Notes: generated by a model not told the origin, from the letters alone. A stretch of 64,000 nt of DNA from Gemmatimonadota bacterium (GCA_003221035.1 QHUB01000020.1:8751-72750), one strand, 5' to 3'. Positions 1 through 64,000 are shown, counted from the stretch's first letter. Program-made: numbers and translations.

Positions 1-14
1 ACAGCACCGCTGCC

Positions 15-2243
15 GTGCAATTCCAGGACGTCATGGCCGACCTGCACCGGCTCGTGCCCGGTCCCCGGTTCGCGGGACTCGCACCCGGCGCATCGATCAA
101 GATTCCGTACCTCAGCGACGTGTTGCTGAATCGCAGCTTCGCGCCGGCGGGAGCCTACATCGTGTTCGACAGCGCCAAGAGCGTCGGCGTGCCGGTCGAT
201 TATGTCGCGGCTCCGTTCGAGCGTTCGGCCGGCATCATCACGCCCGCGATGCGGTTCACGCGCGACTCGCTCGTCCGGGACATTCCCGTGAACCAGTTGC
301 CACCCGTGTTTCCCACGCCGGTGCAAGTGACGCGCGCATCGGGAGGCGTGCGCCTCGATTCCATGCCGGTGATCTCGGCATCGCCTGAGCTGACGAATGA
401 GGCGGCCTTCGCCGTCGAGTATCTCCGGCCATACGTCAAAGCAGGGAAGGGAGGCGCCGGGGTTCGGCTCGAGCTCGGTGTGGTCCAGGGTCAATCATCG
501 CCTGAGGCGTATGACCTGACGATCGACCCGGCGGCCGGCATCCGGATCGTTGGCGCATCGCCCGCGGGCGTCTTTTATGGACTGCAGACGCTGCGCGGTT
601 TGTTGCCCGCCCCCGCGCCGGGCGGCGGCGTGACACTGCCCGCCGTGCACGTCGTGGACGCGCCGCGCTTTGGCTACCGCGGTTTCATGCTCGACGTCGG
701 CCGCAACTTCCATCCCAAAGCCGCGGTACTGCGCACGCTCGACCTGATGGCGCGCTACAAGCTGAACGCCTTTCACATGCATCTGACGGACGACGAAGGT
801 TGGCGGATTGAGATTGCCGGGCTACCGGAGTTGACGACGGTCGGAGCGCGGCGCGGCCACACTCTCGACTCCAGGCAATTCCTGCAGCCGGCGTTTGGAT
901 CGGGCCCACAGGTCGGGAAGCCATACGGCAGCGGATTCTATTCGCGCGCCGACTACATCGAGATCGTCCGCTACGCGGCCGCCCGCCACATCGAGGTGAT
1001 CCCCGAGATCGAGATGCCGGGGCACGCGCGCGCGGCGATCAAAGCGATGGAGGCCCGCAGCGACTCGCAGTACCGGCTCAGCGATCCGCAGGACCAGTCG
1101 AAGTACGAGTCGGTCCAGGGCTATCCCGACAACGTGATGAACCCGGCGCTCGAGTCGACCTACAGCTTCATCCAGCGCGTCGTGATGGATCTCGCCGCGA
1201 TGCACCGTGAAGCCGGCGCGCCGCTGCGCCACATCCACATGGGCGGCGATGAAGTTCCCACCGGTGTCTGGATTGGATCGCCCGCGGTGCAGAAGTACAT
1301 GGCCGCGCTCGGGGTCACGGACGTGAACGATCTGTGGTACGCGTTCTACTTCCGCGTCGAGCAGATCCTGAAGGGCCAGAACGTGCACCCCTCCGGTTGG
1401 GAAGAGATCGCGGTGCGAAAAACGCAGCGGGATGGGCGACCCGTCAACCTCGTCAATCCGAGCTTCGCCGAGCGTGGCTGGCGTGCCTATGTCTGGAACA
1501 ACCAAGTGGGGTCGGGCGCCGAGGATCTCGCCTATCGACTGGCGAACGGCGGCTATGATGTCGTGCTGAGTCCCGTCACCAACTACTACTTCGACCTTGC
1601 ATGGAATCAGAATCCTGAGGAGATCGGTCTCGACTGGGGTGGCTTTATCGACATGCAGAAGCCATTCCAGTACATCCCGTTCGACTTCTATCGCAATTCG
1701 CGGACCGACCAAGCCGGCAACCCGTTGCCCCCTGGCGCCTTTATCGGCAAAGATCGGCTGACCGACTACGGCAAGCGCCACATCGTCGGGATTCAGGGCA
1801 ACCTGTGGTCTGAGACTCTGGGCGGTGACGGGCGGCTCGACTACATGTTCGTCCCCAAGGTCTTTGGACTCGCCGAGCGCGCCTGGGCAGCCGATCCGAG
1901 CTGGGCCACGGAGAAGGATTCAGCGAAGGCCGACTCACTCTATCGGGAGGACTGGTCGCGGCTCTCCAATATCGTGGGCAAACGCGAGCTGCCGCGCCTC
2001 GATCGCGAAGTGCCGGAGCTGACGTACCGGATTCCGACGCCGGGGCTGAAGATCGACGGTGGCAATGTGCGGACGAGCCTCGAGTTGCCGGGGTTCACGC
2101 TGCGCTACACGACCGACGGCAGCGAGCCGACGACGCGCAGCGCCGTGGTAACAGGACCCATTCCGCTGCGCGGCACGCTTCGCGTGGCGGCGTTCAGCAC
2201 GACAGGCCGAAAAGGCCATACGACGACTGTAAAGGGACCCTAA
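15..2243 (+). CDS. GH20 beta-N-acetylhexosaminidase/chitobiase (probably 5'-truncated by the window edge)
   Basis: DAPRFGYRGFMLDVGRNF, HLTDDEGWR, PEIEMPGH and catalytic HMGGDE motifs; C-terminal YTTDGSEP chitobiase-type domain. Confidence 0.93.
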   Translation: MQFQDVMADLHRLVPGPRFAGLAPGASIKIPYLSDVLLNRSFAPAGAYIVFDSAKSVGVPVDYVAAPFERSAGIITPAMRFTRDSLVRDIPVNQLPPVFPTPVQVTRASGGVRLDSMPVISASPELTNEAAFAVEYLRPYVKAGKGGAGVRLELGVVQGQSSPEAYDLTIDPAAGIRIVGASPAGVFYGLQTLRGLLPAPAPGGGVTLPAVHVVDAPRFGYRGFMLDVGRNFHPKAAVLRTLDLMARYKLNAFHMHLTDDEGWRIEIAGLPELTTVGARRGHTLDSRQFLQPAFGSGPQVGKPYGSGFYSRADYIEIVRYAAARHIEVIPEIEMPGHARAAIKAMEARSDSQYRLSDPQDQSKYESVQGYPDNVMNPALESTYSFIQRVVMDLAAMHREAGAPLRHIHMGGDEVPTGVWIGSPAVQKYMAALGVTDVNDLWYAFYFRVEQILKGQNVHPSGWEEIAVRKTQRDGRPVNLVNPSFAERGWRAYVWNNQVGSGAEDLAYRLANGGYDVVLSPVTNYYFDLAWNQNPEEIGLDWGGFIDMQKPFQYIPFDFYRNSRTDQAGNPLPPGAFIGKDRLTDYGKRHIVGIQGNLWSETLGGDGRLDYMFVPKVFGLAERAWAADPSWATEKDSAKADSLYREDWSRLSNIVGKRELPRLDREVPELTYRIPTPGLKIDGGNVRTSLELPGFTLRYTTDGSEPTTRSAVVTGPIPLRGTLRVAAFSTTGRKGHTTTVKGP

Positions 2244-2267
2244 CTCGCCGCACCAGCCCGGCCACCG

Positions 2268-2273
2268 TAGCTT
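2268..2273 (+). promoter_or_regulatory. Putative -10 box (TAGCTT) 7 nt before the GTG; possible leaderless start
   Basis: TAGCTT-N7-GTG with no well-spaced SD. Confidence 0.35.
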
Positions 2274-2280
2274 TTGGGGT

Positions 2281-3636
2281 GTGAATACCCATAAACACCC
2301 CAACGGTCACGTCTTCTATCGCAAGCTGGGCTACGAGTATCCCAAAATCGTCAAAGGCGACGGCTGCTGGCTGATCGACGAGCGCGGCAAGCGCTACCTC
2401 GACGCCGTCGGCGGCGCCTACGTCGCGAACCTCGGCCATTCCAATCCCGAAATCGCAGACTCGATCGCCGAGCAGTGCCGGCAGTTCGGCTATCTGTCGG
2501 GCACCATGTTCACGCATGGACCGGTCGAGAACCTGGCCGACGAAATCGCCGACACGCTGCCCGGTGATCTCTCGAAGCTCTATTTCCTCTGTAGTGGCTC
2601 CGAGGCGGTCGAAGCGGCGCTGAAGCTCGCGCGCCAGTACTGGGTCGAATGCGGCAAGCCCGGCAAGCATCGCATCATCGCCCTCGGTCCCGGCTATCAC
2701 GGCAGCACGCTGCTCGCGCTGTCGGCGTCGGCGCGCGAGGCGCACAAGGCGCCGTTCCGTCCGTGGCTGGTGGATGTGCACCGGATTCCCGCGCCGTATC
2801 CCTATCGCTGCGAGTGCGGCGGGAAGGGGCCTGCCTGTCCCGTGTGCAGCGCCGCGGTGCTGGAAGAAGCGATCGAGGAGCTCGGCCCCGGCAACGTCGC
2901 GGCGTTCATCGCCGAGCCGGTTGGCGGATCCTCGACCGGCGCGTCGACTCCGCGGTCTGATTACTTCAAGCGCGTGCGCGAGATCTGTGATCGCCACGAT
3001 GTCCTGTTCGTCGCGGACGAGGTGCTCGTCGGCGTGGGCCGCACCGGCACGTGGTGGGCGATCGAGCCCTACGAGGTCACGCCCGACGTCATGACGTTCG
3101 GCAAGGGGATCTCGGGCGGCTACGCCGCCCTCTCCGGTATCGCGGCGGGGCAGAAAGTCGTCGATGCGATTGCCGAGGGTTCCGGCAGCTTTGTGCACGC
3201 CCAGACGTTCTCGCACCACCCGGTCGCGTGCGCGGCCGGCGTGGCGACGATGCGCTATCTCAAGAAGCACAACCTGGTCGAGCGCTGCGCGCAGATGGGA
3301 CGCGTGCTCCACGAGCGGATTCGTCTGCTGGCCGATCTGCCGCACGTGGGCGACGTGCGCGGCCGGGGACTGCTCGCCGGGTTCGAGTTCGTGGAAGACA
3401 AAGCGAGCCGCGCGCCGTTTCCGCGCTCCGCCAAGTTCGCCGAGCGATTCGCCGACGCGGCGCTCGAGGCCGGTCTCACCGTGTGGCCCAACGTCGGGCA
3501 CGCCGATGGCACGAGCGGCGACGCCGCGCTCATCGCCCCGCCATTCATCATTACAGAGCAGGAGATTGACGAGATCGTAACGCGATTTACGAAAGCGCTC
3601 GAGAAGACAATCTCCAAGGTGAAGGCGCGCGCATGA
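2281..3636 (+). CDS. Class III PLP-dependent aminotransferase
   Basis: SGSEAVEAALKLARQY, YHG, FIAEPV, DEVLVGVGRTG and TFGKG (PLP lysine). Confidence 0.92.
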   Translation: MNTHKHPNGHVFYRKLGYEYPKIVKGDGCWLIDERGKRYLDAVGGAYVANLGHSNPEIADSIAEQCRQFGYLSGTMFTHGPVENLADEIADTLPGDLSKLYFLCSGSEAVEAALKLARQYWVECGKPGKHRIIALGPGYHGSTLLALSASAREAHKAPFRPWLVDVHRIPAPYPYRCECGGKGPACPVCSAAVLEEAIEELGPGNVAAFIAEPVGGSSTGASTPRSDYFKRVREICDRHDVLFVADEVLVGVGRTGTWWAIEPYEVTPDVMTFGKGISGGYAALSGIAAGQKVVDAIAEGSGSFVHAQTFSHHPVACAAGVATMRYLKKHNLVERCAQMGRVLHERIRLLADLPHVGDVRGRGLLAGFEFVEDKASRAPFPRSAKFAERFADAALEAGLTVWPNVGHADGTSGDAALIAPPFIITEQEIDEIVTRFTKALEKTISKVKARA

Positions 3637-4967
3637 CCACCCGCGATTATCCGCGCATCGTCGTACCGCCGCCCGGTCCCAAGGCGCGCGCGATCGTCGA
3701 GCGCCAGGACCGGTATTCCTCGACGTCGTATCCCAAGGAGTACCCGCTCGCGGTGGCGAGGGGAGCAGGGCCGATGGTCGAAGATGTCGACGGCAATCGC
3801 TTCCTCGACTTCATGGCGGGCATCGCCGTCGCCTCGACGGGTTATGGACATCCCAAGATCGTCAAAGCGGTCCAGGACGCGGCGGCCAAGTTCCTGCACA
3901 TCTGCGGCAGCGACTTCTACTATGAGAGCTTTGCGGCGTTGTGCGAGCGGCTCGCGCAGCTCGCACCCGGGCCGAGCAAGAAGCGGGTGTTTTTGTCGAA
4001 CTCGGGGACCGAAGCGGTCGAGGGCGCGATCAAGCTGGCCCGACATTCGACGGGCCGTCCCGCCATCATCGGTTTCCTCGGCGCCTTCCACGGGCGCAGC
4101 TACGGCGGTTTGAGTCTCACGGCGAGTAAGGCCGTGCAGCGCTCCGGCTTTGCCCCGTTCCTTCCCGAAGTTCACCACGTCCCGTACGGTTATCGCTATC
4201 GCTGCGAGTACTGCCGCGGTGAAACGGACTGTACGCGCCGCTGCACGTCGTGGATCGAAGAAGAGCTGTTCACGAAGAAAGTGCCGCCCGACAGCGTAGC
4301 CGCGATCTTCGTCGAGCCGATTCAAGGCGAAGGCGGCTATGTCGTCCCGCCGGCGGGGTATCTGCGGGAGTTGCGCGAGCTCTGCGACCGCTACGGGATC
4401 CTGCTCGTCTGCGACGAGGTGCAGTGCGGCGTGGGACGCACGGGCAAGATGTGGGCGTGCGAGTACGAGGGGATCGAGCCCGACATTCTGTTGTCGGCCA
4501 AGGGGCTGGGGAGCGGCATGCCGATCGGCGCCATCATCGCCAAGGAATCGATCATGAAGTGGAAGCCGGGGGCGCACGGCACCACGTTCGGCGGCAATCC
4601 GGTGTGCTGCGCCGCGGCGCTCGCGACGCTCGACATCGTCGAGAAAGAGTTGCTGCCCAACGTGAACGCGATGGGCGACCGGCTGATCAACGGCGCGCGG
4701 CGGTTACAGGAGAAATACGCCGCGATCGGCGATGTGCGCGGCCGGGGTCTGATGGTGGGGGTGGAGTTCGTGAAGGACCGCGGCACGCGCGAGCCGGCCC
4801 CGGACGTTCCGCACGAGTTGGTCGGCCGCGCGTTCAAGAAAGGGTTGCTGTTGCTCGGCTGCGGCAAGAGCTCGCTCCGGCTCGCCCCGCCGCTCGTGGT
4901 GGACGAGTACGACGTCGACACCGCCCTCCGGATCATCGACGAGTGCCTGCACGAGATGTCGGACTAG
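3633..4967 (+). CDS. Class III aminotransferase, 4-aminobutyrate/acetylornithine aminotransferase-like
   Basis: SGTEAVEGAIK, FHGRS, VEPIQGEGG, DEVQCGVGRTG, SAKGLG and TFGGNP; ATGA overlap with the upstream gene. Confidence 0.92.
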   Translation: MTTRDYPRIVVPPPGPKARAIVERQDRYSSTSYPKEYPLAVARGAGPMVEDVDGNRFLDFMAGIAVASTGYGHPKIVKAVQDAAAKFLHICGSDFYYESFAALCERLAQLAPGPSKKRVFLSNSGTEAVEGAIKLARHSTGRPAIIGFLGAFHGRSYGGLSLTASKAVQRSGFAPFLPEVHHVPYGYRYRCEYCRGETDCTRRCTSWIEEELFTKKVPPDSVAAIFVEPIQGEGGYVVPPAGYLRELRELCDRYGILLVCDEVQCGVGRTGKMWACEYEGIEPDILLSAKGLGSGMPIGAIIAKESIMKWKPGAHGTTFGGNPVCCAAALATLDIVEKELLPNVNAMGDRLINGARRLQEKYAAIGDVRGRGLMVGVEFVKDRGTREPAPDVPHELVGRAFKKGLLLLGCGKSSLRLAPPLVVDEYDVDTALRIIDECLHEMSD

Positions 4968-4987
4968 CCCCCGTCCCCCCGTCGAAA

Positions 4988-5875
4988 GTGATGTCGCTCG
5001 AGGACGCCGTCGCGCGCCATGTGCATGACGGCGACGTCGTCGTCATCGAAGGATTCACCCATCTCATCTCGTTTGCGGCCGGCCACGAGATCATCCGCCA
5101 GCGCCGGCGCGAGCTCACGCTGTGCCGCCTGACGCCCGATCTGATTTACGACCAGATGATCGCCGCCGGCTGCGCGAAGAAGCTCGTCTTCTCCTGGGCC
5201 GGCAATCCGGGCGTCGGCTCGCTGCACGCGTTTCGGCGCGCCGTCGAGGGCGGCACGCTCGAGCTCGAGGAGTACTCGCATTTCGGGATGGTCGCGCGCT
5301 TCTCGGCCGGGGCGGCGCGGCTGCCGTTCTGGACGCTGCGCGACTACGCGGGCACCGATCTGCCCAAAGCCAATCCGCGCATCAAGTCGGTGACGTGCCC
5401 CTACACCGGCGAGGCGCTCGCCACGGTACCAGCGCTCAATCCGGACGTGACGATCATTCACGCGCAGCGCGCCGACGCGCAGGGCAACGCGCAGATCTGG
5501 GGCCTCCTGGGCGTCCAGAAAGAAGCGGCGTTCGCATCCACGCGGGTGATCGTCGTGATCGAAGAGCTCGTGGACGAGCGCGTGATTCGCTCCGACCCCA
5601 ATCGCACGTTGATTCCCGCCGCCATCGTGACGGCGGTCGTGGTCGAGCCGTGGGGCGCCCATCCATCGTACGCGCAGGGCTACTACGACCGGGACAACGA
5701 TTTCTATGTGGGCTGGGAAAAGATCTCGCGCGACAAGGGTGAGCTGGCGCATTATCTCGATGAATGCGTGTACGGCGTGAAATCCCGAGCGGAGTACATG
5801 CAGCAGCAGCCGCGGCTGATGGAGCGACTCAAGGCGGGCGAGCAGCGTTGCGTGGGAGTGAACTACGGCTTCTGA
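4988..5875 (+). CDS. Family I CoA-transferase subunit A (glutaconate/3-oxoadipate CoA-transferase-like)
   Basis: C-terminal part of ORF 4250..5875: EGFTHLI-AAGHEIIRQ, TPDLIYDQMI, HAQRADAQGN, GAHPSYAQGYYDRD. Start placed at GTG 4988 (ATG 4991 is an alternative). Confidence 0.88.
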   Translation: MMSLEDAVARHVHDGDVVVIEGFTHLISFAAGHEIIRQRRRELTLCRLTPDLIYDQMIAAGCAKKLVFSWAGNPGVGSLHAFRRAVEGGTLELEEYSHFGMVARFSAGAARLPFWTLRDYAGTDLPKANPRIKSVTCPYTGEALATVPALNPDVTIIHAQRADAQGNAQIWGLLGVQKEAAFASTRVIVVIEELVDERVIRSDPNRTLIPAAIVTAVVVEPWGAHPSYAQGYYDRDNDFYVGWEKISRDKGELAHYLDECVYGVKSRAEYMQQQPRLMERLKAGEQRCVGVNYGF

Positions 5876-5891
5876 CTACACTCCCGATGAG

Positions 5892-6584
5892 ATGATGGCG
5901 TGCGTTGCGGCGCGCGAGCTGGCGGACGGCGAGGTCGTGTTCGTGGGCATCGGGCTCCCCAACCTCGCGTGCAATCTTGCGCGCCGGACGCACGCGCCGA
6001 ATCTCGTGCTCATCTACGAATCGGGTGCGGTGGGCGCGACGCCGTCCCGACTCCCCGTCTCGATCGGCGATCCCGCGCTGGTCACAGGCTCGCTGATGGT
6101 GTGCGGCATGGCCGACGTCTTTCAGCTGTTCTTGCAGAATGGCCGGATCGAAGTGGGCTTTTTAGGCGGCGCGCAGGTGGATCGCCGCGGCAACATCAAC
6201 ACGACCGTGATCGGCGACTACAAGAAACCCAAGGTGCGGTTGCCGGGCTCGGGCGGCGCCGCCGAGATCGCGATTCATGCGCAGCGGATCCTGATCGTCT
6301 CGAAGGTCTCGCCGCGCGCGTTCCCCGAACGTGTCGATTTTCTGACGAGCCCGGGCGACCGGGTGGCCAAGGTGATCACGGACAAAGGCGTCCTGGAGCG
6401 TGATGCCCAGAGCGGGGAGCTGGTGCTGGCGAGCCTGTATCCGGGCGTCGAGGTGAAAGACGTCCAGGTGGGCTGGAAGCTGCGCTCGCGTGCGCAGCTC
6501 GGCCGGGTCGAGCCGCCGAGCAGTATCGAGCTGCAGCTGCTCAGGGAAGTCCTCGATCCGCAGCGGCTGTATCTCGGGTCATGA
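5892..6584 (+). CDS. Family I CoA-transferase subunit B (true start may be ACG at 5865)
   Basis: VFVGIGLP, LIYESG (catalytic Glu), GFLGGAQVDRRGNIN, RLPGSGGA. Confidence 0.9.
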   Translation: MMACVAARELADGEVVFVGIGLPNLACNLARRTHAPNLVLIYESGAVGATPSRLPVSIGDPALVTGSLMVCGMADVFQLFLQNGRIEVGFLGGAQVDRRGNINTTVIGDYKKPKVRLPGSGGAAEIAIHAQRILIVSKVSPRAFPERVDFLTSPGDRVAKVITDKGVLERDAQSGELVLASLYPGVEVKDVQVGWKLRSRAQLGRVEPPSSIELQLLREVLDPQRLYLGS

Positions 6585-8305
6585 TCACGATCCTCGCGAC
6601 CCTGGCATTGCTGCAGTCGAATCGTCCCGATTCACTGGCGGCGCGCGCCCGGCAGCTCGCCGATACCTATCTCGTCGCCTATTTCGAGCATCACCCCGAC
6701 GAGGCCACGCTCGACGGTGTGGCGCGAGGACCGCACGACCGCTGGCCCGATAACTCGCCTCAGACTTTAGCGCGCTGGCAACAGCGCGAAGACGCGTGGC
6801 TGGCGCAGCTCAAGCACATCGACGTGGACCGCATCGCGGGCCGGCCCGAGGCCACTGCCTACGGCATTATGCGCGACGCCATCGAGGGCTCGATCGCGAC
6901 GCGCGTCTGCCGCTTCGAGCTCTGGAGCGTCGCGCACACCGGCGGCGGCTGGTTGTCCACGGTGACCTCGATCGCCACGCTGCAGACGGTCGGTACCGAC
7001 ACGGCGCGGCAGCAGGTGCTGGCGCGCTGGCGGGCCGTGCCGGCCTACATCGAGACCGAGATGGCCAATCATCGCGAGGGTCTGCGGCGCGGCTACACGG
7101 CGCCGCGGCGGAACGTGGAGATCGCGATCGGCGAAATCGACACCTTGCTCGCCACGCCGCTCGAGCGCTCGCCGCTGTACGATCCCGCGCGCCGCGATTC
7201 GACGCCGGCGTTCCGGGCCGAGCTCGCGCGCGTGACCGAGAACGACATCCTGCCCGCGCTGCGCCGCTACCGTGAGTTCCTCGCGCACGACTATCTCTCG
7301 CGCGCGCGCACGAAAATCGGTGTTTCCGAGAATCCGCACGGGATCGACTGCTACAAGGGAAGCATTCGCGCTGCCACGGGCTTCGCGCTGAATCCCGATT
7401 CCATTCACGTCATCGGGGAGCTCACCGTCGCCGCGCTCGAAAGTGAGATGCAAGCCATCGCGGTCCATGCGTTCGGGACGAGCGACGTCTCCCGCCTGCT
7501 CGAGCGGCTGCGGCGCGACACCGCGTACACGTTCCACAGTCGCGACGAAATGCTGGAGCAGGCGCGAACCGCGTTGGCGCGCGCGCGCAAGGCACTCCCG
7601 CGATGGTTCGGCCGGTTACCGCGCGCGCCGGTCGTGGTCGAGGCCTACCCGGAGTTTCGCGAGCGGACGAGCGTCGGCGAGTGGAATCCGCCGGCCGAAG
7701 ATGGCAGCCGGCCCGGCATCTACTACATCTCGACCTACGATCCCGTGCACAAGTCGCGCGCCGACCTCGAGCCGTTGTCCTTCCACGAGACAATTCCCGG
7801 CCATCATCTCCAGGGCACGATCGCGATGGAGCGCGGCGACTCGATCCCCGGGATCGCTCGGGTTTTCTGGTCGCCGGGCATGGGAGAGGGCTGGGCGGAG
7901 TACGCCGAGCAGCTCGCGGACGAGATGGGATTGTATTCGTCCGACACGGCGCGGCTCGGCATGCTGGCGGACATCACGCTGTCGGCGGCGCTGCTCGTCG
8001 TGGACACGGGCATTCATTACCTCGGCTGGACGCGCGAGCAGTCGATCGACTACATCCGCGAGCACACGCACGTGCCGCTGCTCCGCGCCGAAGTCGGCGT
8101 CGACCGCTATCCCGTGTGGCCCGCGCAGGGATTGTCGTACGCAATCGGGCGCCTCGAAATCCGGCGGCTGCGCGCGTTCGCCATGCAGCGCCTGGGCGGG
8201 AAATTCGATGTGCGAGCCTTCCACGACCGCGTGCTCGAGAACGGCGCGGTCCCGCTGCCGATGCTGCGCGCGTCGATTTATCGATGGATCGACGAGCGGC
8301 GTTGA
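6581..8305 (+). CDS. DUF885 family secreted putative metallopeptidase
   Basis: Signal peptide; HETIPGHHLQ, EGWAEYAE, VVDTGIH, PAQGLSY, FHDRVL..G motifs. Confidence 0.85.
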   Translation: MITILATLALLQSNRPDSLAARARQLADTYLVAYFEHHPDEATLDGVARGPHDRWPDNSPQTLARWQQREDAWLAQLKHIDVDRIAGRPEATAYGIMRDAIEGSIATRVCRFELWSVAHTGGGWLSTVTSIATLQTVGTDTARQQVLARWRAVPAYIETEMANHREGLRRGYTAPRRNVEIAIGEIDTLLATPLERSPLYDPARRDSTPAFRAELARVTENDILPALRRYREFLAHDYLSRARTKIGVSENPHGIDCYKGSIRAATGFALNPDSIHVIGELTVAALESEMQAIAVHAFGTSDVSRLLERLRRDTAYTFHSRDEMLEQARTALARARKALPRWFGRLPRAPVVVEAYPEFRERTSVGEWNPPAEDGSRPGIYYISTYDPVHKSRADLEPLSFHETIPGHHLQGTIAMERGDSIPGIARVFWSPGMGEGWAEYAEQLADEMGLYSSDTARLGMLADITLSAALLVVDTGIHYLGWTREQSIDYIREHTHVPLLRAEVGVDRYPVWPAQGLSYAIGRLEIRRLRAFAMQRLGGKFDVRAFHDRVLENGAVPLPMLRASIYRWIDERR

Positions 8306-10956
8306 TGGATCGCCGGTGTGTGATCGGCGTCGCGTTGTTGGTAGGGGCGCAGCATGCTGCGCCCCTACCGGTTTTTCCTCTGCGCCTCGTCATCATGCCG
8401 CAGTTGGCCGCACAACGCGCAGCCGTCCTGCAGCAGGTCGATCTGCCGCACGCCTACTACTGGCGGGAGATGTACGTCCCGCAGGTCACGAGCGGCCCCA
8501 GCTCGGCCACGTGGTCGCCCGATGGCACTGAGCTGATCTACTCGATGCAAGGCACGCTGTGGCGCCAGCGCATCGACTCGGGCGGAGGGCGGGGAGCCGC
8601 CACACAGCTCACGGCCGGCCCGTTCTACGACTATCAGCCCGACTGGTCGCCCGATGGGAAGACCGTCGTGTTCGCGCGCTATGCGCACGATGCGATCGAG
8701 CTCGAGGCGCTCGATCTCGCATCAGGGAATGTCACACCGCTCACGAACAACCACGCCGTCAATGTGGAGCCGCGCTGGTCGCCGGATGGCACGCGCATCG
8801 CGTTCGTCTCGTCGGTCTACAACGGACGCTGGCACATTTTCGTCATCGCGCCGGACGGTGGTGGGGTAGGGGCGGGCGGTGGAGGGGTAGGGGCGCAGCA
8901 TGCTGCGCCTCTACGGCTGACAGAGGACAACGACAGCCACCTGCCGCGCTACTACTACAGCACGTGGGATCACTACATCTCGCCGACGTGGTCGCCCGAT
9001 GGGAAAGAAATCATTCTCGTGTCCAACCGCGGCCACATCCATGGCACGGGCGGCTTCTGGCGCATGGAAGCGCGTCCCGGAGCGCCGCTGCGCGAGCTGC
9101 GCTACGAGGAGACGACCTGGAAAGCCCGGCCCGATTGGTCGCCTGACGGGACGCGAGTCATCTACAGCTCGTACCTGGGCCGGCAGTGGAACCAGCTCTG
9201 GATCATGACGAGCGACGGCGGCGACCCCTTTCCCCTGAGTTACGGCGAGTTCGATGCGACGGCGCCGCGCTGGTCGCACGACGGCAAACGGATCGCGTAC
9301 ATCTCGAACGAAAGCGGGAATACGACGCTATGGGTGATGGACATCCCAGGGGCGAAGAAGCTGCGCGTAGAGGCGCGGGAAAGGCGCTATAAAGGCGCGA
9401 CAGGGTCGCTGCACCTCAACATCGTGGATGAGAACGGCCGGCAAGTGTCGGCCCGGGTATCGGTGACGACGTCCGAAGGTCGCGGGTACGCGCCGGACGA
9501 CGCGTGGCGTCACGCAGATGAGGCCTTCGACCGCTCCGAGCGCCAATTCGAGTACTCGTACTTCCATTCGGCGGGCTCTAGCATAGTGACCGTACCGGCG
9601 GGGCAAGTCCATATCGAAGTATGGCGCGGCCCGGAGTATGACGTACGACGTAGCGACGTGACGGTTACCGCCGGGGAGCACATCGTCCGCCGCATCGTCC
9701 TCAGTCGCCTCGTCAATCTCCCCGCGCAGGGGTGGTGGAGCGGCGACGTGCACGTCCACATGAACTACGGCGGCGCCTATCGCAACACACCCGCGCATCT
9801 CGCGTTTCAGGCGCGCGCCGAGGACCTGCACGTTGTCGAGAATTTGATCGTCAACAAGGAGCAGCGGATTCCGGACATCGCGTACTTCCGGACCGGCGCT
9901 GACCCGGTCTCGACGCCCAGGTTCTTGCTGATGCACGCTCAGGAATTCCACACGAGTGTGTGGGGCCACCTGGGGCTGCTCGGCCTGTCATCGCATTATC
10001 TGCTGCCCGAGTACGCCGGCTATCCCAACACCGCCGCGGCGAGTCTCGCGCTTACGAACGCGGTGGTGGCGGATCTGGCGCACGAACAGGGTGGGCTGGT
10101 CGGGTACGTCCATCCGTTCGACGCGAAGCCGGAGCCGGCAGACACGACGGCGCCGCTGTGGTACGAGCTGCCGGTCGACGTCGCGCTCGGCAAAGTCGAC
10201 TATCTCGAGGTCATGGGATACTCGGATCATCTCATCACCTCGGAGATCTGGTATCGCCTGCTCAACTGCGGCTTCCGAATCCCCGCGGCTGCGGGGACGG
10301 ATGCGTTTCCCAATTTTGCGAGCTTGCGCGGCCCGCCGGGTCTCGTGCGTGTGTTCGTGCACTCGGGCGCGAAGCTGGATCACTCAAGCTGGCTCGCGGG
10401 AATAAAGACGGGCCGGACGTTTGTCACGAACGGGCCGCTGCTCGAATTCTCGATCGCGGGTCGGGGAATTGGTGACGAGATTCGCTTGCCGTCCGCGCGG
10501 CGGCTTTCGGCACGGATTCGCCTGCGCTCCAACGTTCCCGTCGATCACCTCGAAGTGATTGGGAATGGGCGGGTGGTTGCAACGATCCCGCTGCATGGCG
10601 ATCGCACCACAGCCATCGACTCGATCACGATTCCGGTAGATCGCAGCGGATGGTACGTTCTGCGTGCCTATAGCGATAAATCGGAGATGCCGGTTCTCGA
10701 TCTCTATCCGTTCGCGTCGACGAGCCCCGTTTACGTCACGGTCGGGGAGCAGCAGGTGCGATCGGCCGGTGATGCGGCGTTCTTTGTGCGCTGGATCGAT
10801 CGCATGATCGCGGCAACGCGCGCGAGCACAGCCTGGAATACGCCGGCCGAGCAGGCCGGCGTGTTACGCACGTTGGCGGAAGCCCAGGCCGTGTTTACGG
10901 CGCGAGCTGCTCGAGCTGCCCCGCCGCCCGATTCAGCACCTCCGCCTCGGCACTGA
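8305..10956 (+). CDS. TolB-like (PD40) beta-propeller fused to a CehA/McbA-type PHP-like metallohydrolase domain
   Basis: Repeated P-x-WSPDG blades; C-terminal GDVHVH, QEFH, GH, YVHP and AGTD motifs. Start is the TGATG overlap at 8305, within ORF 7603..10956. Confidence 0.8.
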   Translation: MDRRCVIGVALLVGAQHAAPLPVFPLRLVIMPQLAAQRAAVLQQVDLPHAYYWREMYVPQVTSGPSSATWSPDGTELIYSMQGTLWRQRIDSGGGRGAATQLTAGPFYDYQPDWSPDGKTVVFARYAHDAIELEALDLASGNVTPLTNNHAVNVEPRWSPDGTRIAFVSSVYNGRWHIFVIAPDGGGVGAGGGGVGAQHAAPLRLTEDNDSHLPRYYYSTWDHYISPTWSPDGKEIILVSNRGHIHGTGGFWRMEARPGAPLRELRYEETTWKARPDWSPDGTRVIYSSYLGRQWNQLWIMTSDGGDPFPLSYGEFDATAPRWSHDGKRIAYISNESGNTTLWVMDIPGAKKLRVEARERRYKGATGSLHLNIVDENGRQVSARVSVTTSEGRGYAPDDAWRHADEAFDRSERQFEYSYFHSAGSSIVTVPAGQVHIEVWRGPEYDVRRSDVTVTAGEHIVRRIVLSRLVNLPAQGWWSGDVHVHMNYGGAYRNTPAHLAFQARAEDLHVVENLIVNKEQRIPDIAYFRTGADPVSTPRFLLMHAQEFHTSVWGHLGLLGLSSHYLLPEYAGYPNTAAASLALTNAVVADLAHEQGGLVGYVHPFDAKPEPADTTAPLWYELPVDVALGKVDYLEVMGYSDHLITSEIWYRLLNCGFRIPAAAGTDAFPNFASLRGPPGLVRVFVHSGAKLDHSSWLAGIKTGRTFVTNGPLLEFSIAGRGIGDEIRLPSARRLSARIRLRSNVPVDHLEVIGNGRVVATIPLHGDRTTAIDSITIPVDRSGWYVLRAYSDKSEMPVLDLYPFASTSPVYVTVGEQQVRSAGDAAFFVRWIDRMIAATRASTAWNTPAEQAGVLRTLAEAQAVFTARAARAAPPPDSAPPPRH
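8341..8368. repeat. GTAG-family REP-like perfect palindrome, in-frame in the CDS
   Basis: GTAGGGGCGCAGCATGCTGCGCCCCTAC is its own reverse complement; it encodes VGAQHAAPL. Confidence 0.85.
8887..8914. repeat. Second copy of the REP-like palindrome, in-frame in the CDS
   Basis: GTAGGGGCGCAGCATGCTGCGCCTCTAC (27/28 identical to the first copy), preceded by a 21-nt-period duplication at 8857-8895. Confidence 0.85.
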
Positions 10957-13156
10957 CGGCAGTCGCGGCGAGCGCGATCTGCGCTTCGGCTTCCTTCCAA
11001 TTGCGCTGTTCGATGGCTTCCCGCACGCCCGGCAAGGTCTTCACCCCATATCCCGTGTAGAAACCCGGCGCGTAGATCGCGTGATGGAACCACGGCCGCC
11101 GGGGTAATCCCTCGCCCAGCAGCAACGCGCGCTCGGTCCGAATTAGTGTCGCGTTCAGCGCAGCCGCCGACGGTTGTGCGAAGGCCGTGCCGGTCGCCTG
11201 CGCGCGGGTGAAGGCGGTCTCGTAACGGTCGGCGGCGCGCGTAACGGCATCGATCGCATTCTGGAGTGGCGCGAAATCGAGGTGCGGCGGCGGATCGCGC
11301 CGCGTTGGCGCGACCGAACGCTCTCGTGGATCGGCGGTCGCCGCAAAGACCCCGTCATCGATCTGTCGGTTGCGCTCCGCCGTTTCCGCTTGAGCGTCCT
11401 GCAGCAGCTTTTCCACTTCTTTGCCGTACCGTCCCACCGTCGCCCCGAAGCTCGTGAATTCGTAGGGCACCACCTCGGCGTCCGCGAGCCGCATAACCGC
11501 GGTCCCGACCGTCTGGGCGAGGGCGCGACCGTATACGAACGACGTATCGCTGAATCGCGTGTACCAGGCGAAATCGTCGTAGATCGAGTGATAGATGCCG
11601 CCGCCGTCTTCACCACCGTATTCGAGATTGAGCGACGCGATGCCCAGGTGCTGCAGGAACGGTGAATAGTCCGATCCCGAGCCGAGTGCGCCGATCCGAA
11701 GGTCGTGCTCACCGCGAATCTCGTTGCGGCGGTCCGCAGTCGCCGCGTCCGCCACGGCGCGCAACTGCGCACGCTTCCACACAGTCAGTCGCGTCTCGGG
11801 ATCGTCGATATCTCGCGCGACGTCGTTGATGAAGCGCTGCAGCGAGTGTGAGCCCGCCATCCCGAGATAGCCACGCCCGTTCGAGTCGGTGTTCAAGTAC
11901 GCCACCGCCTTGTGCGACAGCTCGTCGGCGTGGGCTTCGACCCATTCGGTCGAGCCGAGCAGCGCCGGCTCCTCACCGTCCCAGGCCGCATAGATGATCG
12001 TGCGGCGTGGCTTCCAGCCCTGCTTGAGCAGCTCGCCGTACGCGCGCGCCTCCTCGAGCAGCGGCACTTGCCCCGAAATGGGATCCTCGGCGCCGTTTAC
12101 CCACGCATCGTGGTGGTTGCCGCGAATCACCCATTCATCGGGCGCCGCGCTGCCCGGAATCCGCGCGATCACATCGCGCAGCGTCTTCAGGCTCCAATCG
12201 AACTTGACGCGCAGGTGTACGCGCGCGGGACCGGGCCCCACGTGATACGTGATGCCCAGGCCGCCGCGCCACTCCTCCGGCGCGACCGGCCCGCCGATCG
12301 CGGCGAGCAGCGGCTGCGCGTCGCTGTAGGAGATCGGCAAAACCGGAATCTTGGTGAGCGTGGGCGCCTGCGCGATGGGGAGACGTTTGGCATCCTTCGT
12401 TGCGCCGACTCCCGGCGTCAGCGGGTCGCCTGGATAGACTTCCATTTCCATCACGCTGCCGCGCTGCGCGCCCTCGCGTGGGCGCCAGGGACCTTGCGGA
12501 TAGACGTCGCCCTGCGTGTAGCCGTCATCCCTGGGATCCGAATAAATGAGGCAGCCAATCGCGCCGTGCTCTGCCGCGACTTTCGGCTTGATGCCGCGCC
12601 ACGAGCCGAAGTAGCGCGCGATCACGATCGCGCCCTTCACGGAGATCCCCATGCGCTCGAGTCGCTCGTAATCGGCGGGCACGCCGTAATTCACGTAGAC
12701 GAGCGGCGCCGTCACGTCGCCGTCGATCGAATACGCGTTGTAGGTGGGCAACTGTTCGGATTTTTGTCCCGAGGTCGGATCGCCGGGCACCGCAGGCTCC
12801 TGCAGCGTCGCCACGAATTTCGTGGGCGCGACCAGCTCGACCACGCGCTCGAGCGGCGTCGGGAACAGCACGTCGAACGTCTCGATGTGCGCGTCGAGAC
12901 CGAAGCTCTTGAACTTGGCGAGAATCCACTCGGCGTTGTCGCGGTCGTACGGCGAGCCGACGTGGTGGGGACGCGCGGACAGCCGGCGCATGTAGGACCG
13001 CAGCGAGTCGGGCGACGGCATGGCGCGGAACTTGGTCTCCCAGTCGCGTTCGGCCTTGGCCGACTCCGTCGTGAAGCCGCGCAATTCATCGACCGGCGTG
13101 GACGCCGGCGCGACCGCGATCAACAGACCCGCGGTGAGCAGAATGTTCTTTACCAT
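10895..13156 (-). CDS. M28 peptidase, glutamate carboxypeptidase II-like (PA and transferrin-receptor dimerisation domains)
   Basis: Signal peptide MVKNILLTAGLL; YVNYG, GNHHDAW, AEDP, WDGEE, GSGSD and YHSIYD motifs. Confidence 0.92.
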   Translation of the reverse strand: MVKNILLTAGLLIAVAPASTPVDELRGFTTESAKAERDWETKFRAMPSPDSLRSYMRRLSARPHHVGSPYDRDNAEWILAKFKSFGLDAHIETFDVLFPTPLERVVELVAPTKFVATLQEPAVPGDPTSGQKSEQLPTYNAYSIDGDVTAPLVYVNYGVPADYERLERMGISVKGAIVIARYFGSWRGIKPKVAAEHGAIGCLIYSDPRDDGYTQGDVYPQGPWRPREGAQRGSVMEMEVYPGDPLTPGVGATKDAKRLPIAQAPTLTKIPVLPISYSDAQPLLAAIGGPVAPEEWRGGLGITYHVGPGPARVHLRVKFDWSLKTLRDVIARIPGSAAPDEWVIRGNHHDAWVNGAEDPISGQVPLLEEARAYGELLKQGWKPRRTIIYAAWDGEEPALLGSTEWVEAHADELSHKAVAYLNTDSNGRGYLGMAGSHSLQRFINDVARDIDDPETRLTVWKRAQLRAVADAATADRRNEIRGEHDLRIGALGSGSDYSPFLQHLGIASLNLEYGGEDGGGIYHSIYDDFAWYTRFSDTSFVYGRALAQTVGTAVMRLADAEVVPYEFTSFGATVGRYGKEVEKLLQDAQAETAERNRQIDDGVFAATADPRERSVAPTRRDPPPHLDFAPLQNAIDAVTRAADRYETAFTRAQATGTAFAQPSAAALNATLIRTERALLLGEGLPRRPWFHHAIYAPGFYTGYGVKTLPGVREAIEQRNWKEAEAQIALAATAVSAEAEVLNRAAGQLEQLAP

Positions 13157-15210
13157 ATGCTTGGCACCTTGGCCGTTGGCCGCACCATCGGATCGCCGGG
13201 CTTGCACCCGAAGGCCTGCGCGAAAGCGGGAATGTTCGAGAGCGGGCCGTTCACCCGCCACTGTTCCGGTGCGTGCGGATCAACCGTGACGCGGGTCCGC
13301 AGCCGCTCCGCTCGGTCGTGCGAGCGCCAACTCTGTGCGTAACCGAGGAAATAGCGCTGCTCCGGCGTGTAGCCCTCGATGAGGCCGGGACGTCCATCGC
13401 GGGCGAGCGCCCGTTGCAGCGCGTCGTAGGCGGTCAGCAAGCCACCCCAGTCGGCGATGTTTTCGCCCTCGGTGAGCTTGCCGTTCACGTGGAACGTGTC
13501 GACCTGGATGTACTCGTTGAACTGCTGCTCCACCAGCGCGGCCTGCTGGACGAAGTGCACCGAGTCGGACGGCTGCCACCAGTCGCGCAGGTTGCCCTTC
13601 GCGTCGTAGTGCCGGCCTTCGTCATCGAAGCCGTGGGTGAGCTCGTGGCCCGCCCAGCTGCCGCCGAGTGAGCCGTAGTTCGCGGCGTCGTCCGCGCTCG
13701 CATCGAACGTCTGCGGCATCAGCGCCCCGGCGGGGAAGACCATTTCGTTTTTCGACGGATCGTAATAGGCGTTGACGGTCGGGACGGTGATGCCCCATTC
13801 CGTCGTGTCGACGGGGATGCCCGGACGGTTCACGGTCCGGCGCCACTCGAACGCAGCGGCCTCGGCCACGTTCAGTACGAACGGTCCCCCGGCAACGCGA
13901 AGCTTGGAGTAATCGCGCCAGCGGTCGGGGTAGCCGACCTTCTCACCCATGCGCGCGAGCTTGTCGAGCGCCTGCGCGCGCGTGGAATCGGACATCCAGG
14001 TGAGGTGCAGCAGCCGCTCGCGGAATGACGCGCGGATGTCATCGATCACGGCGCGGGCGCGCGCGCGCGCCTCGGGCGGGAATGTCCTGGCCACGTACGC
14101 CTGGCCGAGGGCCTCGCCGATGTCCCCGTCGGCTTCCCGCAGGCAGCGCTTCCAGCGCGGGAGGAGCGCCCGCGCGCCGCTGAAGCGCGCGCGGTACGTG
14201 AAATCTTCCTGCACGAACGGGGTCGAGAGCCACGGCGCGGCCTCGGAGATTGCGCGGTACTTGAGATAGGCGCGCCAGGTCGTGAGCGGCGCCGCCTGGA
14301 GCAGCGAATCGACGCGCTTCATGAAGGCCGGCTCCGCGACGTTCACCTTCCGCACAGCCGCGGTGAGACCGATGGAGTGGAAATACTGCGGCCATCCGAT
14401 GCGCGGCGTCAGCGCGGCCAGTTCGGCGGCGCTCATGGGGTGGTCCAGCTTGGCGGGATCGCGCCGTTCGACGCGCGTGAGCGCAGCCTGCGCCATCGCC
14501 GTTTCGAGCCCCATGATCTGTGTGGCCGCGCCGGCCGCCGCCGTCGAATCCTGACCCACGAGCTGGAAGAGCTTCGCGATGTGGCGAATAAAGGCCTGGC
14601 GCGTGGAATCCGCCGCGGCGCCGGTCGCGAAGTAGTAATCGCGATCGGGGAGTCCCAGGCCCCCCTGATAGAACCAGGTCAGGTAGCGCGTCGCGTCGTG
14701 TGGATCGACGTCAGGGGAGTAGCGGAACACGACGTTGATTCCCTGGACCTGCAGCTTCGCGATTTCCGGAAGCAGGCGGGCGCGTGTCGTGACCGAATCG
14801 ATGCCCGAGAGCCACGACGTGATTGGCGAGGCGCCCGCCGCTTCGATCGCCGTCGAATCCATGCACGTGGCGTAGAACGTGCCGAGTTTGCGCGGCGTGC
14901 TGTCGGGAGGGAAGCTGTTGCGTCTGGCGGCCGCATCTTCCAGAACGGAGCGCACCACCAGCTCGTTGCGATCGCTCATGTCGCGCGTCACCCCGGACGA
15001 AGAGTACGCCGCGGGAATCGTGTCGTGGGCGAGCCATGCGCCATTGGCGTACTGTGAGAAATCCACACAGGCTGAAGCCGTCGTGTCGATCCAGCGGACA
15101 TCGACAACCTTCAGCGGGGGAAACTCACTGTCTTTGGGAGCAGGCGCTTGGGAAGCGAGAGCCGACGGCACGAGGGCGCACAGCGCAAACACGAAGGACA
15201 CGCGCGACAT
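13150..15210 (-). CDS. M13 metallopeptidase (neprilysin/PepO-like), secreted
   Basis: ACVDFSQYANGAW, VNAYY, GHELTHGFD and GENIAD. Start assigned to ATG 15210 (MSRVSFVFALC signal peptide). Confidence 0.93.
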   Translation of the reverse strand: MSRVSFVFALCALVPSALASQAPAPKDSEFPPLKVVDVRWIDTTASACVDFSQYANGAWLAHDTIPAAYSSSGVTRDMSDRNELVVRSVLEDAAARRNSFPPDSTPRKLGTFYATCMDSTAIEAAGASPITSWLSGIDSVTTRARLLPEIAKLQVQGINVVFRYSPDVDPHDATRYLTWFYQGGLGLPDRDYYFATGAAADSTRQAFIRHIAKLFQLVGQDSTAAAGAATQIMGLETAMAQAALTRVERRDPAKLDHPMSAAELAALTPRIGWPQYFHSIGLTAAVRKVNVAEPAFMKRVDSLLQAAPLTTWRAYLKYRAISEAAPWLSTPFVQEDFTYRARFSGARALLPRWKRCLREADGDIGEALGQAYVARTFPPEARARARAVIDDIRASFRERLLHLTWMSDSTRAQALDKLARMGEKVGYPDRWRDYSKLRVAGGPFVLNVAEAAAFEWRRTVNRPGIPVDTTEWGITVPTVNAYYDPSKNEMVFPAGALMPQTFDASADDAANYGSLGGSWAGHELTHGFDDEGRHYDAKGNLRDWWQPSDSVHFVQQAALVEQQFNEYIQVDTFHVNGKLTEGENIADWGGLLTAYDALQRALARDGRPGLIEGYTPEQRYFLGYAQSWRSHDRAERLRTRVTVDPHAPEQWRVNGPLSNIPAFAQAFGCKPGDPMVRPTAKVPSIW

Positions 15211-15341
15211 CCGGGCTGACTCCGACGTGAAAGGAAAGGCCAACCTACCCGTGGTGTCGCGGCGCGGCAACATCGTCCGACGTACACCATTGGAACTAAT
15301 TCTTTGGAGGTCGGGACGGATTTGTGTTCCGCCTTCATCTC

Positions 15342-15372
15342 TTGACTCGGACAATCGACGAGAGTGTAGGAT
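15342..15372 (+). promoter_or_regulatory. MerR-type sigma70 promoter with 19-bp spacer
   Basis: TTGACT-N19-TAGGAT with a partial ACTC...GAGT dyad, directly upstream of a MerR-family gene. Confidence 0.65.
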
Positions 15373-15379
15373 TGTGACT

Positions 15380-15829
15380 GTGTCAGAACGTTTTCGAATT
15401 GGGGATATCGCGACGCGTAGCGGCGTCACACGAGACGCCATTCGGTTTTACGAACGCGCCGGACTCCTCGAGCAGCCGGGGCGCACCAAGAGCCGTCATC
15501 GCGTCTACGACATTACTATCCTCGAGCGCATTCGTCTCGTCCGGCAGTTGCAGAATTGTGGTCTCACCATCGGCGACATCAAAGAAGTGCTCTTCCTGCG
15601 TGATGCCGACCGGCCCGTCGCATCCAAACGTCTGATGGAGATCCTGCGGAGCCGGCTGCATTTTCTGGAAGAGCGGATCGCGAGCCTCGAGGGCTGCCGG
15701 GCAAAACTGACCGAGGTGATGCGCGATGCCGCCGCCGCCCGCTCGGCCGGCTATGACGTGTTAAGCGATCTGGGCGATGCTCCATACGCGCCACCGTTTC
15801 GCTTTGGGCGGCGGAGCAAGGAGCACTAG
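15380..15829 (+). CDS. MerR-family transcriptional regulator
   Basis: FRIGDIATRSGVTRDAIRFYERAGLL...R.Y HTH, GLTIGDIKEVL and a coiled coil; C-terminal part of ORF 14879..15829. Confidence 0.9.
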   Translation: MSERFRIGDIATRSGVTRDAIRFYERAGLLEQPGRTKSRHRVYDITILERIRLVRQLQNCGLTIGDIKEVLFLRDADRPVASKRLMEILRSRLHFLEERIASLEGCRAKLTEVMRDAAAARSAGYDVLSDLGDAPYAPPFRFGRRSKEH

Positions 15830-15990
15830 CCTCAAGTAGAGTTGCTAAACAATACCCTCCATGGATTGCGGCACGTCACATGCCGTCGTGCCGTCGCGTC
15901 CTTGCAGTATGTGGGTCGGGGCGTAGCATTAGCGCCCTCAGGTTGATGCGCACGTCAGGGCATCAGCGTGAGCCGTCCGAGGAGGCGGCC

Positions 15991-17448
15991 ATGACCCACC
16001 GTAGGATGCTTCTAATCGCATTGATCGGTCTCGGAGCCGCACCTCTCGGCTGCACTGGATCTTCGCCGACATCACCGCCGTCCGCGCCACCACCTCCGCC
16101 CCCGGCGGCAGTCAAACTTGTATTTACGGTGCAGCCCAGTAACGCCGAGGGGATGCAGGCGATCGCGCCGGCGATGCAAGTGACGATCGAGAATGCGGCG
16201 GGGGCGCGCGTGAGTGGCGCGACGAATGCGGTCACTCTCGCGATCGGTACCAATCCGGTAGGCGGCGTCCTCTCCGGAGTGGTGACGCAGAACGCCGTGG
16301 ATGGAGTCGCGACTTTCGGCGGGGTCACGATCGATCGACCGGGAAGTGGATACACCCTGACGGCGACCGGCGAAAGCCTCAGCAGTGCCACGAGCGCCGC
16401 ATTCGCTATTCATGTCACGTTCGTAGCACTGGCCCCAGGATACTTTCACACCTGCGGCGTCACGACCGTGGGGGCGGCCTACTGCTGGGGCTCTAACGGC
16501 TACAAACAACTCGGCACCGGCGCGACAGCCAACACCACCACCCCCGCGGTGGTCTCCGGCGGGCTCATGTTGTCCGGTGTGAGTGCCGGGCCCTTCCATA
16601 CTTGCGGGGTCACGGTCGCAGGCTCCGCGTATTGCTGGGGCAACAACCTCTACCTCTACCTGAGTAGCACCACGCCTGTGGCGGAACCCGGCGGACTCAC
16701 CTTCGTCAACGTGAGCAACGGGTACTTTGACACCTGCGGACTGACGACCGCAGGCGCGGCCTACTGCTGGGGCGGCAACCCCAGTGGCGAGCTCGGCACG
16801 GGTGATAGCACCAGTCGTACGACTCCCGCGGCTGTGTCCGGCGGGCTCACGTTCGTCGCGGTAGACGCCGGCACCTTGCACACCTGCGGTCTCACGACCG
16901 CGGGGATGGCATACTGCTGGGGCGACAACACGTATGGCCAGTTCGGCACCGGAGATACGACCAGCAGCGCGACGCCCGTGGCGCTGTCCGGCGGGGTCAC
17001 ATTCGCCTCGGTGAGCGCCGGGTGGCATCACACCTGTGGTGTCACGGCGGCAGGGGCGGCGTACTGCTGGGGTGCCAATACCTATGGCCAGCTCGGCACC
17101 GGCGATACGACGCGCAGTACGAGCCCCGTTGCAGTGACCGGTGGGCTCACGTTCGCCGCGGTGAGCGCCGGGGGCGGGCAGACCTGCGGGCTCACGACCG
17201 CGGGCGTTGCATACTGCTGGGGCTACAACCACGACGGCGAGCTCGGCACCGGCGATACGACGAGTAGTACGAGCCCTGTCGCGGTGACCGGCGGGCTCAC
17301 GTTCGCTGCGGTGAGCGCCGGCGGGACCGCTCATACTTGCGGGCTCACGACTGCGGGTGCGGCGTACTGCTGGGGTGCGAACTTTGACGGTCGACTCGGC
17401 AACGGGACCACAAGCGCGAGCCTGGTCCCCGTACACGTGGTTCAGTAG
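15991..17448 (+). CDS. RCC1/BLIP-II repeat lipoprotein with an N-terminal Ig-like domain
   Basis: GGAGG SD, lipobox-like LGC, Pro-rich linker, seven TCG..T..G.AYCWG.N blades. Confidence 0.88.
   Translation: MTHRRMLLIALIGLGAAPLGCTGSSPTSPPSAPPPPPPAAVKLVFTVQPSNAEGMQAIAPAMQVTIENAAGARVSGATNAVTLAIGTNPVGGVLSGVVTQNAVDGVATFGGVTIDRPGSGYTLTATGESLSSATSAAFAIHVTFVALAPGYFHTCGVTTVGAAYCWGSNGYKQLGTGATANTTTPAVVSGGLMLSGVSAGPFHTCGVTVAGSAYCWGNNLYLYLSSTTPVAEPGGLTFVNVSNGYFDTCGLTTAGAAYCWGGNPSGELGTGDSTSRTTPAAVSGGLTFVAVDAGTLHTCGLTTAGMAYCWGDNTYGQFGTGDTTSSATPVALSGGVTFASVSAGWHHTCGVTAAGAAYCWGANTYGQLGTGDTTRSTSPVAVTGGLTFAAVSAGGGQTCGLTTAGVAYCWGYNHDGELGTGDTTSSTSPVAVTGGLTFAAVSAGGTAHTCGLTTAGAAYCWGANFDGRLGNGTTSASLVPVHVVQ
16420..17445 (+). 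repeat. Seven ~150-bp intragenic tandem repeats (RCC1 blades)
   Basis: Recurring (t)actgctggggc ... ctcggcaccggcgatacgac ... gggctcacgttc units. Confidence 0.85.
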
Positions 17449-17474
17449 GGCAGCGCAGTAATCAGACGACGCAA

Positions 17475-18365
17475 TTAGTCTCTCGGGGTGGGGGCAGGCG
17501 CGGCAACGGCGCGCGTCATCGTTGGGATAAGCCGTTGTCCTCTCGTTCCCAGCCTTTGCACCGCGTCATCGCGCTCCCCCTCCTTCTTATAGACCGCCGC
17601 GACCGCACTTCCCGAGCCGCACAAGCGTACCCAGACCGGGCCCGTTGCGGCGACCCGCTCATAGAGTCCGCGCAGCTCCGGATGCTTGCCGAAGACGATC
17701 GCCTCGAAGTCATTGCCGCCCAGCCGGCCGATGCTGCCCCAGGTACTCAGCGCGTCGGCATCGAGCGACACGGGACCGCGGGCTGGAGGCTCGCGGTTCA
17801 GTTCATCCCACCACGCATACGCCTCCGGCGTCGAGACCTGCACGGGCGGAATGGCGATGAGCGCCGGCAGCGGCGCTGGGGCAGGCACGCGGAACTGCCG
17901 CTCGCCGCGTCCCCACGCGAGAGCGAGCGCGGCGCCGCTTGCAAAGAACGGCACATCGGAGCCCAGTCGCGCGGCAAAATGCAGGAGCTCATGGCGCGGC
18001 ACGGCGTTGCCCGCGAGCGCGTTCACGGCATGCAGCGCCGCGGCGCCGTCGCTCGAGCCGCCGCCCAATCCGGCGCGCACGGGAATACGTTTGACGAGCT
18101 TCATGGAGACGCCGAAGCGATTGCCTGTCGCGTCGAGAACCATCCGGGCCGCGCGGACCACCAGATTCTCGTCCACAGGCCCGAGGTCCGGTCCTTCGAC
18201 ATCCAGCGTCACCCCGGAATCGATCCGCTGCACGGCCAGCTCGTCGGCAAGCTCGAGGAGGGCGAACGCGGTCTCGATCTGGTGATACCCGGATGATTCG
18301 CGGGCCAGAATTCGAAGAAAGAGATTGACCTTCGCGTGCGCCGCGAGCCGGACTGGCTCACTCAT
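17475..18365 (-). CDS. ispE: 4-diphosphocytidyl-2-C-methyl-D-erythritol kinase
   Basis: AKVNLFL, GYH, KRIP..AGLGGGSSD, LGSDVPFF, GRGE, NDFE and GSGS. Confidence 0.95.
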   Translation of the reverse strand: MSEPVRLAAHAKVNLFLRILARESSGYHQIETAFALLELADELAVQRIDSGVTLDVEGPDLGPVDENLVVRAARMVLDATGNRFGVSMKLVKRIPVRAGLGGGSSDGAAALHAVNALAGNAVPRHELLHFAARLGSDVPFFASGAALALAWGRGERQFRVPAPAPLPALIAIPPVQVSTPEAYAWWDELNREPPARGPVSLDADALSTWGSIGRLGGNDFEAIVFGKHPELRGLYERVAATGPVWVRLCGSGSAVAAVYKKEGERDDAVQRLGTRGQRLIPTMTRAVAAPAPTPRD

Positions 18366-19426
18366 GCCGGCTCGCCTTCAGGCGGCGGAGCCGCGCTGAG
18401 ATCGCGCATGTGGAGATGCAGACGCGACAGCGACCAGAAACCGAGCAGGGTGATCGGGATGAACGTGGTGAGGTGATACGTCAGTGCGTACGCGAGGGCC
18501 AGATTCGAGTCTACGCCGTATTGCTGCAGCGTGAACACGGTCGCCGCTTCGAAGACGCCGATGTAACCGGCGGTGGACGGAATCGCGACGCCGAAGCCGA
18601 TGATTCCTTGCAGCAGCAGCGCTGCTTCGAGCGGGATACCGAGCCCGAATGCGCGAAAGCAGATCGCGAAGGCCGCAGCGTTCTTGAGCCAGAGCACGAG
18701 CGACCACCCCAGCACACCGGCGAAGCGCCCCGGACTCTTGAGTACCGAGAGGCCTTCCACGATCCCATCCGAGGCCCGCACGATGCGATCGGCCAGGCGG
18801 CCCGGCAGCAGGCGCCGCGATACCCGTTCGACCAGCGCGAGAAATGGTCCCGGCCGGTTGGCAACAAACAGCGCGATCCCAAGCACCACGCCAAACAGCG
18901 CCGCCGTGGTTGCGGCGATCGCCGAGAGAGATTTTCCACCCCAGCCGTGCGACGGAAACGACGGCATCGCGATCGCCACAGCCATCAGGCCCAGCATGAT
19001 GAGCGCATCGAACAGCCGCTCCACGCCGATCGATCCGAGCGCCGTCGCGAAGCGCACCGGCAATTGCCGTGACGCAATGAAGCCGCGCGCAACCTCGCCC
19101 GCGCGCGCCGGCAGCAGGTTGTTCGCCATGAAACCGATCGTGGTGGCGTGCCACAGCGGCGCGAAGGGCAGGGGCCGACCGTCCTGATCGCGCAGCATCA
19201 GCCGCCAGCGAATCGCGCGCACGGGAAAGGTCAGTGTCGCGAAGACGATCGTCAGGAGCAGGAGCCAGCCGTTCGCCTGGCGCGCGTCTGTCCAGACTTT
19301 GGCGGGATCGATTCTGTGCAGCACCCACACGAGGAGTGCCGCGCTGATGATGAGCCCGATGAGCCAGGCTCCCTTCCAGCGTCTTTTGGAAGGAATCGGG
19401 TTAGTCGGGTTCGATGGCGAGGACAA
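18362..19426 (-). CDS. Lysylphosphatidylglycerol synthase TM-domain (YbhN/UPF0104) flippase-like membrane protein
   Basis: RAIRWR, NNLLPARAGE, ERLFD and PSTAGYIGVFE motifs; multiple TM helices. Confidence 0.85.
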   Translation of the reverse strand: MSSPSNPTNPIPSKRRWKGAWLIGLIISAALLVWVLHRIDPAKVWTDARQANGWLLLLTIVFATLTFPVRAIRWRLMLRDQDGRPLPFAPLWHATTIGFMANNLLPARAGEVARGFIASRQLPVRFATALGSIGVERLFDALIMLGLMAVAIAMPSFPSHGWGGKSLSAIAATTAALFGVVLGIALFVANRPGPFLALVERVSRRLLPGRLADRIVRASDGIVEGLSVLKSPGRFAGVLGWSLVLWLKNAAAFAICFRAFGLGIPLEAALLLQGIIGFGVAIPSTAGYIGVFEAATVFTLQQYGVDSNLALAYALTYHLTTFIPITLLGFWSLSRLHLHMRDLSAAPPPEGEPA

Positions 19427-21083
19427 CGAGATCGCAGACTTCGTCGATGATCGCCCGCAGTGCGTCGCCGTTCGCGCGCTTCGCCGCTTCGCGCAGCTCC
19501 TGCGCGCGCGCCCGCGCGCGCGAGCCTTTGTACAGGAGACTGCGGATGTCTACCGGCTCACCACCATTTGCTTTTGCCCTGGAGACTTCCGAGTCTGGGC
19601 TCACACTGCGGCCGCGCCCCGGCGCCTCACGTCCCGCACCTCCGGCAAGCAGCTCTTCCAGCGATGCGGGACCAACGCCCGCTGCCACCAGCTCCTGATA
19701 CCGCGTCCACGTGCCTGCGATGTCGGTCGCCGACTCCGCCCCGATCGGGAGGTCGGCTGGCGCCGGGGACATCGCGGTTGGTGCGGACTTGGTAGAGGTT
19801 GGTCGAAGCACTGGAGGCGCCACCTCGGCAGCACCCAGGCGGCGCACCGCGAGCGTCACGGCCGCAATCGCGGCGGCCGTCGCTGTTTCATCGGCCGTTC
19901 CCGACGCCGTGAGGAGCTCGCCCGCCTTGCGCAGCTCGGCGGCGAAGAGGCCAGGTTGGCTGACTGCGACGCCGCTCGTTACCGCCTCACGCGCGGACTG
20001 CGCGAACTCTGCGACGCGCTCAGCCACCGGCCCTCCGCTGACAGACCCGAGCGCGCGGAACGTGCCAGCGAGTGTGTGCGCGCGGAGCTCGCGTTGCGTC
20101 GCACTGGGCGCGCGCTCGAGCGCGTCGGCAGCGTGCCGAAGATGCTCGCCATGACTCACCAGCTCGAGCTGGCCGAGCATGGCGGCGCGTCCAGCGCCTT
20201 CCGGCACGGTGCCGCGACGCACGATCGTACCCACGGTCTCGATGGGTACGATTTCGGGCTCGGCTTCCATGAACTGCACCAGCAGGGCGGCGAACTTGCG
20301 GAACTCAGCGCTCTCCGGATCGGGACGGCCGCGCTCGGCCACTTCGCGAGCCGCGTGCGCAATGGACGTCGCCGCCATCTGGAACAGCTCGGCGATCGTG
20401 TCGCCGAAACCGGACGGTTGGGCGGCGCCGGCACGGCTGATCTCTCCGATCGCCTGCTCGATGCCTTCCAGCAGGTCGGGCAACGGCGGCAGATCATTGA
20501 GCGCGGCGAGGCCGCGGAGCGGCTGCAGCGCTTTGAGAACCTGCTGGAGCGGTTCCTGCGCGGTCGGATTCGCGCGCAGCGCGCGGCCGGCGCGATCGAG
20601 TGCGCTGCCGATTGCCGCCCCTTCGCGCGCGACAAAGGCCCGCGCGCCGGCGTCGAGGCCAAGCGCCTCCGCGGCTCGCACCTGCCCGGACGGACGCCCA
20701 CCGAGCTGCTCGAGCTGGCTCGCGAGCACCTCCGCCTTCGCGGTATCGGCATTGGTCCAACTGCCGGCCTTGCGGACGAAGATCTTGAGATCGTCGATGG
20801 CGCGCGTGGCAAGTTGCCTGGTCGCGGGATCCCACGCGCGGCGACCTTCGCGGATTCCGCGCGCGAGGGCCTCGAGTCCCATGGCGGCGCGAGCGACCCC
20901 TTGCTGGCTGGCCATGAGCGCGCTTCCACGCAGCGCGCGGGCGAGCCGCACGAGCTCGTCCACCGCCGGCGGGGTCGGCGCCTGGACCAGCGCATCGAGG
21001 CGGTCCAGATACTCCCCCGCCTCGAGCGCGAAGAAGTCCGACATGCCGAGCGGTTGGGGTGCGCCAGGAGGGGAAGTGGTCAT
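19401..21083 (-). CDS. Helical protein with degenerate Hpt-like domains
   Basis: N-terminal FFALEAGEYLDRL...LVRLARALRGSALMA resembles the Hpt/CheA P1 domain; GGAGG SD. Confidence 0.6.
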   Translation of the reverse strand: MTTSPPGAPQPLGMSDFFALEAGEYLDRLDALVQAPTPPAVDELVRLARALRGSALMASQQGVARAAMGLEALARGIREGRRAWDPATRQLATRAIDDLKIFVRKAGSWTNADTAKAEVLASQLEQLGGRPSGQVRAAEALGLDAGARAFVAREGAAIGSALDRAGRALRANPTAQEPLQQVLKALQPLRGLAALNDLPPLPDLLEGIEQAIGEISRAGAAQPSGFGDTIAELFQMAATSIAHAAREVAERGRPDPESAEFRKFAALLVQFMEAEPEIVPIETVGTIVRRGTVPEGAGRAAMLGQLELVSHGEHLRHAADALERAPSATQRELRAHTLAGTFRALGSVSGGPVAERVAEFAQSAREAVTSGVAVSQPGLFAAELRKAGELLTASGTADETATAAAIAAVTLAVRRLGAAEVAPPVLRPTSTKSAPTAMSPAPADLPIGAESATDIAGTWTRYQELVAAGVGPASLEELLAGGAGREAPGRGRSVSPDSEVSRAKANGGEPVDIRSLLYKGSRARARAQELREAAKRANGDALRAIIDEVCDLVVLAIEPD

Positions 21084-21095
21084 GGCGCCTCCAAG

Positions 21096-21815
21096 CTAGG
21101 GATTTCGGGCCGTAATAACCAGCGTTTTCATGCGGCGCACCGCCTCTTCCAGGCCCCAGAACACCGCATTGCTCACGATCGAGTGGCCGATATTGAGCTC
21201 TTCGATTTCGGGGATCGCGGCGACCGGCTGGACATTCTGGTAGGTGAGTCCATGGCCGGCGTGCACGGCGAGTCCGATTTCCTTGGCGTGCGTCGCGGCG
21301 CGGCGCAGCCCCGTGAGCGCCGCGTCGCTGCGGCGCCAGGTGTGCGCGTACCGGCCGGTGTGGAGTTCGACCGCGGGCACGCCGAGCGCGCGCGCGATGT
21401 CGATCGTCTTCACGGAAGGATCGATGAAGAGACTCACGCGGATGCCCGCGTCCTGCAGCGTGGCAATCGCGGAGCGCAACCGGCGATCGGTCTTCCGCAG
21501 CGCGAGTCCGCCTTCGGTGGTGATCTCCTGCCGCTTCTCGGGCACCAACGTCGCCTGAAAGGGTTTAATGCGCGTCGCAAGCCGGACGATGTCGGCGTGC
21601 GCGCCGAGTTCCAAATTCAGCACGGTGTGAACGCTGTCCGCGAGTGCGGTGACGTCCGCGTCCTGAATGTGGCGCCGGTCTTCACGCAAATGCACCGTGA
21701 TGCCGTCGGCGCCGGCGAGCTCGGCGTCGGCCGCGGCTTCGACGGGATCGGGCTCGTCGGTTTTGCGCGCTTCGCGGATGGTCGCGACGTGATCAATGTT
21801 GACGTAGAGACGCAT
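21096..21815 (-). CDS. pdxJ: Pyridoxine 5'-phosphate synthase
   Basis: [32 protein letters not shown] and ELNIGH. Confidence 0.97.
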
Positions 21816-21857
21816 GGTGTCTTACCTTCGGGTCACCCCGACCACAGGTCGTGCCTC

Positions 21858-22331
21858 GTGAAGCGACGGCTCGCGATGATGCTTCTGCTGCTCGCCGGCA
21901 GCGCCGCCTGCAGCAAGAATCCCGGTCCCGGGGGGCCGGAGCCGCAGTCGATGAACGAATCGCTGACGCAGTTTCTCGCCGCGGTGAAAGCGAACGATCA
22001 AAAACACATGGGTGAGCTGTGGGGCACCGAGCGCGGTCCGGCGGCGAACAGCATGAACCGCGACGCCCTGCGCCAGCGGCTCGCCGTCATTCAGAAGTAT
22101 CTGGATCACACGGGGTATCGCGTCATCGAAGGCCCGCTGCTCGTGCCGGGGCGGGACGAGCTGCGGACGTATCGGGTGGAGCTGCAACGCGACAAATGCA
22201 ATCAGGTGCAGCCGATCGATGTCGTACGGACGCACAGCGGCGGCTGGCTGGTTTACGACGTGCATTTGGAGGCTGCGGGCAGTCCGGGGCGTTGCCCCCC
22301 CACGGCCCAGACGACGGGAACACCACCCTAG
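21858..22331 (+). CDS. Hypothetical lipoprotein (possibly NTF2-like)
   Basis: C-terminal part of ORF 19299..22331; signal KRRLAMMLLLLAGSAAC; fills the gap between pdxJ and mce. Confidence 0.7.
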   Translation: MKRRLAMMLLLLAGSAACSKNPGPGGPEPQSMNESLTQFLAAVKANDQKHMGELWGTERGPAANSMNRDALRQRLAVIQKYLDHTGYRVIEGPLLVPGRDELRTYRVELQRDKCNQVQPIDVVRTHSGGWLVYDVHLEAAGSPGRCPPTAQTTGTPP

Positions 22332-22346
22332 GGTCGCGCGTTCCAC

Positions 22347-22736
22347 CTACTCAGTCAGCTCCAGCAGAATGCCGTTCGTACTTTTGGGATGCAAAAACGC
22401 GATGCGTCGTCCACCGGCTCCGCGCCGCGGCGTTTCATCGATCACGCGATAACCGGCGGTCTTGCACTGTGCCAGCGTGCGGTCGAGATCGGCAACACGG
22501 TAGCAGATGTGATGAATGCCGGGGCCGCGTTTGGCAAGAAACTTCGCCACGGGACTGTCGGGATCGCTGGGCTCGAGCAGTTCGACGTCCACGGGACCGA
22601 AATGCAGGCTGACGATGGTCGCTCCATCAGCCAGTTCGGGCTGGCTGGGAGCAAGACCCAGGACGTCGCGGTAGAACGACAGGGCTTCGGTGATGCTCGT
22701 GACCGCGATGCCGACATGGGCGACTGACGAGTTCAT
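22347..22736 (-). CDS. mce: Methylmalonyl-CoA epimerase (VOC family)
   Basis: HVGIAV, VELLEP, KFLAKRGPGIHHIC and FLHPKSTNGILLEL. Confidence 0.92.
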   Translation of the reverse strand: MNSSVAHVGIAVTSITEALSFYRDVLGLAPSQPELADGATIVSLHFGPVDVELLEPSDPDSPVAKFLAKRGPGIHHICYRVADLDRTLAQCKTAGYRVIDETPRRGAGGRRIAFLHPKSTNGILLELTE

Positions 22737-22775
22737 GAAGTCAAACTAACGTCTATCGAAGGAGCGTGAAGTCTC

Positions 22776-23093
22776 ATGGTGGAGGTAACGGACACCACAT
22801 TTCAGGCCGAAGTCGAGCAGCACAAGGGCTTGGCCGTCGTCGATTTCTGGGCCACGTGGTGCGGCCCGTGCCATATGGTGGCGCCGATCATGGATCAGCT
22901 CGCCGGGAAGTACAACGGCAAGGTGAAGATCGTGAAGGTGGACGTCGACGCCAATCAGCAGACCGCGATGCGCTTTAACGTCCGCTCGATTCCGAGTATT
23001 CTATTCTTCAAAGACGGACGCCACATCGATACCCTGGTGGGTGCCTATCCGTCGCAGGCGTTCGAGCAAAAGATCAACCAGCATCTTTCGTAG
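22776..23093 (+). CDS. trxA: Thioredoxin
   Basis: VDFWATWCGPC, VRSIP; 105 aa. Confidence 0.96.
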   Translation: MVEVTDTTFQAEVEQHKGLAVVDFWATWCGPCHMVAPIMDQLAGKYNGKVKIVKVDVDANQQTAMRFNVRSIPSILFFKDGRHIDTLVGAYPSQAFEQKINQHLS

Positions 23094-23111
23094 CTTCCGC
23101 ACCGGAGGACG

Positions 23112-24128
23112 ATGCGCGCGAGCACCGCTCGCCTGACGAATTCGCCGGTTCGCCTCGCGGATCTGCAGTTTCCGCAGGTGAACCGGCTTGTTCATCGCAC
23201 CCGGCTCGCGTTCATTCATCTCGACAATCTCCTCGCTTACGCCAAGCGCGACCGCGACGGCCGGATCGACGGCTATATCGCCGCGCATCTGCCCGACGAA
23301 TGCGTGCTGCTGTTGTTGCGCAAAGGCGAGGCCGTCAACGCCGCATCGCTCTCGACCGCGGGCCGCCAGGTCATCACGATCACCGAGGCGCTGAAGCGCA
23401 TGCGCACCGAGGTCGAGCGCGGGGACCTCGAGTATTGTGCCGCGCCGATGGAGCAGCTCGCCTGGATGTACGCGTCGTGCGCCGGCGCCTATCAAGCGCG
23501 GTTCATCGACGTCAACCAACCCGAAAAATTCTTCCCCGTGTTGCAACAGGAAAAGGTGACCGGCGTGCTGGAACTCATCTCGAATGGCCGGGTCTCCTAT
23601 CTCAAGTTCGACCAGGGGAAGTATCTGAGCGGGTATTTCTGCGACAAACCGGACAACCTCCCGCCCGCGCGCTATCTCGAATCGCTGTTCGATCCGGGGC
23701 CGGGCGGCGCGACGCCCGCGATGTCGGCGGGCACGGTCCCGGGCGCCGACGATCTCCCCGCCCAGGCCGCGACGGCTCTGGTCAATACCTACCGCGAGCT
23801 GTACTGGAGAATCGTGGATGCGGTGGAGCGGGAATTCCCCGGTGAAGCGAAACGACGCGCCCAGAAAGTGACGTCGGCGATTGTCGGCACCCATCAGGCC
23901 CTCGCGTTGCTCAGCGTTCCGCGCGGCACCGACACGCCCGATGCGGTGGTGCGCCCCGAAGAGTTGTCGATCGCGCTCACCGACTGGGCGCTGCAACTGC
24001 TCGAGGGCGCGGAGGTGATGATGCCGGGAACGGCGACCAAGGTGCTGAAGGACGCCACGCGCGAGCACCGCTACGTGCTGCAAGCCGCGGGATTTTACGG
24101 CAAGCTCCCCTGGCGGGTGACGTGGTGA
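23112..24128 (+). CDS. Hypothetical protein with tandem DUF4388/PATAN-like segments
   Basis: GGAGG SD; LQQEKVTGVLEL...YLKFDQG and a similar N-terminal segment. Confidence 0.6.
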   Translation: MRASTARLTNSPVRLADLQFPQVNRLVHRTRLAFIHLDNLLAYAKRDRDGRIDGYIAAHLPDECVLLLLRKGEAVNAASLSTAGRQVITITEALKRMRTEVERGDLEYCAAPMEQLAWMYASCAGAYQARFIDVNQPEKFFPVLQQEKVTGVLELISNGRVSYLKFDQGKYLSGYFCDKPDNLPPARYLESLFDPGPGGATPAMSAGTVPGADDLPAQAATALVNTYRELYWRIVDAVEREFPGEAKRRAQKVTSAIVGTHQALALLSVPRGTDTPDAVVRPEELSIALTDWALQLLEGAEVMMPGTATKVLKDATREHRYVLQAAGFYGKLPWRVTW

Positions 24129-24129
24129 C

Positions 24130-24957
24130 GTGGCCGGCACCCTCTACGTTGTCGCGACGCCCCTCGGGAACCTCGGCGATCTCTCGCCGCGTGCTGCCGA
24201 CACGCTGAAGCGCGTATCGGCGGTCGCCGCCGAAGACACGCGCCACTCGAAGCCGCTCCTCAATCACGCCGGCTCCCATGCCGAGCTGGTCAGCTTTCAT
24301 AGCCACTCGTCCGAGCGCGCCCTCGCGCGCATCCTGCGCATCCTAGAAGAAGGAAGAGACGTCGCGCTGATTACGGATGCCGGCACGCCGGCGATCAGCG
24401 ATCCGGGTGTGGAGCTCGTGGCTGCGGCCAGGGAGCGCGGAATCCCCATCGTGACGATTCCCGGTCCGACCGCTGTGGCAGCCAGCCTGTGTGTGTCAGG
24501 CTTCGGAGCCGACCGCTATGTGTTTCTCGGATTCCTGCCCCGCAAAGGGAGCGACCGCCGCCGCTTGTTATTGACCGCCGCTCAGTCGGAATGGACCGTC
24601 GTGCTGTTCGAATCCCCGAACCGCGTCACGCAACTGCTCACCGATCTGATCGAGGTCTGTGGTCCGGAAAGGCAGGTTGCCGTCTCTCGAGAGTTGACTA
24701 AGGTGTTCGAAGAGACGCGTGCGGGGACGTTGCAGGAATTGTCAGAGCACTATGCCGAGGCCCCTGTTCGGGGCGAGGTTACGGTGGTGCTCTCGGGAAC
24801 GGGAAAGCCGCGTGTGGAAGAGCGGCCCGCGGACGCGGCAGAACGAGCCAAGGCCTTATTGGAAGAAGGACTCTCCCGGAAAGACGCCGCGGATCGGCTC
24901 GCAGAAGAAACCGGTATCTCTCGAAACACGGCATATCGCTTGGTGAATGAGCTATGA
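24130..24957 (+). CDS. rsmI: 16S rRNA (cytidine1402-2'-O)-methyltransferase
   Basis: LYVVATPLGNLGD, AEDTR, DAGTPAISDPG, FESPNR and RELTKVFEE. Confidence 0.96.
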   Translation: MAGTLYVVATPLGNLGDLSPRAADTLKRVSAVAAEDTRHSKPLLNHAGSHAELVSFHSHSSERALARILRILEEGRDVALITDAGTPAISDPGVELVAAARERGIPIVTIPGPTAVAASLCVSGFGADRYVFLGFLPRKGSDRRRLLLTAAQSEWTVVLFESPNRVTQLLTDLIEVCGPERQVAVSRELTKVFEETRAGTLQELSEHYAEAPVRGEVTVVLSGTGKPRVEERPADAAERAKALLEEGLSRKDAADRLAEETGISRNTAYRLVNEL

Positions 24958-25622
24958 AATCAATGTCGTTGATCCTGCTTCTAATGTTGACACCACGCAC
25001 GACGCACGACGCACCACGCACGGCCTCTCTCACCATCGGTCGCCTGCACTACGACGGCGGAGGCGACTGGTACGCCAATCCCTCGAGCCTGCCGAATCTG
25101 CTGGCGGCCCTGCGTGAGCGCACCACGCTCCCGGTCGCGGACCGCGAGCGTGTGGTGACGCTGACCGGGCCGGAATTGTGGGACGTCCCTTACATCTATA
25201 TGACGGGCCACGGCAACGTGCACTTCTCCGATGTCGAGCTTCACAATCTCCGGCGCTACCTGGAGCAAGGCGGCTTCCTGCATGCCGACGACAACTACGG
25301 CATGAATGCCTCGTTCCGGCGGGAGATCGCGCGCGTGTTTCCGGACCATCCGATGGTTGAGGTTCCGTTGACGCACCCGATTTACAACCTCGTGTACGCG
25401 TTTCCGAAGGGCATCCCGAAGATCCACGAGCACGACGGCCTGCCCGCGCAGGGGTTCGGCATTTTTTTGGGAGACCGCCTCGTCGTATACTATTCCTATC
25501 AGTCGGACCTCGGCGACGGTTGGGAAGATTCCACGGTGCATCATGACCCTCCCGAGCTTCACGAGGCGGCGTTGCGCATGGGTGTCAATCTGTTCACGTA
25601 CGCGGTAAGCGGGACCAAATGA
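24954..25622 (+). CDS. DUF4159 domain protein, exported
   Basis: GGGDWYANPSSLPNL, YMTGHG, GGFLHADDNYG, DLGDGWED and MGVN. Confidence 0.85.
   Translation: MKSMSLILLLMLTPRTTHDAPRTASLTIGRLHYDGGGDWYANPSSLPNLLAALRERTTLPVADRERVVTLTGPELWDVPYIYMTGHGNVHFSDVELHNLRRYLEQGGFLHADDNYGMNASFRREIARVFPDHPMVEVPLTHPIYNLVYAFPKGIPKIHEHDGLPAQGFGIFLGDRLVVYYSYQSDLGDGWEDSTVHHDPPELHEAALRMGVNLFTYAVSGTK
24991..25021 (+). repeat. Heptamer tandem repeat (CACSACG)x4 in signal-peptide-coding DNA
   Basis: CACCACG CACGACG CACGACG CACCACG CAC. Confidence 0.8.
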
Positions 25623-28600
25623 CCGAGACGGCGCGCCGGCTGCATCGCCTGGGCAGTCCGCATGCGCGCGTGCGGGCCTTCGCCGTGATCCTCGGCGGCC
25701 TCGGCGCGGCGCTCGCCGGCGCGGCGCTCGGGTTGATGTTGTCGCCGGCAGTCCCGGGCGTCACGCTCGCGTGGCTGCTGATCGCGGCAAGTGCGGCCGG
25801 AGCGACGTGGGCGGTCGCGCGCACGCGCCGTGATGCCGCAGGGCCGGTACTCGGTCGTCTGATCGAGCATGAGGCGGGAGGCCGCGCGGGGAGCATCGTC
25901 GGCGTGATCAGCCCGACGGCGGGGCGGGGCGGCGGTTCGAGCGAGGCACTGCTTCTCGCCGCCGATACGCGCGCTGCCGCAGTGGTTTCGTTCGCAGCGC
26001 CAGGCGTGGATGGCGCCTTGCGGCGCACGACGCGCCGGCATGTTGCGGCCGGTATGGGTGCCGCGGTGACCGGACTATTGCTCTTTCTCGCCGGCTCGCC
26101 GAGCTCGGGCCGCGCGGCGGCCTTCTGGCACCCGGTCCGCACCTGGCGCGATGCACGCGCGCCCGTCCGGCTGATTGTTGACCGAAGCACCGTGCGGCGC
26201 GGCGGCACCGTCACCGCGACGATCACGGTTCCAGGCGCCGAGCGCGTGACGCTGTGGATGCGCGGCGCGGGCGAGCCGTGGAAGGCGACTCTGCTGTCGC
26301 TCGCGGCCGACGGCCACGTCGTGCAGCAGGTTGGTCCCATCGAGTCGGACCTCTATCTCCGCGCATCGAGCGGAGGCCGCCGCAGCGCCGAAGTAAAGGT
26401 TGATGTGGACCTGCCGGCGTTCCTGGCCGATCTTGGACTCACCGCGCGATTTCCGTCCTATCTCGATCGGTCCGACGAGCCGCTGCTCGTTGGACCCGAC
26501 GTGATTCCACTGCCGGCCGGAACGACGGTCGTGACGAGCGGCACGGCCAGCGTTCCGCTCGCGCGCGCCGCCTGGACGCTGGAATCGCGCACCGAGGAGC
26601 TGCGCGTGGACGGCACACGCGTGGATGGCCGTTTCACGCCGGCGGCGAGCGGCACGTGGCGGCTGCGAGCGCAGACCGCTGACGGGTCCGAGCTCGAAGG
26701 CGCGAGTCCCGAGCTGCACCTCTTGATCGTGCCGGATTCCGCGCCCGTCGTGACGTTGCCGGTCCCCGCGCGTGACACGACGTTGCCGATCTCGCTGCAT
26801 CAGCAAATCGTCGCCGATGTGCGCGACGATCACGGGATCTCCCGGCTGACGCTGGTGAGCTGGCGCGTGAGCCGGACGGGGCGCGTCGGCGACGCCGTGC
26901 GCGAATCGCTCGACGTCACCGGTGTCGGTGATCGGACCATCGTCCAGGGACGGCTCGACGCCGAACACCGCGGCCTGCTGCCTGGTGACACGCTGCGACT
27001 CTACGTCGAAGCCTTGGACAATGCGCCCACACCGCACGCCGGACGCAGCGCCGAGATTGCGTTGCGCTTGCCCAGCATGGAAGAGCTGCGCGCCCAGGCG
27101 CGAGCGGCGGCGCGTGAGGTGACGACCGCCGCCGACTCGGTGTCGGCGGCACAGCGCGAGCTGAGCGACCGCACCCGCGATCTCGCCCAGGAGCGCAACC
27201 GCGATAGTGACGGGCGGGCGAGCACACGGGCCGACAGTCGGAATCAGCAGACGGGCAGTATGACGTTCCAGTCCACGCAACGCGCCGAGGAGATCGCGCG
27301 CGACCAGGCCGCAATGTCGCAGCGGGTGCAGGAGCTCGCCCAGGCAGTCGAAGAGATCGCTCGAGCGGCACAGGCCGCCGGCGTCGATGACAGCGCGTTC
27401 CAGAGCCGCCTCCGCGAAGTGCAGCAACTGCTCGAGCGGGCGCTGACGCCGGAGCTCGAGCAGCGGTTGCGCGAGCTGCAGGATGCGCTGGCGCGGCTCG
27501 ATCCTGAGGCGACGCGGCAGGCTTTGCAACATCTCGCCGAAGCGCAGCAGCAGCTGCGTCGCGAGCTGGAGCGCAGCCAGGAGCTGTTCAAGCGAGCCGC
27601 CATGGAAGGTGAGCTGGCGTCACTCGCCAAAGACGCCGAGGACTTGCAGCGCCGCCAGACCGAATGGAACAGGGACGCCGCCCAACGCGCCGACTCGACA
27701 GCCGCGGCGACGGAGCGCGATCTCGCTGCAGCGACCGACTCGCTGGCCCGAGGCGTGGAACGCGCCGCGGCGATGCTGCCGCTCCAGCGGTCACAGGCCG
27801 CGGCGCGGCGCGCGCAGGGCGCGATGGAGGAAGCCGCCGACGCCGCGAGCCGGCGCAACTCCCGTGGCGCGCGGTCGGCGGGGCAGGAAGCCGCCGACTC
27901 GCTCGCACAATTGCCCGATGCGTTGCGTCAGCGGCGCGATTCCCTGGCATCCGCGTGGCGTCAGGAGACGCTCGACGCGCTCGACCGCGCGCTCGCGGAG
28001 ACGGCCGCGCTGGCGCAGCGCCAGCAGGAAGTCGTGGACGCGCTGCGCGATGGGGAAGTCGGCGCGAACACCCGCGCGCGGCAGGCGGCGGTGGAAGAGG
28101 GGACGCACGCCATCGAGCAGGAGATCGGCCAGGCGGCCGGCCGCCATGCGCTGGTCTCGCCGCAGCTCGAAGCGGCGCTGGGGTATGCGCAGAATCAGAT
28201 GCGGCAGTCGCGCGAGCAGCTCGAGCAGGGTGATCCCAATCCTGCCAGCGCGTCCCCGTTCGCCGAGCAGGCGCTCGACGCGCTGAATGCGACGGCGCAC
28301 GCCTTGGTGCGCACTGCGGAACAGGTCGCCGGCGCCAAATCGGGATCGGGCTTCCAGGAAGCGCTCGAGCAGCTCGCCCGCATGGCGCAGCAGCAGCAGG
28401 GCATGAACGGCGACGCGCAGGGCCTCCTGCCGATGATGGGCGCGGGCGGTGAAGGGGCGATGCAGCGCCTGCGGGAGCTGGCGGCGCGCCAGCGACAGCT
28501 CGCCGAACAGCTCGAGCGGCTGCAGGCGGGAGGCGACGCGAGTGCGGCAGGCGCGCTTGCCCAGGAAGCGCGCGATCTGGCGCGCCAGCTGGAAGCGGGA

Positions 28601-28888
28601 CGGCTGGACACCCGGACCATCCAGCGCCAGGAACGCTTGTACCGAAAACTGCTCGACGCCGGTCGCACCCTCTCCGGTGAGGAGCCTGACGAACAAAAGG
28701 ACCGCACCAGCCGCTCCGCCATCGGTGACAGCGTGCACATTCCCGGCGTCCTGCAGCCGGGCGCCACGGGCGCTGGTCCAAAGGTCCGCTACCCGACCTG
28801 GGACGAGCTCAGCGGTCTCACCCCCGAGCAGCGGCGCCTGGTTCTCGAGTACTTCCGCCGGTTGAATGAGCCCCCGCCGAAGCATTAG
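25619..28888 (+). CDS. DUF4175-like membrane-anchored protein with Ig-like domains and a long Gln-rich coiled coil
   Basis: About three N-terminal TM helices, PDSAP...DDHGI and LLPGD...ALDN beta-domains, long Q/E/A/R helical region, C-terminal YFRRL. Confidence 0.75.
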   Translation: MTETARRLHRLGSPHARVRAFAVILGGLGAALAGAALGLMLSPAVPGVTLAWLLIAASAAGATWAVARTRRDAAGPVLGRLIEHEAGGRAGSIVGVISPTAGRGGGSSEALLLAADTRAAAVVSFAAPGVDGALRRTTRRHVAAGMGAAVTGLLLFLAGSPSSGRAAAFWHPVRTWRDARAPVRLIVDRSTVRRGGTVTATITVPGAERVTLWMRGAGEPWKATLLSLAADGHVVQQVGPIESDLYLRASSGGRRSAEVKVDVDLPAFLADLGLTARFPSYLDRSDEPLLVGPDVIPLPAGTTVVTSGTASVPLARAAWTLESRTEELRVDGTRVDGRFTPAASGTWRLRAQTADGSELEGASPELHLLIVPDSAPVVTLPVPARDTTLPISLHQQIVADVRDDHGISRLTLVSWRVSRTGRVGDAVRESLDVTGVGDRTIVQGRLDAEHRGLLPGDTLRLYVEALDNAPTPHAGRSAEIALRLPSMEELRAQARAAAREVTTAADSVSAAQRELSDRTRDLAQERNRDSDGRASTRADSRNQQTGSMTFQSTQRAEEIARDQAAMSQRVQELAQAVEEIARAAQAAGVDDSAFQSRLREVQQLLERALTPELEQRLRELQDALARLDPEATRQALQHLAEAQQQLRRELERSQELFKRAAMEGELASLAKDAEDLQRRQTEWNRDAAQRADSTAAATERDLAAATDSLARGVERAAAMLPLQRSQAAARRAQGAMEEAADAASRRNSRGARSAGQEAADSLAQLPDALRQRRDSLASAWRQETLDALDRALAETAALAQRQQEVVDALRDGEVGANTRARQAAVEEGTHAIEQEIGQAAGRHALVSPQLEAALGYAQNQMRQSREQLEQGDPNPASASPFAEQALDALNATAHALVRTAEQVAGAKSGSGFQEALEQLARMAQQQQGMNGDAQGLLPMMGAGGEGAMQRLRELAARQRQLAEQLERLQAGGDASAAGALAQEARDLARQLEAGRLDTRTIQRQERLYRKLLDAGRTLSGEEPDEQKDRTSRSAIGDSVHIPGVLQPGATGAGPKVRYPTWDELSGLTPEQRRLVLEYFRRLNEPPPKH

Positions 28889-30614
28889 GCTCGCGCTCGC
28901 GCTCGTTCTCCTCGTCGCATCGCCGGCGCTGCTTCGGCCCCAAGCCATCGGTCCCGGCTTCGAGCTCGAGCGCACTGGCCGCTACGCCGATGCAGCCAGC
29001 ATCTATTTCACGACGCTGCGGTCCGATCCGACCAACCTGCCGGCACTGCTGGGACTCGAGCGCACCTTGTTCGTGCTGAACCGGATGCCCGAGCTCTTGC
29101 CGTTGGTGCAGGCCGCGCGCGAGCGGCTGCCGGAGAGCCCGGCGCTGCGCAGCCTGGAGCTGCGGGTCTACGCGGCGCTGAATGAGCTCGACTCGCTCGA
29201 GACCATCGCGCGCCGCTGGGCGGCCGGCGCGCCACAGAGTGAGACACCGTATCGCGAATGGGGTCAGGCGCTCGCGGACCGGCGCCTGTGGGATGAGGCG
29301 CGCCGTGCGTTTCTCGCCGGCCGGCATGCGCTCGGCCACGATGGAGCATTGGCGCTCGAGCTTGCACAACTCGAGCAGCGGGCCGGCAATTGGGAAGCGG
29401 CGGCTGCCGAATGGGGCCGCGCCGTGACGCGCACGCCCGACGTCGAGCCGAACGCCGCCAACACGCTGGCTGATGCGCCGGCCGCCATGCACGAGCGCGT
29501 AGCCCACGTCCTGACCGCTCCTCCGGCGTCGGTGCGCGCGCGACGCCTCGCGGCCGAGCTCCTGCTCGCCTGGGGACAGCCCACCGAAGCATGGGGTGCG
29601 ATGCAGTCCACCCTCGCCCCGGTGGACAGCGATACACCCGTCGCGCTCCGGCGCTTCGTGGACTTGGCGGCCGCGGTGGAAACGCCGGAAGCGCATCGCG
29701 TTCGCGGCCTCGCATTGACGCGGTGGGCCGACATGGTGCCCTGGTCGATGGGTTCGCGCGCGCGCGCGGAGGCCGTCGGCGAGCTGCTCGAAGGCGGCGA
29801 TAAAGTCGCGGCTCGGCACGTCCTCGAGGGTCTTACCGGCGATTCGACCGTGCCGCCGGAAGCGCACGCGGCCGCCGAAGCAGCGCTGATTCAGGTCCTG
29901 ATTGCCGATGGTCAGCTCGATGTCGCGGCGGAACGGCTCGCCTCGGAGAAGACGGCCATCACGGCCGATGATCGGGCCGGCCTGCGGCTCACGCTCGCTC
30001 AGGCACGGGTCGCACGGGGCGACCTGAACCGCGCCGAGGCCGCCCTCGGCAACGACTCGAGCGTCGTCGCGATGGCGGAGCGCGGCTGGATTGCGCTCTA
30101 TCGGGGCAACCTGCCGGGAGCGATGAGTGCTTTCCGCGCCGCGGGTCCATACGCGAGCGATCGCGCCGCCGCGACCGAGCGCACGGCGATGATGGCGATG
30201 CTGCAGCGCATTCAGGAGGAATCGAGTCCCGAGCTCGGTGCCGCGCTGCTCACGCTGGCGCGCGGCGACACCATAGCCGCGATCGCCGCGCTCCGCCGCG
30301 CCGGTAGCCGCTTGCCGGAGCAGGGCGGTCGCCTCGAGGTGCTGTTGCTCGCGGGGCAGGTCGCGGCGCAGAAGGGCGGCGAGCAGGAGCAAGCGGCGAT
30401 CGCGCTGTTCGATGAAATCGTGCGGGGCGGCGGCGAGGGCGCGGCACCTGCCGCTGCCGAGCTGGAATGGTCGCGGCTGCTCGTGCGGACCGGACGCTCC
30501 GCGGACGCGATTCCGCATCTCGAGCATTTGATCCTGACCTATCCGAACAGCGCCTTTGTCCCCGAAGCTCGGCGGGTGTTGGAGCGCGCTAAAGGCGCGA
30601 TTCCGAAATCGTGA
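28866..30614 (+). CDS. Exported TPR-repeat protein
   Basis: Signal peptide, Ala/Leu/Arg helical repeats, C-terminal LILTYPNSAFVPEARR. Confidence 0.8.
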   Translation: MSPRRSIRLALALVLLVASPALLRPQAIGPGFELERTGRYADAASIYFTTLRSDPTNLPALLGLERTLFVLNRMPELLPLVQAARERLPESPALRSLELRVYAALNELDSLETIARRWAAGAPQSETPYREWGQALADRRLWDEARRAFLAGRHALGHDGALALELAQLEQRAGNWEAAAAEWGRAVTRTPDVEPNAANTLADAPAAMHERVAHVLTAPPASVRARRLAAELLLAWGQPTEAWGAMQSTLAPVDSDTPVALRRFVDLAAAVETPEAHRVRGLALTRWADMVPWSMGSRARAEAVGELLEGGDKVAARHVLEGLTGDSTVPPEAHAAAEAALIQVLIADGQLDVAAERLASEKTAITADDRAGLRLTLAQARVARGDLNRAEAALGNDSSVVAMAERGWIALYRGNLPGAMSAFRAAGPYASDRAAATERTAMMAMLQRIQEESSPELGAALLTLARGDTIAAIAALRRAGSRLPEQGGRLEVLLLAGQVAAQKGGEQEQAAIALFDEIVRGGGEGAAPAAAELEWSRLLVRTGRSADAIPHLEHLILTYPNSAFVPEARRVLERAKGAIPKS

Positions 30615-31894
30615 AACGTCGCGAATTCGTCCAGACAATCGGAGCGTTGGGCGCAACGACGCTCCTACCGTCCTTTCCCGTCCTTTACCGTTCTGTACCG
30701 TCGTTGTTGGTACCGATGGACGACGCCCAGACCGATCACCTCAAGGCGTACGGTCTGACGTATCGCGCGATCCAGGCCGGACTCAAGGCCGAGTGGCTGC
30801 TGAACTATCGCGGCGGCTCGTTTCTGATTCCCGATCTCGACGCGCTGCGGCGGGATGCGGCGCTCAACGGCATTCGCACCGAGCCGGTCGACAGTGCGAT
30901 GACGGCCGTGCGCGGCGAAATCGAAGCGAACAACATGGACGCCGTGCCGCTCGAGAAAGCGCCGAAGATTGCCGTCTATGCGCCGCCCAATGCCGCGCCG
31001 TGGGACGATGCGGTGACGATGGCGCTGCAGTACGCCGGCATCCAGTTCACGAAGATCTGGGATGCGGAAGTGGTGGATGGCACCCTGCGGGACTATGATT
31101 GGCTGCACTTGCATCACGAGGATTTTACCGGCCAGTACTCGAAGTTTTTCCTGATCTACTCCGGCATGAGCTGGCTGGCGGAAATGGTGCAGCGCAACAG
31201 CGAGATGGCGCGGCGGCTCAACTTCGCGACCGTCCCCGATCTCAAGAAAGCCGTCGCCCGGGGCATTCGCAGCTACGTCGACAACGGCGGTTTCCTGTTT
31301 GCCATGTGCACCGCCACCGAGACGATCGACCTCGCGCTTGCGGCGCAAGCCGTGGACATCGCGGCCACCTTCGCCGACGGTACGCCGATCGATCCGGACG
31401 CCGACGCCAAGCTCGACTGGACCAAGACCTTCGCGTTCACCGGCGCGCACATCGAGACCAATCCGCTGGTCGCCAGCTTTTCCGACATCGATGGCCATCA
31501 GGTGAACGGCGGAGCGCGCCGCCAACCGCTGGGCGCGTTCAAGCTCTTCAACTTCAGCGCCAAGATCGATCCCGTGCCGACCATGCTCGTCCAGAACCAT
31601 CGTCAGGTGATCCCCGACTTCTACGGCCTGACGACGTCGTTCACGCGCGATCACTTGAAGCCCGGCGTCACGATCATGGGCGACGAAGAGGGCGCGCCGT
31701 GGGTCAAATACATCCACGGCGACCTGGGGAAGGGCACGTGGACGTTCTTTGGCGGCCACGATCCCGAGGATCCGCAGCACCAGATCGGCGATCCCGCCAC
31801 GGATCTCTCGCTCCATCCGCATTCGCCCGGCTACCGCCTGATCCTGAACAACGTGTTGTTTCCCGCGGCCAAGAAGAAAGAACTCAAGACGTGA
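30611..31894 (+). CDS. Tat-exported protein of unknown function with a class I glutamine amidotransferase-like fold (family often mislabelled asparagine synthetase B)
   Basis: KRREF twin-arginine signal; HLKAYG, WLLNYRGGSF, PWDDAV, HLHHEDFTGQ, GGFLFAMC, GGHDPED and GYRLILNNVLFPAA. Confidence 0.75.
   Translation: MKRREFVQTIGALGATTLLPSFPVLYRSVPSLLVPMDDAQTDHLKAYGLTYRAIQAGLKAEWLLNYRGGSFLIPDLDALRRDAALNGIRTEPVDSAMTAVRGEIEANNMDAVPLEKAPKIAVYAPPNAAPWDDAVTMALQYAGIQFTKIWDAEVVDGTLRDYDWLHLHHEDFTGQYSKFFLIYSGMSWLAEMVQRNSEMARRLNFATVPDLKKAVARGIRSYVDNGGFLFAMCTATETIDLALAAQAVDIAATFADGTPIDPDADAKLDWTKTFAFTGAHIETNPLVASFSDIDGHQVNGGARRQPLGAFKLFNFSAKIDPVPTMLVQNHRQVIPDFYGLTTSFTRDHLKPGVTIMGDEEGAPWVKYIHGDLGKGTWTFFGGHDPEDPQHQIGDPATDLSLHPHSPGYRLILNNVLFPAAKKKELKT
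30665..30704 (+). repeat. Degenerate decamer tandem repeat x4 in Tat signal-peptide-coding DNA
   Basis: CTACCGTCCT TTCCCGTCCT TTACCGTTCT GTACCGTCGT. Confidence 0.65.
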
Positions 31895-34419
31895 GCGTCG
31901 AGCGCCTGACGGCGGCGGCACGTACTCTGCTGCAGGAAGAGATCGCCGCCGCCCACGGGCGCGAGGTGTCGTTCGTGGTGCGTGCCGATGCCAACGGAAC
32001 GCTCAGCGACGCCCGGGTCGTCGCGCGCGGCACCGTCGATGCGGTCCTCGCGCTGCCCGGCGTGGCCCAGCGCGGCGAAATGCTGATTCACAATCACCCG
32101 AGCGGCTTTCTCGAGCCGTCGGGCGCCGATCTCCACGTCGCGGCACGGCTGCACGACGAGGGCGTGGGCTTCGGCATCGTCAACAACGACGTCTCGACGC
32201 TCTACATCGTGGTCGAGATGCCGCGCGCCCGCGCATTGCAGCGCCTCGACGCGCTAGCCGTCGCCGACCTGCTCACCGAATCCGGCCCGATCGCCCGTGT
32301 GTTGGGCACGTCGGCATTTGAAGATCGTCCCGGCCAGCGCGACATGGCGGCGTATATCGCCGACGCCTACAACGATGGCGGCGTCGCGCTGCTCGAAGCG
32401 GGCACCGGTGTGGGCAAGTCGTTCGCCTATCTGGTGCCGGCGCTCGAGTGGGCGCGGGTGAATGGGGAGCGCACGGTCGTCTCGACCAACACGATCAATC
32501 TGCAGGAGCAGCTCGTCGGCAAAGACCTGCCGGTCCTGGCGCGCGCGTTCTCGACCGGCGAGCGCGCGGTCACGTTCGCGCTGCTCAAGGGCTGGCGGAA
32601 CTACCTCTGTCTCTCGCGCCTCGAGCAGGCGCGCGCCGGTCAGGAATCGCTCTTCGACGACGCGCGCGCCGCTGAGCTCGAGGCCATTGCGGGGTGGGCG
32701 TCGCGTACGGCCGATGGGAGTTTGTCCGATCTCGTGGAAGAGCCCTCTCCCGAGGTCTGGGACGCCGTCGCCGCCGAGTCCGATCTCTGCACCAGGCTCA
32801 AGTGCCCGCACTTCGATCGCTGCTTTGTTTTTGCCGCGAGACGCCGAGCTGCTGAAGCCGACGTCGTCGTCGTCAATCATCATCTGCTGGCATCGGACCT
32901 CGCGGTTCGCATCGCATCCGACAACTGGCAGGAGGCGGCCGTGTTGCCGCCGTATCGCCGGCTCGTACTCGACGAAGCCCATCATCTCGAGGACATCGCC
33001 GCCCACCATCTCGGCCAGCAGGTCAGCATGCTCGGAGTGCAGCGATTGCTCGGCAGGCTCGAACGCAACGGTCGCGGGCTGCTGCCCACACTCGCCGCCG
33101 AGCTCGCCAGCCACAACGATCTGATGGGCGCGGCCAGTCGAGATCTGCTCGGGCGCACGGTGCTCGACGCGCTCGGCGCCGCGCGGCGGTGGGCGGAGGA
33201 GCTGTTCGGCCGACTCGCGCGCCGTCTCGATGCAGAGCCGGCGCAGGCTCCGGTGTTGCGGCTGACAGACTCGTTTGCCGAAGACGGGGTGTGGCGCGAA
33301 GGGCTCGACGTCGCGCTCGACAATCTGCTCGTCGCCTTCAGCAAGCTGCGCGACGGCGTGGAGACGATCGCCGACCGGCTGTCGAACGACGATCCCGCCG
33401 AGATGCGCACGCGGCTGATCAGCGAGCTGCGCGGTGTGGTGCGACGGCTCGACACGGCGGCGGAGGGACTGAAGGCGACGTTGCAACCGGTCGGCTATCG
33501 GGCGCCCGCCGGAGCCGCGGTGCGCTGGCTGGAGAAACGCGGACGTCGCACGCCGAATCTCACGCTGTCCGCGGTGCCGCTCGATCTCGCGCCCGTGCTG
33601 AAAGACGCGCTGTTCGATCGGGTCGAAACCGTCGTGCTGACCAGCGCCACGCTGGCCGCGGGTGGCGAATTTACTTTCCTCGAGGAGAGGCTCGGTCTTT
33701 CGCTGCCGCCCTCCCGCGTCACGGTGCGCGAGATCCTGCCCTCGCCGTTCGACTTCGGCGCGCAGTGCGTCTTCGGTATTCCGACCGACATCCCCGAGCC
33801 GCGCGATGACGAATCGGGCCACGGCGCCGCGGTCGCCCGCGTCCTGCTCGAGCTCGCGCACGCATCGGACGGCGGCATCTTCGCGCTGTTCACGAGCCAC
33901 GGCGCCCTGCGGCGCGCGGCCGAGGCCGTCCGCGGCCATGTCGGCGCGCGCTGGCCGCTGCTCGTGCAGGGCGAGGGCCAGCGCGACCAGTTGTTACGCC
34001 GCTTTCGCGACGCCGGCTCCGCCATCCTGCTCGGCACCGATTCATTTTGGGAAGGCGTAGACGTGCCGGGCCGAGCGCTACGCGTCTTGATCCTGGCCAA
34101 ACTGCCGTTCAAAGTGCCGACGGAGCCCCTAACCGCCGCACGTCTCGAGCGTCTCACCCAGGCAGGCGTGGACGGATTCACGCACTATCTCGTGCCCCTC
34201 GCCGCGCTCAAGCTGAAACAGGGGTTCGGACGGTTAATCCGCACCAAGTCCGATGTCGGGGCGGTCGTCCTGCTCGACCGGCGCGTGGTAACCAAACGCT
34301 ACGGCGCGTCCATGCTGGAGGGGCTGCCCCCAGCCGCACGAGCCATCGGGAATTGGTCCGAAGTGCGGCAGGAGCTGGAGGAATTCTTCGCTATCCACGG
34401 CATCGGAGCGCCCGCATAG
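31891..34419 (+). CDS. DinG/YoaA-family helicase with an N-terminal JAB/RadC-like domain
   Basis: GTGA overlap start; HNHPSGFLEPSGAD; EAGTGVGKS, DEAHHLE, TSATL, SFWEGVDVPG and KQGFGRLIR; Fe-S cysteines in NYLC...C-x4-C-x5-C. Confidence 0.9.
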   Translation: MSVERLTAAARTLLQEEIAAAHGREVSFVVRADANGTLSDARVVARGTVDAVLALPGVAQRGEMLIHNHPSGFLEPSGADLHVAARLHDEGVGFGIVNNDVSTLYIVVEMPRARALQRLDALAVADLLTESGPIARVLGTSAFEDRPGQRDMAAYIADAYNDGGVALLEAGTGVGKSFAYLVPALEWARVNGERTVVSTNTINLQEQLVGKDLPVLARAFSTGERAVTFALLKGWRNYLCLSRLEQARAGQESLFDDARAAELEAIAGWASRTADGSLSDLVEEPSPEVWDAVAAESDLCTRLKCPHFDRCFVFAARRRAAEADVVVVNHHLLASDLAVRIASDNWQEAAVLPPYRRLVLDEAHHLEDIAAHHLGQQVSMLGVQRLLGRLERNGRGLLPTLAAELASHNDLMGAASRDLLGRTVLDALGAARRWAEELFGRLARRLDAEPAQAPVLRLTDSFAEDGVWREGLDVALDNLLVAFSKLRDGVETIADRLSNDDPAEMRTRLISELRGVVRRLDTAAEGLKATLQPVGYRAPAGAAVRWLEKRGRRTPNLTLSAVPLDLAPVLKDALFDRVETVVLTSATLAAGGEFTFLEERLGLSLPPSRVTVREILPSPFDFGAQCVFGIPTDIPEPRDDESGHGAAVARVLLELAHASDGGIFALFTSHGALRRAAEAVRGHVGARWPLLVQGEGQRDQLLRRFRDAGSAILLGTDSFWEGVDVPGRALRVLILAKLPFKVPTEPLTAARLERLTQAGVDGFTHYLVPLAALKLKQGFGRLIRTKSDVGAVVLLDRRVVTKRYGASMLEGLPPAARAIGNWSEVRQELEEFFAIHGIGAPA

Positions 34420-34443
34420 ATCTGTAGTAGATTCCGGAAGCTA

Positions 34444-35643
34444 TTGGCTACTCACCACGATCCGGAGAGTCCGTTGGCAGGATTCAGCAAGCGCGTTACA
34501 GCTCTTCCCGCATATCCCATGGCCGAGCTGCCGGCCATCAAGAAGCGGATGATCGAGCAAGGCGTCGATGTGATCGATGTCGGTGCGGGGGACGCGGATT
34601 TTCCTCCGCCTGAGGTAGCAGTGACCGCGCTGAACCGCGCGCTCCAGGATCCCGCCATGAGCCGGTACGCGTTTCAACTCGGCCTTCCGGCGTTTCGCGA
34701 AGCGGCCGCGGCCTACATGGAGCGGCGCTTTGGCGTGACCGTCGACCCGTACAAGGAGCTGCACCCGATCCTCGGCTCCAAAGAAGGCATCGCGCACCTC
34801 GCAAGCGCCGTCCTGAATCCCGGTGACGTCGCGATCGTGCCCGTGCCGGGCTACGCGGTCTACCATGGCGGCACTGTGTTGTGCGACGCCGAGCCGTATC
34901 CCTACATCCTGACGCCGCAGACTGACTTCTTGCTGGAGCTCGACGAGATTCCCGCCGATGTTCTGAAGAAGGCGAAGCTCGTTTACCTCAACTATCCGAA
35001 CAATCCGACCGCCGCCGTGGCGCCGCGCGATTATCTCGAGCGCACCATCGCCGCATGTCGGAAGCACGACCTGCTGCTCGCCTACGACAATCCGTATTGC
35101 GAGATCACGTTCGATGGCTACGTCGCGCCGTCGATCTTCGAGATCCCGGGCGCGATGGAGGTCGTGGTCGAGTTCCATTCGCTGTCCAAGAGTTTTTGCA
35201 TGACCGGCTGGCGGCTCGGCTGGGCGGTGGGGCGCCCCGACCGCATCGCCGCGCTGGCGCGCGTCAAGAATTACATCGACACCGGCGCCTTCCTCGCCGT
35301 GCAGGCCGCGGGAGCCGAGGTACTGCAGCAGGCCGAGCGCATCGCCGCGGGGTATGCGGCGAAGTTCAAGGAGCGGCGCGACGGCATCCTGCCGGTGCTG
35401 CGCGCCAATGGTTTCGAGGTCGAGACTCCGCGCGCGACGTTGTACGTCTGGGTGCCGCTGCCGGAGGGTCTGGCATCGGCGGCCTTCCAGAAGCGCGCGC
35501 TCGAAGACGTCGGCGTGGTCACGCTGCCGGGGAGTGCATTCGGCGCGGGGGCGGATGGCTTCTTCCGCATTGCGCTGACTGTCCCAACGCCACGTCTGAT
35601 CGAGGCGACTGAACGGCTGGGAAAGGTGCTCGCGACTGTTTGA
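34444..35643 (+). CDS. Class I/II aminotransferase, LL-diaminopimelate aminotransferase-like
   Basis: GSKEGIAH, NYPNNPT and SLSKSFCMTGWRLG. Confidence 0.88.
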   Translation: MATHHDPESPLAGFSKRVTALPAYPMAELPAIKKRMIEQGVDVIDVGAGDADFPPPEVAVTALNRALQDPAMSRYAFQLGLPAFREAAAAYMERRFGVTVDPYKELHPILGSKEGIAHLASAVLNPGDVAIVPVPGYAVYHGGTVLCDAEPYPYILTPQTDFLLELDEIPADVLKKAKLVYLNYPNNPTAAVAPRDYLERTIAACRKHDLLLAYDNPYCEITFDGYVAPSIFEIPGAMEVVVEFHSLSKSFCMTGWRLGWAVGRPDRIAALARVKNYIDTGAFLAVQAAGAEVLQQAERIAAGYAAKFKERRDGILPVLRANGFEVETPRATLYVWVPLPEGLASAAFQKRALEDVGVVTLPGSAFGAGADGFFRIALTVPTPRLIEATERLGKVLATV

Positions 35644-35683
35644 ACGACTGGTAAATCGTCAGCCGAGTGGCCGCGCATGGCTC

Positions 35684-36523
35684 ATGACGGCGGCGCTGCA
35701 CATCATCGCCGTGGTGTTGTTCGTCACGGTGCAATGGGCCGCGCCCTGGCGTAAGCAGCCGAGCTATGTGGTGCTCGAGCCGCCCGACACCGGGACCACG
35801 ATGATCTATGTACCGGGCGCGCGAGAGCATCGCTCGCAGGGCCCGAGCGCGCAGGCGAATCGTCATGAATCACCACCGCCACCGGCGGCTGCTGAGCCGC
35901 CGCCGCCCCCGCCCCCGCCCCCCCTCCCGCCTGCCGCGGCGACTGCGGCGGCGTTGCCGCTCGATACGGCGCGGACGATGCCCGCGTATGATCCGAACGC
36001 GAGCAAGAGCGTCGCGGCGGCGCCCCAGGTGGGTGACGGTCTCCTGTGGGTGAGCCCGCGGCCGGGATTGCCTGCCACCGTGGCGGCCGCGATCTACGGC
36101 GACACCGTGTCCCAACACGCAGCCGCGATCAACCGGCTGAAGGCGATGGTGGATTCCCTCAACCAGATTCTGGATCAGGAGCAGCGTGACCGTCGGCGGC
36201 CCTCGTGGACCGTCGGCGGGACGGCGGAGAAGCCCGAATGGGGTCTCGATTCGGCGTACATCCACGTCGCCGGGATCAAGATTCCGACGCCGGTGCTCGC
36301 CTTGCTCGGCGCCATCAAAGGCTTCCCGCAGGGCAATTACGACGAGGGGCTGCACGCCCGTCAGTTGAACGACATGCGCGATGACATCATGCGCTCCGCC
36401 GAGCGCGCACAATCGCTCGCGGAATTCAAGCGCTATGTGCGCGAGCTGCGCGATCGCAAACAAGCCGAGCGTGATGCTGACGAGCGGCGTCGCGCGCAGG
36501 ATACGGTGAAGGCGGTGCCGTAG
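35684..36523 (+). CDS. Hypothetical membrane-anchored protein with a Pro-rich linker
   Basis: N-terminal hydrophobic helix, poly-Pro stretch and charged helical C-terminus; fills the gap in a co-directional run. Confidence 0.65.
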   Translation: MTAALHIIAVVLFVTVQWAAPWRKQPSYVVLEPPDTGTTMIYVPGAREHRSQGPSAQANRHESPPPPAAAEPPPPPPPPPLPPAAATAAALPLDTARTMPAYDPNASKSVAAAPQVGDGLLWVSPRPGLPATVAAAIYGDTVSQHAAAINRLKAMVDSLNQILDQEQRDRRRPSWTVGGTAEKPEWGLDSAYIHVAGIKIPTPVLALLGAIKGFPQGNYDEGLHARQLNDMRDDIMRSAERAQSLAEFKRYVRELRDRKQAERDADERRRAQDTVKAVP

Positions 36524-37764
36524 TGCGCCGAGCCGGGCCTTCAGGACACGGGAAACGAACCCGACTCGCCCTTCTCTTTCTAACGCTTTTCCCCGCAGCT
36601 CTCCCAGCTCAGGACACGACTCTGCTGCGCGCCGCGACGGTGCTCGACGGCCGCGGCGGCGTCCAGCACAACGTCGACATTCTCGTCACGGGAAATCGCA
36701 TCACCCGGATTGCTCCGCGCGGCGCGGTCCCTGCGGGTGCGCGCCTCGTCGATCTCGGCGACCGCACCGTGCTGCCGGGTTTGATCGACGCACACGCGCA
36801 CCCAGCGTGGTACTTCAACCGCCAGAACCGGCTCCATACTCCAAGCGATGGCGATACGCCCGCGCAATCCATCCTCGCCGCCGCGGCGAACGCATACGCC
36901 ACGCTGCGGGCCGGGTTCACGACGATTCAGAGTGTCGGCTCACACAGCGATGCGGATCTGCGTGATTGGATCGCCACGCAAGGGCTGCCGGGGCCGCGCA
37001 TCCTCACCTCGCTCGATCCGATCACCGATCCCACGCTGAGCCCCGATTCGTTGCGCGCGCTCGTGCGCCAGCGCAAGGCACAAGGAGCGGATCTCATCAA
37101 GCTGTTCGCCTCGGCGAGCATCCGCGAAGGCGGCCGGCAGACGATGTCCGACTCCCAACTCGATGCCGTCTGCGGCGAAGCGAAAACGCTCGGCCTGCGC
37201 ACGCTCGTTCACGCGCACAGCGCGTCGTCGGTGCGTGCCGCCACGCTCGCCGGATGCACGGAAGTCGAGCACGGACTCTTCGCCACACAAGACGAGCTCA
37301 CGTTGATGGCCCAGCGCGGCACCTATTTCGATCCGCAGTGCGCCCTCGTGTTCCAGAACTATCTCGGGCATCGCGCGAGCTATCTGGGCATCGGCAATTA
37401 CACGGACTCGGGATTCGCCGCCATGGAGCGCGTATTGCCGGTCGCGGTGGCCGACATTCGCAAGGCGCTCGCGACGCCCGGACTCAAGGTCGTGTACGGA
37501 ACCGACGCGGTTGCCGGCGCCGATGGGCACAACGCCGAAGATCTCGTGTGCCGAGTGCAGAAGGCCGGCGAGTCGCCGATGCATGCGATCGTCGCGGCGA
37601 CGTCGTTGAATGCGCAAGCGATGGGTCTCGGAGATCGAATCGGCGCGATTGCGCCCGGCCTCGAGGCGGACATCATCGCGGTGGAGGGTGATCCGCTGCG
37701 TGACATCACCGCGTTGCGACGCGTGCGCTTTGTGATGAAGTCGGGCAGCGTGGTGCGGTACTGA
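36523..37764 (+). CDS. Metal-dependent amidohydrolase (prolidase-like), exported
   Basis: PGLIDAHAH, GADLIKL, HAH, EHG, GTD and ADIIAVEGDPL. Confidence 0.9.
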   Translation: MRRAGPSGHGKRTRLALLFLTLFPAALPAQDTTLLRAATVLDGRGGVQHNVDILVTGNRITRIAPRGAVPAGARLVDLGDRTVLPGLIDAHAHPAWYFNRQNRLHTPSDGDTPAQSILAAAANAYATLRAGFTTIQSVGSHSDADLRDWIATQGLPGPRILTSLDPITDPTLSPDSLRALVRQRKAQGADLIKLFASASIREGGRQTMSDSQLDAVCGEAKTLGLRTLVHAHSASSVRAATLAGCTEVEHGLFATQDELTLMAQRGTYFDPQCALVFQNYLGHRASYLGIGNYTDSGFAAMERVLPVAVADIRKALATPGLKVVYGTDAVAGADGHNAEDLVCRVQKAGESPMHAIVAATSLNAQAMGLGDRIGAIAPGLEADIIAVEGDPLRDITALRRVRFVMKSGSVVRY

Positions 37765-37803
37765 ACGCGCGTCTCACCCCGGCTACGGTGTGGGCTTAGA
37801 CTC

Positions 37804-37819
37804 CGTGACACTTATCACG
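37804..37819 (+). promoter_or_regulatory. CRP/FNR-like operator at the class II position
   Basis: CGTGA-CACTTA-TCACG dyad, with a TAGGTT -10-like box at 37842-37847. Confidence 0.45.
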
Positions 37820-37874
37820 GCTCTTGTTGCGAAACGGCGGGTAGGTTGGCGAAGACTCTCGCTGGAAGCCGCTG

Positions 37875-38810
37875 ATGTCGTTCGAATACACGCTGTCGCA
37901 CCGTCTCGCGCTGGTCGCGCTGGTCCTCTCATGCGTCGTGAGCTGTGAGGTCCAGCCCGGTGGACCGCCTCCGCCGGCGCCTCCGTCGTCGCCGCCCCCG
38001 CCGCCCCCGCCGCCCCCGCCCCCGCCGCCCCCGCCCCCCCCACCGGCGCCGGTCGGACGGTTTGGTCACGTGATCATCGTTGCCGAAGAGAATCACGACT
38101 ACAGCAGCGTGATCGGCAACTCGGCGATGCCCTACTTGAACGGATTGAGCACGACGTATGGTTTGGCGACGAACTACTACGCGAACGCGCATCCCTCGAT
38201 CGGGAACTACTTCGAGCTGACCGTGGGCGACACGATCATCAACAATGACGGTTTCACCGGCGCCGTTACGAACGACAACATCGTCCGCGAGCTCGTGAAG
38301 GCCGGCAAAACCTGGAAGGCGTACATCGAGGGCTATCCGTCATACGACGCGAACCATGTGCCGATGAGCTATTTCTCTGACATTCGCAATAATTCGGCGC
38401 AGGCGGCGAACATGGTGCCCTTTACGCGTTTCGCCGCCGATCTGGCGAACGGGACGCTGCCGGACTTTTCCTTCATCACGCCGAATCTCAACGACGACGC
38501 TCACAACGGGACACTGGCTGCCGCCGACAAGTGGCTCGAGACCAACATCGATCCGCTGATCCAGAGCGCGCAATTCAAGCAGGACGGTCTCTTGATCATC
38601 TGGTGGGACGAGTCCGCCAGCAGCAGCACCCACGGCGGCGGGAAGGTCGCGTGGACGGTCGTCAGCCCGTTCGCCAAGCGCGGGTATCAATCCACGACGT
38701 CGTATCAGCACCAGAGCACGTTGCGCCTGATGCTGCAGGCGCTGGGCGTATCCGCGTTTCCCGGCCAGGCCGCGACCGCGCCCGACATGAGCGAGTTCTT
38801 CAAGCCCTGA
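37875..38810 (+). CDS. Phosphoesterase/acid phosphatase (alkaline phosphatase superfamily), probable lipoprotein with a poly-Pro linker
   Basis: HVIIVAEENH, HPSIGNY, LPDFSFITPNL.DDAH, WWDE and HQSTLR; run of 18 Pro. Confidence 0.85.
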   Translation: MSFEYTLSHRLALVALVLSCVVSCEVQPGGPPPPAPPSSPPPPPPPPPPPPPPPPPPAPVGRFGHVIIVAEENHDYSSVIGNSAMPYLNGLSTTYGLATNYYANAHPSIGNYFELTVGDTIINNDGFTGAVTNDNIVRELVKAGKTWKAYIEGYPSYDANHVPMSYFSDIRNNSAQAANMVPFTRFAADLANGTLPDFSFITPNLNDDAHNGTLAAADKWLETNIDPLIQSAQFKQDGLLIIWWDESASSSTHGGGKVAWTVVSPFAKRGYQSTTSYQHQSTLRLMLQALGVSAFPGQAATAPDMSEFFKP

Positions 38811-38822
38811 GCCAATCGCAGG

Positions 38823-38851
38823 GTAGGGGCGCAGCCTCCCTGCGCCCCTAC
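38823..38851. repeat. Intergenic GTAG-family REP-like hairpin between convergent genes
   Basis: GTAGGGGCGCAG-CCTCC-CTGCGCCCCTAC; same 12-bp arms as the copy at 8341. Confidence 0.85.
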
Positions 38852-38868
38852 ATGCGCCCCGCGGGTGG

Positions 38869-39360
38869 CTACTGCACTCTCACCAACGTCCCGCGAATCT
38901 CGCCTCCGCCATGTGCTTTAGTATGGATGTTCACGTAGGCGCGTCCCTCTCGAATGATCTGAAAGATAGAGTCTGCTGCGCCGGCCGGAGCCTGGGACCC
39001 GATGGTGGCGGTTCCGGTAAAGCCCGCACCCGTCGCGGGAGGATTGAAGTTCACTTGAACGTTGCCCGCGACAGAATCGGCGGCGCGTCGGTGGATATGT
39101 CCCAGAATGATGCTGTCGATCGGCGAATCGATAATGACTTCCCAGCTGATCAAACTGTCGCTCAGGAATGTGACGGTGGCGTGACCGGTGGCTGTGGTGG
39201 TGACGGGTGTCGGCGCCTCGTTCGCACCATTCAGTGTCGCGGTGTAGACCTCCAGACCGGCGGGAAGCCCGGTCGAATTGTTATCGCTGCACGCCATGGC
39301 GATGGCGCCGACGGTCGAGACAACCGCGGCAGCCATTGTGACCGTTCGCAATACGCGCAT
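38869..39360 (-). CDS. CHRD-domain lipoprotein
   Basis: AAGGAG SD, AMAC lipobox, LNGANE.P..T.ATG, GHIH and YVNIHT...GGEIRG. Confidence 0.9.
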   Translation of the reverse strand: MRVLRTVTMAAAVVSTVGAIAMACSDNNSTGLPAGLEVYTATLNGANEAPTPVTTTATGHATVTFLSDSLISWEVIIDSPIDSIILGHIHRRAADSVAGNVQVNFNPPATGAGFTGTATIGSQAPAGAADSIFQIIREGRAYVNIHTKAHGGGEIRGTLVRVQ

Positions 39361-39417
39361 ATCTGTCTCCTTAGGCACGTAATCACAAGTGAAACTGCAC
39401 AAAGCCTCGTGAACGGG

Positions 39418-39822
39418 TTATTGAACGACGACCTTCCCGGTCATGAAGGGATGCGGCGTGCAGTGGTATGGGAATCCACCTTGCGCCGGGAAGGTATGAG
39501 AGAAGCGATCACCGGGATTCAGATCGGGCGAATTCCACACCGCGGCATCCGACGTCGTCGTGTGGGGTTCCGTGCCGGCGTCTTCGCAGTTAATCCACGT
39601 GACTGTCGCGCCTCGTGGCACGGCGAGTGAATCGGGATGAAAGCCGAAATCCCGAATCGCGATGATGTAGTGCATCGAATCGATCACCGTCACTGGCACG
39701 CGACATTCGGCCGAGGTGGTCGTGCCTGGTCCTGCGCTGCGGTCGGAAAAACACGCCAGCGCGATCGCACCGCCGCAGATGGAGCCGAACAGCAGCGAGA
39801 GAGCCTTCCGTGTGGTTGTCAT
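39418..39822 (-). CDS. Amicyanin/plastocyanin-like cupredoxin lipoprotein
   Basis: LAC lipobox; VTWIN, PHT and YHCTPHPFM type-1 copper ligands. Confidence 0.9.
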   Translation of the reverse strand: MTTTRKALSLLFGSICGGAIALACFSDRSAGPGTTTSAECRVPVTVIDSMHYIIAIRDFGFHPDSLAVPRGATVTWINCEDAGTEPHTTTSDAAVWNSPDLNPGDRFSHTFPAQGGFPYHCTPHPFMTGKVVVQ

Positions 39823-39824
39823 GG

Positions 39825-40859
39825 TCACCTCACCACCACGACGGCCTTCATGAACGGATGCGGCGTGCAGTGAAACGCATACTCGCCGGGCTGCGTGAAG
39901 GTGTGGCTCCAGCGTTTTCCCGGCTCGATCGCGCCGGAATCCCATGAGCCGTCATCGGCGGTCACGGTGTGCACGAGGGGATCGTTGTTGGTCCACGTCA
40001 CCGTCGTGCCGGCGGCGATTTCGAGCCGCTTGGGCCCGAATGCCATCGTGCGCATCTCGGAATTGACAACGGGGCCAGTCACCACACCTGTCGCGCCTGT
40101 TTGCGCCGTTTCGTGCTTTTTGCCGAAGTAGCGACTGAACGTGAAGGGGATCGTGAACTCAAACCCACCCCGCACCTTGTCGATACCGCGTGACGCTCCC
40201 TGCAGCGTCGCCGTGTTGGTGTTCGTCACCTGCAGTGAGAGCGTATGTGGGGAATAGGGAATAGCGATCTGCAGTCCCGCGCCCCACGCGGGGTCCTCAT
40301 TCGTGCGGCGATCGAGCAGCGTCGTGACGTCGCCGGCGAGCGCGAACCACCGGTTCAGGCGCACGGTCGCCCCTCCGCCAATCGCGTAACGCGTCGTGTC
40401 GCTGTGATAGCCATTGGAGAGCAGGCGCCCCACGGCCAACAGCCGCAGCTTTCCGAACGCGTGCGCGCCCGTGAGCTCGGCGTCGAAGCTCTCGGCGGCC
40501 TGGTTGTAGCCGCCCTGCAGCGCGACGCCACGCGTGCCATAGCGCGCGAAAAACTCCCACTCGTTGGGAAACGCCGCGGCCACGTCGGAGGAGGTCGCGT
40601 AGTTGAAGCCGATGAGCAACGGGAGCGGGAGCTGATAGCTGAGCAGAAACGTGGGGGAATTCGTGACTTTGCGGGTCGGCGCATCGCCGACTCCGAATCG
40701 GTGGATGAAATTGAACTGCAGCGTGCCGGGCGCGCCGAGCCAGCCGCCGGAGAGATTGGGGGACCGGTCGAGCGCGGACTGGCACGAGGCTACATCACGC
40801 GCTCCAGCCAGAGCGGTGAGGACGCAGGTGACGGATGCGATCCGACCAGGCAGGTGCAC
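39825..40859 (-). CDS. Putative outer-membrane beta-barrel (DUF5777-like) fused to a C-terminal amicyanin-like cupredoxin
   Basis: Signal peptide; LQFNFIHRFG and HTLSLQVTN motifs and amphipathic strands; C-terminal VTWTN..VHT...FHCTPHPFM. Confidence 0.75.
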   Translation of the reverse strand: MHLPGRIASVTCVLTALAGARDVASCQSALDRSPNLSGGWLGAPGTLQFNFIHRFGVGDAPTRKVTNSPTFLLSYQLPLPLLIGFNYATSSDVAAAFPNEWEFFARYGTRGVALQGGYNQAAESFDAELTGAHAFGKLRLLAVGRLLSNGYHSDTTRYAIGGGATVRLNRWFALAGDVTTLLDRRTNEDPAWGAGLQIAIPYSPHTLSLQVTNTNTATLQGASRGIDKVRGGFEFTIPFTFSRYFGKKHETAQTGATGVVTGPVVNSEMRTMAFGPKRLEIAAGTTVTWTNNDPLVHTVTADDGSWDSGAIEPGKRWSHTFTQPGEYAFHCTPHPFMKAVVVVR

Positions 40860-40869
40860 GCGGGCCTCC

Positions 40870-42153
40870 TCATGAGTGGGATGCAGCCTCGAGGCGGCGG
40901 AGCGCCGCCTCTTTGCCGACGACCGACAATAGCTCGTTCACAGGTTCCGACACCGTCCCTCCGGTCAACGCGATGCGAATCGGCTGAAACACCGCGCCGG
41001 CTTTCGCGTCTCGCCGTTGTGCCAGATTCCGCAGCACATGCTCCAGTTCTTCCGCCGTCCAGTCGTTGACCTTCTTCAAGGTCTCGAGAATCGCCGCGAG
41101 CATGTCGCGGTAGCCGGCCGGGTCCTTCGCGATTTCCTTCTGTGCTTTGTCGTCGAGCGTCACGAACTTCGCGTCGAGCCGCACCGCGACCTGCCTCGCA
41201 ACATCGAGCGTCGTGCGCGATCGTGTCTTCACTGCGGTGATCGCGCGCAGGATCGCGTCGCGGTCGCCATCGAGATCCAGCTTCGCCAGCTCCGCATGCA
41301 CGAGCGGGAACAGCTCTTCGGCGGACTTCGCCGTGAGGTACTGCCCGTTCATCCACTCCAGTTTGGTCGTGTCGAAGACGGCCGGCTTCTTCAAGATACC
41401 ATCGAGCGAGAAGAGGTTCCGGAGCTCTTCTTTGCTCATGATTTCGCGATCGCCGCCCGGACTCCATCCAAGTAGCGCGAGAAAATTGCGCATCGCTTCT
41501 GGGAGAATCCCTAGGTGTTGGTAATCCCCCACAGCCGTCGCGCCGTGTCGTTTGGAGAGTTTTTTCCCGTCGGGTCCGTGGATCATGGGCACGTGACCAA
41601 AAATTGGGGTCGCATGTCCGAGCGCTCGGTACACCGCGAGCTGCTTGGGGGTGTTGGAAATGTGATCGTCCCCGCGAATCACGTGCGTCACCTGCATGTC
41701 GATGTCGTCGACGACCACCGCGAAGTTGTAGAGCGGCGAGCGATCCGACCGCAAAATCACAAAATCGCGAATATCCTCACCTTTGAAGCTGATCTTGCCG
41801 TGGACCGCGTCGTCCCAGGCCAGCTCGCCGGGGGGGACGCGCAGCCGGATCGCGTCCTCCTCCATGTACGCTTTGCCTTCTTTCAGCAATTGATCGGCCA
41901 CCTGCTGGTGACGCGCCAGGCGGGCGCCCTGGAAGATCGGGGCTTCGTCCCAATCCAAGCCGAGCCAGGTGAGGCCGTCGAGGATGACCTGGGTGTGTTC
42001 GTCGGTGGAACGCGCCTTGTCGGTGTCTTCGATCCGGAGCAGGAACTGGCCGCCCTCTTTGCGGGCAAACAGCCAGTTGAAGAGGGCGGTGCGGGCGCCG
42101 CCGACGTGGAGGTAGCCGGTGGGCGACGGGGCGAAGCGGACGCGGATACTCAT
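40870..42153 (-). CDS. gltX: Glutamate--tRNA ligase
   Basis: RFAPSPTGYLHVGG, LRIEDTD, HVIRGDDH, KLSKR and an anticodon-binding domain. Confidence 0.96.
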   Translation of the reverse strand: MSIRVRFAPSPTGYLHVGGARTALFNWLFARKEGGQFLLRIEDTDKARSTDEHTQVILDGLTWLGLDWDEAPIFQGARLARHQQVADQLLKEGKAYMEEDAIRLRVPPGELAWDDAVHGKISFKGEDIRDFVILRSDRSPLYNFAVVVDDIDMQVTHVIRGDDHISNTPKQLAVYRALGHATPIFGHVPMIHGPDGKKLSKRHGATAVGDYQHLGILPEAMRNFLALLGWSPGGDREIMSKEELRNLFSLDGILKKPAVFDTTKLEWMNGQYLTAKSAEELFPLVHAELAKLDLDGDRDAILRAITAVKTRSRTTLDVARQVAVRLDAKFVTLDDKAQKEIAKDPAGYRDMLAAILETLKKVNDWTAEELEHVLRNLAQRRDAKAGAVFQPIRIALTGGTVSEPVNELLSVVGKEAALRRLEAASHS

Positions 42154-42240
42154 CGGCCAATAATAGAGCGTTCATGAAGCCTTCGGAAATCCTTCATGGT
42201 GGAAGTCCGATGCTTGCTCCACCCTTTCCCGAGGATCTCG

Positions 42241-43632
42241 ATGCCGCTTCTCGTACCGCTGCTGCTCGTGGGACTCACGACCCCCCCACCCCGAGTCGCC
42301 ACGACTGGCGTCCCTGACCGGGTGCGGGCATATGACGCCATCTACGCCGTCGTCCGGACCAAGCTGGGCATTCCGAGCTTTTCCCGCCAAACCGGTCTCG
42401 CGTGCAACGTCTGTCACACCGCGTTTCCGATGCTCACCGCCTTCGGCCGCCAGTTCAAGCTCAACGCCTACACGTTGACCGGATTGCAGACGATCGGACC
42501 CACCGAGACGACGCCTTCGCCGCTCAAGATCAACCTCATTCCGCCGGTCTCGACGATGCTGCAGACGTCGTTCACCCAGACATCCAAGGCGCAGCCCGGC
42601 ACGCAGAACGGCAACGTGGAGTTCCCGCAGGAATTGAGCGTCTTCTTCGGCGAGGCGATCTCGCCGCGGCTGGGAACGTTCATCCAGATCACGTATGACG
42701 GAGCGGAGGGAACGCTGGGGGTCGACAACATCGATCTCCGCTACGCGAACCACGCCAAGGTCCTGTCCAAGCGGACGATTTACGGAATCACCGTCAACAA
42801 CAGCCCGACCGTGCAGGATGTGTGGAACTCGACGCCAGTGTGGGGATTTCCGTTCGGTTCATCGGGCGTCGCCCCCACTCCCAGCGGATCCCCGTTGATC
42901 AATGAAGGATTGGCGCAGAGCGTCGCCGGGATCGGGACCTACGCGCTGTGGGACGACCATCTCTACGGCGAGGTGTCGGTCTACCGCTCCTCGCCGCAGG
43001 GCGGCCCCCATCCCCCGGACGCGACCTCGACCGGGATCATGAAGGGCGTGACGCCCTATTGGCGGCTCGCCTACCAGCGGACGTTCGGGACGCAGTACAT
43101 CGAGCTGGGGACGTTCGGCATGGCATCGCAGTTGTATCCCACCGGCGTCACGGGACCCACCGACCATTTCAGCGACGTGGGTGCCGATCTGCAATACGAA
43201 CGTCACGCAGGGAAAAATGGCGCGGGGACGTTCGTCGTCCACGCGAGCTATATCGATGAGCGCCAGACGCTCGATGCCAGCTTTGGCGGCGGAGCGTCTG
43301 CCAATGCCAAAAACACCCTGAACACCGTGCGGGCTGATGCGGCGTGGCTGACGCCGACGCGCTGGGGCGGCTCGGTCGGCGTCTTCAACACGAGTGGCAC
43401 CGCCGACACGCTGCTGTATGCCCCGGGCGCGGTCACGGGTAACGCAACCGGAAAACCCAACAGCAACGGCGTGATCGCCGAACTGCAGTTCATGCCGTGG
43501 ATCAACACCCGGTTCTCGCTGCAGTATGTGGCGTATCAAAAGTTCAACGGCGGCACGAGCGACTACGACGGCGCAGGGCGCAGCGCGTCAGCCAACAACA
43601 CCGTCTACGCACTCGTGTGGTTGATGTTCTAG
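42241..43632 (+). CDS. cyc2: Cyc2-like monoheme cytochrome c-porin fusion (outer membrane)
   Basis: PSFSRQTGLACNVCHTAFPMLTAFGRQFKLNAY matches the Cyc2 N-terminal signature; beta-strand-rich remainder ending in Phe. GAGGA SD before ATG 42241 (ATG 42196 is an alternative). Confidence 0.85.
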   Translation: MPLLVPLLLVGLTTPPPRVATTGVPDRVRAYDAIYAVVRTKLGIPSFSRQTGLACNVCHTAFPMLTAFGRQFKLNAYTLTGLQTIGPTETTPSPLKINLIPPVSTMLQTSFTQTSKAQPGTQNGNVEFPQELSVFFGEAISPRLGTFIQITYDGAEGTLGVDNIDLRYANHAKVLSKRTIYGITVNNSPTVQDVWNSTPVWGFPFGSSGVAPTPSGSPLINEGLAQSVAGIGTYALWDDHLYGEVSVYRSSPQGGPHPPDATSTGIMKGVTPYWRLAYQRTFGTQYIELGTFGMASQLYPTGVTGPTDHFSDVGADLQYERHAGKNGAGTFVVHASYIDERQTLDASFGGGASANAKNTLNTVRADAAWLTPTRWGGSVGVFNTSGTADTLLYAPGAVTGNATGKPNSNGVIAELQFMPWINTRFSLQYVAYQKFNGGTSDYDGAGRSASANNTVYALVWLMF

Positions 43633-43653
43633 CAGCGGCGGGAACCGAAGGAC

Positions 43654-43706
43654 CAATGTCCAATGATCATTGATCGATGATCATTGGACATTGATCATTG
43701 GACATT
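43654..43706. repeat. Heptamer-repeat palindrome, probable bidirectional terminator
   Basis: CAATGTC CAATGAT CATTGAT CGATGAT CATTGGA CATTGAT CATTGGA; perfect 16-bp stem 43655-43670/43677-43692 between convergent cyc2 and tRNA-Ser. Confidence 0.75.
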
Positions 43707-43714
43707 CTTTGGCA

Positions 43715-43805
43715 CGGAGGAGGGGGGATTCGAACCCCCGATAGGGTTTTAAGGCCCTATAACGGTTTAGCAAACCGCCGCCTTCAGCCACTCGGCCACC
43801 CCTCC
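43715..43805 (-). tRNA. tRNA-Ser(GCT)
   Basis: GGAGGGG acceptor, TGGCCGAGTGG D-arm, GCGGT-TTGCTAA-ACCGT anticodon arm, long variable arm, GGTTCGAATCC; CCA not adjacent to the discriminator. Confidence 0.95.
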
Positions 43806-43905
43806 CGGGGGTGAATTATCCCCGGACGAGCCTCATGGAGCAAGGACCAAAGGACAATTGAGAAGAACGCGGGCCGGCGGTTACAATCGGGCGATGGAGA
43901 AAAAC

Positions 43906-44649
43906 ATGAGCGCCTGCCTCCTGGCCCTGATTGCCGTCGCCCTGTCGTTCCCTATGGTCGCCGCCGCGCAACATCCGCATTGGGAGTACGAGGGAGAACA
44001 CGGGCCGACGCATTGGGGGAGTCTCGATCCCGCGTTCCACGCCTGCGATGCGGGTAAGCACCAATCTCCGATTCCCATCAACGACCCAACGTCCAAGGAC
44101 CTCCCCGCGATCGAGTTTTCCTACCAGGCCACGCCGCTAAAAATCATCGACAACGGGCACACGATTCAGGTGACCTACGCGCCCGGCAGCTTCATCACCG
44201 TGAATCATCACAAGTACGAGCTGCAACAATTTCACTTCCATCATCCAAGCGAAGAGGAAGTGAACGGCAGATCATATCCCGTCGTGGCGCATCTGGTGCA
44301 CAAGGATTCCACCGGAAAGCTTGCCGTGGTCGCCGTGCTGCTCGATGAAGGCAAGGCGAACGAGGTCATCCAGGCCATCTGGACCCACCTCCCGGAAGAG
44401 CAGGGCAAGGAGGTCGAACGCGTCGGCCTGACCGTAGACGCGACGAAACTGCTCCCGGCGAGAGGCGGCTACTACACATTCACCGGATCACTCACGACGC
44501 CGCCGTGCACGGAAGGCGTGACCTGGTTCGTCTTGAAGACCCCGTCGCAAATCTCCGGCGACGAGATCGCCGTGTTCGCAAAGCATTATCCGCACAACGC
44601 TCGGCCACTGCAGGCCGTCAATCGCCGCACGATCGTGATGTCGCACTAG
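43906..44649 (+). CDS. Alpha-class carbonic anhydrase, periplasmic
   Basis: HWEYEG..GP.HWG, QSPI, NGHT, QFHFHHPSE, HLVH, GSLTTPPCTEGV and NARPLQ. GGAGA SD (ATG 43894 is an alternative). Confidence 0.95.
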   Translation: MSACLLALIAVALSFPMVAAAQHPHWEYEGEHGPTHWGSLDPAFHACDAGKHQSPIPINDPTSKDLPAIEFSYQATPLKIIDNGHTIQVTYAPGSFITVNHHKYELQQFHFHHPSEEEVNGRSYPVVAHLVHKDSTGKLAVVAVLLDEGKANEVIQAIWTHLPEEQGKEVERVGLTVDATKLLPARGGYYTFTGSLTTPPCTEGVTWFVLKTPSQISGDEIAVFAKHYPHNARPLQAVNRRTIVMSH

Positions 44650-46208
44650 TTGCGACGTCCTGTCAACCATCCGCTGCGAACCCGGAGCTGTTCAGCCGTC
44701 GCTCCGGGTAGCTCTTCGATCCGCCACGCACCGGAATCAGGCCGCACCAACGTGAGCCCGGCCCAGCCCAGCGCCGTGTCGTAATCCATGTCCTCAGTGC
44801 CGCCGACGTGCCGCTGGAACCAGTCGAACATTTCGACGCCCGCGGCCTCGCTCACGGCGCGCTCGACGTCATCCTCGGTGTACCCGCGCCCCTGCAGGTA
44901 ATAGCTCGCGCTCTTCGCTCCCCAGGAACGCGCCTTGAGATCGTTGAAGGCATCGTCGAGCGACTTGGCGTTGCTCGTCTGATGCCGGATGAACAGATCG
45001 AGGTACAAGGCGATTCCCGCGCCGTGCGTGTAGTAGTCGAAGAAGGTCTCCCGGAAATTCGTCGGCTGCGCCTGCGGCGCGCCGTCCCAGAACGGCGCCA
45101 GCAACGACGCCGTGCGCGCCGACGTGTACTTGCGCCCCGGATCGGTCAGGTTGTCGTTGATGAGTCCGGCCATCCGGCTGTAAAAGGTGGCGGTGTCCTG
45201 GATGCCCGCACGGCGCAACGCGACCTGCCCGTAGTATTGCGTCCATCCCTCCGCCACCCACAGCGACGGCTGATACTGCTCGCGCGTGTAATCGAACGGG
45301 CCGAGCGCGAGCGGCCGCACGCGCTTCACGTTCCAGACGTGGAAGTACTCGTGCGCGGCGGAGCTGATGCCGGGCAGCACGGCGGCCGTATCGGTCCAGG
45401 GGCGGCCGTTCTGGATTTGCGTCGAGTACAGGTGCTCCATTCCGTCGCCGCCGGGAAATCCGATGTTGAACAGAAACGTGTACTGCTGCAGCGGCGGGGG
45501 GCCAAACACCGTGTTCTCGTACTGCACGATGCGTTCGACATTCTTGACGAAGCGCTCGCGCGTTCCCGGGGGCGTCGGCCCATTGTGGTGGACCATGATG
45601 CGGTAGCTCCGATTATCCACGACGAACGAATCCATCGTGAACGCGGCTGCCGGCGCGACCTCGGTCGGCGTATCGATCAGGAGGTCGTAATTGGGAAAAT
45701 CGAAATGGTGCTGGCCCGCCGACTTCACGTCGCCGTTCATGATCGACCAGCCGTCCGGCGGCGTGACATCGAGGGAAACCGGGGCCTGTTTGCGGCCCTC
45801 GACATAGAGGAACAGCGACGCGCCGTTCCAGTTGGCGTGCGCGCTGTCCAGGTGTGAAAACGTGCCGGACATCGGCGCGTCGGCGAACACGCGGTAACTC
45901 ACGGTGACGCTGTGGTTCGCCCCGGGGATGATTCGCCACAGCGAGCCGCTGACCCGATCCCACAACACCGGCCTGCCGTTGGGCGCCGTCACCGCGAAGT
46001 CCTGTACGTTCTTGGCGAAATCCATGCGGCCATAGCGGCCGGGAGACCAGACCGGCATCTGGAGATTGACGGGCTTCGAGCCCAGGTCCCGCAGTGTCAG
46101 CGTGATCGCGAACAGGTGCGATCCGGGGTCGGGCATCGCGATGGTGTACGCGATTTTGGGCGGCGCCTGAATCGTGAGACTCGAGATGAGCAGCAGTTGC
46201 GTGATCAC
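44646..46208 (-). CDS. M61 glycyl aminopeptidase-like metallopeptidase
   Basis: MPVWSPGRY, GMEH, HEYFHVWNVKR and LWVAEGWTQYY. Confidence 0.92.
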   Translation of the reverse strand: MITQLLLISSLTIQAPPKIAYTIAMPDPGSHLFAITLTLRDLGSKPVNLQMPVWSPGRYGRMDFAKNVQDFAVTAPNGRPVLWDRVSGSLWRIIPGANHSVTVSYRVFADAPMSGTFSHLDSAHANWNGASLFLYVEGRKQAPVSLDVTPPDGWSIMNGDVKSAGQHHFDFPNYDLLIDTPTEVAPAAAFTMDSFVVDNRSYRIMVHHNGPTPPGTRERFVKNVERIVQYENTVFGPPPLQQYTFLFNIGFPGGDGMEHLYSTQIQNGRPWTDTAAVLPGISSAAHEYFHVWNVKRVRPLALGPFDYTREQYQPSLWVAEGWTQYYGQVALRRAGIQDTATFYSRMAGLINDNLTDPGRKYTSARTASLLAPFWDGAPQAQPTNFRETFFDYYTHGAGIALYLDLFIRHQTSNAKSLDDAFNDLKARSWGAKSASYYLQGRGYTEDDVERAVSEAAGVEMFDWFQRHVGGTEDMDYDTALGWAGLTLVRPDSGAWRIEELPGATAEQLRVRSGWLTGRRN

Positions 46209-46232
46209 GCGAGCGCTCCCCCCTCCCCCCCG

Positions 46233-47219
46233 TCAGACCAGGTGAATGTCTTCCGTCCGAAACCGGGCGTGCAGCTGCTTGATGAACTCGTGCTGGATGA
46301 GATGCTGGTCCGCGATTTCTCGGCCGCGCAGCACCACGGTGAAGGCGACGCCGGGTTTGCTGAACGCGCTGAAGCGCACGAACGGTTTGAATCCATCCAC
46401 GCCTCCCGCCACCTGGTTCATGACCGCCTGCGCGACGTCGAGGGAGATCGCCTCGACGCGCCCGAGATCGGTGTCGTTCACCACCGTGACGGGGACGAGC
46501 ACCGCCATCTCCATCGCCGGCAGATAGTAGTTGGTCAGCGTGGTGCCCGCGAGCTTGGAATTCGGAACGATCGTCAGGTTATTGGAAAGTTGGCGTATCG
46601 TGGTGTACCGCCACGTCACATCCTGGATGTAGCCTTCCTCGCCGGTCGCGAGCTGGACGTAGTCGCCGGGACGCACCTGCCGCGACGAGAGGATATGAAT
46701 CCCTGCGAAAAAGTTTGCGAGCGTATCCTGCAGCGCGAGCCCGATCGCCAGGCCGCCGATGCCGAGCGCGGTGAGCGCGGGCGTGATCGATACGCCGAAC
46801 GTCTGCAGAATGATGAGCACGCCGATCGTGATGATCACGAGCCGCGCGACGTTCACGAGCAGCGTGGCCGAGGCGAGCGAGCCACGCAGCGGCCCCGACA
46901 GATGCGAGACGATGGCGCCCACGAGCCGCGCGACCGACCAGCTGATCGACAGCACCAGCAACACGAACAGCGTGTGCCGGATGCCCAGCGTCAACCGGTT
47001 CGGTGTCTCGAGCACTTCGAGCGCCAGGAACAGACCGGCCGCCGCACACCACAAGACCGTCGGGCCGCGCAGCAGCGCGTAGAGATAATCGCCGAGCCAG
47101 GAGCGGCGGCGCCGCCCGCCCGGAAACATCACGTATTGGAGAATGAGACCGACGATGGCACCGCCGACCGCGAACGCAGCCGGCGGCCACACCGTCTTCA
47201 ATACGGCAGGATCGATCAA
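46233..47219 (-). CDS. MscS-family mechanosensitive channel
   Basis: LGIGGLAIGLALQDTLANFFAG, PGDYV and VPNSKL; TTG start overlapping the stop of the PfpI gene. Confidence 0.92.
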   Translation of the reverse strand: MIDPAVLKTVWPPAAFAVGGAIVGLILQYVMFPGGRRRRSWLGDYLYALLRGPTVLWCAAAGLFLALEVLETPNRLTLGIRHTLFVLLVLSISWSVARLVGAIVSHLSGPLRGSLASATLLVNVARLVIITIGVLIILQTFGVSITPALTALGIGGLAIGLALQDTLANFFAGIHILSSRQVRPGDYVQLATGEEGYIQDVTWRYTTIRQLSNNLTIVPNSKLAGTTLTNYYLPAMEMAVLVPVTVVNDTDLGRVEAISLDVAQAVMNQVAGGVDGFKPFVRFSAFSKPGVAFTVVLRGREIADQHLIQHEFIKQLHARFRTEDIHLV

Positions 47220-47800
47220 CTCTCCCAGCCGCGGCGATTGGAACCCGCGGGCGCGTGCACGCCCTCGCCGAACTCTTCGATCATCTTCTTGTTGAAGGCC
47301 GGGATGTCGTCCGGCTTGCGGCTGGTGACGAGACCGTTGTCCGTGACCACCTGCTCGTCCACCCAGTTGGCGCCGGCGTTCTTGAGATCGGTCTTGAGCG
47401 ACGGCCACGACGTGAGCTTCCTGCCGCGCACCGCATCCGCTTCAATCAGGATCCATGGCGCGTGACAGATCGCCGCCACCGGCTTGCCGGCTGTGACGAA
47501 GGCGCGCACGAATTCGACCGCGCGCGGCTCCATGCGGATCGAGTCCGCATTGATCACCCCGCCGGGTAACAGCAGGGCGTCGAAGTCGTCGGGCTTCGCC
47601 TGTTCGAGTGCGACGTCCACCCGGACCGTCTCACCCCAGTGATCTTTTTCCCACGCCTTGATCTGCCCGCTCTTGGGCGAGATCACCTTCGTCTCCGCAC
47701 CCTCGGCGTCGAGCGCCTTGCGGGGCTCGATCAGCTCCGCACGCTCGAAACCATCGGTGGCGAGGATTGCGACTCGGGTGTTCTTCAGTTTGTCTGCCAT
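47216..47800 (-). CDS. PfpI/YhbO (DJ-1 family) intracellular protease/deglycase
   Basis: ATDGFE, LLPGG, AAICHAPW and TSRKPDD. Confidence 0.93.
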   Translation of the reverse strand: MADKLKNTRVAILATDGFERAELIEPRKALDAEGAETKVISPKSGQIKAWEKDHWGETVRVDVALEQAKPDDFDALLLPGGVINADSIRMEPRAVEFVRAFVTAGKPVAAICHAPWILIEADAVRGRKLTSWPSLKTDLKNAGANWVDEQVVTDNGLVTSRKPDDIPAFNKKMIEEFGEGVHAPAGSNRRGWES

Positions 47801-47881
47801 GCCTTTCTCCTTTTGAAATCGGCATGGCCACGTACACCTGCTCGACGGAGACGTTCTGCGGAACCTGGAACGAGGATTAAT

Positions 47882-49894
47882 TCACTTCATCCACACTTCG
47901 ATGACGCCGCCGGTATGGCCTGAACCGTAGCGCTGCTGCGCTTCGCCGGCGGTGAGGAACCGCAGCACCCGCACGTTCATGATCTGAAAATCCCGTAACC
48001 GGCTGACGTCCCCCGTCAGGATGCCGCCGTTGAGCGCGACGTGGACCTCGCCCGCGCTCTGGTCATATATGCTGGTCCGTCCGCGCGTGACCAGCCAGTT
48101 GGGCCGGAATTGCTGGATGAGGGACAGGACATCGGTTGCCGACGTGCCTTCGTACTCCGCGGGGTCGAGGACGTTCTGATTGTGCGACGCGGCGCGGCGG
48201 CGCTCCGCGCTGGCTCGGAAGGCCGCAGTGTCGTTCCCTGCCGGAATGATCGTCGGCGGCGTGTTTGGCGCTGCTAGCGGCGGAGGCGGAGGCGGGGGCG
48301 CCTTCGCAATGGGACCGGTCGGTGCGATCGCTCCGGTCCGCACGTCGATGACACCGCCCTCATGACCGGCACCGAAGCGCAGCTGCGCTTCACTCCCGGT
48401 GAAGAAGCGAATCTCGCGAATCTCTTGTGCGGGGATCTCGCGCAGCCGGCTCAGCTCTCCGAACTGCTGACCGTTGAGATAGACCTGCACGTTTCCGGCA
48501 GTCGGATCATGAATGCTGATCGTGCCGCGGCTGCGCATCCACATGGGCCGCAGCTCTTGCACGATCGAGTAGGCGTCGGTCGCGGTCGTGCCCTGCACAT
48601 CTTCCTGCGTGATGAGATTGGTGTTATGTGACTTGGAGCGCGCCGCTATGACTGCGGCCGCCGGCACAATCGTATCCGGAGCACTCCCGGAGGAGGCAGG
48701 AGACACTGCGGCCGGCGCCGCTCCCATCCCAACCGGTTGCGGCGCGGGATCTGTTGCGGCGGCCATCACGCTCGCGCTCGTTGCGGCGACGCTCGCCAGT
48801 GCCGCGGCCAGCGAGTCGGAGCGATACACGACGGCGCCGCCGCGAGTCTTGATCTCCACCGCATTCCCGCCGGTCTCGATGAATCCCACCACCTCCGGCG
48901 CGGTCCCCATGGCCATCGGGCGCTGCTTCAGCACGGCGAGCGGCATCCGGATCGCCCAGTTGTGCACGATCCACGTGCCTGACGGCAACCGCAGGAACTC
49001 GATTCGCCCACCCGCCCTGGGCGCGACGAGATCCTCCGGCAGCCGCGTGTACGTGTAGTCGACGAAACGCAGCTCGGCGGTCTTTCGGTCGATCCAGAGC
49101 GTCCCTGCAATGTCGGAGAGGGTTCGGCCCTTCGCCGGTGTGAATGCCAGGCCGACCAAGTGGTCCGTTTCATCCCGGCCCTGTTTCGTCTCGAAGCAGT
49201 GTGTCCGCAGGAACGGAGTGCTGACCAGGACGTCGGCATCCGGACCGCGATAGATCCAGCCGGCACCCTCTCCTGCGGAAATGACGAAGCCCTGCGCCTC
49301 GAGCTCCTCGGGCGGCGCGCTCTTGACGGGCACCAGCCGGTACCCGGCGTCGCGCCACGTCGAATCCGCGCCCTTGCGACGGCCACTCGCGGTCAACTCG
49401 CGCTGGAAATGCGCCAGGTCGTACCAGTAGTTCGGGAGTCGAGACGTCCATGCCACCGCCGCGAGCGCCTCGTGAATCTCATCCCAGAGTGCCGCCACCG
49501 ACGCGCCGCCGACGAGGTCGCATTGCCGTTCGCCCTCCACGACGACGCTGGCCAACGCCACCGGGATCGGATGGACCATCGCCTGGAAGGAGACGACGTC
49601 CGTGCCTTGCAACGTGAGGGGTGCAGAGACATAGGGGCGGAACCCGATTCGTTTCGAGCGCAGCCGGTAGCTTCCGGGTGCGGGTGCCGTCAGCAGGAAT
49701 TCGCCGGCGGCGTTCGTGATGGCGCGCGCGCGTTCGGCGCCCTGGTCGTCGATGAGGGTGACGAACGCGTCCGGAATCGACGCCCGCGTGAGGCTATCGG
49801 TCAGTTGTCCGCGCACGCTTTGCGCCGCCACGAGTACGGGCAGAGCCAGCAGGCACACCGTCGGGACGAGGGCTAGCTTTTTTGCTCCCACCAT
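47882..49894 (-). CDS. Exported protein: carboxypeptidase-regulatory-like domain, central domain and two TonB-receptor plug-like repeats
   Basis: SVRGQLTDS...GSYRL...IGF; two copies of I...D....ATD....Q..RP.W...RG...V.LNG...L.........RF....EAQ.R.G.GH.GGVI.V. Confidence 0.7.
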   Translation of the reverse strand: MVGAKKLALVPTVCLLALPVLVAAQSVRGQLTDSLTRASIPDAFVTLIDDQGAERARAITNAAGEFLLTAPAPGSYRLRSKRIGFRPYVSAPLTLQGTDVVSFQAMVHPIPVALASVVVEGERQCDLVGGASVAALWDEIHEALAAVAWTSRLPNYWYDLAHFQRELTASGRRKGADSTWRDAGYRLVPVKSAPPEELEAQGFVISAGEGAGWIYRGPDADVLVSTPFLRTHCFETKQGRDETDHLVGLAFTPAKGRTLSDIAGTLWIDRKTAELRFVDYTYTRLPEDLVAPRAGGRIEFLRLPSGTWIVHNWAIRMPLAVLKQRPMAMGTAPEVVGFIETGGNAVEIKTRGGAVVYRSDSLAAALASVAATSASVMAAATDPAPQPVGMGAAPAAVSPASSGSAPDTIVPAAAVIAARSKSHNTNLITQEDVQGTTATDAYSIVQELRPMWMRSRGTISIHDPTAGNVQVYLNGQQFGELSRLREIPAQEIREIRFFTGSEAQLRFGAGHEGGVIDVRTGAIAPTGPIAKAPPPPPPPLAAPNTPPTIIPAGNDTAAFRASAERRRAASHNQNVLDPAEYEGTSATDVLSLIQQFRPNWLVTRGRTSIYDQSAGEVHVALNGGILTGDVSRLRDFQIMNVRVLRFLTAGEAQQRYGSGHTGGVIEVWMK

Positions 49895-50586
49895 CTGTAC
49901 CTCTGCGGTTCAAGCTTGTTGAGGCGGTACAGGTTTCTGGCGAACCGTCCCACGAACAGCGCCACCATGCCCGCAAGGATCACGCCGAGCGTCCAGTTCG
50001 CCACGACGTCGATCGGAACGGGCAGCGGCGAGGGCCAGCCCGTGGTGACAATCGCCACCGTATTAAGGAAGACGAGAATCAGCCGCACTTCGGTCGGACC
50101 GATCCGGCCGTACGAGATCTTGAAGACGCCAAAGACCGTGGACTCGAGGTAGACGTTGATCGACATCGCGAGATAGACCACCACGACGGCGAGTGCGAGG
50201 CCGAGGTAGACGTAGGGCGACAGGCCGAGTCCCAGGCCGATGATCATGGTCGAGTAGGCGTCCACGACGTGATCGAGGTAGTAGCCGTACTTGGGGCGCT
50301 GGGTCTCGCGCACGCGCGCGAGCGTGCCGTCGAGACTGTCCCCCAGCCAATTGACCACCAGCATGGCGCTGGCCATCCAGAGCCACGCGTGACTGTAGTT
50401 GGTGAGCGCGTAGGCAATACCGGTGCCCGTCGCGCCGATCACGCCCAGGCCGGTGAGGTGGTTCGAGCGGATTCGCCGCGGCACCCGCTGGGCGAGCCAC
50501 ACGAGGACCGGCTTTTCCCAGCGGGCGAGCAGGAACGTCAGCTCCCGCTGACCGCCCCCTCGTCCTGATTCAGCGTTAGCCGTCAC
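49873..50586 (-). CDS. CDP-alcohol phosphatidyltransferase family protein
   Basis: DSLDGTLAR...GYYLDHVVD signature; TM helices. Confidence 0.92.
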   Translation of the reverse strand: MTANAESGRGGGQRELTFLLARWEKPVLVWLAQRVPRRIRSNHLTGLGVIGATGTGIAYALTNYSHAWLWMASAMLVVNWLGDSLDGTLARVRETQRPKYGYYLDHVVDAYSTMIIGLGLGLSPYVYLGLALAVVVVYLAMSINVYLESTVFGVFKISYGRIGPTEVRLILVFLNTVAIVTTGWPSPLPVPIDVVANWTLGVILAGMVALFVGRFARNLYRLNKLEPQRYRWWEQKS

Positions 50587-52901
50587 TAATGCCAGCCCTC
50601 CGTCTTCACCTCGGCAAGCACCGACTCCAGCGGATTCAATTGCACCTCGGTCGGCTCGGCGGGCAGCCGAATCCGGGTCTCCGACGTCGGACCGCGGACG
50701 GCGATTCGGACGAGCGCCTCGCCCTGCGCGAACTTGATCAGCACCGGCACGTACATCGAGAAGCCGTCCGGGACGTCGCTCTGCCGTACCCGCATACGCA
50801 GCGCGCGTCCGTTGCCGCCGCTGTCAGGTTCGGTCGTCCAGGAGAAGGTATACGTCGGGACCGCGGTGCCATAGACCCATTCGTTGAAGAACCAGTCCAT
50901 CGGTTGTCCGACGTGGCGCTCCACGACCTTCTGGAAATCGTCGGTGGTCGCCCGCTTGCCGCGGTAGCTCGTGTAAAAGTCGTGCATCGTGGCGACGAAG
51001 CGGTCTTCGCTCATGGTATGCGTGTCGAGCAGCATATTCCGCAGCATGTGCAGGACCCACGCGCCCTTCTCGTAGGTGATCAGCTGATAGTCGCCGCGCC
51101 AGCTGTCCGCGGCGCGCGTGCCGATGCCCAGCGGGGCCGCCTTCGTACGCTCCCGTCGGATGACCTCGCGCGAATTCTTCAGGGCTTTCAGGTACTTGTC
51201 GTTGTCGTGCAGGATCATCTGCATGTACCACATGCCCGAGAACTCGGAGAATCCCTCCGAGAGCCAGCGGTCGCGGTATCCGGCGGGTTCGACGCCGATC
51301 CCCCACCACTGATGCGCCATCTCGTGCGCCCGAAAGATCTCGTCTTCGCCGTCGGTCGAGAGTCCGAGGAATGTGGTAAACGAGAGGTGGATCATGCCGG
51401 GAAAGGCTTCGCCGTGGAAGTACGGGATTTCCGTCGCCACATACTGATGGAACAGCGGCGGGCCGTACATCTGCGTGAAGAAGGAGAGGCTGTTCGCGAC
51501 GTCCGCGCCGACCATATCCGCGGGATTGCGCGCCGACGGAATGAAGCGGTGGATGGCGGCGTGCGCATCGGTGTTGACATGCACCGTCACCGGCGGGATC
51601 CGCGGGTCTTTGATGTCGATCTCGTCGAAGTGGCCGATGTTGAACGAGATGTTTCGCGCCGGCCGCTCGCTCACCCAGTGCGTCGTGGTCACGTCGCCGG
51701 TCGTCGAGGAATCGGCCAGCTGGCCGATGGCCGCGAATTTCAGCTTGCGCGGCGTGTGGAATGTCATCGTCACCGGGACGCTCTGCACGAAGCTGTAGCG
51801 CGGGAACCAGGTGCTCGACGACTTGATGTAGGCCCACTGGTCGAGCGTCGTGGCGAGCGAGCGCTCGGACTGATCGAACCACGGCGGGATGATATCGTCG
51901 AGTGTCGAGCCGAAGCCGATCAGGTTGCCGTGATAGACGAAGCGCAGGTCGAGGGTGTCGCCGCCGGCGAGCGGTTTGGGGAAGCGCACCCAGAGCTCGC
52001 CTTCATCCTTCTTGCGATGGAACGTGAGCGGTGTGCCGTCTTTGGTCGTGATGGAGTCGACTTCGAGCTCGCCGTAGAGTCCGAAGTCGGCCCACTGGAG
52101 CGGAAAGCGTCCCGGACGTCCCACGACGCGCTCGTTCGCTTTGCCCGCGTACTTGTAGTTGTTGTCGATGCTCGCTTCGAGATCGTAGTTGACCGCGATG
52201 AGCGCGTCGGGTTGCTCGTCGGCCACCGAGAGGCCTTTCACGATCTCGTTCGCGCTCTGGAATTGGCAGACGACCTCGGTGCGCTGTCCGGGCATGTGGC
52301 CGCGCCGCAGCAGGAAGACTTCTTCGGCGTAGGCGGGATCGTACTGGATCATCACGCTCTCGCCCTTCTGGCGCTTGACGTAGGCGGCGAAGTAGCCGGT
52401 GTTCGTGGCGTTGAGCGCCGCGATGAGCAGACTTTCATCGGCGCTGTGCGCGCTTTTCTCCATGACGTAATCGAGCGCGGCGTCGATCGCGGCGCTCGGA
52501 TCCGGCGCGTTGCCCGGTGCGGGACCGAATTTCAGCGAACGCGCGAGCTCGGTGCCGGTCGAGTCGGCGAACAGGAACACCGCCGCGGTGATGGGTCCAT
52601 TGATCGTCGTGTCGCCCATGACGCGTTTGAGATTGAACTGCTCGACTACGAGCGGCGGCGCGAAGGACAGTGATCCCGAGCCGACGTACGCGATGCCGAT
52701 GGGACGGCCGCCGACGGGCGTGAGCTGGAAGGCAAAGCCGTCGTCGAGCCGCAGCTCCATCACATCGCGGCGGAGCACCACGCCGTGGACGGCCGCGACC
52801 CCGTTGGGCAGGGTAGCAAGGTTTTTCAGTTGATCGTAGACTGTGTCGTAGGGCGTCTGGACGGCGCTGAGTGCGACAAACAATGCGACGACGGCGTGCA
52901 T
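50586..52901 (-). CDS. M1 family aminopeptidase, exported
   Basis: AHEMAHQWWG...WLSEGFSE and YEKGAWVLHMLR; GGAGG SD before ATG 52901. Confidence 0.9.
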   Translation of the reverse strand: MHAVVALFVALSAVQTPYDTVYDQLKNLATLPNGVAAVHGVVLRRDVMELRLDDGFAFQLTPVGGRPIGIAYVGSGSLSFAPPLVVEQFNLKRVMGDTTINGPITAAVFLFADSTGTELARSLKFGPAPGNAPDPSAAIDAALDYVMEKSAHSADESLLIAALNATNTGYFAAYVKRQKGESVMIQYDPAYAEEVFLLRRGHMPGQRTEVVCQFQSANEIVKGLSVADEQPDALIAVNYDLEASIDNNYKYAGKANERVVGRPGRFPLQWADFGLYGELEVDSITTKDGTPLTFHRKKDEGELWVRFPKPLAGGDTLDLRFVYHGNLIGFGSTLDDIIPPWFDQSERSLATTLDQWAYIKSSSTWFPRYSFVQSVPVTMTFHTPRKLKFAAIGQLADSSTTGDVTTTHWVSERPARNISFNIGHFDEIDIKDPRIPPVTVHVNTDAHAAIHRFIPSARNPADMVGADVANSLSFFTQMYGPPLFHQYVATEIPYFHGEAFPGMIHLSFTTFLGLSTDGEDEIFRAHEMAHQWWGIGVEPAGYRDRWLSEGFSEFSGMWYMQMILHDNDKYLKALKNSREVIRRERTKAAPLGIGTRAADSWRGDYQLITYEKGAWVLHMLRNMLLDTHTMSEDRFVATMHDFYTSYRGKRATTDDFQKVVERHVGQPMDWFFNEWVYGTAVPTYTFSWTTEPDSGGNGRALRMRVRQSDVPDGFSMYVPVLIKFAQGEALVRIAVRGPTSETRIRLPAEPTEVQLNPLESVLAEVKTEGWH

Positions 52902-52942
52902 GCAGACCTCCAACGTGAAAGGAGGGGCTAACCCTGATGGCA

Positions 52943-53025
52943 CGGAGGGCACAGGATTCGAACCTGTAAGGGCTTGCGCCCGCCGGTTTTCAAGACCGGT
53001 GCCTTAGCCATTCGGCCAGCCCTCC
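52943..53025 (-). tRNA. tRNA-Ser(TGA)
   Basis: GGAGGGC acceptor, CCGGT-CTTGAAA-ACCGG anticodon arm, GGGC-GCAA-GCCC variable arm and CAGGTTCGAATCCTG T-arm. Confidence 0.95.
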
Positions 53026-53122
53026 AACGCCTGTAACCTACTCGCCGGTCTGCGTGTCCCAAAGCGAAATTGTGACGTTTCGCGCGGCTCTTGCCGGCCT
53101 CGCGAATTTCGGTGTATGTTCG

Positions 53123-53240
53123 GGTCCCTTAAGCGTTACACGATCGGGACCGGCGAATGTCGATTTCCCGCGTTCTCTTTCGACGTATTAGCAGCGCAGA
53201 TCTGGAACTCGCGCCTGAGCGGTCCCGTTACGTGAGGGAC
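53123..53240. ncRNA. Candidate structured RNA (unassigned) upstream of the RND operon
   Basis: Nested complementary segments GTCCCTTA/TGAGGGAC and CGGGACCG/CGGTCCCG enclose two hairpins; no family recognised. Confidence 0.3.
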
Positions 53241-53278
53241 TGTCCGGCCGAATCATTTTCCTGGGAAAATTTTCGCAT

Positions 53279-56200
53279 ATGAAACTGTCCGAAACCGCCA
53301 TTCGCCGCCCCGTGCTCGCGAGCATGCTCTCCGGGGCGCTCGTGCTCTTCGGCTTCATCGGCTACACGCGACTCTCGGTGCGCGAGCTGCCCGACATCGA
53401 TCCCCCGGTCATCTCGGTCACGACGGTGCTGCCCGGCGCGAACGCCCAGGTCGTCGAGACCGCGGTGACCGACGTGCTCGAAGAAGAGCTCTCGACCATC
53501 CAGGGCATCCGGACGTTGAGCAGCCAGTCGGCGGAGCAGACGAGCAACATCACGCTCGAGTTCACGCTCGACCGGCCGGTGGACGTGGCCGCGCAGGACG
53601 TGCGCGACAAGGTGTCGCGCGTGCGCGGACGGCTGCCGATCGACGTGCTCGAGCCGGTGATCGCGAAGCAGTCGGCGGATGCGCAGCCGTTCTTCTGGCT
53701 GGCGCTGTCGAGCGACAACTACGACCTGATGCAGCTGTCGGACGTGGCCGATCGGTTGGTGAAGGCGCGGCTCCAGAGCCTGCCGGGCGTCGGCAGCGCC
53801 CAGATCTTCGGCGAGCGGCGCTACTCGATGCGCGTCTGGGTCGATCCCGAAGCACTCTCGGCGCGCGGCATGACCGTGCAGGACATCGAGAGCGCGATCG
53901 CCTCGCGCAATGTCGAGATCCCGGCAGGTCGAATCGAGTCCACGCGCCGCGAATTCTCCGTCCGCTCCCTCGGCGAGCTGAAGACGCCGCAGGAGTTCGG
54001 CGAGATGGTGGTCGCCGGCCGGGGCACCCAGCTCGTCAAGTTGAAGGACGTCGCGCGCGTGGAGCTCGGCCCTGAAGACGATCGCTCGATCTTCCGGTGG
54101 TCGGGACATCCGTCCGTCGCGATCGGTGTCGTCCGCCAATCGAAGGCGAATCTGATCGACGTGGCCCGGCGCATTCGGGAAACGCTGCCCAGCATTCAGC
54201 AGACGCTGCCGACCGGCGTCAAGCTCGAAAGCGCGTATGACGGCTCCTTGTTCGTCACGCACTCGATCGACGACGCGAAGCTGACGCTGCTCATCGCGGC
54301 GATCCTGGTCGTGCTGATCATCTTTGTGTTCCTGCGCAACGTCCGCGCCACGATCATCCCGGGACTGGCGATCCCGGCGTCGATCATCGCGACGTTCGCG
54401 ATCATGTACTTCCTGGGATTTTCGATCAACAACTTTACGCTGCTCGCGCTGACGATCGCGATCGGCATCGTCGTGGATGACGCGATCATCGTGCTCGAGA
54501 ACGCGTTCCGGCACCAGGAAGAGCTGCACGAACAGCCGGAACAGGCGGCGGTGAACGGAACCAACGAAATCGGGTTCGCCGTCATCGCGACCACGATCGC
54601 GCTCGTCGCCGTGTTCTCACCGCTCGCGTTCCTGACGGGCACCGCGGGCCGATTGCTCAGCGAATTCGGCATTGCGGTCGCCGGCGCCGTCGTGATCTCG
54701 GGTTTCGTTGCGCTGACGCTCACGCCGATGCTCTGCGCCAAGATCCTGCGCATGCAACAGCAGCACGGCCGGTTCTTCGAGATGTTCGAGAGCGGGTTCA
54801 AGGCGCTCTCGGAACGGTATTCGCGGCTGCTGCGTCGCGCGGTCGAACACCGTGCCGCCGTCCTGCTCGGCACGGTGGTGGTCGTGGCGGTTTCGGTATT
54901 CCTGTTCATGATATTCCCGGCGACGCGGCTGCAGAATGAGCTGATCCCGGAAGACGATCGCGGCTTTTTCCTGATCGTCGTACGCGGGCCGGAAGGTGCA
55001 TCCCTGCCGTACACCGACAGCTACGTGCGCCAGGTCGAAGGAATCCTTGGACACACGCCCGGCGTGCGAGGGTACTTCACGATCGTCGGCGGATTTGCGG
55101 GTGGCGTGAACAGCGCTTTCGTCGGCGTCATCATGGAGGATTGGGGCAAGCGCCCGCCGGTGGCACGGACGATCGGCGGGCTGTTCCCGCAACTCATGGG
55201 GATCCCCGGAGTCCTGGCGTTCCCATACGCGCCCGGCGCGATCGGGTTCGCGCAGCCGATTCAGTTCGTCGTGCAGAACCCCGACTTCGCGAAGCTTACC
55301 GAGATCATGGGGCCGTTCGTCGGCCGGGTCTCGCAGATCAAGGGTCTCGCGAACGTCCAGACCGACCTGTTCGTGAACAAGCCCGAGCTGCGCGTGACCT
55401 TCGACCGCGACCGTGCGGAGGATTTGGGCGTGCCCGTCCGCGACGTCGCAAGCGCGCTGCAGACGTTCCTCGGCGGCCGCCGCGTCAGCACGTTCACGCG
55501 CAACGACAAGCTGTACTACGTCATGGTGCAGCTCGATCCCAGGGATCGCGCGACGCCGAGCGACATGCGGGGCATCTACCTGCGCGGCAAGAACAGTCAG
55601 CTGGTGCAGCTCGATGCGCTGGCCAACGTGCAGGAAGGCGTCGGCGCCCGGCAGATCAACCACTTCAACCGGATTCCCGCGTTCACGCTGTCGGCGTCGC
55701 TGATGCCGGGGCTCGCGCAGGGCGAGGCGCTCGACTCGATCGATGCGGTCGCGAAGCAGCTGCTGCCGCCCGGGACCACGACGGCGCTCTCCGGAGAATC
55801 GCGCGAATATAAGGAGAGCGGGAGCGCGATTTACTTCGCGTTCGTGATCGCGCTGATCGTGGTGTTCATGGTGCTCGCTTCGCAGTTCGAGTCGCTGCTG
55901 CACCCGTGGACGGTGCTGCTGGCCGTGCCACTCGCCGTCACCGGCGCGCTGGCCACTCTGAAATTCGCCGCGCTCATCCATCGGTCCGGGGCGACGATGA
56001 ACCTCTACAGCCAGATCGGGATGATCCTGCTGATCGGACTGGTCTGCAAAAACTCGATTCTGCTCGTCGAGTACACGAACCAGCTGCGAGAAAAGGGACT
56101 CGACGTCATCGATGCGGTGCTCGAGGCCGGCCGGATCCGCTTGCGCCCGATTCTCATGACGTCGGTCGCGACGATCATGGGCGCCGTGCCGGTCGCCTGG

Positions 56201-56383
56201 GGCGTCGGCGCCGGCTCCGCTTCCCGCAAGCCGCTGGGCTACGCGATTGTCGGCGGCGTGTTCTTCTCGACCGCACTCACGCTGTTCGTCGTGCCGGTCG
56301 CGTACGTGGTCTTCGATTCGATGGTGCATCGTGTCCGCGAACGCCGCGGTCGGCTGGTGCCCGTCGAAGAGGAGGGCGACTGA
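53279..56383 (+). CDS. RND efflux permease (AcrB/AcrD/AcrF family)
   Basis: GIVVDDAIIVLEN, ALTLTPMLC, KNSILLVE and RLRPILMT; 1034 aa. Confidence 0.96.
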   Translation: MKLSETAIRRPVLASMLSGALVLFGFIGYTRLSVRELPDIDPPVISVTTVLPGANAQVVETAVTDVLEEELSTIQGIRTLSSQSAEQTSNITLEFTLDRPVDVAAQDVRDKVSRVRGRLPIDVLEPVIAKQSADAQPFFWLALSSDNYDLMQLSDVADRLVKARLQSLPGVGSAQIFGERRYSMRVWVDPEALSARGMTVQDIESAIASRNVEIPAGRIESTRREFSVRSLGELKTPQEFGEMVVAGRGTQLVKLKDVARVELGPEDDRSIFRWSGHPSVAIGVVRQSKANLIDVARRIRETLPSIQQTLPTGVKLESAYDGSLFVTHSIDDAKLTLLIAAILVVLIIFVFLRNVRATIIPGLAIPASIIATFAIMYFLGFSINNFTLLALTIAIGIVVDDAIIVLENAFRHQEELHEQPEQAAVNGTNEIGFAVIATTIALVAVFSPLAFLTGTAGRLLSEFGIAVAGAVVISGFVALTLTPMLCAKILRMQQQHGRFFEMFESGFKALSERYSRLLRRAVEHRAAVLLGTVVVVAVSVFLFMIFPATRLQNELIPEDDRGFFLIVVRGPEGASLPYTDSYVRQVEGILGHTPGVRGYFTIVGGFAGGVNSAFVGVIMEDWGKRPPVARTIGGLFPQLMGIPGVLAFPYAPGAIGFAQPIQFVVQNPDFAKLTEIMGPFVGRVSQIKGLANVQTDLFVNKPELRVTFDRDRAEDLGVPVRDVASALQTFLGGRRVSTFTRNDKLYYVMVQLDPRDRATPSDMRGIYLRGKNSQLVQLDALANVQEGVGARQINHFNRIPAFTLSASLMPGLAQGEALDSIDAVAKQLLPPGTTTALSGESREYKESGSAIYFAFVIALIVVFMVLASQFESLLHPWTVLLAVPLAVTGALATLKFAALIHRSGATMNLYSQIGMILLIGLVCKNSILLVEYTNQLREKGLDVIDAVLEAGRIRLRPILMTSVATIMGAVPVAWGVGAGSASRKPLGYAIVGGVFFSTALTLFVVPVAYVVFDSMVHRVRERRGRLVPVEEEGD

Positions 56384-57681
56384 TGCTGGCGTTGTTGCTC
56401 GCTCTGCAGGCACCGCTCGCCGCGCCCGCACTCGACCAGGACACACTCCCGCGTGTCTCGCTGACCGAGGCATTGCAACGCGCCGCTCGGCTCGACCCGA
56501 ATTACGTGGCCGCACAGGGCCAGATCGACAACGCGCAGTGGGCGCGGCGCAACGCGTTCCTCGTGTTCGTCCTGCCGTCGGTGACGATCGGCACGTCGAT
56601 GCAGCGCTCCGATCCGCCCACGTTCCTGTTCACCGATACGCTGGTGCGGACCAAAACCCTGTGGACGGCCAATCTCGTCGCGCGCTACGACCTGTTCACG
56701 GGCGGGCAGAAGCTCGCCGAGCTGTCGCGCTCCGCCGCGGCGCTCACCGCCGCACATGTCGATGAGCTGCGCCAGCGCTTCGTCACGGCGGAGCTCACCG
56801 AGTCCGATTATTACGCGGTCCTGGCGGATGTCGAGCTCGATCGAGTTGCCCGCGATCGTCTCCAACGCGCGCAGGAGCAGCTCGCGGTAGCGCGCGCGCG
56901 CGTCCTGTCGGGCGCGGCCGTATCGACCGATTCGCTGAACTTGCGGCTCGAGCTTGCGCGCTCGCAGGTGGGGGCGCTCCAGCAGGCGTCGGCGCTGCGG
57001 ATCTCGCGTCTCCAGCTCGGGCGCCGGGTGGGTGCCGCCGGGCCCGTCGATGCGGTGCCGCTCGATACGGCACCGGCGCCGGACCTGCCGGTCACACTGG
57101 CCGACGCGATTTCCGAAGCGGCCGTGCAGGGGCCGGACTATCGGATCGCGGCGGCAAACGAGCGTGCCGCGAGTGCCGCCTACCGCGCGGAGCTGGGCAA
57201 CTACCTGCCGCGCGCGACGCTCACGTTCAGCTCGAATACGCTCGACCAGAAGTTTTATCCGTCGCTGTTCAACCAGACGAGCCTGATCCTCGGGATTTCG
57301 CTGCCGATCTGGAACAACGGGCAGCGCGAGCTGAACCTCACGCGCGCGAAAGTGATCAAGGACGTTGCCCGGGCGACGCGCGAAGACATGGACCGTGCCG
57401 TGCAGCACGACGTGAGCGCGTCGTATGATGCCTACGAGACCGCGCGGGCAACCGCTACGCTGGCGCGCGAGGCCGTGTTGATCGCGCGCGAAAACTTTCG
57501 CGTCCAGCAGACGCGCTATTCCGCCGGCGCGACGACGATTCTCGACCTGATCACCGCCCAGGTCGCGCTTTCCAACGCCGAAGGCGAGCGCGTGTCGGCC
57601 GAATACGGGACACGCCTCGCCCTCGCCGGACTCGAGACCATATTGGGCCGTCGACTCTTTAGCGACAGAGGAACACCGTGA
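56383..57681 (+). CDS. TolC-family outer membrane efflux protein
   Basis: TGATG overlap start; signal peptide; LTEAL..A, YDLFTGG, LPIWNNG and RYSAGATTILDL. Confidence 0.9.
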   Translation: MLALLLALQAPLAAPALDQDTLPRVSLTEALQRAARLDPNYVAAQGQIDNAQWARRNAFLVFVLPSVTIGTSMQRSDPPTFLFTDTLVRTKTLWTANLVARYDLFTGGQKLAELSRSAAALTAAHVDELRQRFVTAELTESDYYAVLADVELDRVARDRLQRAQEQLAVARARVLSGAAVSTDSLNLRLELARSQVGALQQASALRISRLQLGRRVGAAGPVDAVPLDTAPAPDLPVTLADAISEAAVQGPDYRIAAANERAASAAYRAELGNYLPRATLTFSSNTLDQKFYPSLFNQTSLILGISLPIWNNGQRELNLTRAKVIKDVARATREDMDRAVQHDVSASYDAYETARATATLAREAVLIARENFRVQQTRYSAGATTILDLITAQVALSNAEGERVSAEYGTRLALAGLETILGRRLFSDRGTP

Positions 57682-58844
57682 TGTCGTACCGCAGACTCGC
57701 CGTACTCGTCATCATCGCCGCCGCCGCCGTCGCTCCCGCCTGCAGCAAGGCCAAGGGCGGCAACCCCGGTGCGGGCGCAGGCGGGCCGGGTGGAGGCATG
57801 CCGCCGATGCCCGTCGAAGTCGCCGCCGCGTTGCGGGACACGGTTGTGGATGCGATCGCGGCGGCCGGCCAGATCGAGGCAATCCAGTCCATCGACGTGC
57901 ATCCGGAAGTGCAGGGCCGGATCACGGGAATCCTCGTGGCCGAAGGACAGCAAGTCGCCGCGGGGACACCGCTCTTCAAAGTGGACGACGCCGAGCTGAA
58001 GGCTCAGGTGGAGCAGGCCGATGCCGAGCGCCAGCTTGCCACCCAGGCACTGGAGCGGACCAAGCAGTTGATCGCGCAGAACGCGTCCTCCACTTCCGAT
58101 CTGGAACAGGCGCAGGCCAAAGCGAAAGGCGCCGAGGCGAGCTACGACCTGCTCAAGACACGGCTCGATCGCACGGTGGTGCGCGCCCCGTTCGCCGGGC
58201 TGGTGGGCCGGCGGCTGGTCAGCATCGGCGCGTATGTCAGCTCACAGACCGCGCTGACCTCGCTGCAATCGGTGAATCCGCAGTACGCCAGCTTCCAGGT
58301 GCCGGAGCGCTACGCCGACCGGCTGCGTCGCGGCCAGCTGGTGAGCTTCCAGGTCGCCGCGCTTCCGGGCAAGAACTTCTCCGGTGAAGTGGTATTCGTG
58401 GATCCGGTCGTCGAGCTGCCGGGGCGCACTATCCTGATCAAGGCGCGCGTCCCGAATCCCGAGCATCAGCTCCAGGCCGGCATGTTCCTCGAGGCGCGGC
58501 TCGCTACGGAGATTCGCCCCAACGCCGTCGTCGTGCCCGAAGACGCGCTGCTGCCCATGCAGGGGGCGACGTTTGTCTGGGCCGTGAAGGACGGCAAAGC
58601 GGATCGCCGACAGGTGTCGGTCGGGGTACGCACGGCCGGCTGGGCAGAGCTGCAGAGCGGCGTCGAAGCGGGTGAGCAGGTGGTGGTCGGGGGCGCCGAG
58701 CGTCTGTTCCCCGGCGCCAACCTGATGCCGCAGGTCGTGGAGCGCCACCGCGGCGCGGCCACCGGGCAGGAATCGAGCTCCGCGACGACGCGTCCGGCTG
58801 GCGGGGGCGGAAGCACCGCCAAGCCGGATTCGACGAAGCGCTAG
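57678..58844 (+). CDS. RND periplasmic adaptor (MFP) lipoprotein
   Basis: APAC lipobox, GRITGILVAEGQQV, VRAPFAG, LQAGMF and VVPEDAL. Confidence 0.94.
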   Translation: MMSYRRLAVLVIIAAAAVAPACSKAKGGNPGAGAGGPGGGMPPMPVEVAAALRDTVVDAIAAAGQIEAIQSIDVHPEVQGRITGILVAEGQQVAAGTPLFKVDDAELKAQVEQADAERQLATQALERTKQLIAQNASSTSDLEQAQAKAKGAEASYDLLKTRLDRTVVRAPFAGLVGRRLVSIGAYVSSQTALTSLQSVNPQYASFQVPERYADRLRRGQLVSFQVAALPGKNFSGEVVFVDPVVELPGRTILIKARVPNPEHQLQAGMFLEARLATEIRPNAVVVPEDALLPMQGATFVWAVKDGKADRRQVSVGVRTAGWAELQSGVEAGEQVVVGGAERLFPGANLMPQVVERHRGAATGQESSSATTRPAGGGGSTAKPDSTKR

Positions 58845-61234
58845 CGGACCGGCCGCTCCGGCAGCGGCTGCAGCTGCGTCTCGGTGTTGCGGAAAACCGA
58901 CTGCGCGATCTGCTGCGCGCGGGCGGCGAGCGCGCTCTGCGACGTCTGCAGCTGCTGCGCCATCGCGTAGTACGTCAACCCATACAGCGAGAGAATCCCT
59001 TCCGAGGGCTTGTCCACCCAGCCGCGCGGGCGCTGGCGCGCGGCGGCATCCGAATGATAGACGTCGAACAGCAGCCGCGTCGTCCTCGGCATGTTCACGT
59101 AGCCGTACGACTGAACCGGCTTGATGCTGTCGTTCGGCGCGAGCTCCTGCGTGCGCAAGGCGCGCGCGAAGCCCTGTCCCTCGAGATGACTCGTGAGCCC
59201 GAACTGATCGGCGTACAATCCCACTGTCCGAGAGAAGTAAATCGGCCGCTTGCCGATCTGGTCCTTGATCACCTGGAGCACGATGACGTCAGCCCGCTCG
59301 ACATAGGGCTTTCCGAGCATTTGCGGATCGAGCGTGACGTCGATTGAGCCGAGGTGCGCCACGCGCTTCTGGTCGAGGATGTAGTACTGCTCGAGGCCTG
59401 CCAGCTGCTCGTCGGAGAAGCTCATCAGCCTGCCTTCGGGCTTCGGCCACTGGCGGCCGCGATAGATGGCCGGGGCGTTCGCGCTGTCGAACGTCGCCAG
59501 CGGCCGGCGTTGCAGCTGCCGGACGTACCAGTCGGTGTTGGCGAGCGACAGGTTGACGATCGTCACATCCTGGCGGATGTGCTCGACCTCCTGGGCGTAC
59601 CACAGGGGGAAGGTGTCGTTGTCGCCCGCGGTCACCAGCACGCCGTACGGCTCGACCGACTGCAGCAGGTCGAACGCGAAGTCGCGTGCGAGTGTCTCAC
59701 CCTTGCGGGGCGCCGTGAGGTAATTGCCGAACAACGGAATCAAGGCCAGCGCGAGAATCGGCGAGCCGTAGATCCAGCGACGGCGCTCGTCGGGTTGGCG
59801 CTCGCGGAACCAGTCCGCCACGCCTTCGAGCATCCACGCCAGACCCATCGCGACCCAGATCCCCCAGAGCGCGAACGACACCATGAAGAAGTAGTCGCGC
59901 TCGCGCACCTCATGCGCCGCCAGTCCTTGCTCGCCGTGCAGCGAGTAGCCGTATTTGAAGTTGAGATAGAACACGAGCGCCAACGTGAAGAAGAACACGA
60001 GCGCGGTCATCGCGATCGCCGTCCGGCGGTCCGCGCGCCAGTGCCGGATCGCGCCCCCGAGGCCGAGGAACGCAAACACGACCGCGAGCAGGCGCTGTAC
60101 GCGATCGGACCAGTCGTGCGCGAACTGCCAGCTGAAATACTGCGCATAGTTGACGAGCTGAGCCCAGTACAGCACGGCCGTGTGGCCGGTGTTGCCGGGG
60201 CCCGGCGGCTGCGTCGGATTGTCGAAGATGGGCGGCTTGCCGTATTGCTGGCGCGAGAGCACGGCCCAGAACGCCTGCCAATTCGTCGGCTCACCTTCGT
60301 TGATGGGCGGGAAGAAGTGCGCCCGAATCGGCAGATACGCGTAGACCGAGAGGCCGACGACCGCGACGAGCAGCGCCGCGACGGCGAACGATGCGTTGCC
60401 GGCCATGATCGCGAACACGAGTGCGCCGGCGAACAAGATGCCCGCCGCGGCGATGAACTCCCAATGCTCGAGCCCGAGCGACAACAGCAGCGCCCAGACC
60501 CCGAAGAAAATCAGGAACTGCGACCACTCGACGGTGCGCTCGGCATCGGTCCGCGGACGATCCTTGCGGAGCGGCGGATACAGCAGCACGCCGACGACCG
60601 GTCCCACCAGCACGCCCATCATGTGATTCGTCGCGGTCAGCGCCAGCAGATAGATGATGAGCAGCAGGTAGTGATCGTGCGCTTCACCGGCCGGCTGGTC
60701 GTCCCAGCGCACGATGAGCCAGAGGATGAGCGCGATGGACAGCAGGCTCAGCGTGTACACCTTCTCGTTGACGACCGACTGATTCCACACCGTGAACACC
60801 GTCGCCGAGACCAGCGCGCCGGCGAGCGCCGCCGCGCGCCGCGCCCACAGCACCGTCACGAACGACCGCAGCCACCGCTCCGCGACCAGGAACCAGCACG
60901 CCGCCGAGACCGCGCTCGTCACCGCGGCGAACAGGTTGATGCGCGCCGCGTAGCCCACCATGAACGGCAGCAGTCCAAAGACGTGCGCGACCAGGACGAA
61001 CAGCGGGTTCCCGGGCGGATGCGGAATGCCGAGCGTGTACGCGGCGGCGATGTACTCCGAGGTGTCCCAGAACTGCGTCGTGGGGGCGAGCGTGAGGATG
61101 TAGAGGATGAGCGCGCCGACGAAGACGCCGGCCGCCATCACATACGGCGGGTTCACGGGGCCGGACTGCGCGGTGCGCGTGAAATCTGGCTCGCGACTTG
61201 GCGCCGTGGCTCGGTTCGGATAGGTCGTCGTCAT
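58841..61234 (-). CDS. DUF2723/TMEM260-like polytopic membrane glycosyltransferase
   Basis: TLAPTTQFWDTSEY, GIPHPPGNP, EKVY, YLPIRA, ERDYFF and GDNDTFPLWYAQEVE. Confidence 0.88.
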   Translation of the reverse strand: MTTTYPNRATAPSREPDFTRTAQSGPVNPPYVMAAGVFVGALILYILTLAPTTQFWDTSEYIAAAYTLGIPHPPGNPLFVLVAHVFGLLPFMVGYAARINLFAAVTSAVSAACWFLVAERWLRSFVTVLWARRAAALAGALVSATVFTVWNQSVVNEKVYTLSLLSIALILWLIVRWDDQPAGEAHDHYLLLIIYLLALTATNHMMGVLVGPVVGVLLYPPLRKDRPRTDAERTVEWSQFLIFFGVWALLLSLGLEHWEFIAAAGILFAGALVFAIMAGNASFAVAALLVAVVGLSVYAYLPIRAHFFPPINEGEPTNWQAFWAVLSRQQYGKPPIFDNPTQPPGPGNTGHTAVLYWAQLVNYAQYFSWQFAHDWSDRVQRLLAVVFAFLGLGGAIRHWRADRRTAIAMTALVFFFTLALVFYLNFKYGYSLHGEQGLAAHEVRERDYFFMVSFALWGIWVAMGLAWMLEGVADWFRERQPDERRRWIYGSPILALALIPLFGNYLTAPRKGETLARDFAFDLLQSVEPYGVLVTAGDNDTFPLWYAQEVEHIRQDVTIVNLSLANTDWYVRQLQRRPLATFDSANAPAIYRGRQWPKPEGRLMSFSDEQLAGLEQYYILDQKRVAHLGSIDVTLDPQMLGKPYVERADVIVLQVIKDQIGKRPIYFSRTVGLYADQFGLTSHLEGQGFARALRTQELAPNDSIKPVQSYGYVNMPRTTRLLFDVYHSDAAARQRPRGWVDKPSEGILSLYGLTYYAMAQQLQTSQSALAARAQQIAQSVFRNTETQLQPLPERPVR

Positions 61235-61246
61235 AGGCCCAGTAAT

Positions 61247-62788
61247 CTAGTGGCGGAACTGCCGCATACCGGTCAGGATCATGGCAAGGTCGAGCTCGTC
61301 GGCGGCCGCGATCACCTCGGTGTCGCGGACCGACCCCCCGGGCTGAATGATGGCCGTAACGCCTGCCGCGGCCGCTTCCTCCACGCCATCCCGGAAGGGA
61401 AAGAAGGCGTCGCTGGCCAGGACCGTCCCGCGCGTCTCGTGGCCCTGCTGCTTTGCCTTATGGACGGCCAGAAATGAGGAGTCCACACGGCTCATCTGGC
61501 CCGCGCCGATCCCGATGGCGGCCTCGTCGCGCACCAGCACGATCGCGTTGGACTTGATCGCGCCCACCGCCGCCCAGGCGAACCGCAAGTCGTTCCATTG
61601 CGCATCGGTAGGCCGCCGCGTCGTGGCGACCCGCCATTTGGACTCGTCGGCGACTTCGCTGAAGCGGAAGCGGTCCTGCGCGAGGAAGCCGCCCCGCACG
61701 CGCTTGAAGTCGAGCGTTGCGTCATTCGTGGGGCGGGGGAGCTCGACCACGCGCAGATTTTTTTTCGCCTGAAGGACCGTGAGCGCTTCGGCGTCTACCC
61801 GCGGCGCCACCACCACCTCCACGAACAGGTCTCGCATCGCCTCGGCGGCAGCCCGGTCGATCACCGTGTTGAACGCGATGACCGAACCAAACGCCGACGT
61901 CGTATCGGTCGCCAGCGCGCGCTCGTAGGCGTCGGCGGCGTTGCGGCCGAGTGCGATGCCGCACGGCGTGGTGTGCTTGATGATGACGCAGGCCGCGCGC
62001 GACTTGTTGTTGTGCCAGGGCGCGATCGCCATGACCGCCGCGTCGACGTCGAGGAGATTGTTGAACGACAGCTCCTTGCCGTGGAGCTGATGCATGTCGC
62101 GGATTCCCGGCTCGTCCGTCGCGTAGAGCGCGGCGCGCTGGTGCGGGTTCTCGCCGTAGCGCAGCGGCTGCTGCCGGCGCAGCACCACACTCAGCACCGG
62201 CGGCAGCGACTCCTGTGAGCGCGACAGATAGCCGAGGATCGCGGCGTCGTACGCGGCGGTATGGGCGAAGACTTTCGCGGCAAGCGCCTGCCGCTCGTTT
62301 GCCGCAATGCCGCCGTCCGCGAGGCGCGTGATGATCGAGGGATAGTCGTCGGGATCGACCACGACGATGACCGATGCGTGATTCTTGGCGGCCGATCGCA
62401 GCATCGACGGGCCGCCGATGTCGATCTGCTCGATCGCTTGCGCGAATGTCGTCTCCGGTTTTGCGACAGTCTGCTGAAACGGATAGAGATTGACGGCCAC
62501 GAGATCGATCGGCGTGATGCCGTGCTGCTTCAGCGCGGCGAGATCGTGCTGGTTGTCGCGCCGCGCGAGCAGGCCGCCGTGCACCTTGGGGTGCAGCGTC
62601 TTCACGCGGCCGTCCATCATCTCGGGAAAGCCCGTCACCTGATCGATCGGGATGACCGGAATCCCCTCGCGCGTGAGCGCCTCCGCCGTCCCGCCGGTCG
62701 ACACGATTTCCCAGCCGAGGCGCACGAGGTCTCCGGCGAATTGAACGACGCCGCGCTTGTCCGACACCGAGATCAGCGCTCGACTCAC
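61247..62788 (-). CDS. purH: Bifunctional AICAR transformylase/IMP cyclohydrolase
   Basis: [40 protein letters not shown] and ASDAFFPF; GTG start at 62788. Confidence 0.97.
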
Positions 62789-63906
62789 CAATCCTCCGCC
62801 ACGGCGCGCACCAGATCGGCCAGGCTCACCAGGTCCTTCAAGTCCACGACCTCCGCGGGGGAATGCGAGTATCGCAGCGGCCACCCCATCGGAACGTCCA
62901 CGACGCCGAATGGCATAAACGTCGAGCCATCGTTGCCGCCGTTCGTCGTGCCGATCTGGAGCGCGATGCCGCGCGCGCGGGCGATCGCGGCAAGCGAATC
63001 CACGTATGCCGGCGGCGTGATCGAGGAGTTGTCGAGTGCGCGCGCGACCGCGCCCCGGCCGAGCGGCGCGACGGCAAAGTTCTCGAGCTCGAGCGGCGAA
63101 TCGGCGGACACGAATGTGTCGATCGCGTGCACACGCCGCGCCGTGGTGCCGAGCTGGCGCGCCACGGCGGCGGCGCCCTCCAGGCCGATCTCTTCGCGCG
63201 TGCTGAAGACAAAGATGACGGGATGCTTGACCTTGCTGCGATCGAGCCGGCGCAGCGCGAGAATCAGCGCCGCGCAGCCCATGCGGTCGTCGAAGGAGCG
63301 GCCGGTCGCGCGCGTACCGGCGAGTCTCACGTACTGCTTGGGCATCGTGACCGTCTGGCCGACCTTCACGCCCAGCGATTCGGCGCCGGCGCGCGTGGTG
63401 GCGCCCACGCCGGCGCGGAGCGGCGGCGGCGTGCGACGCGTCAGGCCAGTGTCCCGCGGCAGGAAGATGCCGGGGATGTCGGCGCCGCCGGTGTGAATCA
63501 GCGCAGGTTGGCCTTCGAACAGCGAGAGAATGAACCCGCCGCGCGTGCGCAGACTGAGCGTGCCGTCGGCGTTGATCGTGTCGACGCGGAATCCGATCTC
63601 ATCCAGGTGGGCGACGATGACGACCGGCCCCCCCCCGTCGCCCTGGCCGACGCGCACCCAGAGATTGCCCGCGGTGTCGGTCTCCTGCTTCGCCCAGCTC
63701 GGCAACAGTCGCTGCACCGTTGCGCGGACAGGCGCCTCCAAGCCTGACACGCCGTAGCTCTCCACGAGCTGGGAGAGGACGGACTGCGCTTCGGAGATCC
63801 GGCTCGAATCCTGGCAGGCAAGTCTGCACGTCGGCACGACGGCAAGAAGACCAGCAACGCCGAGCGCTCGTGCCGACCTGCCGACGTGCCGACGTGTACT
63901 GGTCAT
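62785..63906 (-). CDS. M42 family metallopeptidase, exported
   Basis: VSGLE, AHLDEIG, FDDRMG, TREEIG, GGND and RYSHSPAE; ATGA overlap with the upstream gene. Confidence 0.9.
   Translation of the reverse strand: MTSTRRHVGRSARALGVAGLLAVVPTCRLACQDSSRISEAQSVLSQLVESYGVSGLEAPVRATVQRLLPSWAKQETDTAGNLWVRVGQGDGGGPVVIVAHLDEIGFRVDTINADGTLSLRTRGGFILSLFEGQPALIHTGGADIPGIFLPRDTGLTRRTPPPLRAGVGATTRAGAESLGVKVGQTVTMPKQYVRLAGTRATGRSFDDRMGCAALILALRRLDRSKVKHPVIFVFSTREEIGLEGAAAVARQLGTTARRVHAIDTFVSADSPLELENFAVAPLGRGAVARALDNSSITPPAYVDSLAAIARARGIALQIGTTNGGNDGSTFMPFGVVDVPMGWPLRYSHSPAEVVDLKDLVSLADLVRAVAEDW
63816..63896. repeat. Inverted octamer tandem arrays in signal-peptide-coding DNA
   Basis: AGGCAAGT CTGCACGT CGGCACGA CGGCAAGA ... 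TGCCGACC TGCCGACG TGCCGACG; 63826-63839 pairs with 63868-63881 at 13/14. Confidence 0.7.
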
Positions 63907-64000
63907 TGGCCGCCCCCGAGCCACTTCATGATATCAGTGACCAGACCGTCGACATCCCTCACGCTGACAGTCTCCACGGCCGTGTCAGGGAATTTCGATG
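63903..64000 (-). CDS. 3' end of an upstream gene, possibly an M42-like paralog (partial)
   Basis: Reads ...KFPDTAVETVSVRDVDGLVTDIMKWLGGGQ*, resembling the M42 C-terminus; its TGA overlaps the next ATG. Confidence 0.55.
   Translation of the reverse strand, partial: SKFPDTAVETVSVRDVDGLVTDIMKWLGGGQ

Follow-up and report, generated by a model that had tools for sequence, protein, structure and literature searches.

A Cyc2-like haem-porin gene and a neighbouring predicted copper-protein operon in a Gemmatimonadota genome

Gene organisation of the locus

The window, that is the whole stretch of 64,000 nucleotides analysed here (GCA_003221035.1 QHUB01000020.1:8751-72750, from a soil bacterium of the Gemmatimonadales, phylum Gemmatimonadota), carries five genes of interest. 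Four are on the minus strand: the housekeeping gene gltX (40870-42153; TIGR00464, E = 4.7e-145); a gene for a barrel-cupredoxin of 344 aa, called BARCUP here (39825-40859; Copper-bind, E = 5.7e-13 over residues 267-343); a gene for a small cupredoxin, CUP (ORF 39418-39945, likely start 39822; Copper-bind, E = 2.9e-9); and a CHRD-domain gene (ORF 38869-39402, likely start 39360; Pfam CHRD, E = 3e-20). The fifth, on the plus strand, encodes a Cyc2-like cytochrome-porin (ORF 42196-43632), recognised by its family alignment and motif. Its homologues begin at Met 42241, the start that had been chosen in an earlier note on this DNA, and sequence and profile searches bore out all five gene identifications and positions given there.

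The gltX product matches TIGR00464 at 484.1 bits (cut-off 289.95) in two stretches, with model positions ~96-141 lacking a counterpart, and no second gltX copy was found in this 98.67%-complete genome. The gltX stop lies 10 nt ahead of the BARCUP start, a gap that is identical in the relative G047 (locus L003), and gltX-BARCUP-CUP-CHRD therefore probably form a single four-gene operon, in which CUP starts 2 nt past the BARCUP stop. The cyc2 gene is divergent from gltX across an 87-nt spacer and its ATG is preceded by GAGGA. A tRNA-Ser(GCT) gene detected by ARAGORN (43715-43805, minus strand) served as the landmark of the cyc2 site.

A Cyc2-like haem-porin with a variant motif

The published Cyc2 signature combines PXFAR[Q/K][T/Y] ahead of CXXCH, PXL placed 4 residues past it, a C-terminal 16-strand porin resembling OprO/OprP, and a length of at least 365 aa (Keffer et al. 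2021, PMC8406198). The window protein reads PSFSRQT-GLA-CNVCH-TAF-PML, with PSFSRQT at 42373-42393 and the CNVCH haem motif at 42403-42417 (both plus strand). PSFSRQT matches 5 of the 6 specified positions, Ala being replaced by Ser, and its spacing to CXXCH equals that in the canonical paralogue of the same genome (PAFARKY-GLR-CSACH). CNVCH occupies residues 70-74 of the 478-aa ORF, holds the sole Cys residues after Met 42241 and is invariant in 17/17 aligned family members. PML follows 4 residues after it, with P78 and L80 invariant, and the protein, at 463 aa from Met 42241, is longer than the published minimum. The core of the motif is FSR in 14 of the 17 family members, FTR in 2 and FAR in 1, and the strict filter as described by Keffer et al. 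2021 (PMC8406198) would exclude the window protein and drop most of its family.

Sequence searches against Pfam, NCBIfam and the PDB gave no match for the protein. Its structural model has 16 DSSP strands at residues 119-477, at low confidence (pLDDT 55.2), and the closest folds are the 16-strand porins Omp32 (Z 22.0) and OprP (2o4v; Z 21.8, rmsd 3.5, 307 aligned), the latter tied with other 16-strand porins. The cytochrome domain is 52% identical to that of the genome's canonical Cyc2 over 52 residues (E = 4e-14); beyond the haem region BLASTP returned nothing significant, the next-best segment having an E of 0.24. As modelled, the window protein is probably a member of the Cyc2 superfamily with one c-type haem fused to a predicted 16-strand outer-membrane porin. 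It resembles Cyc2 of Acidithiobacillus ferrooxidans and Cyc2PV-1 of Mariprofundus ferrooxydans in its single N-terminal CXXCH, its signal peptide (seen by eye) and its length of about 460 residues, and also in its 16 predicted strands and OprP-like fold, OprP being the relative named by Keffer et al. 2021 (PMC8406198). It differs from the characterised proteins in that its family mostly has Ser for Ala in the FAR core, and in that the cyc2 of its clade has no adjoining cytochrome, cupredoxin or oxidase gene.

Another contig of the same genome (locus L041) encodes a Cyc2 with an exact PAFARKY, a dihaem cytochrome c, an ORF, COX2, COX1 and two COX3. This is a true rus-like cluster, an aa3-type oxidase operon headed by the canonical Cyc2, and it makes Fe(II)-type respiration plausible. 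The rus operon of Acidithiobacillus is arranged as cyc2-cyc1-ORF-coxBACD-rus, and variants of it are described in Gemmatimonadetes MAGs (bioRxiv 10.1101/2020.03.01.968255). The window locus shares with that operon, as presented there, the idea that Cyc2 feeds a blue-copper carrier; in contrast, the window cyc2 is a distinct, solitary paralogue unaccompanied by oxidase or cytochrome genes, and the cupredoxins near it are amicyanin-like rather than rusticyanin. No RuBisCO large subunit was found in the genome, which is consistent with the heterotroph that the earlier note had presumed.

A barrel with a tethered copper domain and its companions

The AlphaFold model of BARCUP (pLDDT 80.0) has 12 strands (residues 46-240), a low-confidence linker (246-260) and then a cupredoxin. 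The barrel part extends over residues about 27-245 (40125-40781, minus strand), and the copper domain, a type-1 cupredoxin, over residues 262-344 (39828-40076, minus strand). The barrel is closest in fold to FapF (Z 17.9), KdgM (Z 17.7, rmsd 2.3, 163 aligned), the COG4313 channel (Z 17.0) and NanC (Z 16.7), with the 12-strand enzymes LpxR and OMPLA at Z 15.4 and 11.8, respectively. Of the barrel residues, H53, R54, N99, E100, D177, W192 and H205 are invariant in 22/22 sequences, and the invariant polar residues also include N119, R145, S208 and N213. Because so many polar residues are invariant, the barrel probably does more than anchor the copper domain passively. BARCUP has an apparent signal peptide, and a Cys precedes its mature QS; homologues have Ala or Gly at this place, as part of a signal-peptidase-I site (AxA|QS), and BARCUP is therefore probably not a lipoprotein.

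The copper domain passes the Pfam Copper-bind model (PF00127; 49.6 bits, cut-off 21.2) and superimposes on 5fc9 (Z 12.7, rmsd 1.7, 79 aligned) and 1aac (Z 11.2). Its copper ligands H297, C331, H334 and M337, in a CTPHPFM loop, are invariant in 22/22 sequences. Against the amicyanin equivalog TIGR02657 it scores 52.3 bits for a cut-off of 110.2, and it is amicyanin-like in fold and loop only. CUP behaves likewise (37.7 bits against the Copper-bind cut-off of 21.2; 50.4 bits against 110.2 for TIGR02657): its ligands H87, C121, H124 and M127 are invariant in 10/10 aligned homologues, as are C24 (in the lipobox), C40 and C79. Both proteins have in common with amicyanin and plastocyanin (PF00127; 1aac, 5fc9) the fold and the His-Cys-His-Met set in CTPHPFM; unlike amicyanin, they have no methylamine dehydrogenase context, BARCUP joins its copper domain to an outer-membrane barrel, and CUP probably has a lipid anchor.

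The CHRD protein matches its Pfam model over the full length (PF07452; 73.7 bits, cut-off 24.1, model 1-117 of 117). Invariant in 4/4 aligned homologues are Cys24, H88-I-H90, N144-x-H146 and GEIRG, and its leader ends in A-M-A-C. In both CUP, an amicyanin-like type-1 copper protein, and the CHRD protein, a hydrophobic leader is followed by a Cys that is invariant, and both are therefore probably lipoproteins. CHRD is the final gene of the operon and is variably present among relatives: it is absent from its operon position in L048, L125, L127 and L128, of which the cyc2-less L127 and L128 have lost CUP as well.

The BARCUP barrel is related to DUF5777, the 'membrane bound beta barrel domain' (PF19089), but is not a member by Pfam's rule: it scores 15.2 bits (E = 0.013, model positions 153-247) for a cut-off of 23.1. 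In 13/22 BARCUP members the last third of the DUF5777 model gives weak matches (E<=5), P0313, a representative of the family, exceeds the cut-off with 30.5 bits, and DUF5777 accounts for 24 of the 30 nearest clusters in an Atlas feature search. The BARCUP group, a divergent sister of DUF5777, comprises 368 cluster representatives (E<=1e-3). A cupredoxin is carried by 70 of the best 150 of these 368, and 3 have a cytochrome c domain in the cupredoxin's position, a replacement that argues for electron transfer over copper trafficking. In 18 relatives the surroundings of BARCUP, 150 ORFs in all, contained recurrent cupredoxins and Ig-domain proteins with 1-3 cupredoxin domains, as well as AraC regulators at 5 of the 18 loci, and gave no match to a c-type cytochrome or oxidase. 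A literature search found no paper on a barrel-tethered blue-copper protein.

cyc2 is an accessory insert at a tRNA-Ser site

In the window, cyc2 has tRNA-Ser(GCT) on one side and gltX on the other, an arrangement shared by L043, L046-L048, L050 and L054-L056; in L044 and L049 the tRNA-Ser flanks cyc2 and the contig ends before gltX. The same tRNA-Ser is directly upstream of gltX, with no cyc2, in L003, L004 and L123-L128. Within the genus (g1), 7/17 genomes have this cyc2 and 16/17 have BARCUP, and the order tRNA-Ser-gltX-BARCUP without cyc2 was found in 7/7 cyc2-less members examined (G047, G162, G228, G277, G298, G315 and G363). Conversely, L054 has tRNA-cyc2-gltX and misses BARCUP, CUP and CHRD altogether. 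cyc2 is thus an accessory gene, inserted singly between the tRNA and gltX, in a genus where the gltX-BARCUP-CUP-CHRD operon is nearly universal.

In a sample of 401 genomes of the family, cyc2, gltX and the operon are adjacent in 6 (G000, G113, G199, G254, G342 and G353), and in G383 across a contig break; a scan of named records adds L043 and L048. The cyc2 identities are 68-95%. The full order CHRD-CUP-BARCUP-gltX|cyc2 is seen in the window, L043, L045, L047, L055 and L056, and without CHRD in L048. The neighbourhood of cyc2 and the copper operon is confined to one shallow clade.

Neither BARCUP nor gltX was found within 7 kb of cyc2 at any of 63 more distant loci. Neighbours there include a small cytochrome c (21 loci), a sulfocyanin-like (SoxE) cupredoxin (3) and a weak dihaem-cytochrome match, 28-30% identical (4). 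Cytochrome c or SoxE lies within 1.5 kb of cyc2 in 28/63 of these loci, as against 0/14 of the closest ones (L043-L056). The closest loci being without such a gene, CUP and BARCUP are the nearest candidate acceptors where they are present. A Pfam scan of 18 cyc2 orthologue loci placed SoxE directly downstream at 5 loci and detected a small cytochrome c partner gene at an equal number; SoxE was directly downstream in 3 of 77 further loci, and one genus member (L129) has a SoxE cupredoxin gene directly 3' of cyc2. The earlier suggestion that Cyc2 is paired with a blue-copper carrier is therefore upheld in this protein family, but with a different cupredoxin from CUP and BARCUP.

Of the 401 family genomes, 47 have both cyc2 and BARCUP, 42 cyc2 only, 105 BARCUP only and 207 neither. 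Chance alone would give 33.7 genomes with both. The odds ratio is 2.2 at a nominal Fisher p of 0.0013, and 2.0 when the genus is left out; these figures are uncorrected for phylogeny. In the 39 genomes with both outside the genus, the closest same-contig pair among the matches listed is 21 kb apart. In synteny and distribution, the specific linkage of cyc2 to the copper operon imagined in the earlier note follows the pattern that the note had set down as its refutation: beyond the clade the two modules show no linkage, within the genus cyc2 is accessory and BARCUP nearly universal, cyc2-less genomes retain the operon, and L054 has cyc2 without it. In its favour are the co-occurrence somewhat above chance and the lack of a partner gene next to the cyc2 of this clade.

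Two envelope redox modules or one chain?

We consider it likely, with a probability of roughly 0.6, that two separate redox modules of the envelope lie side by side here through descent. In the first, by analogy with characterised Cyc2, the Cyc2-like porin would accept electrons one at a time at the outer membrane, from dissolved Fe(II) or some other small reductant, and hand them to a periplasmic one-electron carrier. In the second, the BARCUP barrel would hold its copper domain in the periplasm on a tether of ~25 residues, CUP would present a copper domain of this kind on a lipid anchor, and the two would most likely relay single electrons on the periplasmic side of the outer membrane, independently of Cyc2. 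Where a strain carries cyc2, its copper proteins could act as the acceptor of the porin, and a joint haem-copper chain is possible. We infer the direction of electron flow, Fe(II) as the substrate and the periplasmic position of the C-terminal domain of BARCUP, the last because outer-membrane barrels have an even number of strands.

A single trans-envelope chain, in which the haem of the porin reduces CUP and/or BARCUP and feeds the respiratory chain, for example with Fe(II) oxidation supplementing a heterotroph, seems to us unlikely. It would account for the gene order kept in the window and several relatives, for the lack of adjoining SoxE or cytochrome c at the 14 closest cyc2 loci, and for the odds ratio of 2.2; cupredoxin genes directly downstream of the same cyc2 family in other clades, the oxidase operon and the missing RuBisCO are also in keeping with it. 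However, cyc2 is divergent from the operon with a housekeeping gene intervening, the operon is kept in 9/17 genus genomes without this cyc2, and 105/152 BARCUP-bearing family genomes have no cyc2 match. Likewise, L054 keeps cyc2 and no operon, CUP and CHRD are themselves lost in the cyc2-less L127 and L128, and descent alone predicts synteny inside one genus. More doubtful still is the bolder version in which BARCUP is a copper counterpart of Cyc2, with CUP an undescribed relay, and serves as acceptor of the adjacent haem porin so that a heterotroph gains energy from Fe(II) or another metal.

It is quite improbable that BARCUP, CUP and CHRD handle copper, with the barrel as an outer-membrane copper channel and the cupredoxins binding copper or delivering it to periplasmic enzymes. 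Among the structural matches of the barrel is PcoB, a copper transporter (Z 11.3, rmsd 4.0, 169 aligned), with 22 other chains ranking higher; a heavy-metal P-type ATPase is encoded near the barrel gene of one relative (L020), and CHRD and the barrel have invariant His residues. The His-Cys-His-Met set in an amicyanin loop is an electron-transfer site, however, and it is complete in the CTPHPFM loop of 22/22 BARCUP and 10/10 CUP sequences; cytochrome c at the same position in 3 of the best 150 barrel relatives, and the absence of copper-resistance and copper-transport families from 17 of 18 neighbourhoods, also speak against copper handling. We give equally little credence to a barrel that is itself catalytic or substrate-gating, acting for instance on Fe(II), Mn(II), Cu(I) or a similar metal ion, with its copper domain as a built-in electron acceptor, in the manner of a copper-based Cyc2 that needs no haem porin: the invariant polar residues, the presence of both channels (KdgM, NanC) and enzymes (LpxR, OMPLA) among 12-strand barrels, a redox domain interchangeable between cupredoxin and cytochrome c, and the wide retention of the family without cyc2 would fit, but the neighbourhoods of 18 relatives give no substrate clue and the long disordered tether fits a mobile carrier equally well.

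Cyc2 is the main genomic marker for inferring iron oxidation. The Cyc2-like subfamily of Gemmatimonadales narrowly fails the published motif filter, and its gene, a lone insert by a tRNA, is present in some genomes of one genus and absent from others, so that iron oxidation calls made from the presence of cyc2 or from its neighbours need care. The more original object may be the barrel-tethered blue-copper protein with its putative lipid-anchored partner. The occasional cytochrome c in place of the copper domain hints at an as yet unstudied means of stationing one-electron carriers on the outer membrane, and if BARCUP were the acceptor of Cyc2, or an oxidase itself, a copper-based route would be added to extracellular electron exchange. 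Such proteins are abundant in soil metagenomes, where 1792 relatives of BARCUP were counted at E<=1e-3 among 8000 candidates scored.

Organisation of the locus

Four minus-strand genes follow one another closely, separated by 10, 2 and 57 nt: gltX (40870-42153), the first of them; the gene for a 344 aa protein in which a predicted 12-strand outer-membrane barrel is fused to a type-1 copper domain (BARCUP, 39825-40859); a small cupredoxin gene (CUP, 39418-39822); and the gene of a CHRD-domain protein (CHRD, 38869-39360). Divergent from gltX, and 87 nt away from it, is the Cyc2-like gene (hereafter cyc2; 42241-43632, plus strand), which encodes a single-haem cytochrome-porin. The layout described in the earlier note, a Cyc2-like gene across gltX from a barrel-cupredoxin/cupredoxin/CHRD run, is borne out, with the genes at 38869-43632 as placed. 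An envelope copper-protein operon headed by a housekeeping synthetase is unusual; Glu-tRNA is a conceivable tie between gltX and haem supply. This gltX is the only copy found in the genome (3.36 Mb, 98.67% complete), which belongs to Gemmatimonadales by the sources of the proteins most closely related to its own. The 427 aa GluRS that it encodes leaves about 45 positions of the TIGR00464 model (~96-141) unmatched.

Past cyc2, the tRNA-Ser(GCT) gene (43715-43805, minus strand) marks a variable site. Just beyond it lies a gene for an alpha-carbonic anhydrase with a signal peptide (43858-44649, plus strand), which had no tblastn match in any related locus searched and therefore appears to be another insertion beside this tRNA, specific to the strain. 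At the other end, positions 37875-38810 (plus strand) encode a phosphoesterase-family protein whose signal peptide is followed by a stretch of about 30 prolines; this gene is missing at that position in G047, a genome of the same genus (locus L003). Between 38700 and 44000, one promoter-like site was predicted against 0.9 expected, and seven terminator-like sites against 3.9, none of them usefully placed for operon structure.

Distribution of the two modules among relatives

We consider that cyc2 and the copper operon are two modules, neighbours by descent, with a probability of roughly 60%. In the genus of the window (g1; 17 genomes, the window's included, of a 401-genome family sample), this cyc2 was found in 7 of 17 genomes and BARCUP in 16 of 17. 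Six of the seven cyc2-bearing genomes (G000, which is the window's, G113, G199, G254, G342 and G353) have both genes on a single contig, separated by 1.4-1.5 kb; in the seventh (G383), the contigs are broken inside gltX. All seven cyc2-less genomes examined (G047, G162, G228, G277, G298, G315 and G363) have an empty site, in which tRNA-Ser(GCT) is followed by gltX and BARCUP. One of them, G228, carries a 52%-identical cyc2 at another place, where the gene of a SoxE-type cupredoxin follows it immediately (L129). CHRD is missing in locus L125, and CUP and CHRD are both missing in L127 and L128.

A scan of named genome records covered the 14 closest cyc2 loci (57-95% identical) and 63 others (42-62% identical). 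gltX adjoins cyc2 in 10 of the 14, directly upstream in nine and with about 2.2 kb between in L045. BARCUP follows gltX in six of these 10 (L043, L045, L047, L048, L055 and L056); in L054 gltX runs directly into the next housekeeping genes, without BARCUP, CUP or CHRD, and in the other three the contig ends before the continuation. As for the remaining four closest loci, L052 and L053 are without gltX, and the contigs of L044 and L049 end before its position. tRNA-Ser(GCT) flanks cyc2 in all 10 close loci scanned that yielded a tRNA. The synteny is thus kept in six close loci but does not extend to the 63 more distant ones, none of which has BARCUP or gltX within 7 kb of cyc2. From the occupied and empty sites across the genus and the close loci, it follows that cyc2, as a single gene, is polymorphic for presence or absence at a site flanked by a tRNA, and that BARCUP is near-universal in the genus and tied to gltX. 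The raw counts suggest that cyc2 at this site and the copper genes turn over independently. In a first sample of 101 family genomes the cyc2-BARCUP adjacency had appeared unique to this genome, a sampling artefact, as the named-record scan and the 401-genome sample show others.

Among the 401 family genomes, 47 have both genes (33.7 expected by chance) and 207 neither, giving an odds ratio of 2.2 with a nominal p of 0.0013 that exaggerates the significance because the sampled genomes are kin; 105 genomes have BARCUP only (101 without four flagged as unpublished, G014, G068, G187 and G373) and 42 have cyc2 only. Without genus g1 the counts become 39 with both, 42 with cyc2 only, 97 with BARCUP only and 206 with neither (odds ratio 2.0). 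Outside the genus, among the matches listed, the two genes share a contig only in G268, G010 and G188, at distances of 21, 110 and 172 kb, respectively.

Partners of each module elsewhere

We scanned 150 ORFs around BARCUP in 18 relatives and found no c-type cytochrome or oxidase families among them. The recurring neighbours are CUP-like genes and, at five loci, AraC-type regulators, together with proteins carrying two or three cupredoxin domains and Big_2 domains (L009, L010) or one cupredoxin domain and Big_1 domains (L014, L015); one CHRD and one heavy-metal P-type ATPase occurred once each. Of 18 loci with a cyc2 orthologue, five have the gene of a SoxE-type cupredoxin immediately downstream of it, and five have that of a small monohaem cytochrome c next to it. 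Within 1.5 kb of the 63 more distant cyc2 genes, tblastn found a small cytochrome c at 21 loci, SoxE at three and a weak dihaem-cytochrome match at four. As SoxE or a small cytochrome c adjoins cyc2 at so many loci elsewhere, cyc2 in this family usually comes with a small periplasmic carrier of its own. Small membrane proteins of the DUF6789 family are encoded repeatedly next to the pair of cyc2 and the small cytochrome c gene, at 5 of 18 loci in the Pfam scan and at 8 of 77 in the tblastn search (L023, L034-L038, L040 and many of L057-L119), and they may be a third part of this module that has gone unrecognised.

The same tblastn search, within 1.5 kb, found no small cytochrome c, SoxE or dihaem cytochrome at the 14 closest cyc2 loci. 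That cyc2 has no small carrier beside it in the window's clade keeps alive a minority reading, to our mind an unlikely one, in which the Cyc2-like porin and the copper proteins are functionally coupled in this clade, as in the haem and blue-copper trans-envelope chain, for example for Fe(II) oxidation, that had been proposed. The interpretation given in the earlier note thus has partial support. Against such a chain, all seven cyc2-less genomes examined in the genus keep gltX with BARCUP, and L054 presents the converse, cyc2 and gltX without the copper genes.

The barrel-tethered cupredoxin

The predicted structure of BARCUP (pLDDT 80.0) has 12 strands (residues 46-240), a low-confidence tether (246-260) and a cupredoxin domain (264-343). 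Its N-terminal part matches 12-strand outer-membrane barrels, namely FapF (Z 17.9), KdgM (Z 17.7, rmsd 2.3, 163 aligned), a COG4313 channel (Z 17.0), NanC (Z 16.7), LpxR (Z 15.4) and PcoB (Z 11.3), and its C-terminal part matches the Nitrosopumilus cupredoxin 5fc9 (Z 12.7) and amicyanin 1aac (Z 11.2). Across 22 aligned BARCUP sequences, 37-85% identical to the window protein, the copper ligands H297, C331, H334 and M337 (loop CTPHPFM) are invariant, as are many polar residues of the N-terminal part, including H53, R54, N99, E100, D177 and H205. The barrel domain alone had no Pfam match at E<=0.001. DUF5777 appears in 24 of its 30 nearest Atlas clusters, and sub-threshold Pfam matches to this family were obtained for 13 of the 22 members (15.2 bits for the window protein, against a cut-off of 23.1); the barrel is a divergent relative of DUF5777, a family on which our literature search found no paper.

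A profile search with the barrel alone, among 1.84 billion proteins, retrieved 368 cluster representatives (E<=1e-3). In the best 150 of these 368, the barrel is followed by a cupredoxin in 70 and by another or a truncated extension in 36, while 41, many of them fragments, stop at the barrel; in the last three, a CXXCH domain, assigned by Pfam to class-I cytochrome c, takes the position of the cupredoxin. It is mainly because of this swap between two one-electron carriers that we take the tethered domain for a putative electron carrier and not a copper chaperone. One representative (P0246, 1045 aa) has a TonB-dependent receptor and then a barrel-cupredoxin in a single frame, which may reflect a genuine fusion or the merging of two gene calls.

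For CUP, 10 of 10 homologues share the four copper ligands as well as a lipobox-like Cys; for CHRD, four of four share a lipobox-like Cys together with conserved His motifs. A search of PDB sequences with CHRD gave one chance-level row only (E 0.061). In even-stranded outer-membrane barrels both ends face the periplasm, and for this reason the copper domain of BARCUP would hang in the periplasm, where a lipid-anchored CUP might exchange electrons with it. No fusion of an outer-membrane beta-barrel with a cupredoxin was found in the titles and abstract openings covered by our literature search. The barrel-tethered cupredoxin is a new variation on the theme of fused carrier and porin, and a better object for follow-up than the Cyc2-like gene.

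The Cyc2-like protein

The Cyc2-like protein had no match in Pfam, NCBIfam or PDB sequences, and an Atlas search returned only clusters named 'cytochrome c family protein', all from Gemmatimonadota. Its family comprises at least 2674 proteins (E<=1e-3, among 8000 candidates scored), and 17 aligned members share the invariant block IPSF[S/T/A]RQTGLxCxxCHxxFPxL and a C-terminal aromatic residue. The hallmarks of Cyc2 listed by Keffer et al. 2021 (PMC8406198) include a single CXXCH, PXFAR[Q/K][T/Y] upstream of it, PXL four residues downstream of it, a 16-strand porin resembling OprO/OprP and a minimum length of 365 aa; apart from Ser in place of Ala in FAR, the window protein fits every one of these listed features. 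The family has FSR in 14 of 17 members, FTR in two and FAR in one. AlphaFold gave a model of low confidence (pLDDT 55.2, falling to about 30 across the haem region) in which 16 strands are still visible, and its barrel matches OprP (Z 21.8, rmsd 3.5, 307 residues), a score tied with those of other 16-strand porins (Omp32, Z 22.0). The genome has a paralogue on another contig, the canonical Cyc2 (467 aa), with the exact motif PAFARKY-GLR-CSACH-TVW-PEL; the haem regions of the two proteins share 52% identity across 52 residues (E 4e-14). On the basis of the Cyc2 features apart from FAR, the 16-strand barrel match and the haem-region identity to the paralogue, we filed the window protein as a member of the Cyc2 superfamily, in a distinct subfamily that is borderline by the strict motif. 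An earlier study reported wide annotation of Cyc2 homologues in MAGs of marine Gemmatimonadota (PMC11316326). The window's gene is a new subfamily member, of a kind already known. The protein would sit in the outer membrane and could take electrons from a small dissolved reductant, for instance Fe(II), and deliver them inward.

Other redox loci and environmental coverage

The canonical Cyc2 heads a rus-operon-like cluster on contig C85 (L041, 273-7024, minus strand; exact PAFARKY..CSACH..PEL), which also holds a dihaem cytochrome c, a CarboxypepD_reg-domain protein, COX2, COX1 and two COX3 genes. The genome has an aa3-type oxidase operon with this Cyc2 at its head; the same arrangement has been reported before from MAGs of Gemmatimonadetes (bioRxiv 10.1101/2020.03.01.968255). 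L041 is a far better candidate for an iron-oxidation locus than the window. A single SoxE/sulfocyanin-like cupredoxin is encoded in the genome (L122, contig C96, 1117-1929, plus strand). Its gene is beside neither cyc2 gene; the neighbours are a TonB-dependent receptor on one side and, on the other, a phosphate-type porin without haem. The RuBisCO large subunit had no match in the genome.

DNA of the window is present in soil metagenome runs from 15 studies. Contigs from RNA libraries, which may contain DNA, of two soil runs in one study lay on CHRD, the CHRD/CUP junction and gltX and none on cyc2 or the body of BARCUP, although such contigs cannot prove absence, rank genes or show co-transcription or co-regulation. 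In the metagenome contigs, DNA depth spiked at tRNA-Ser(GCT), because this tRNA is common to many organisms.
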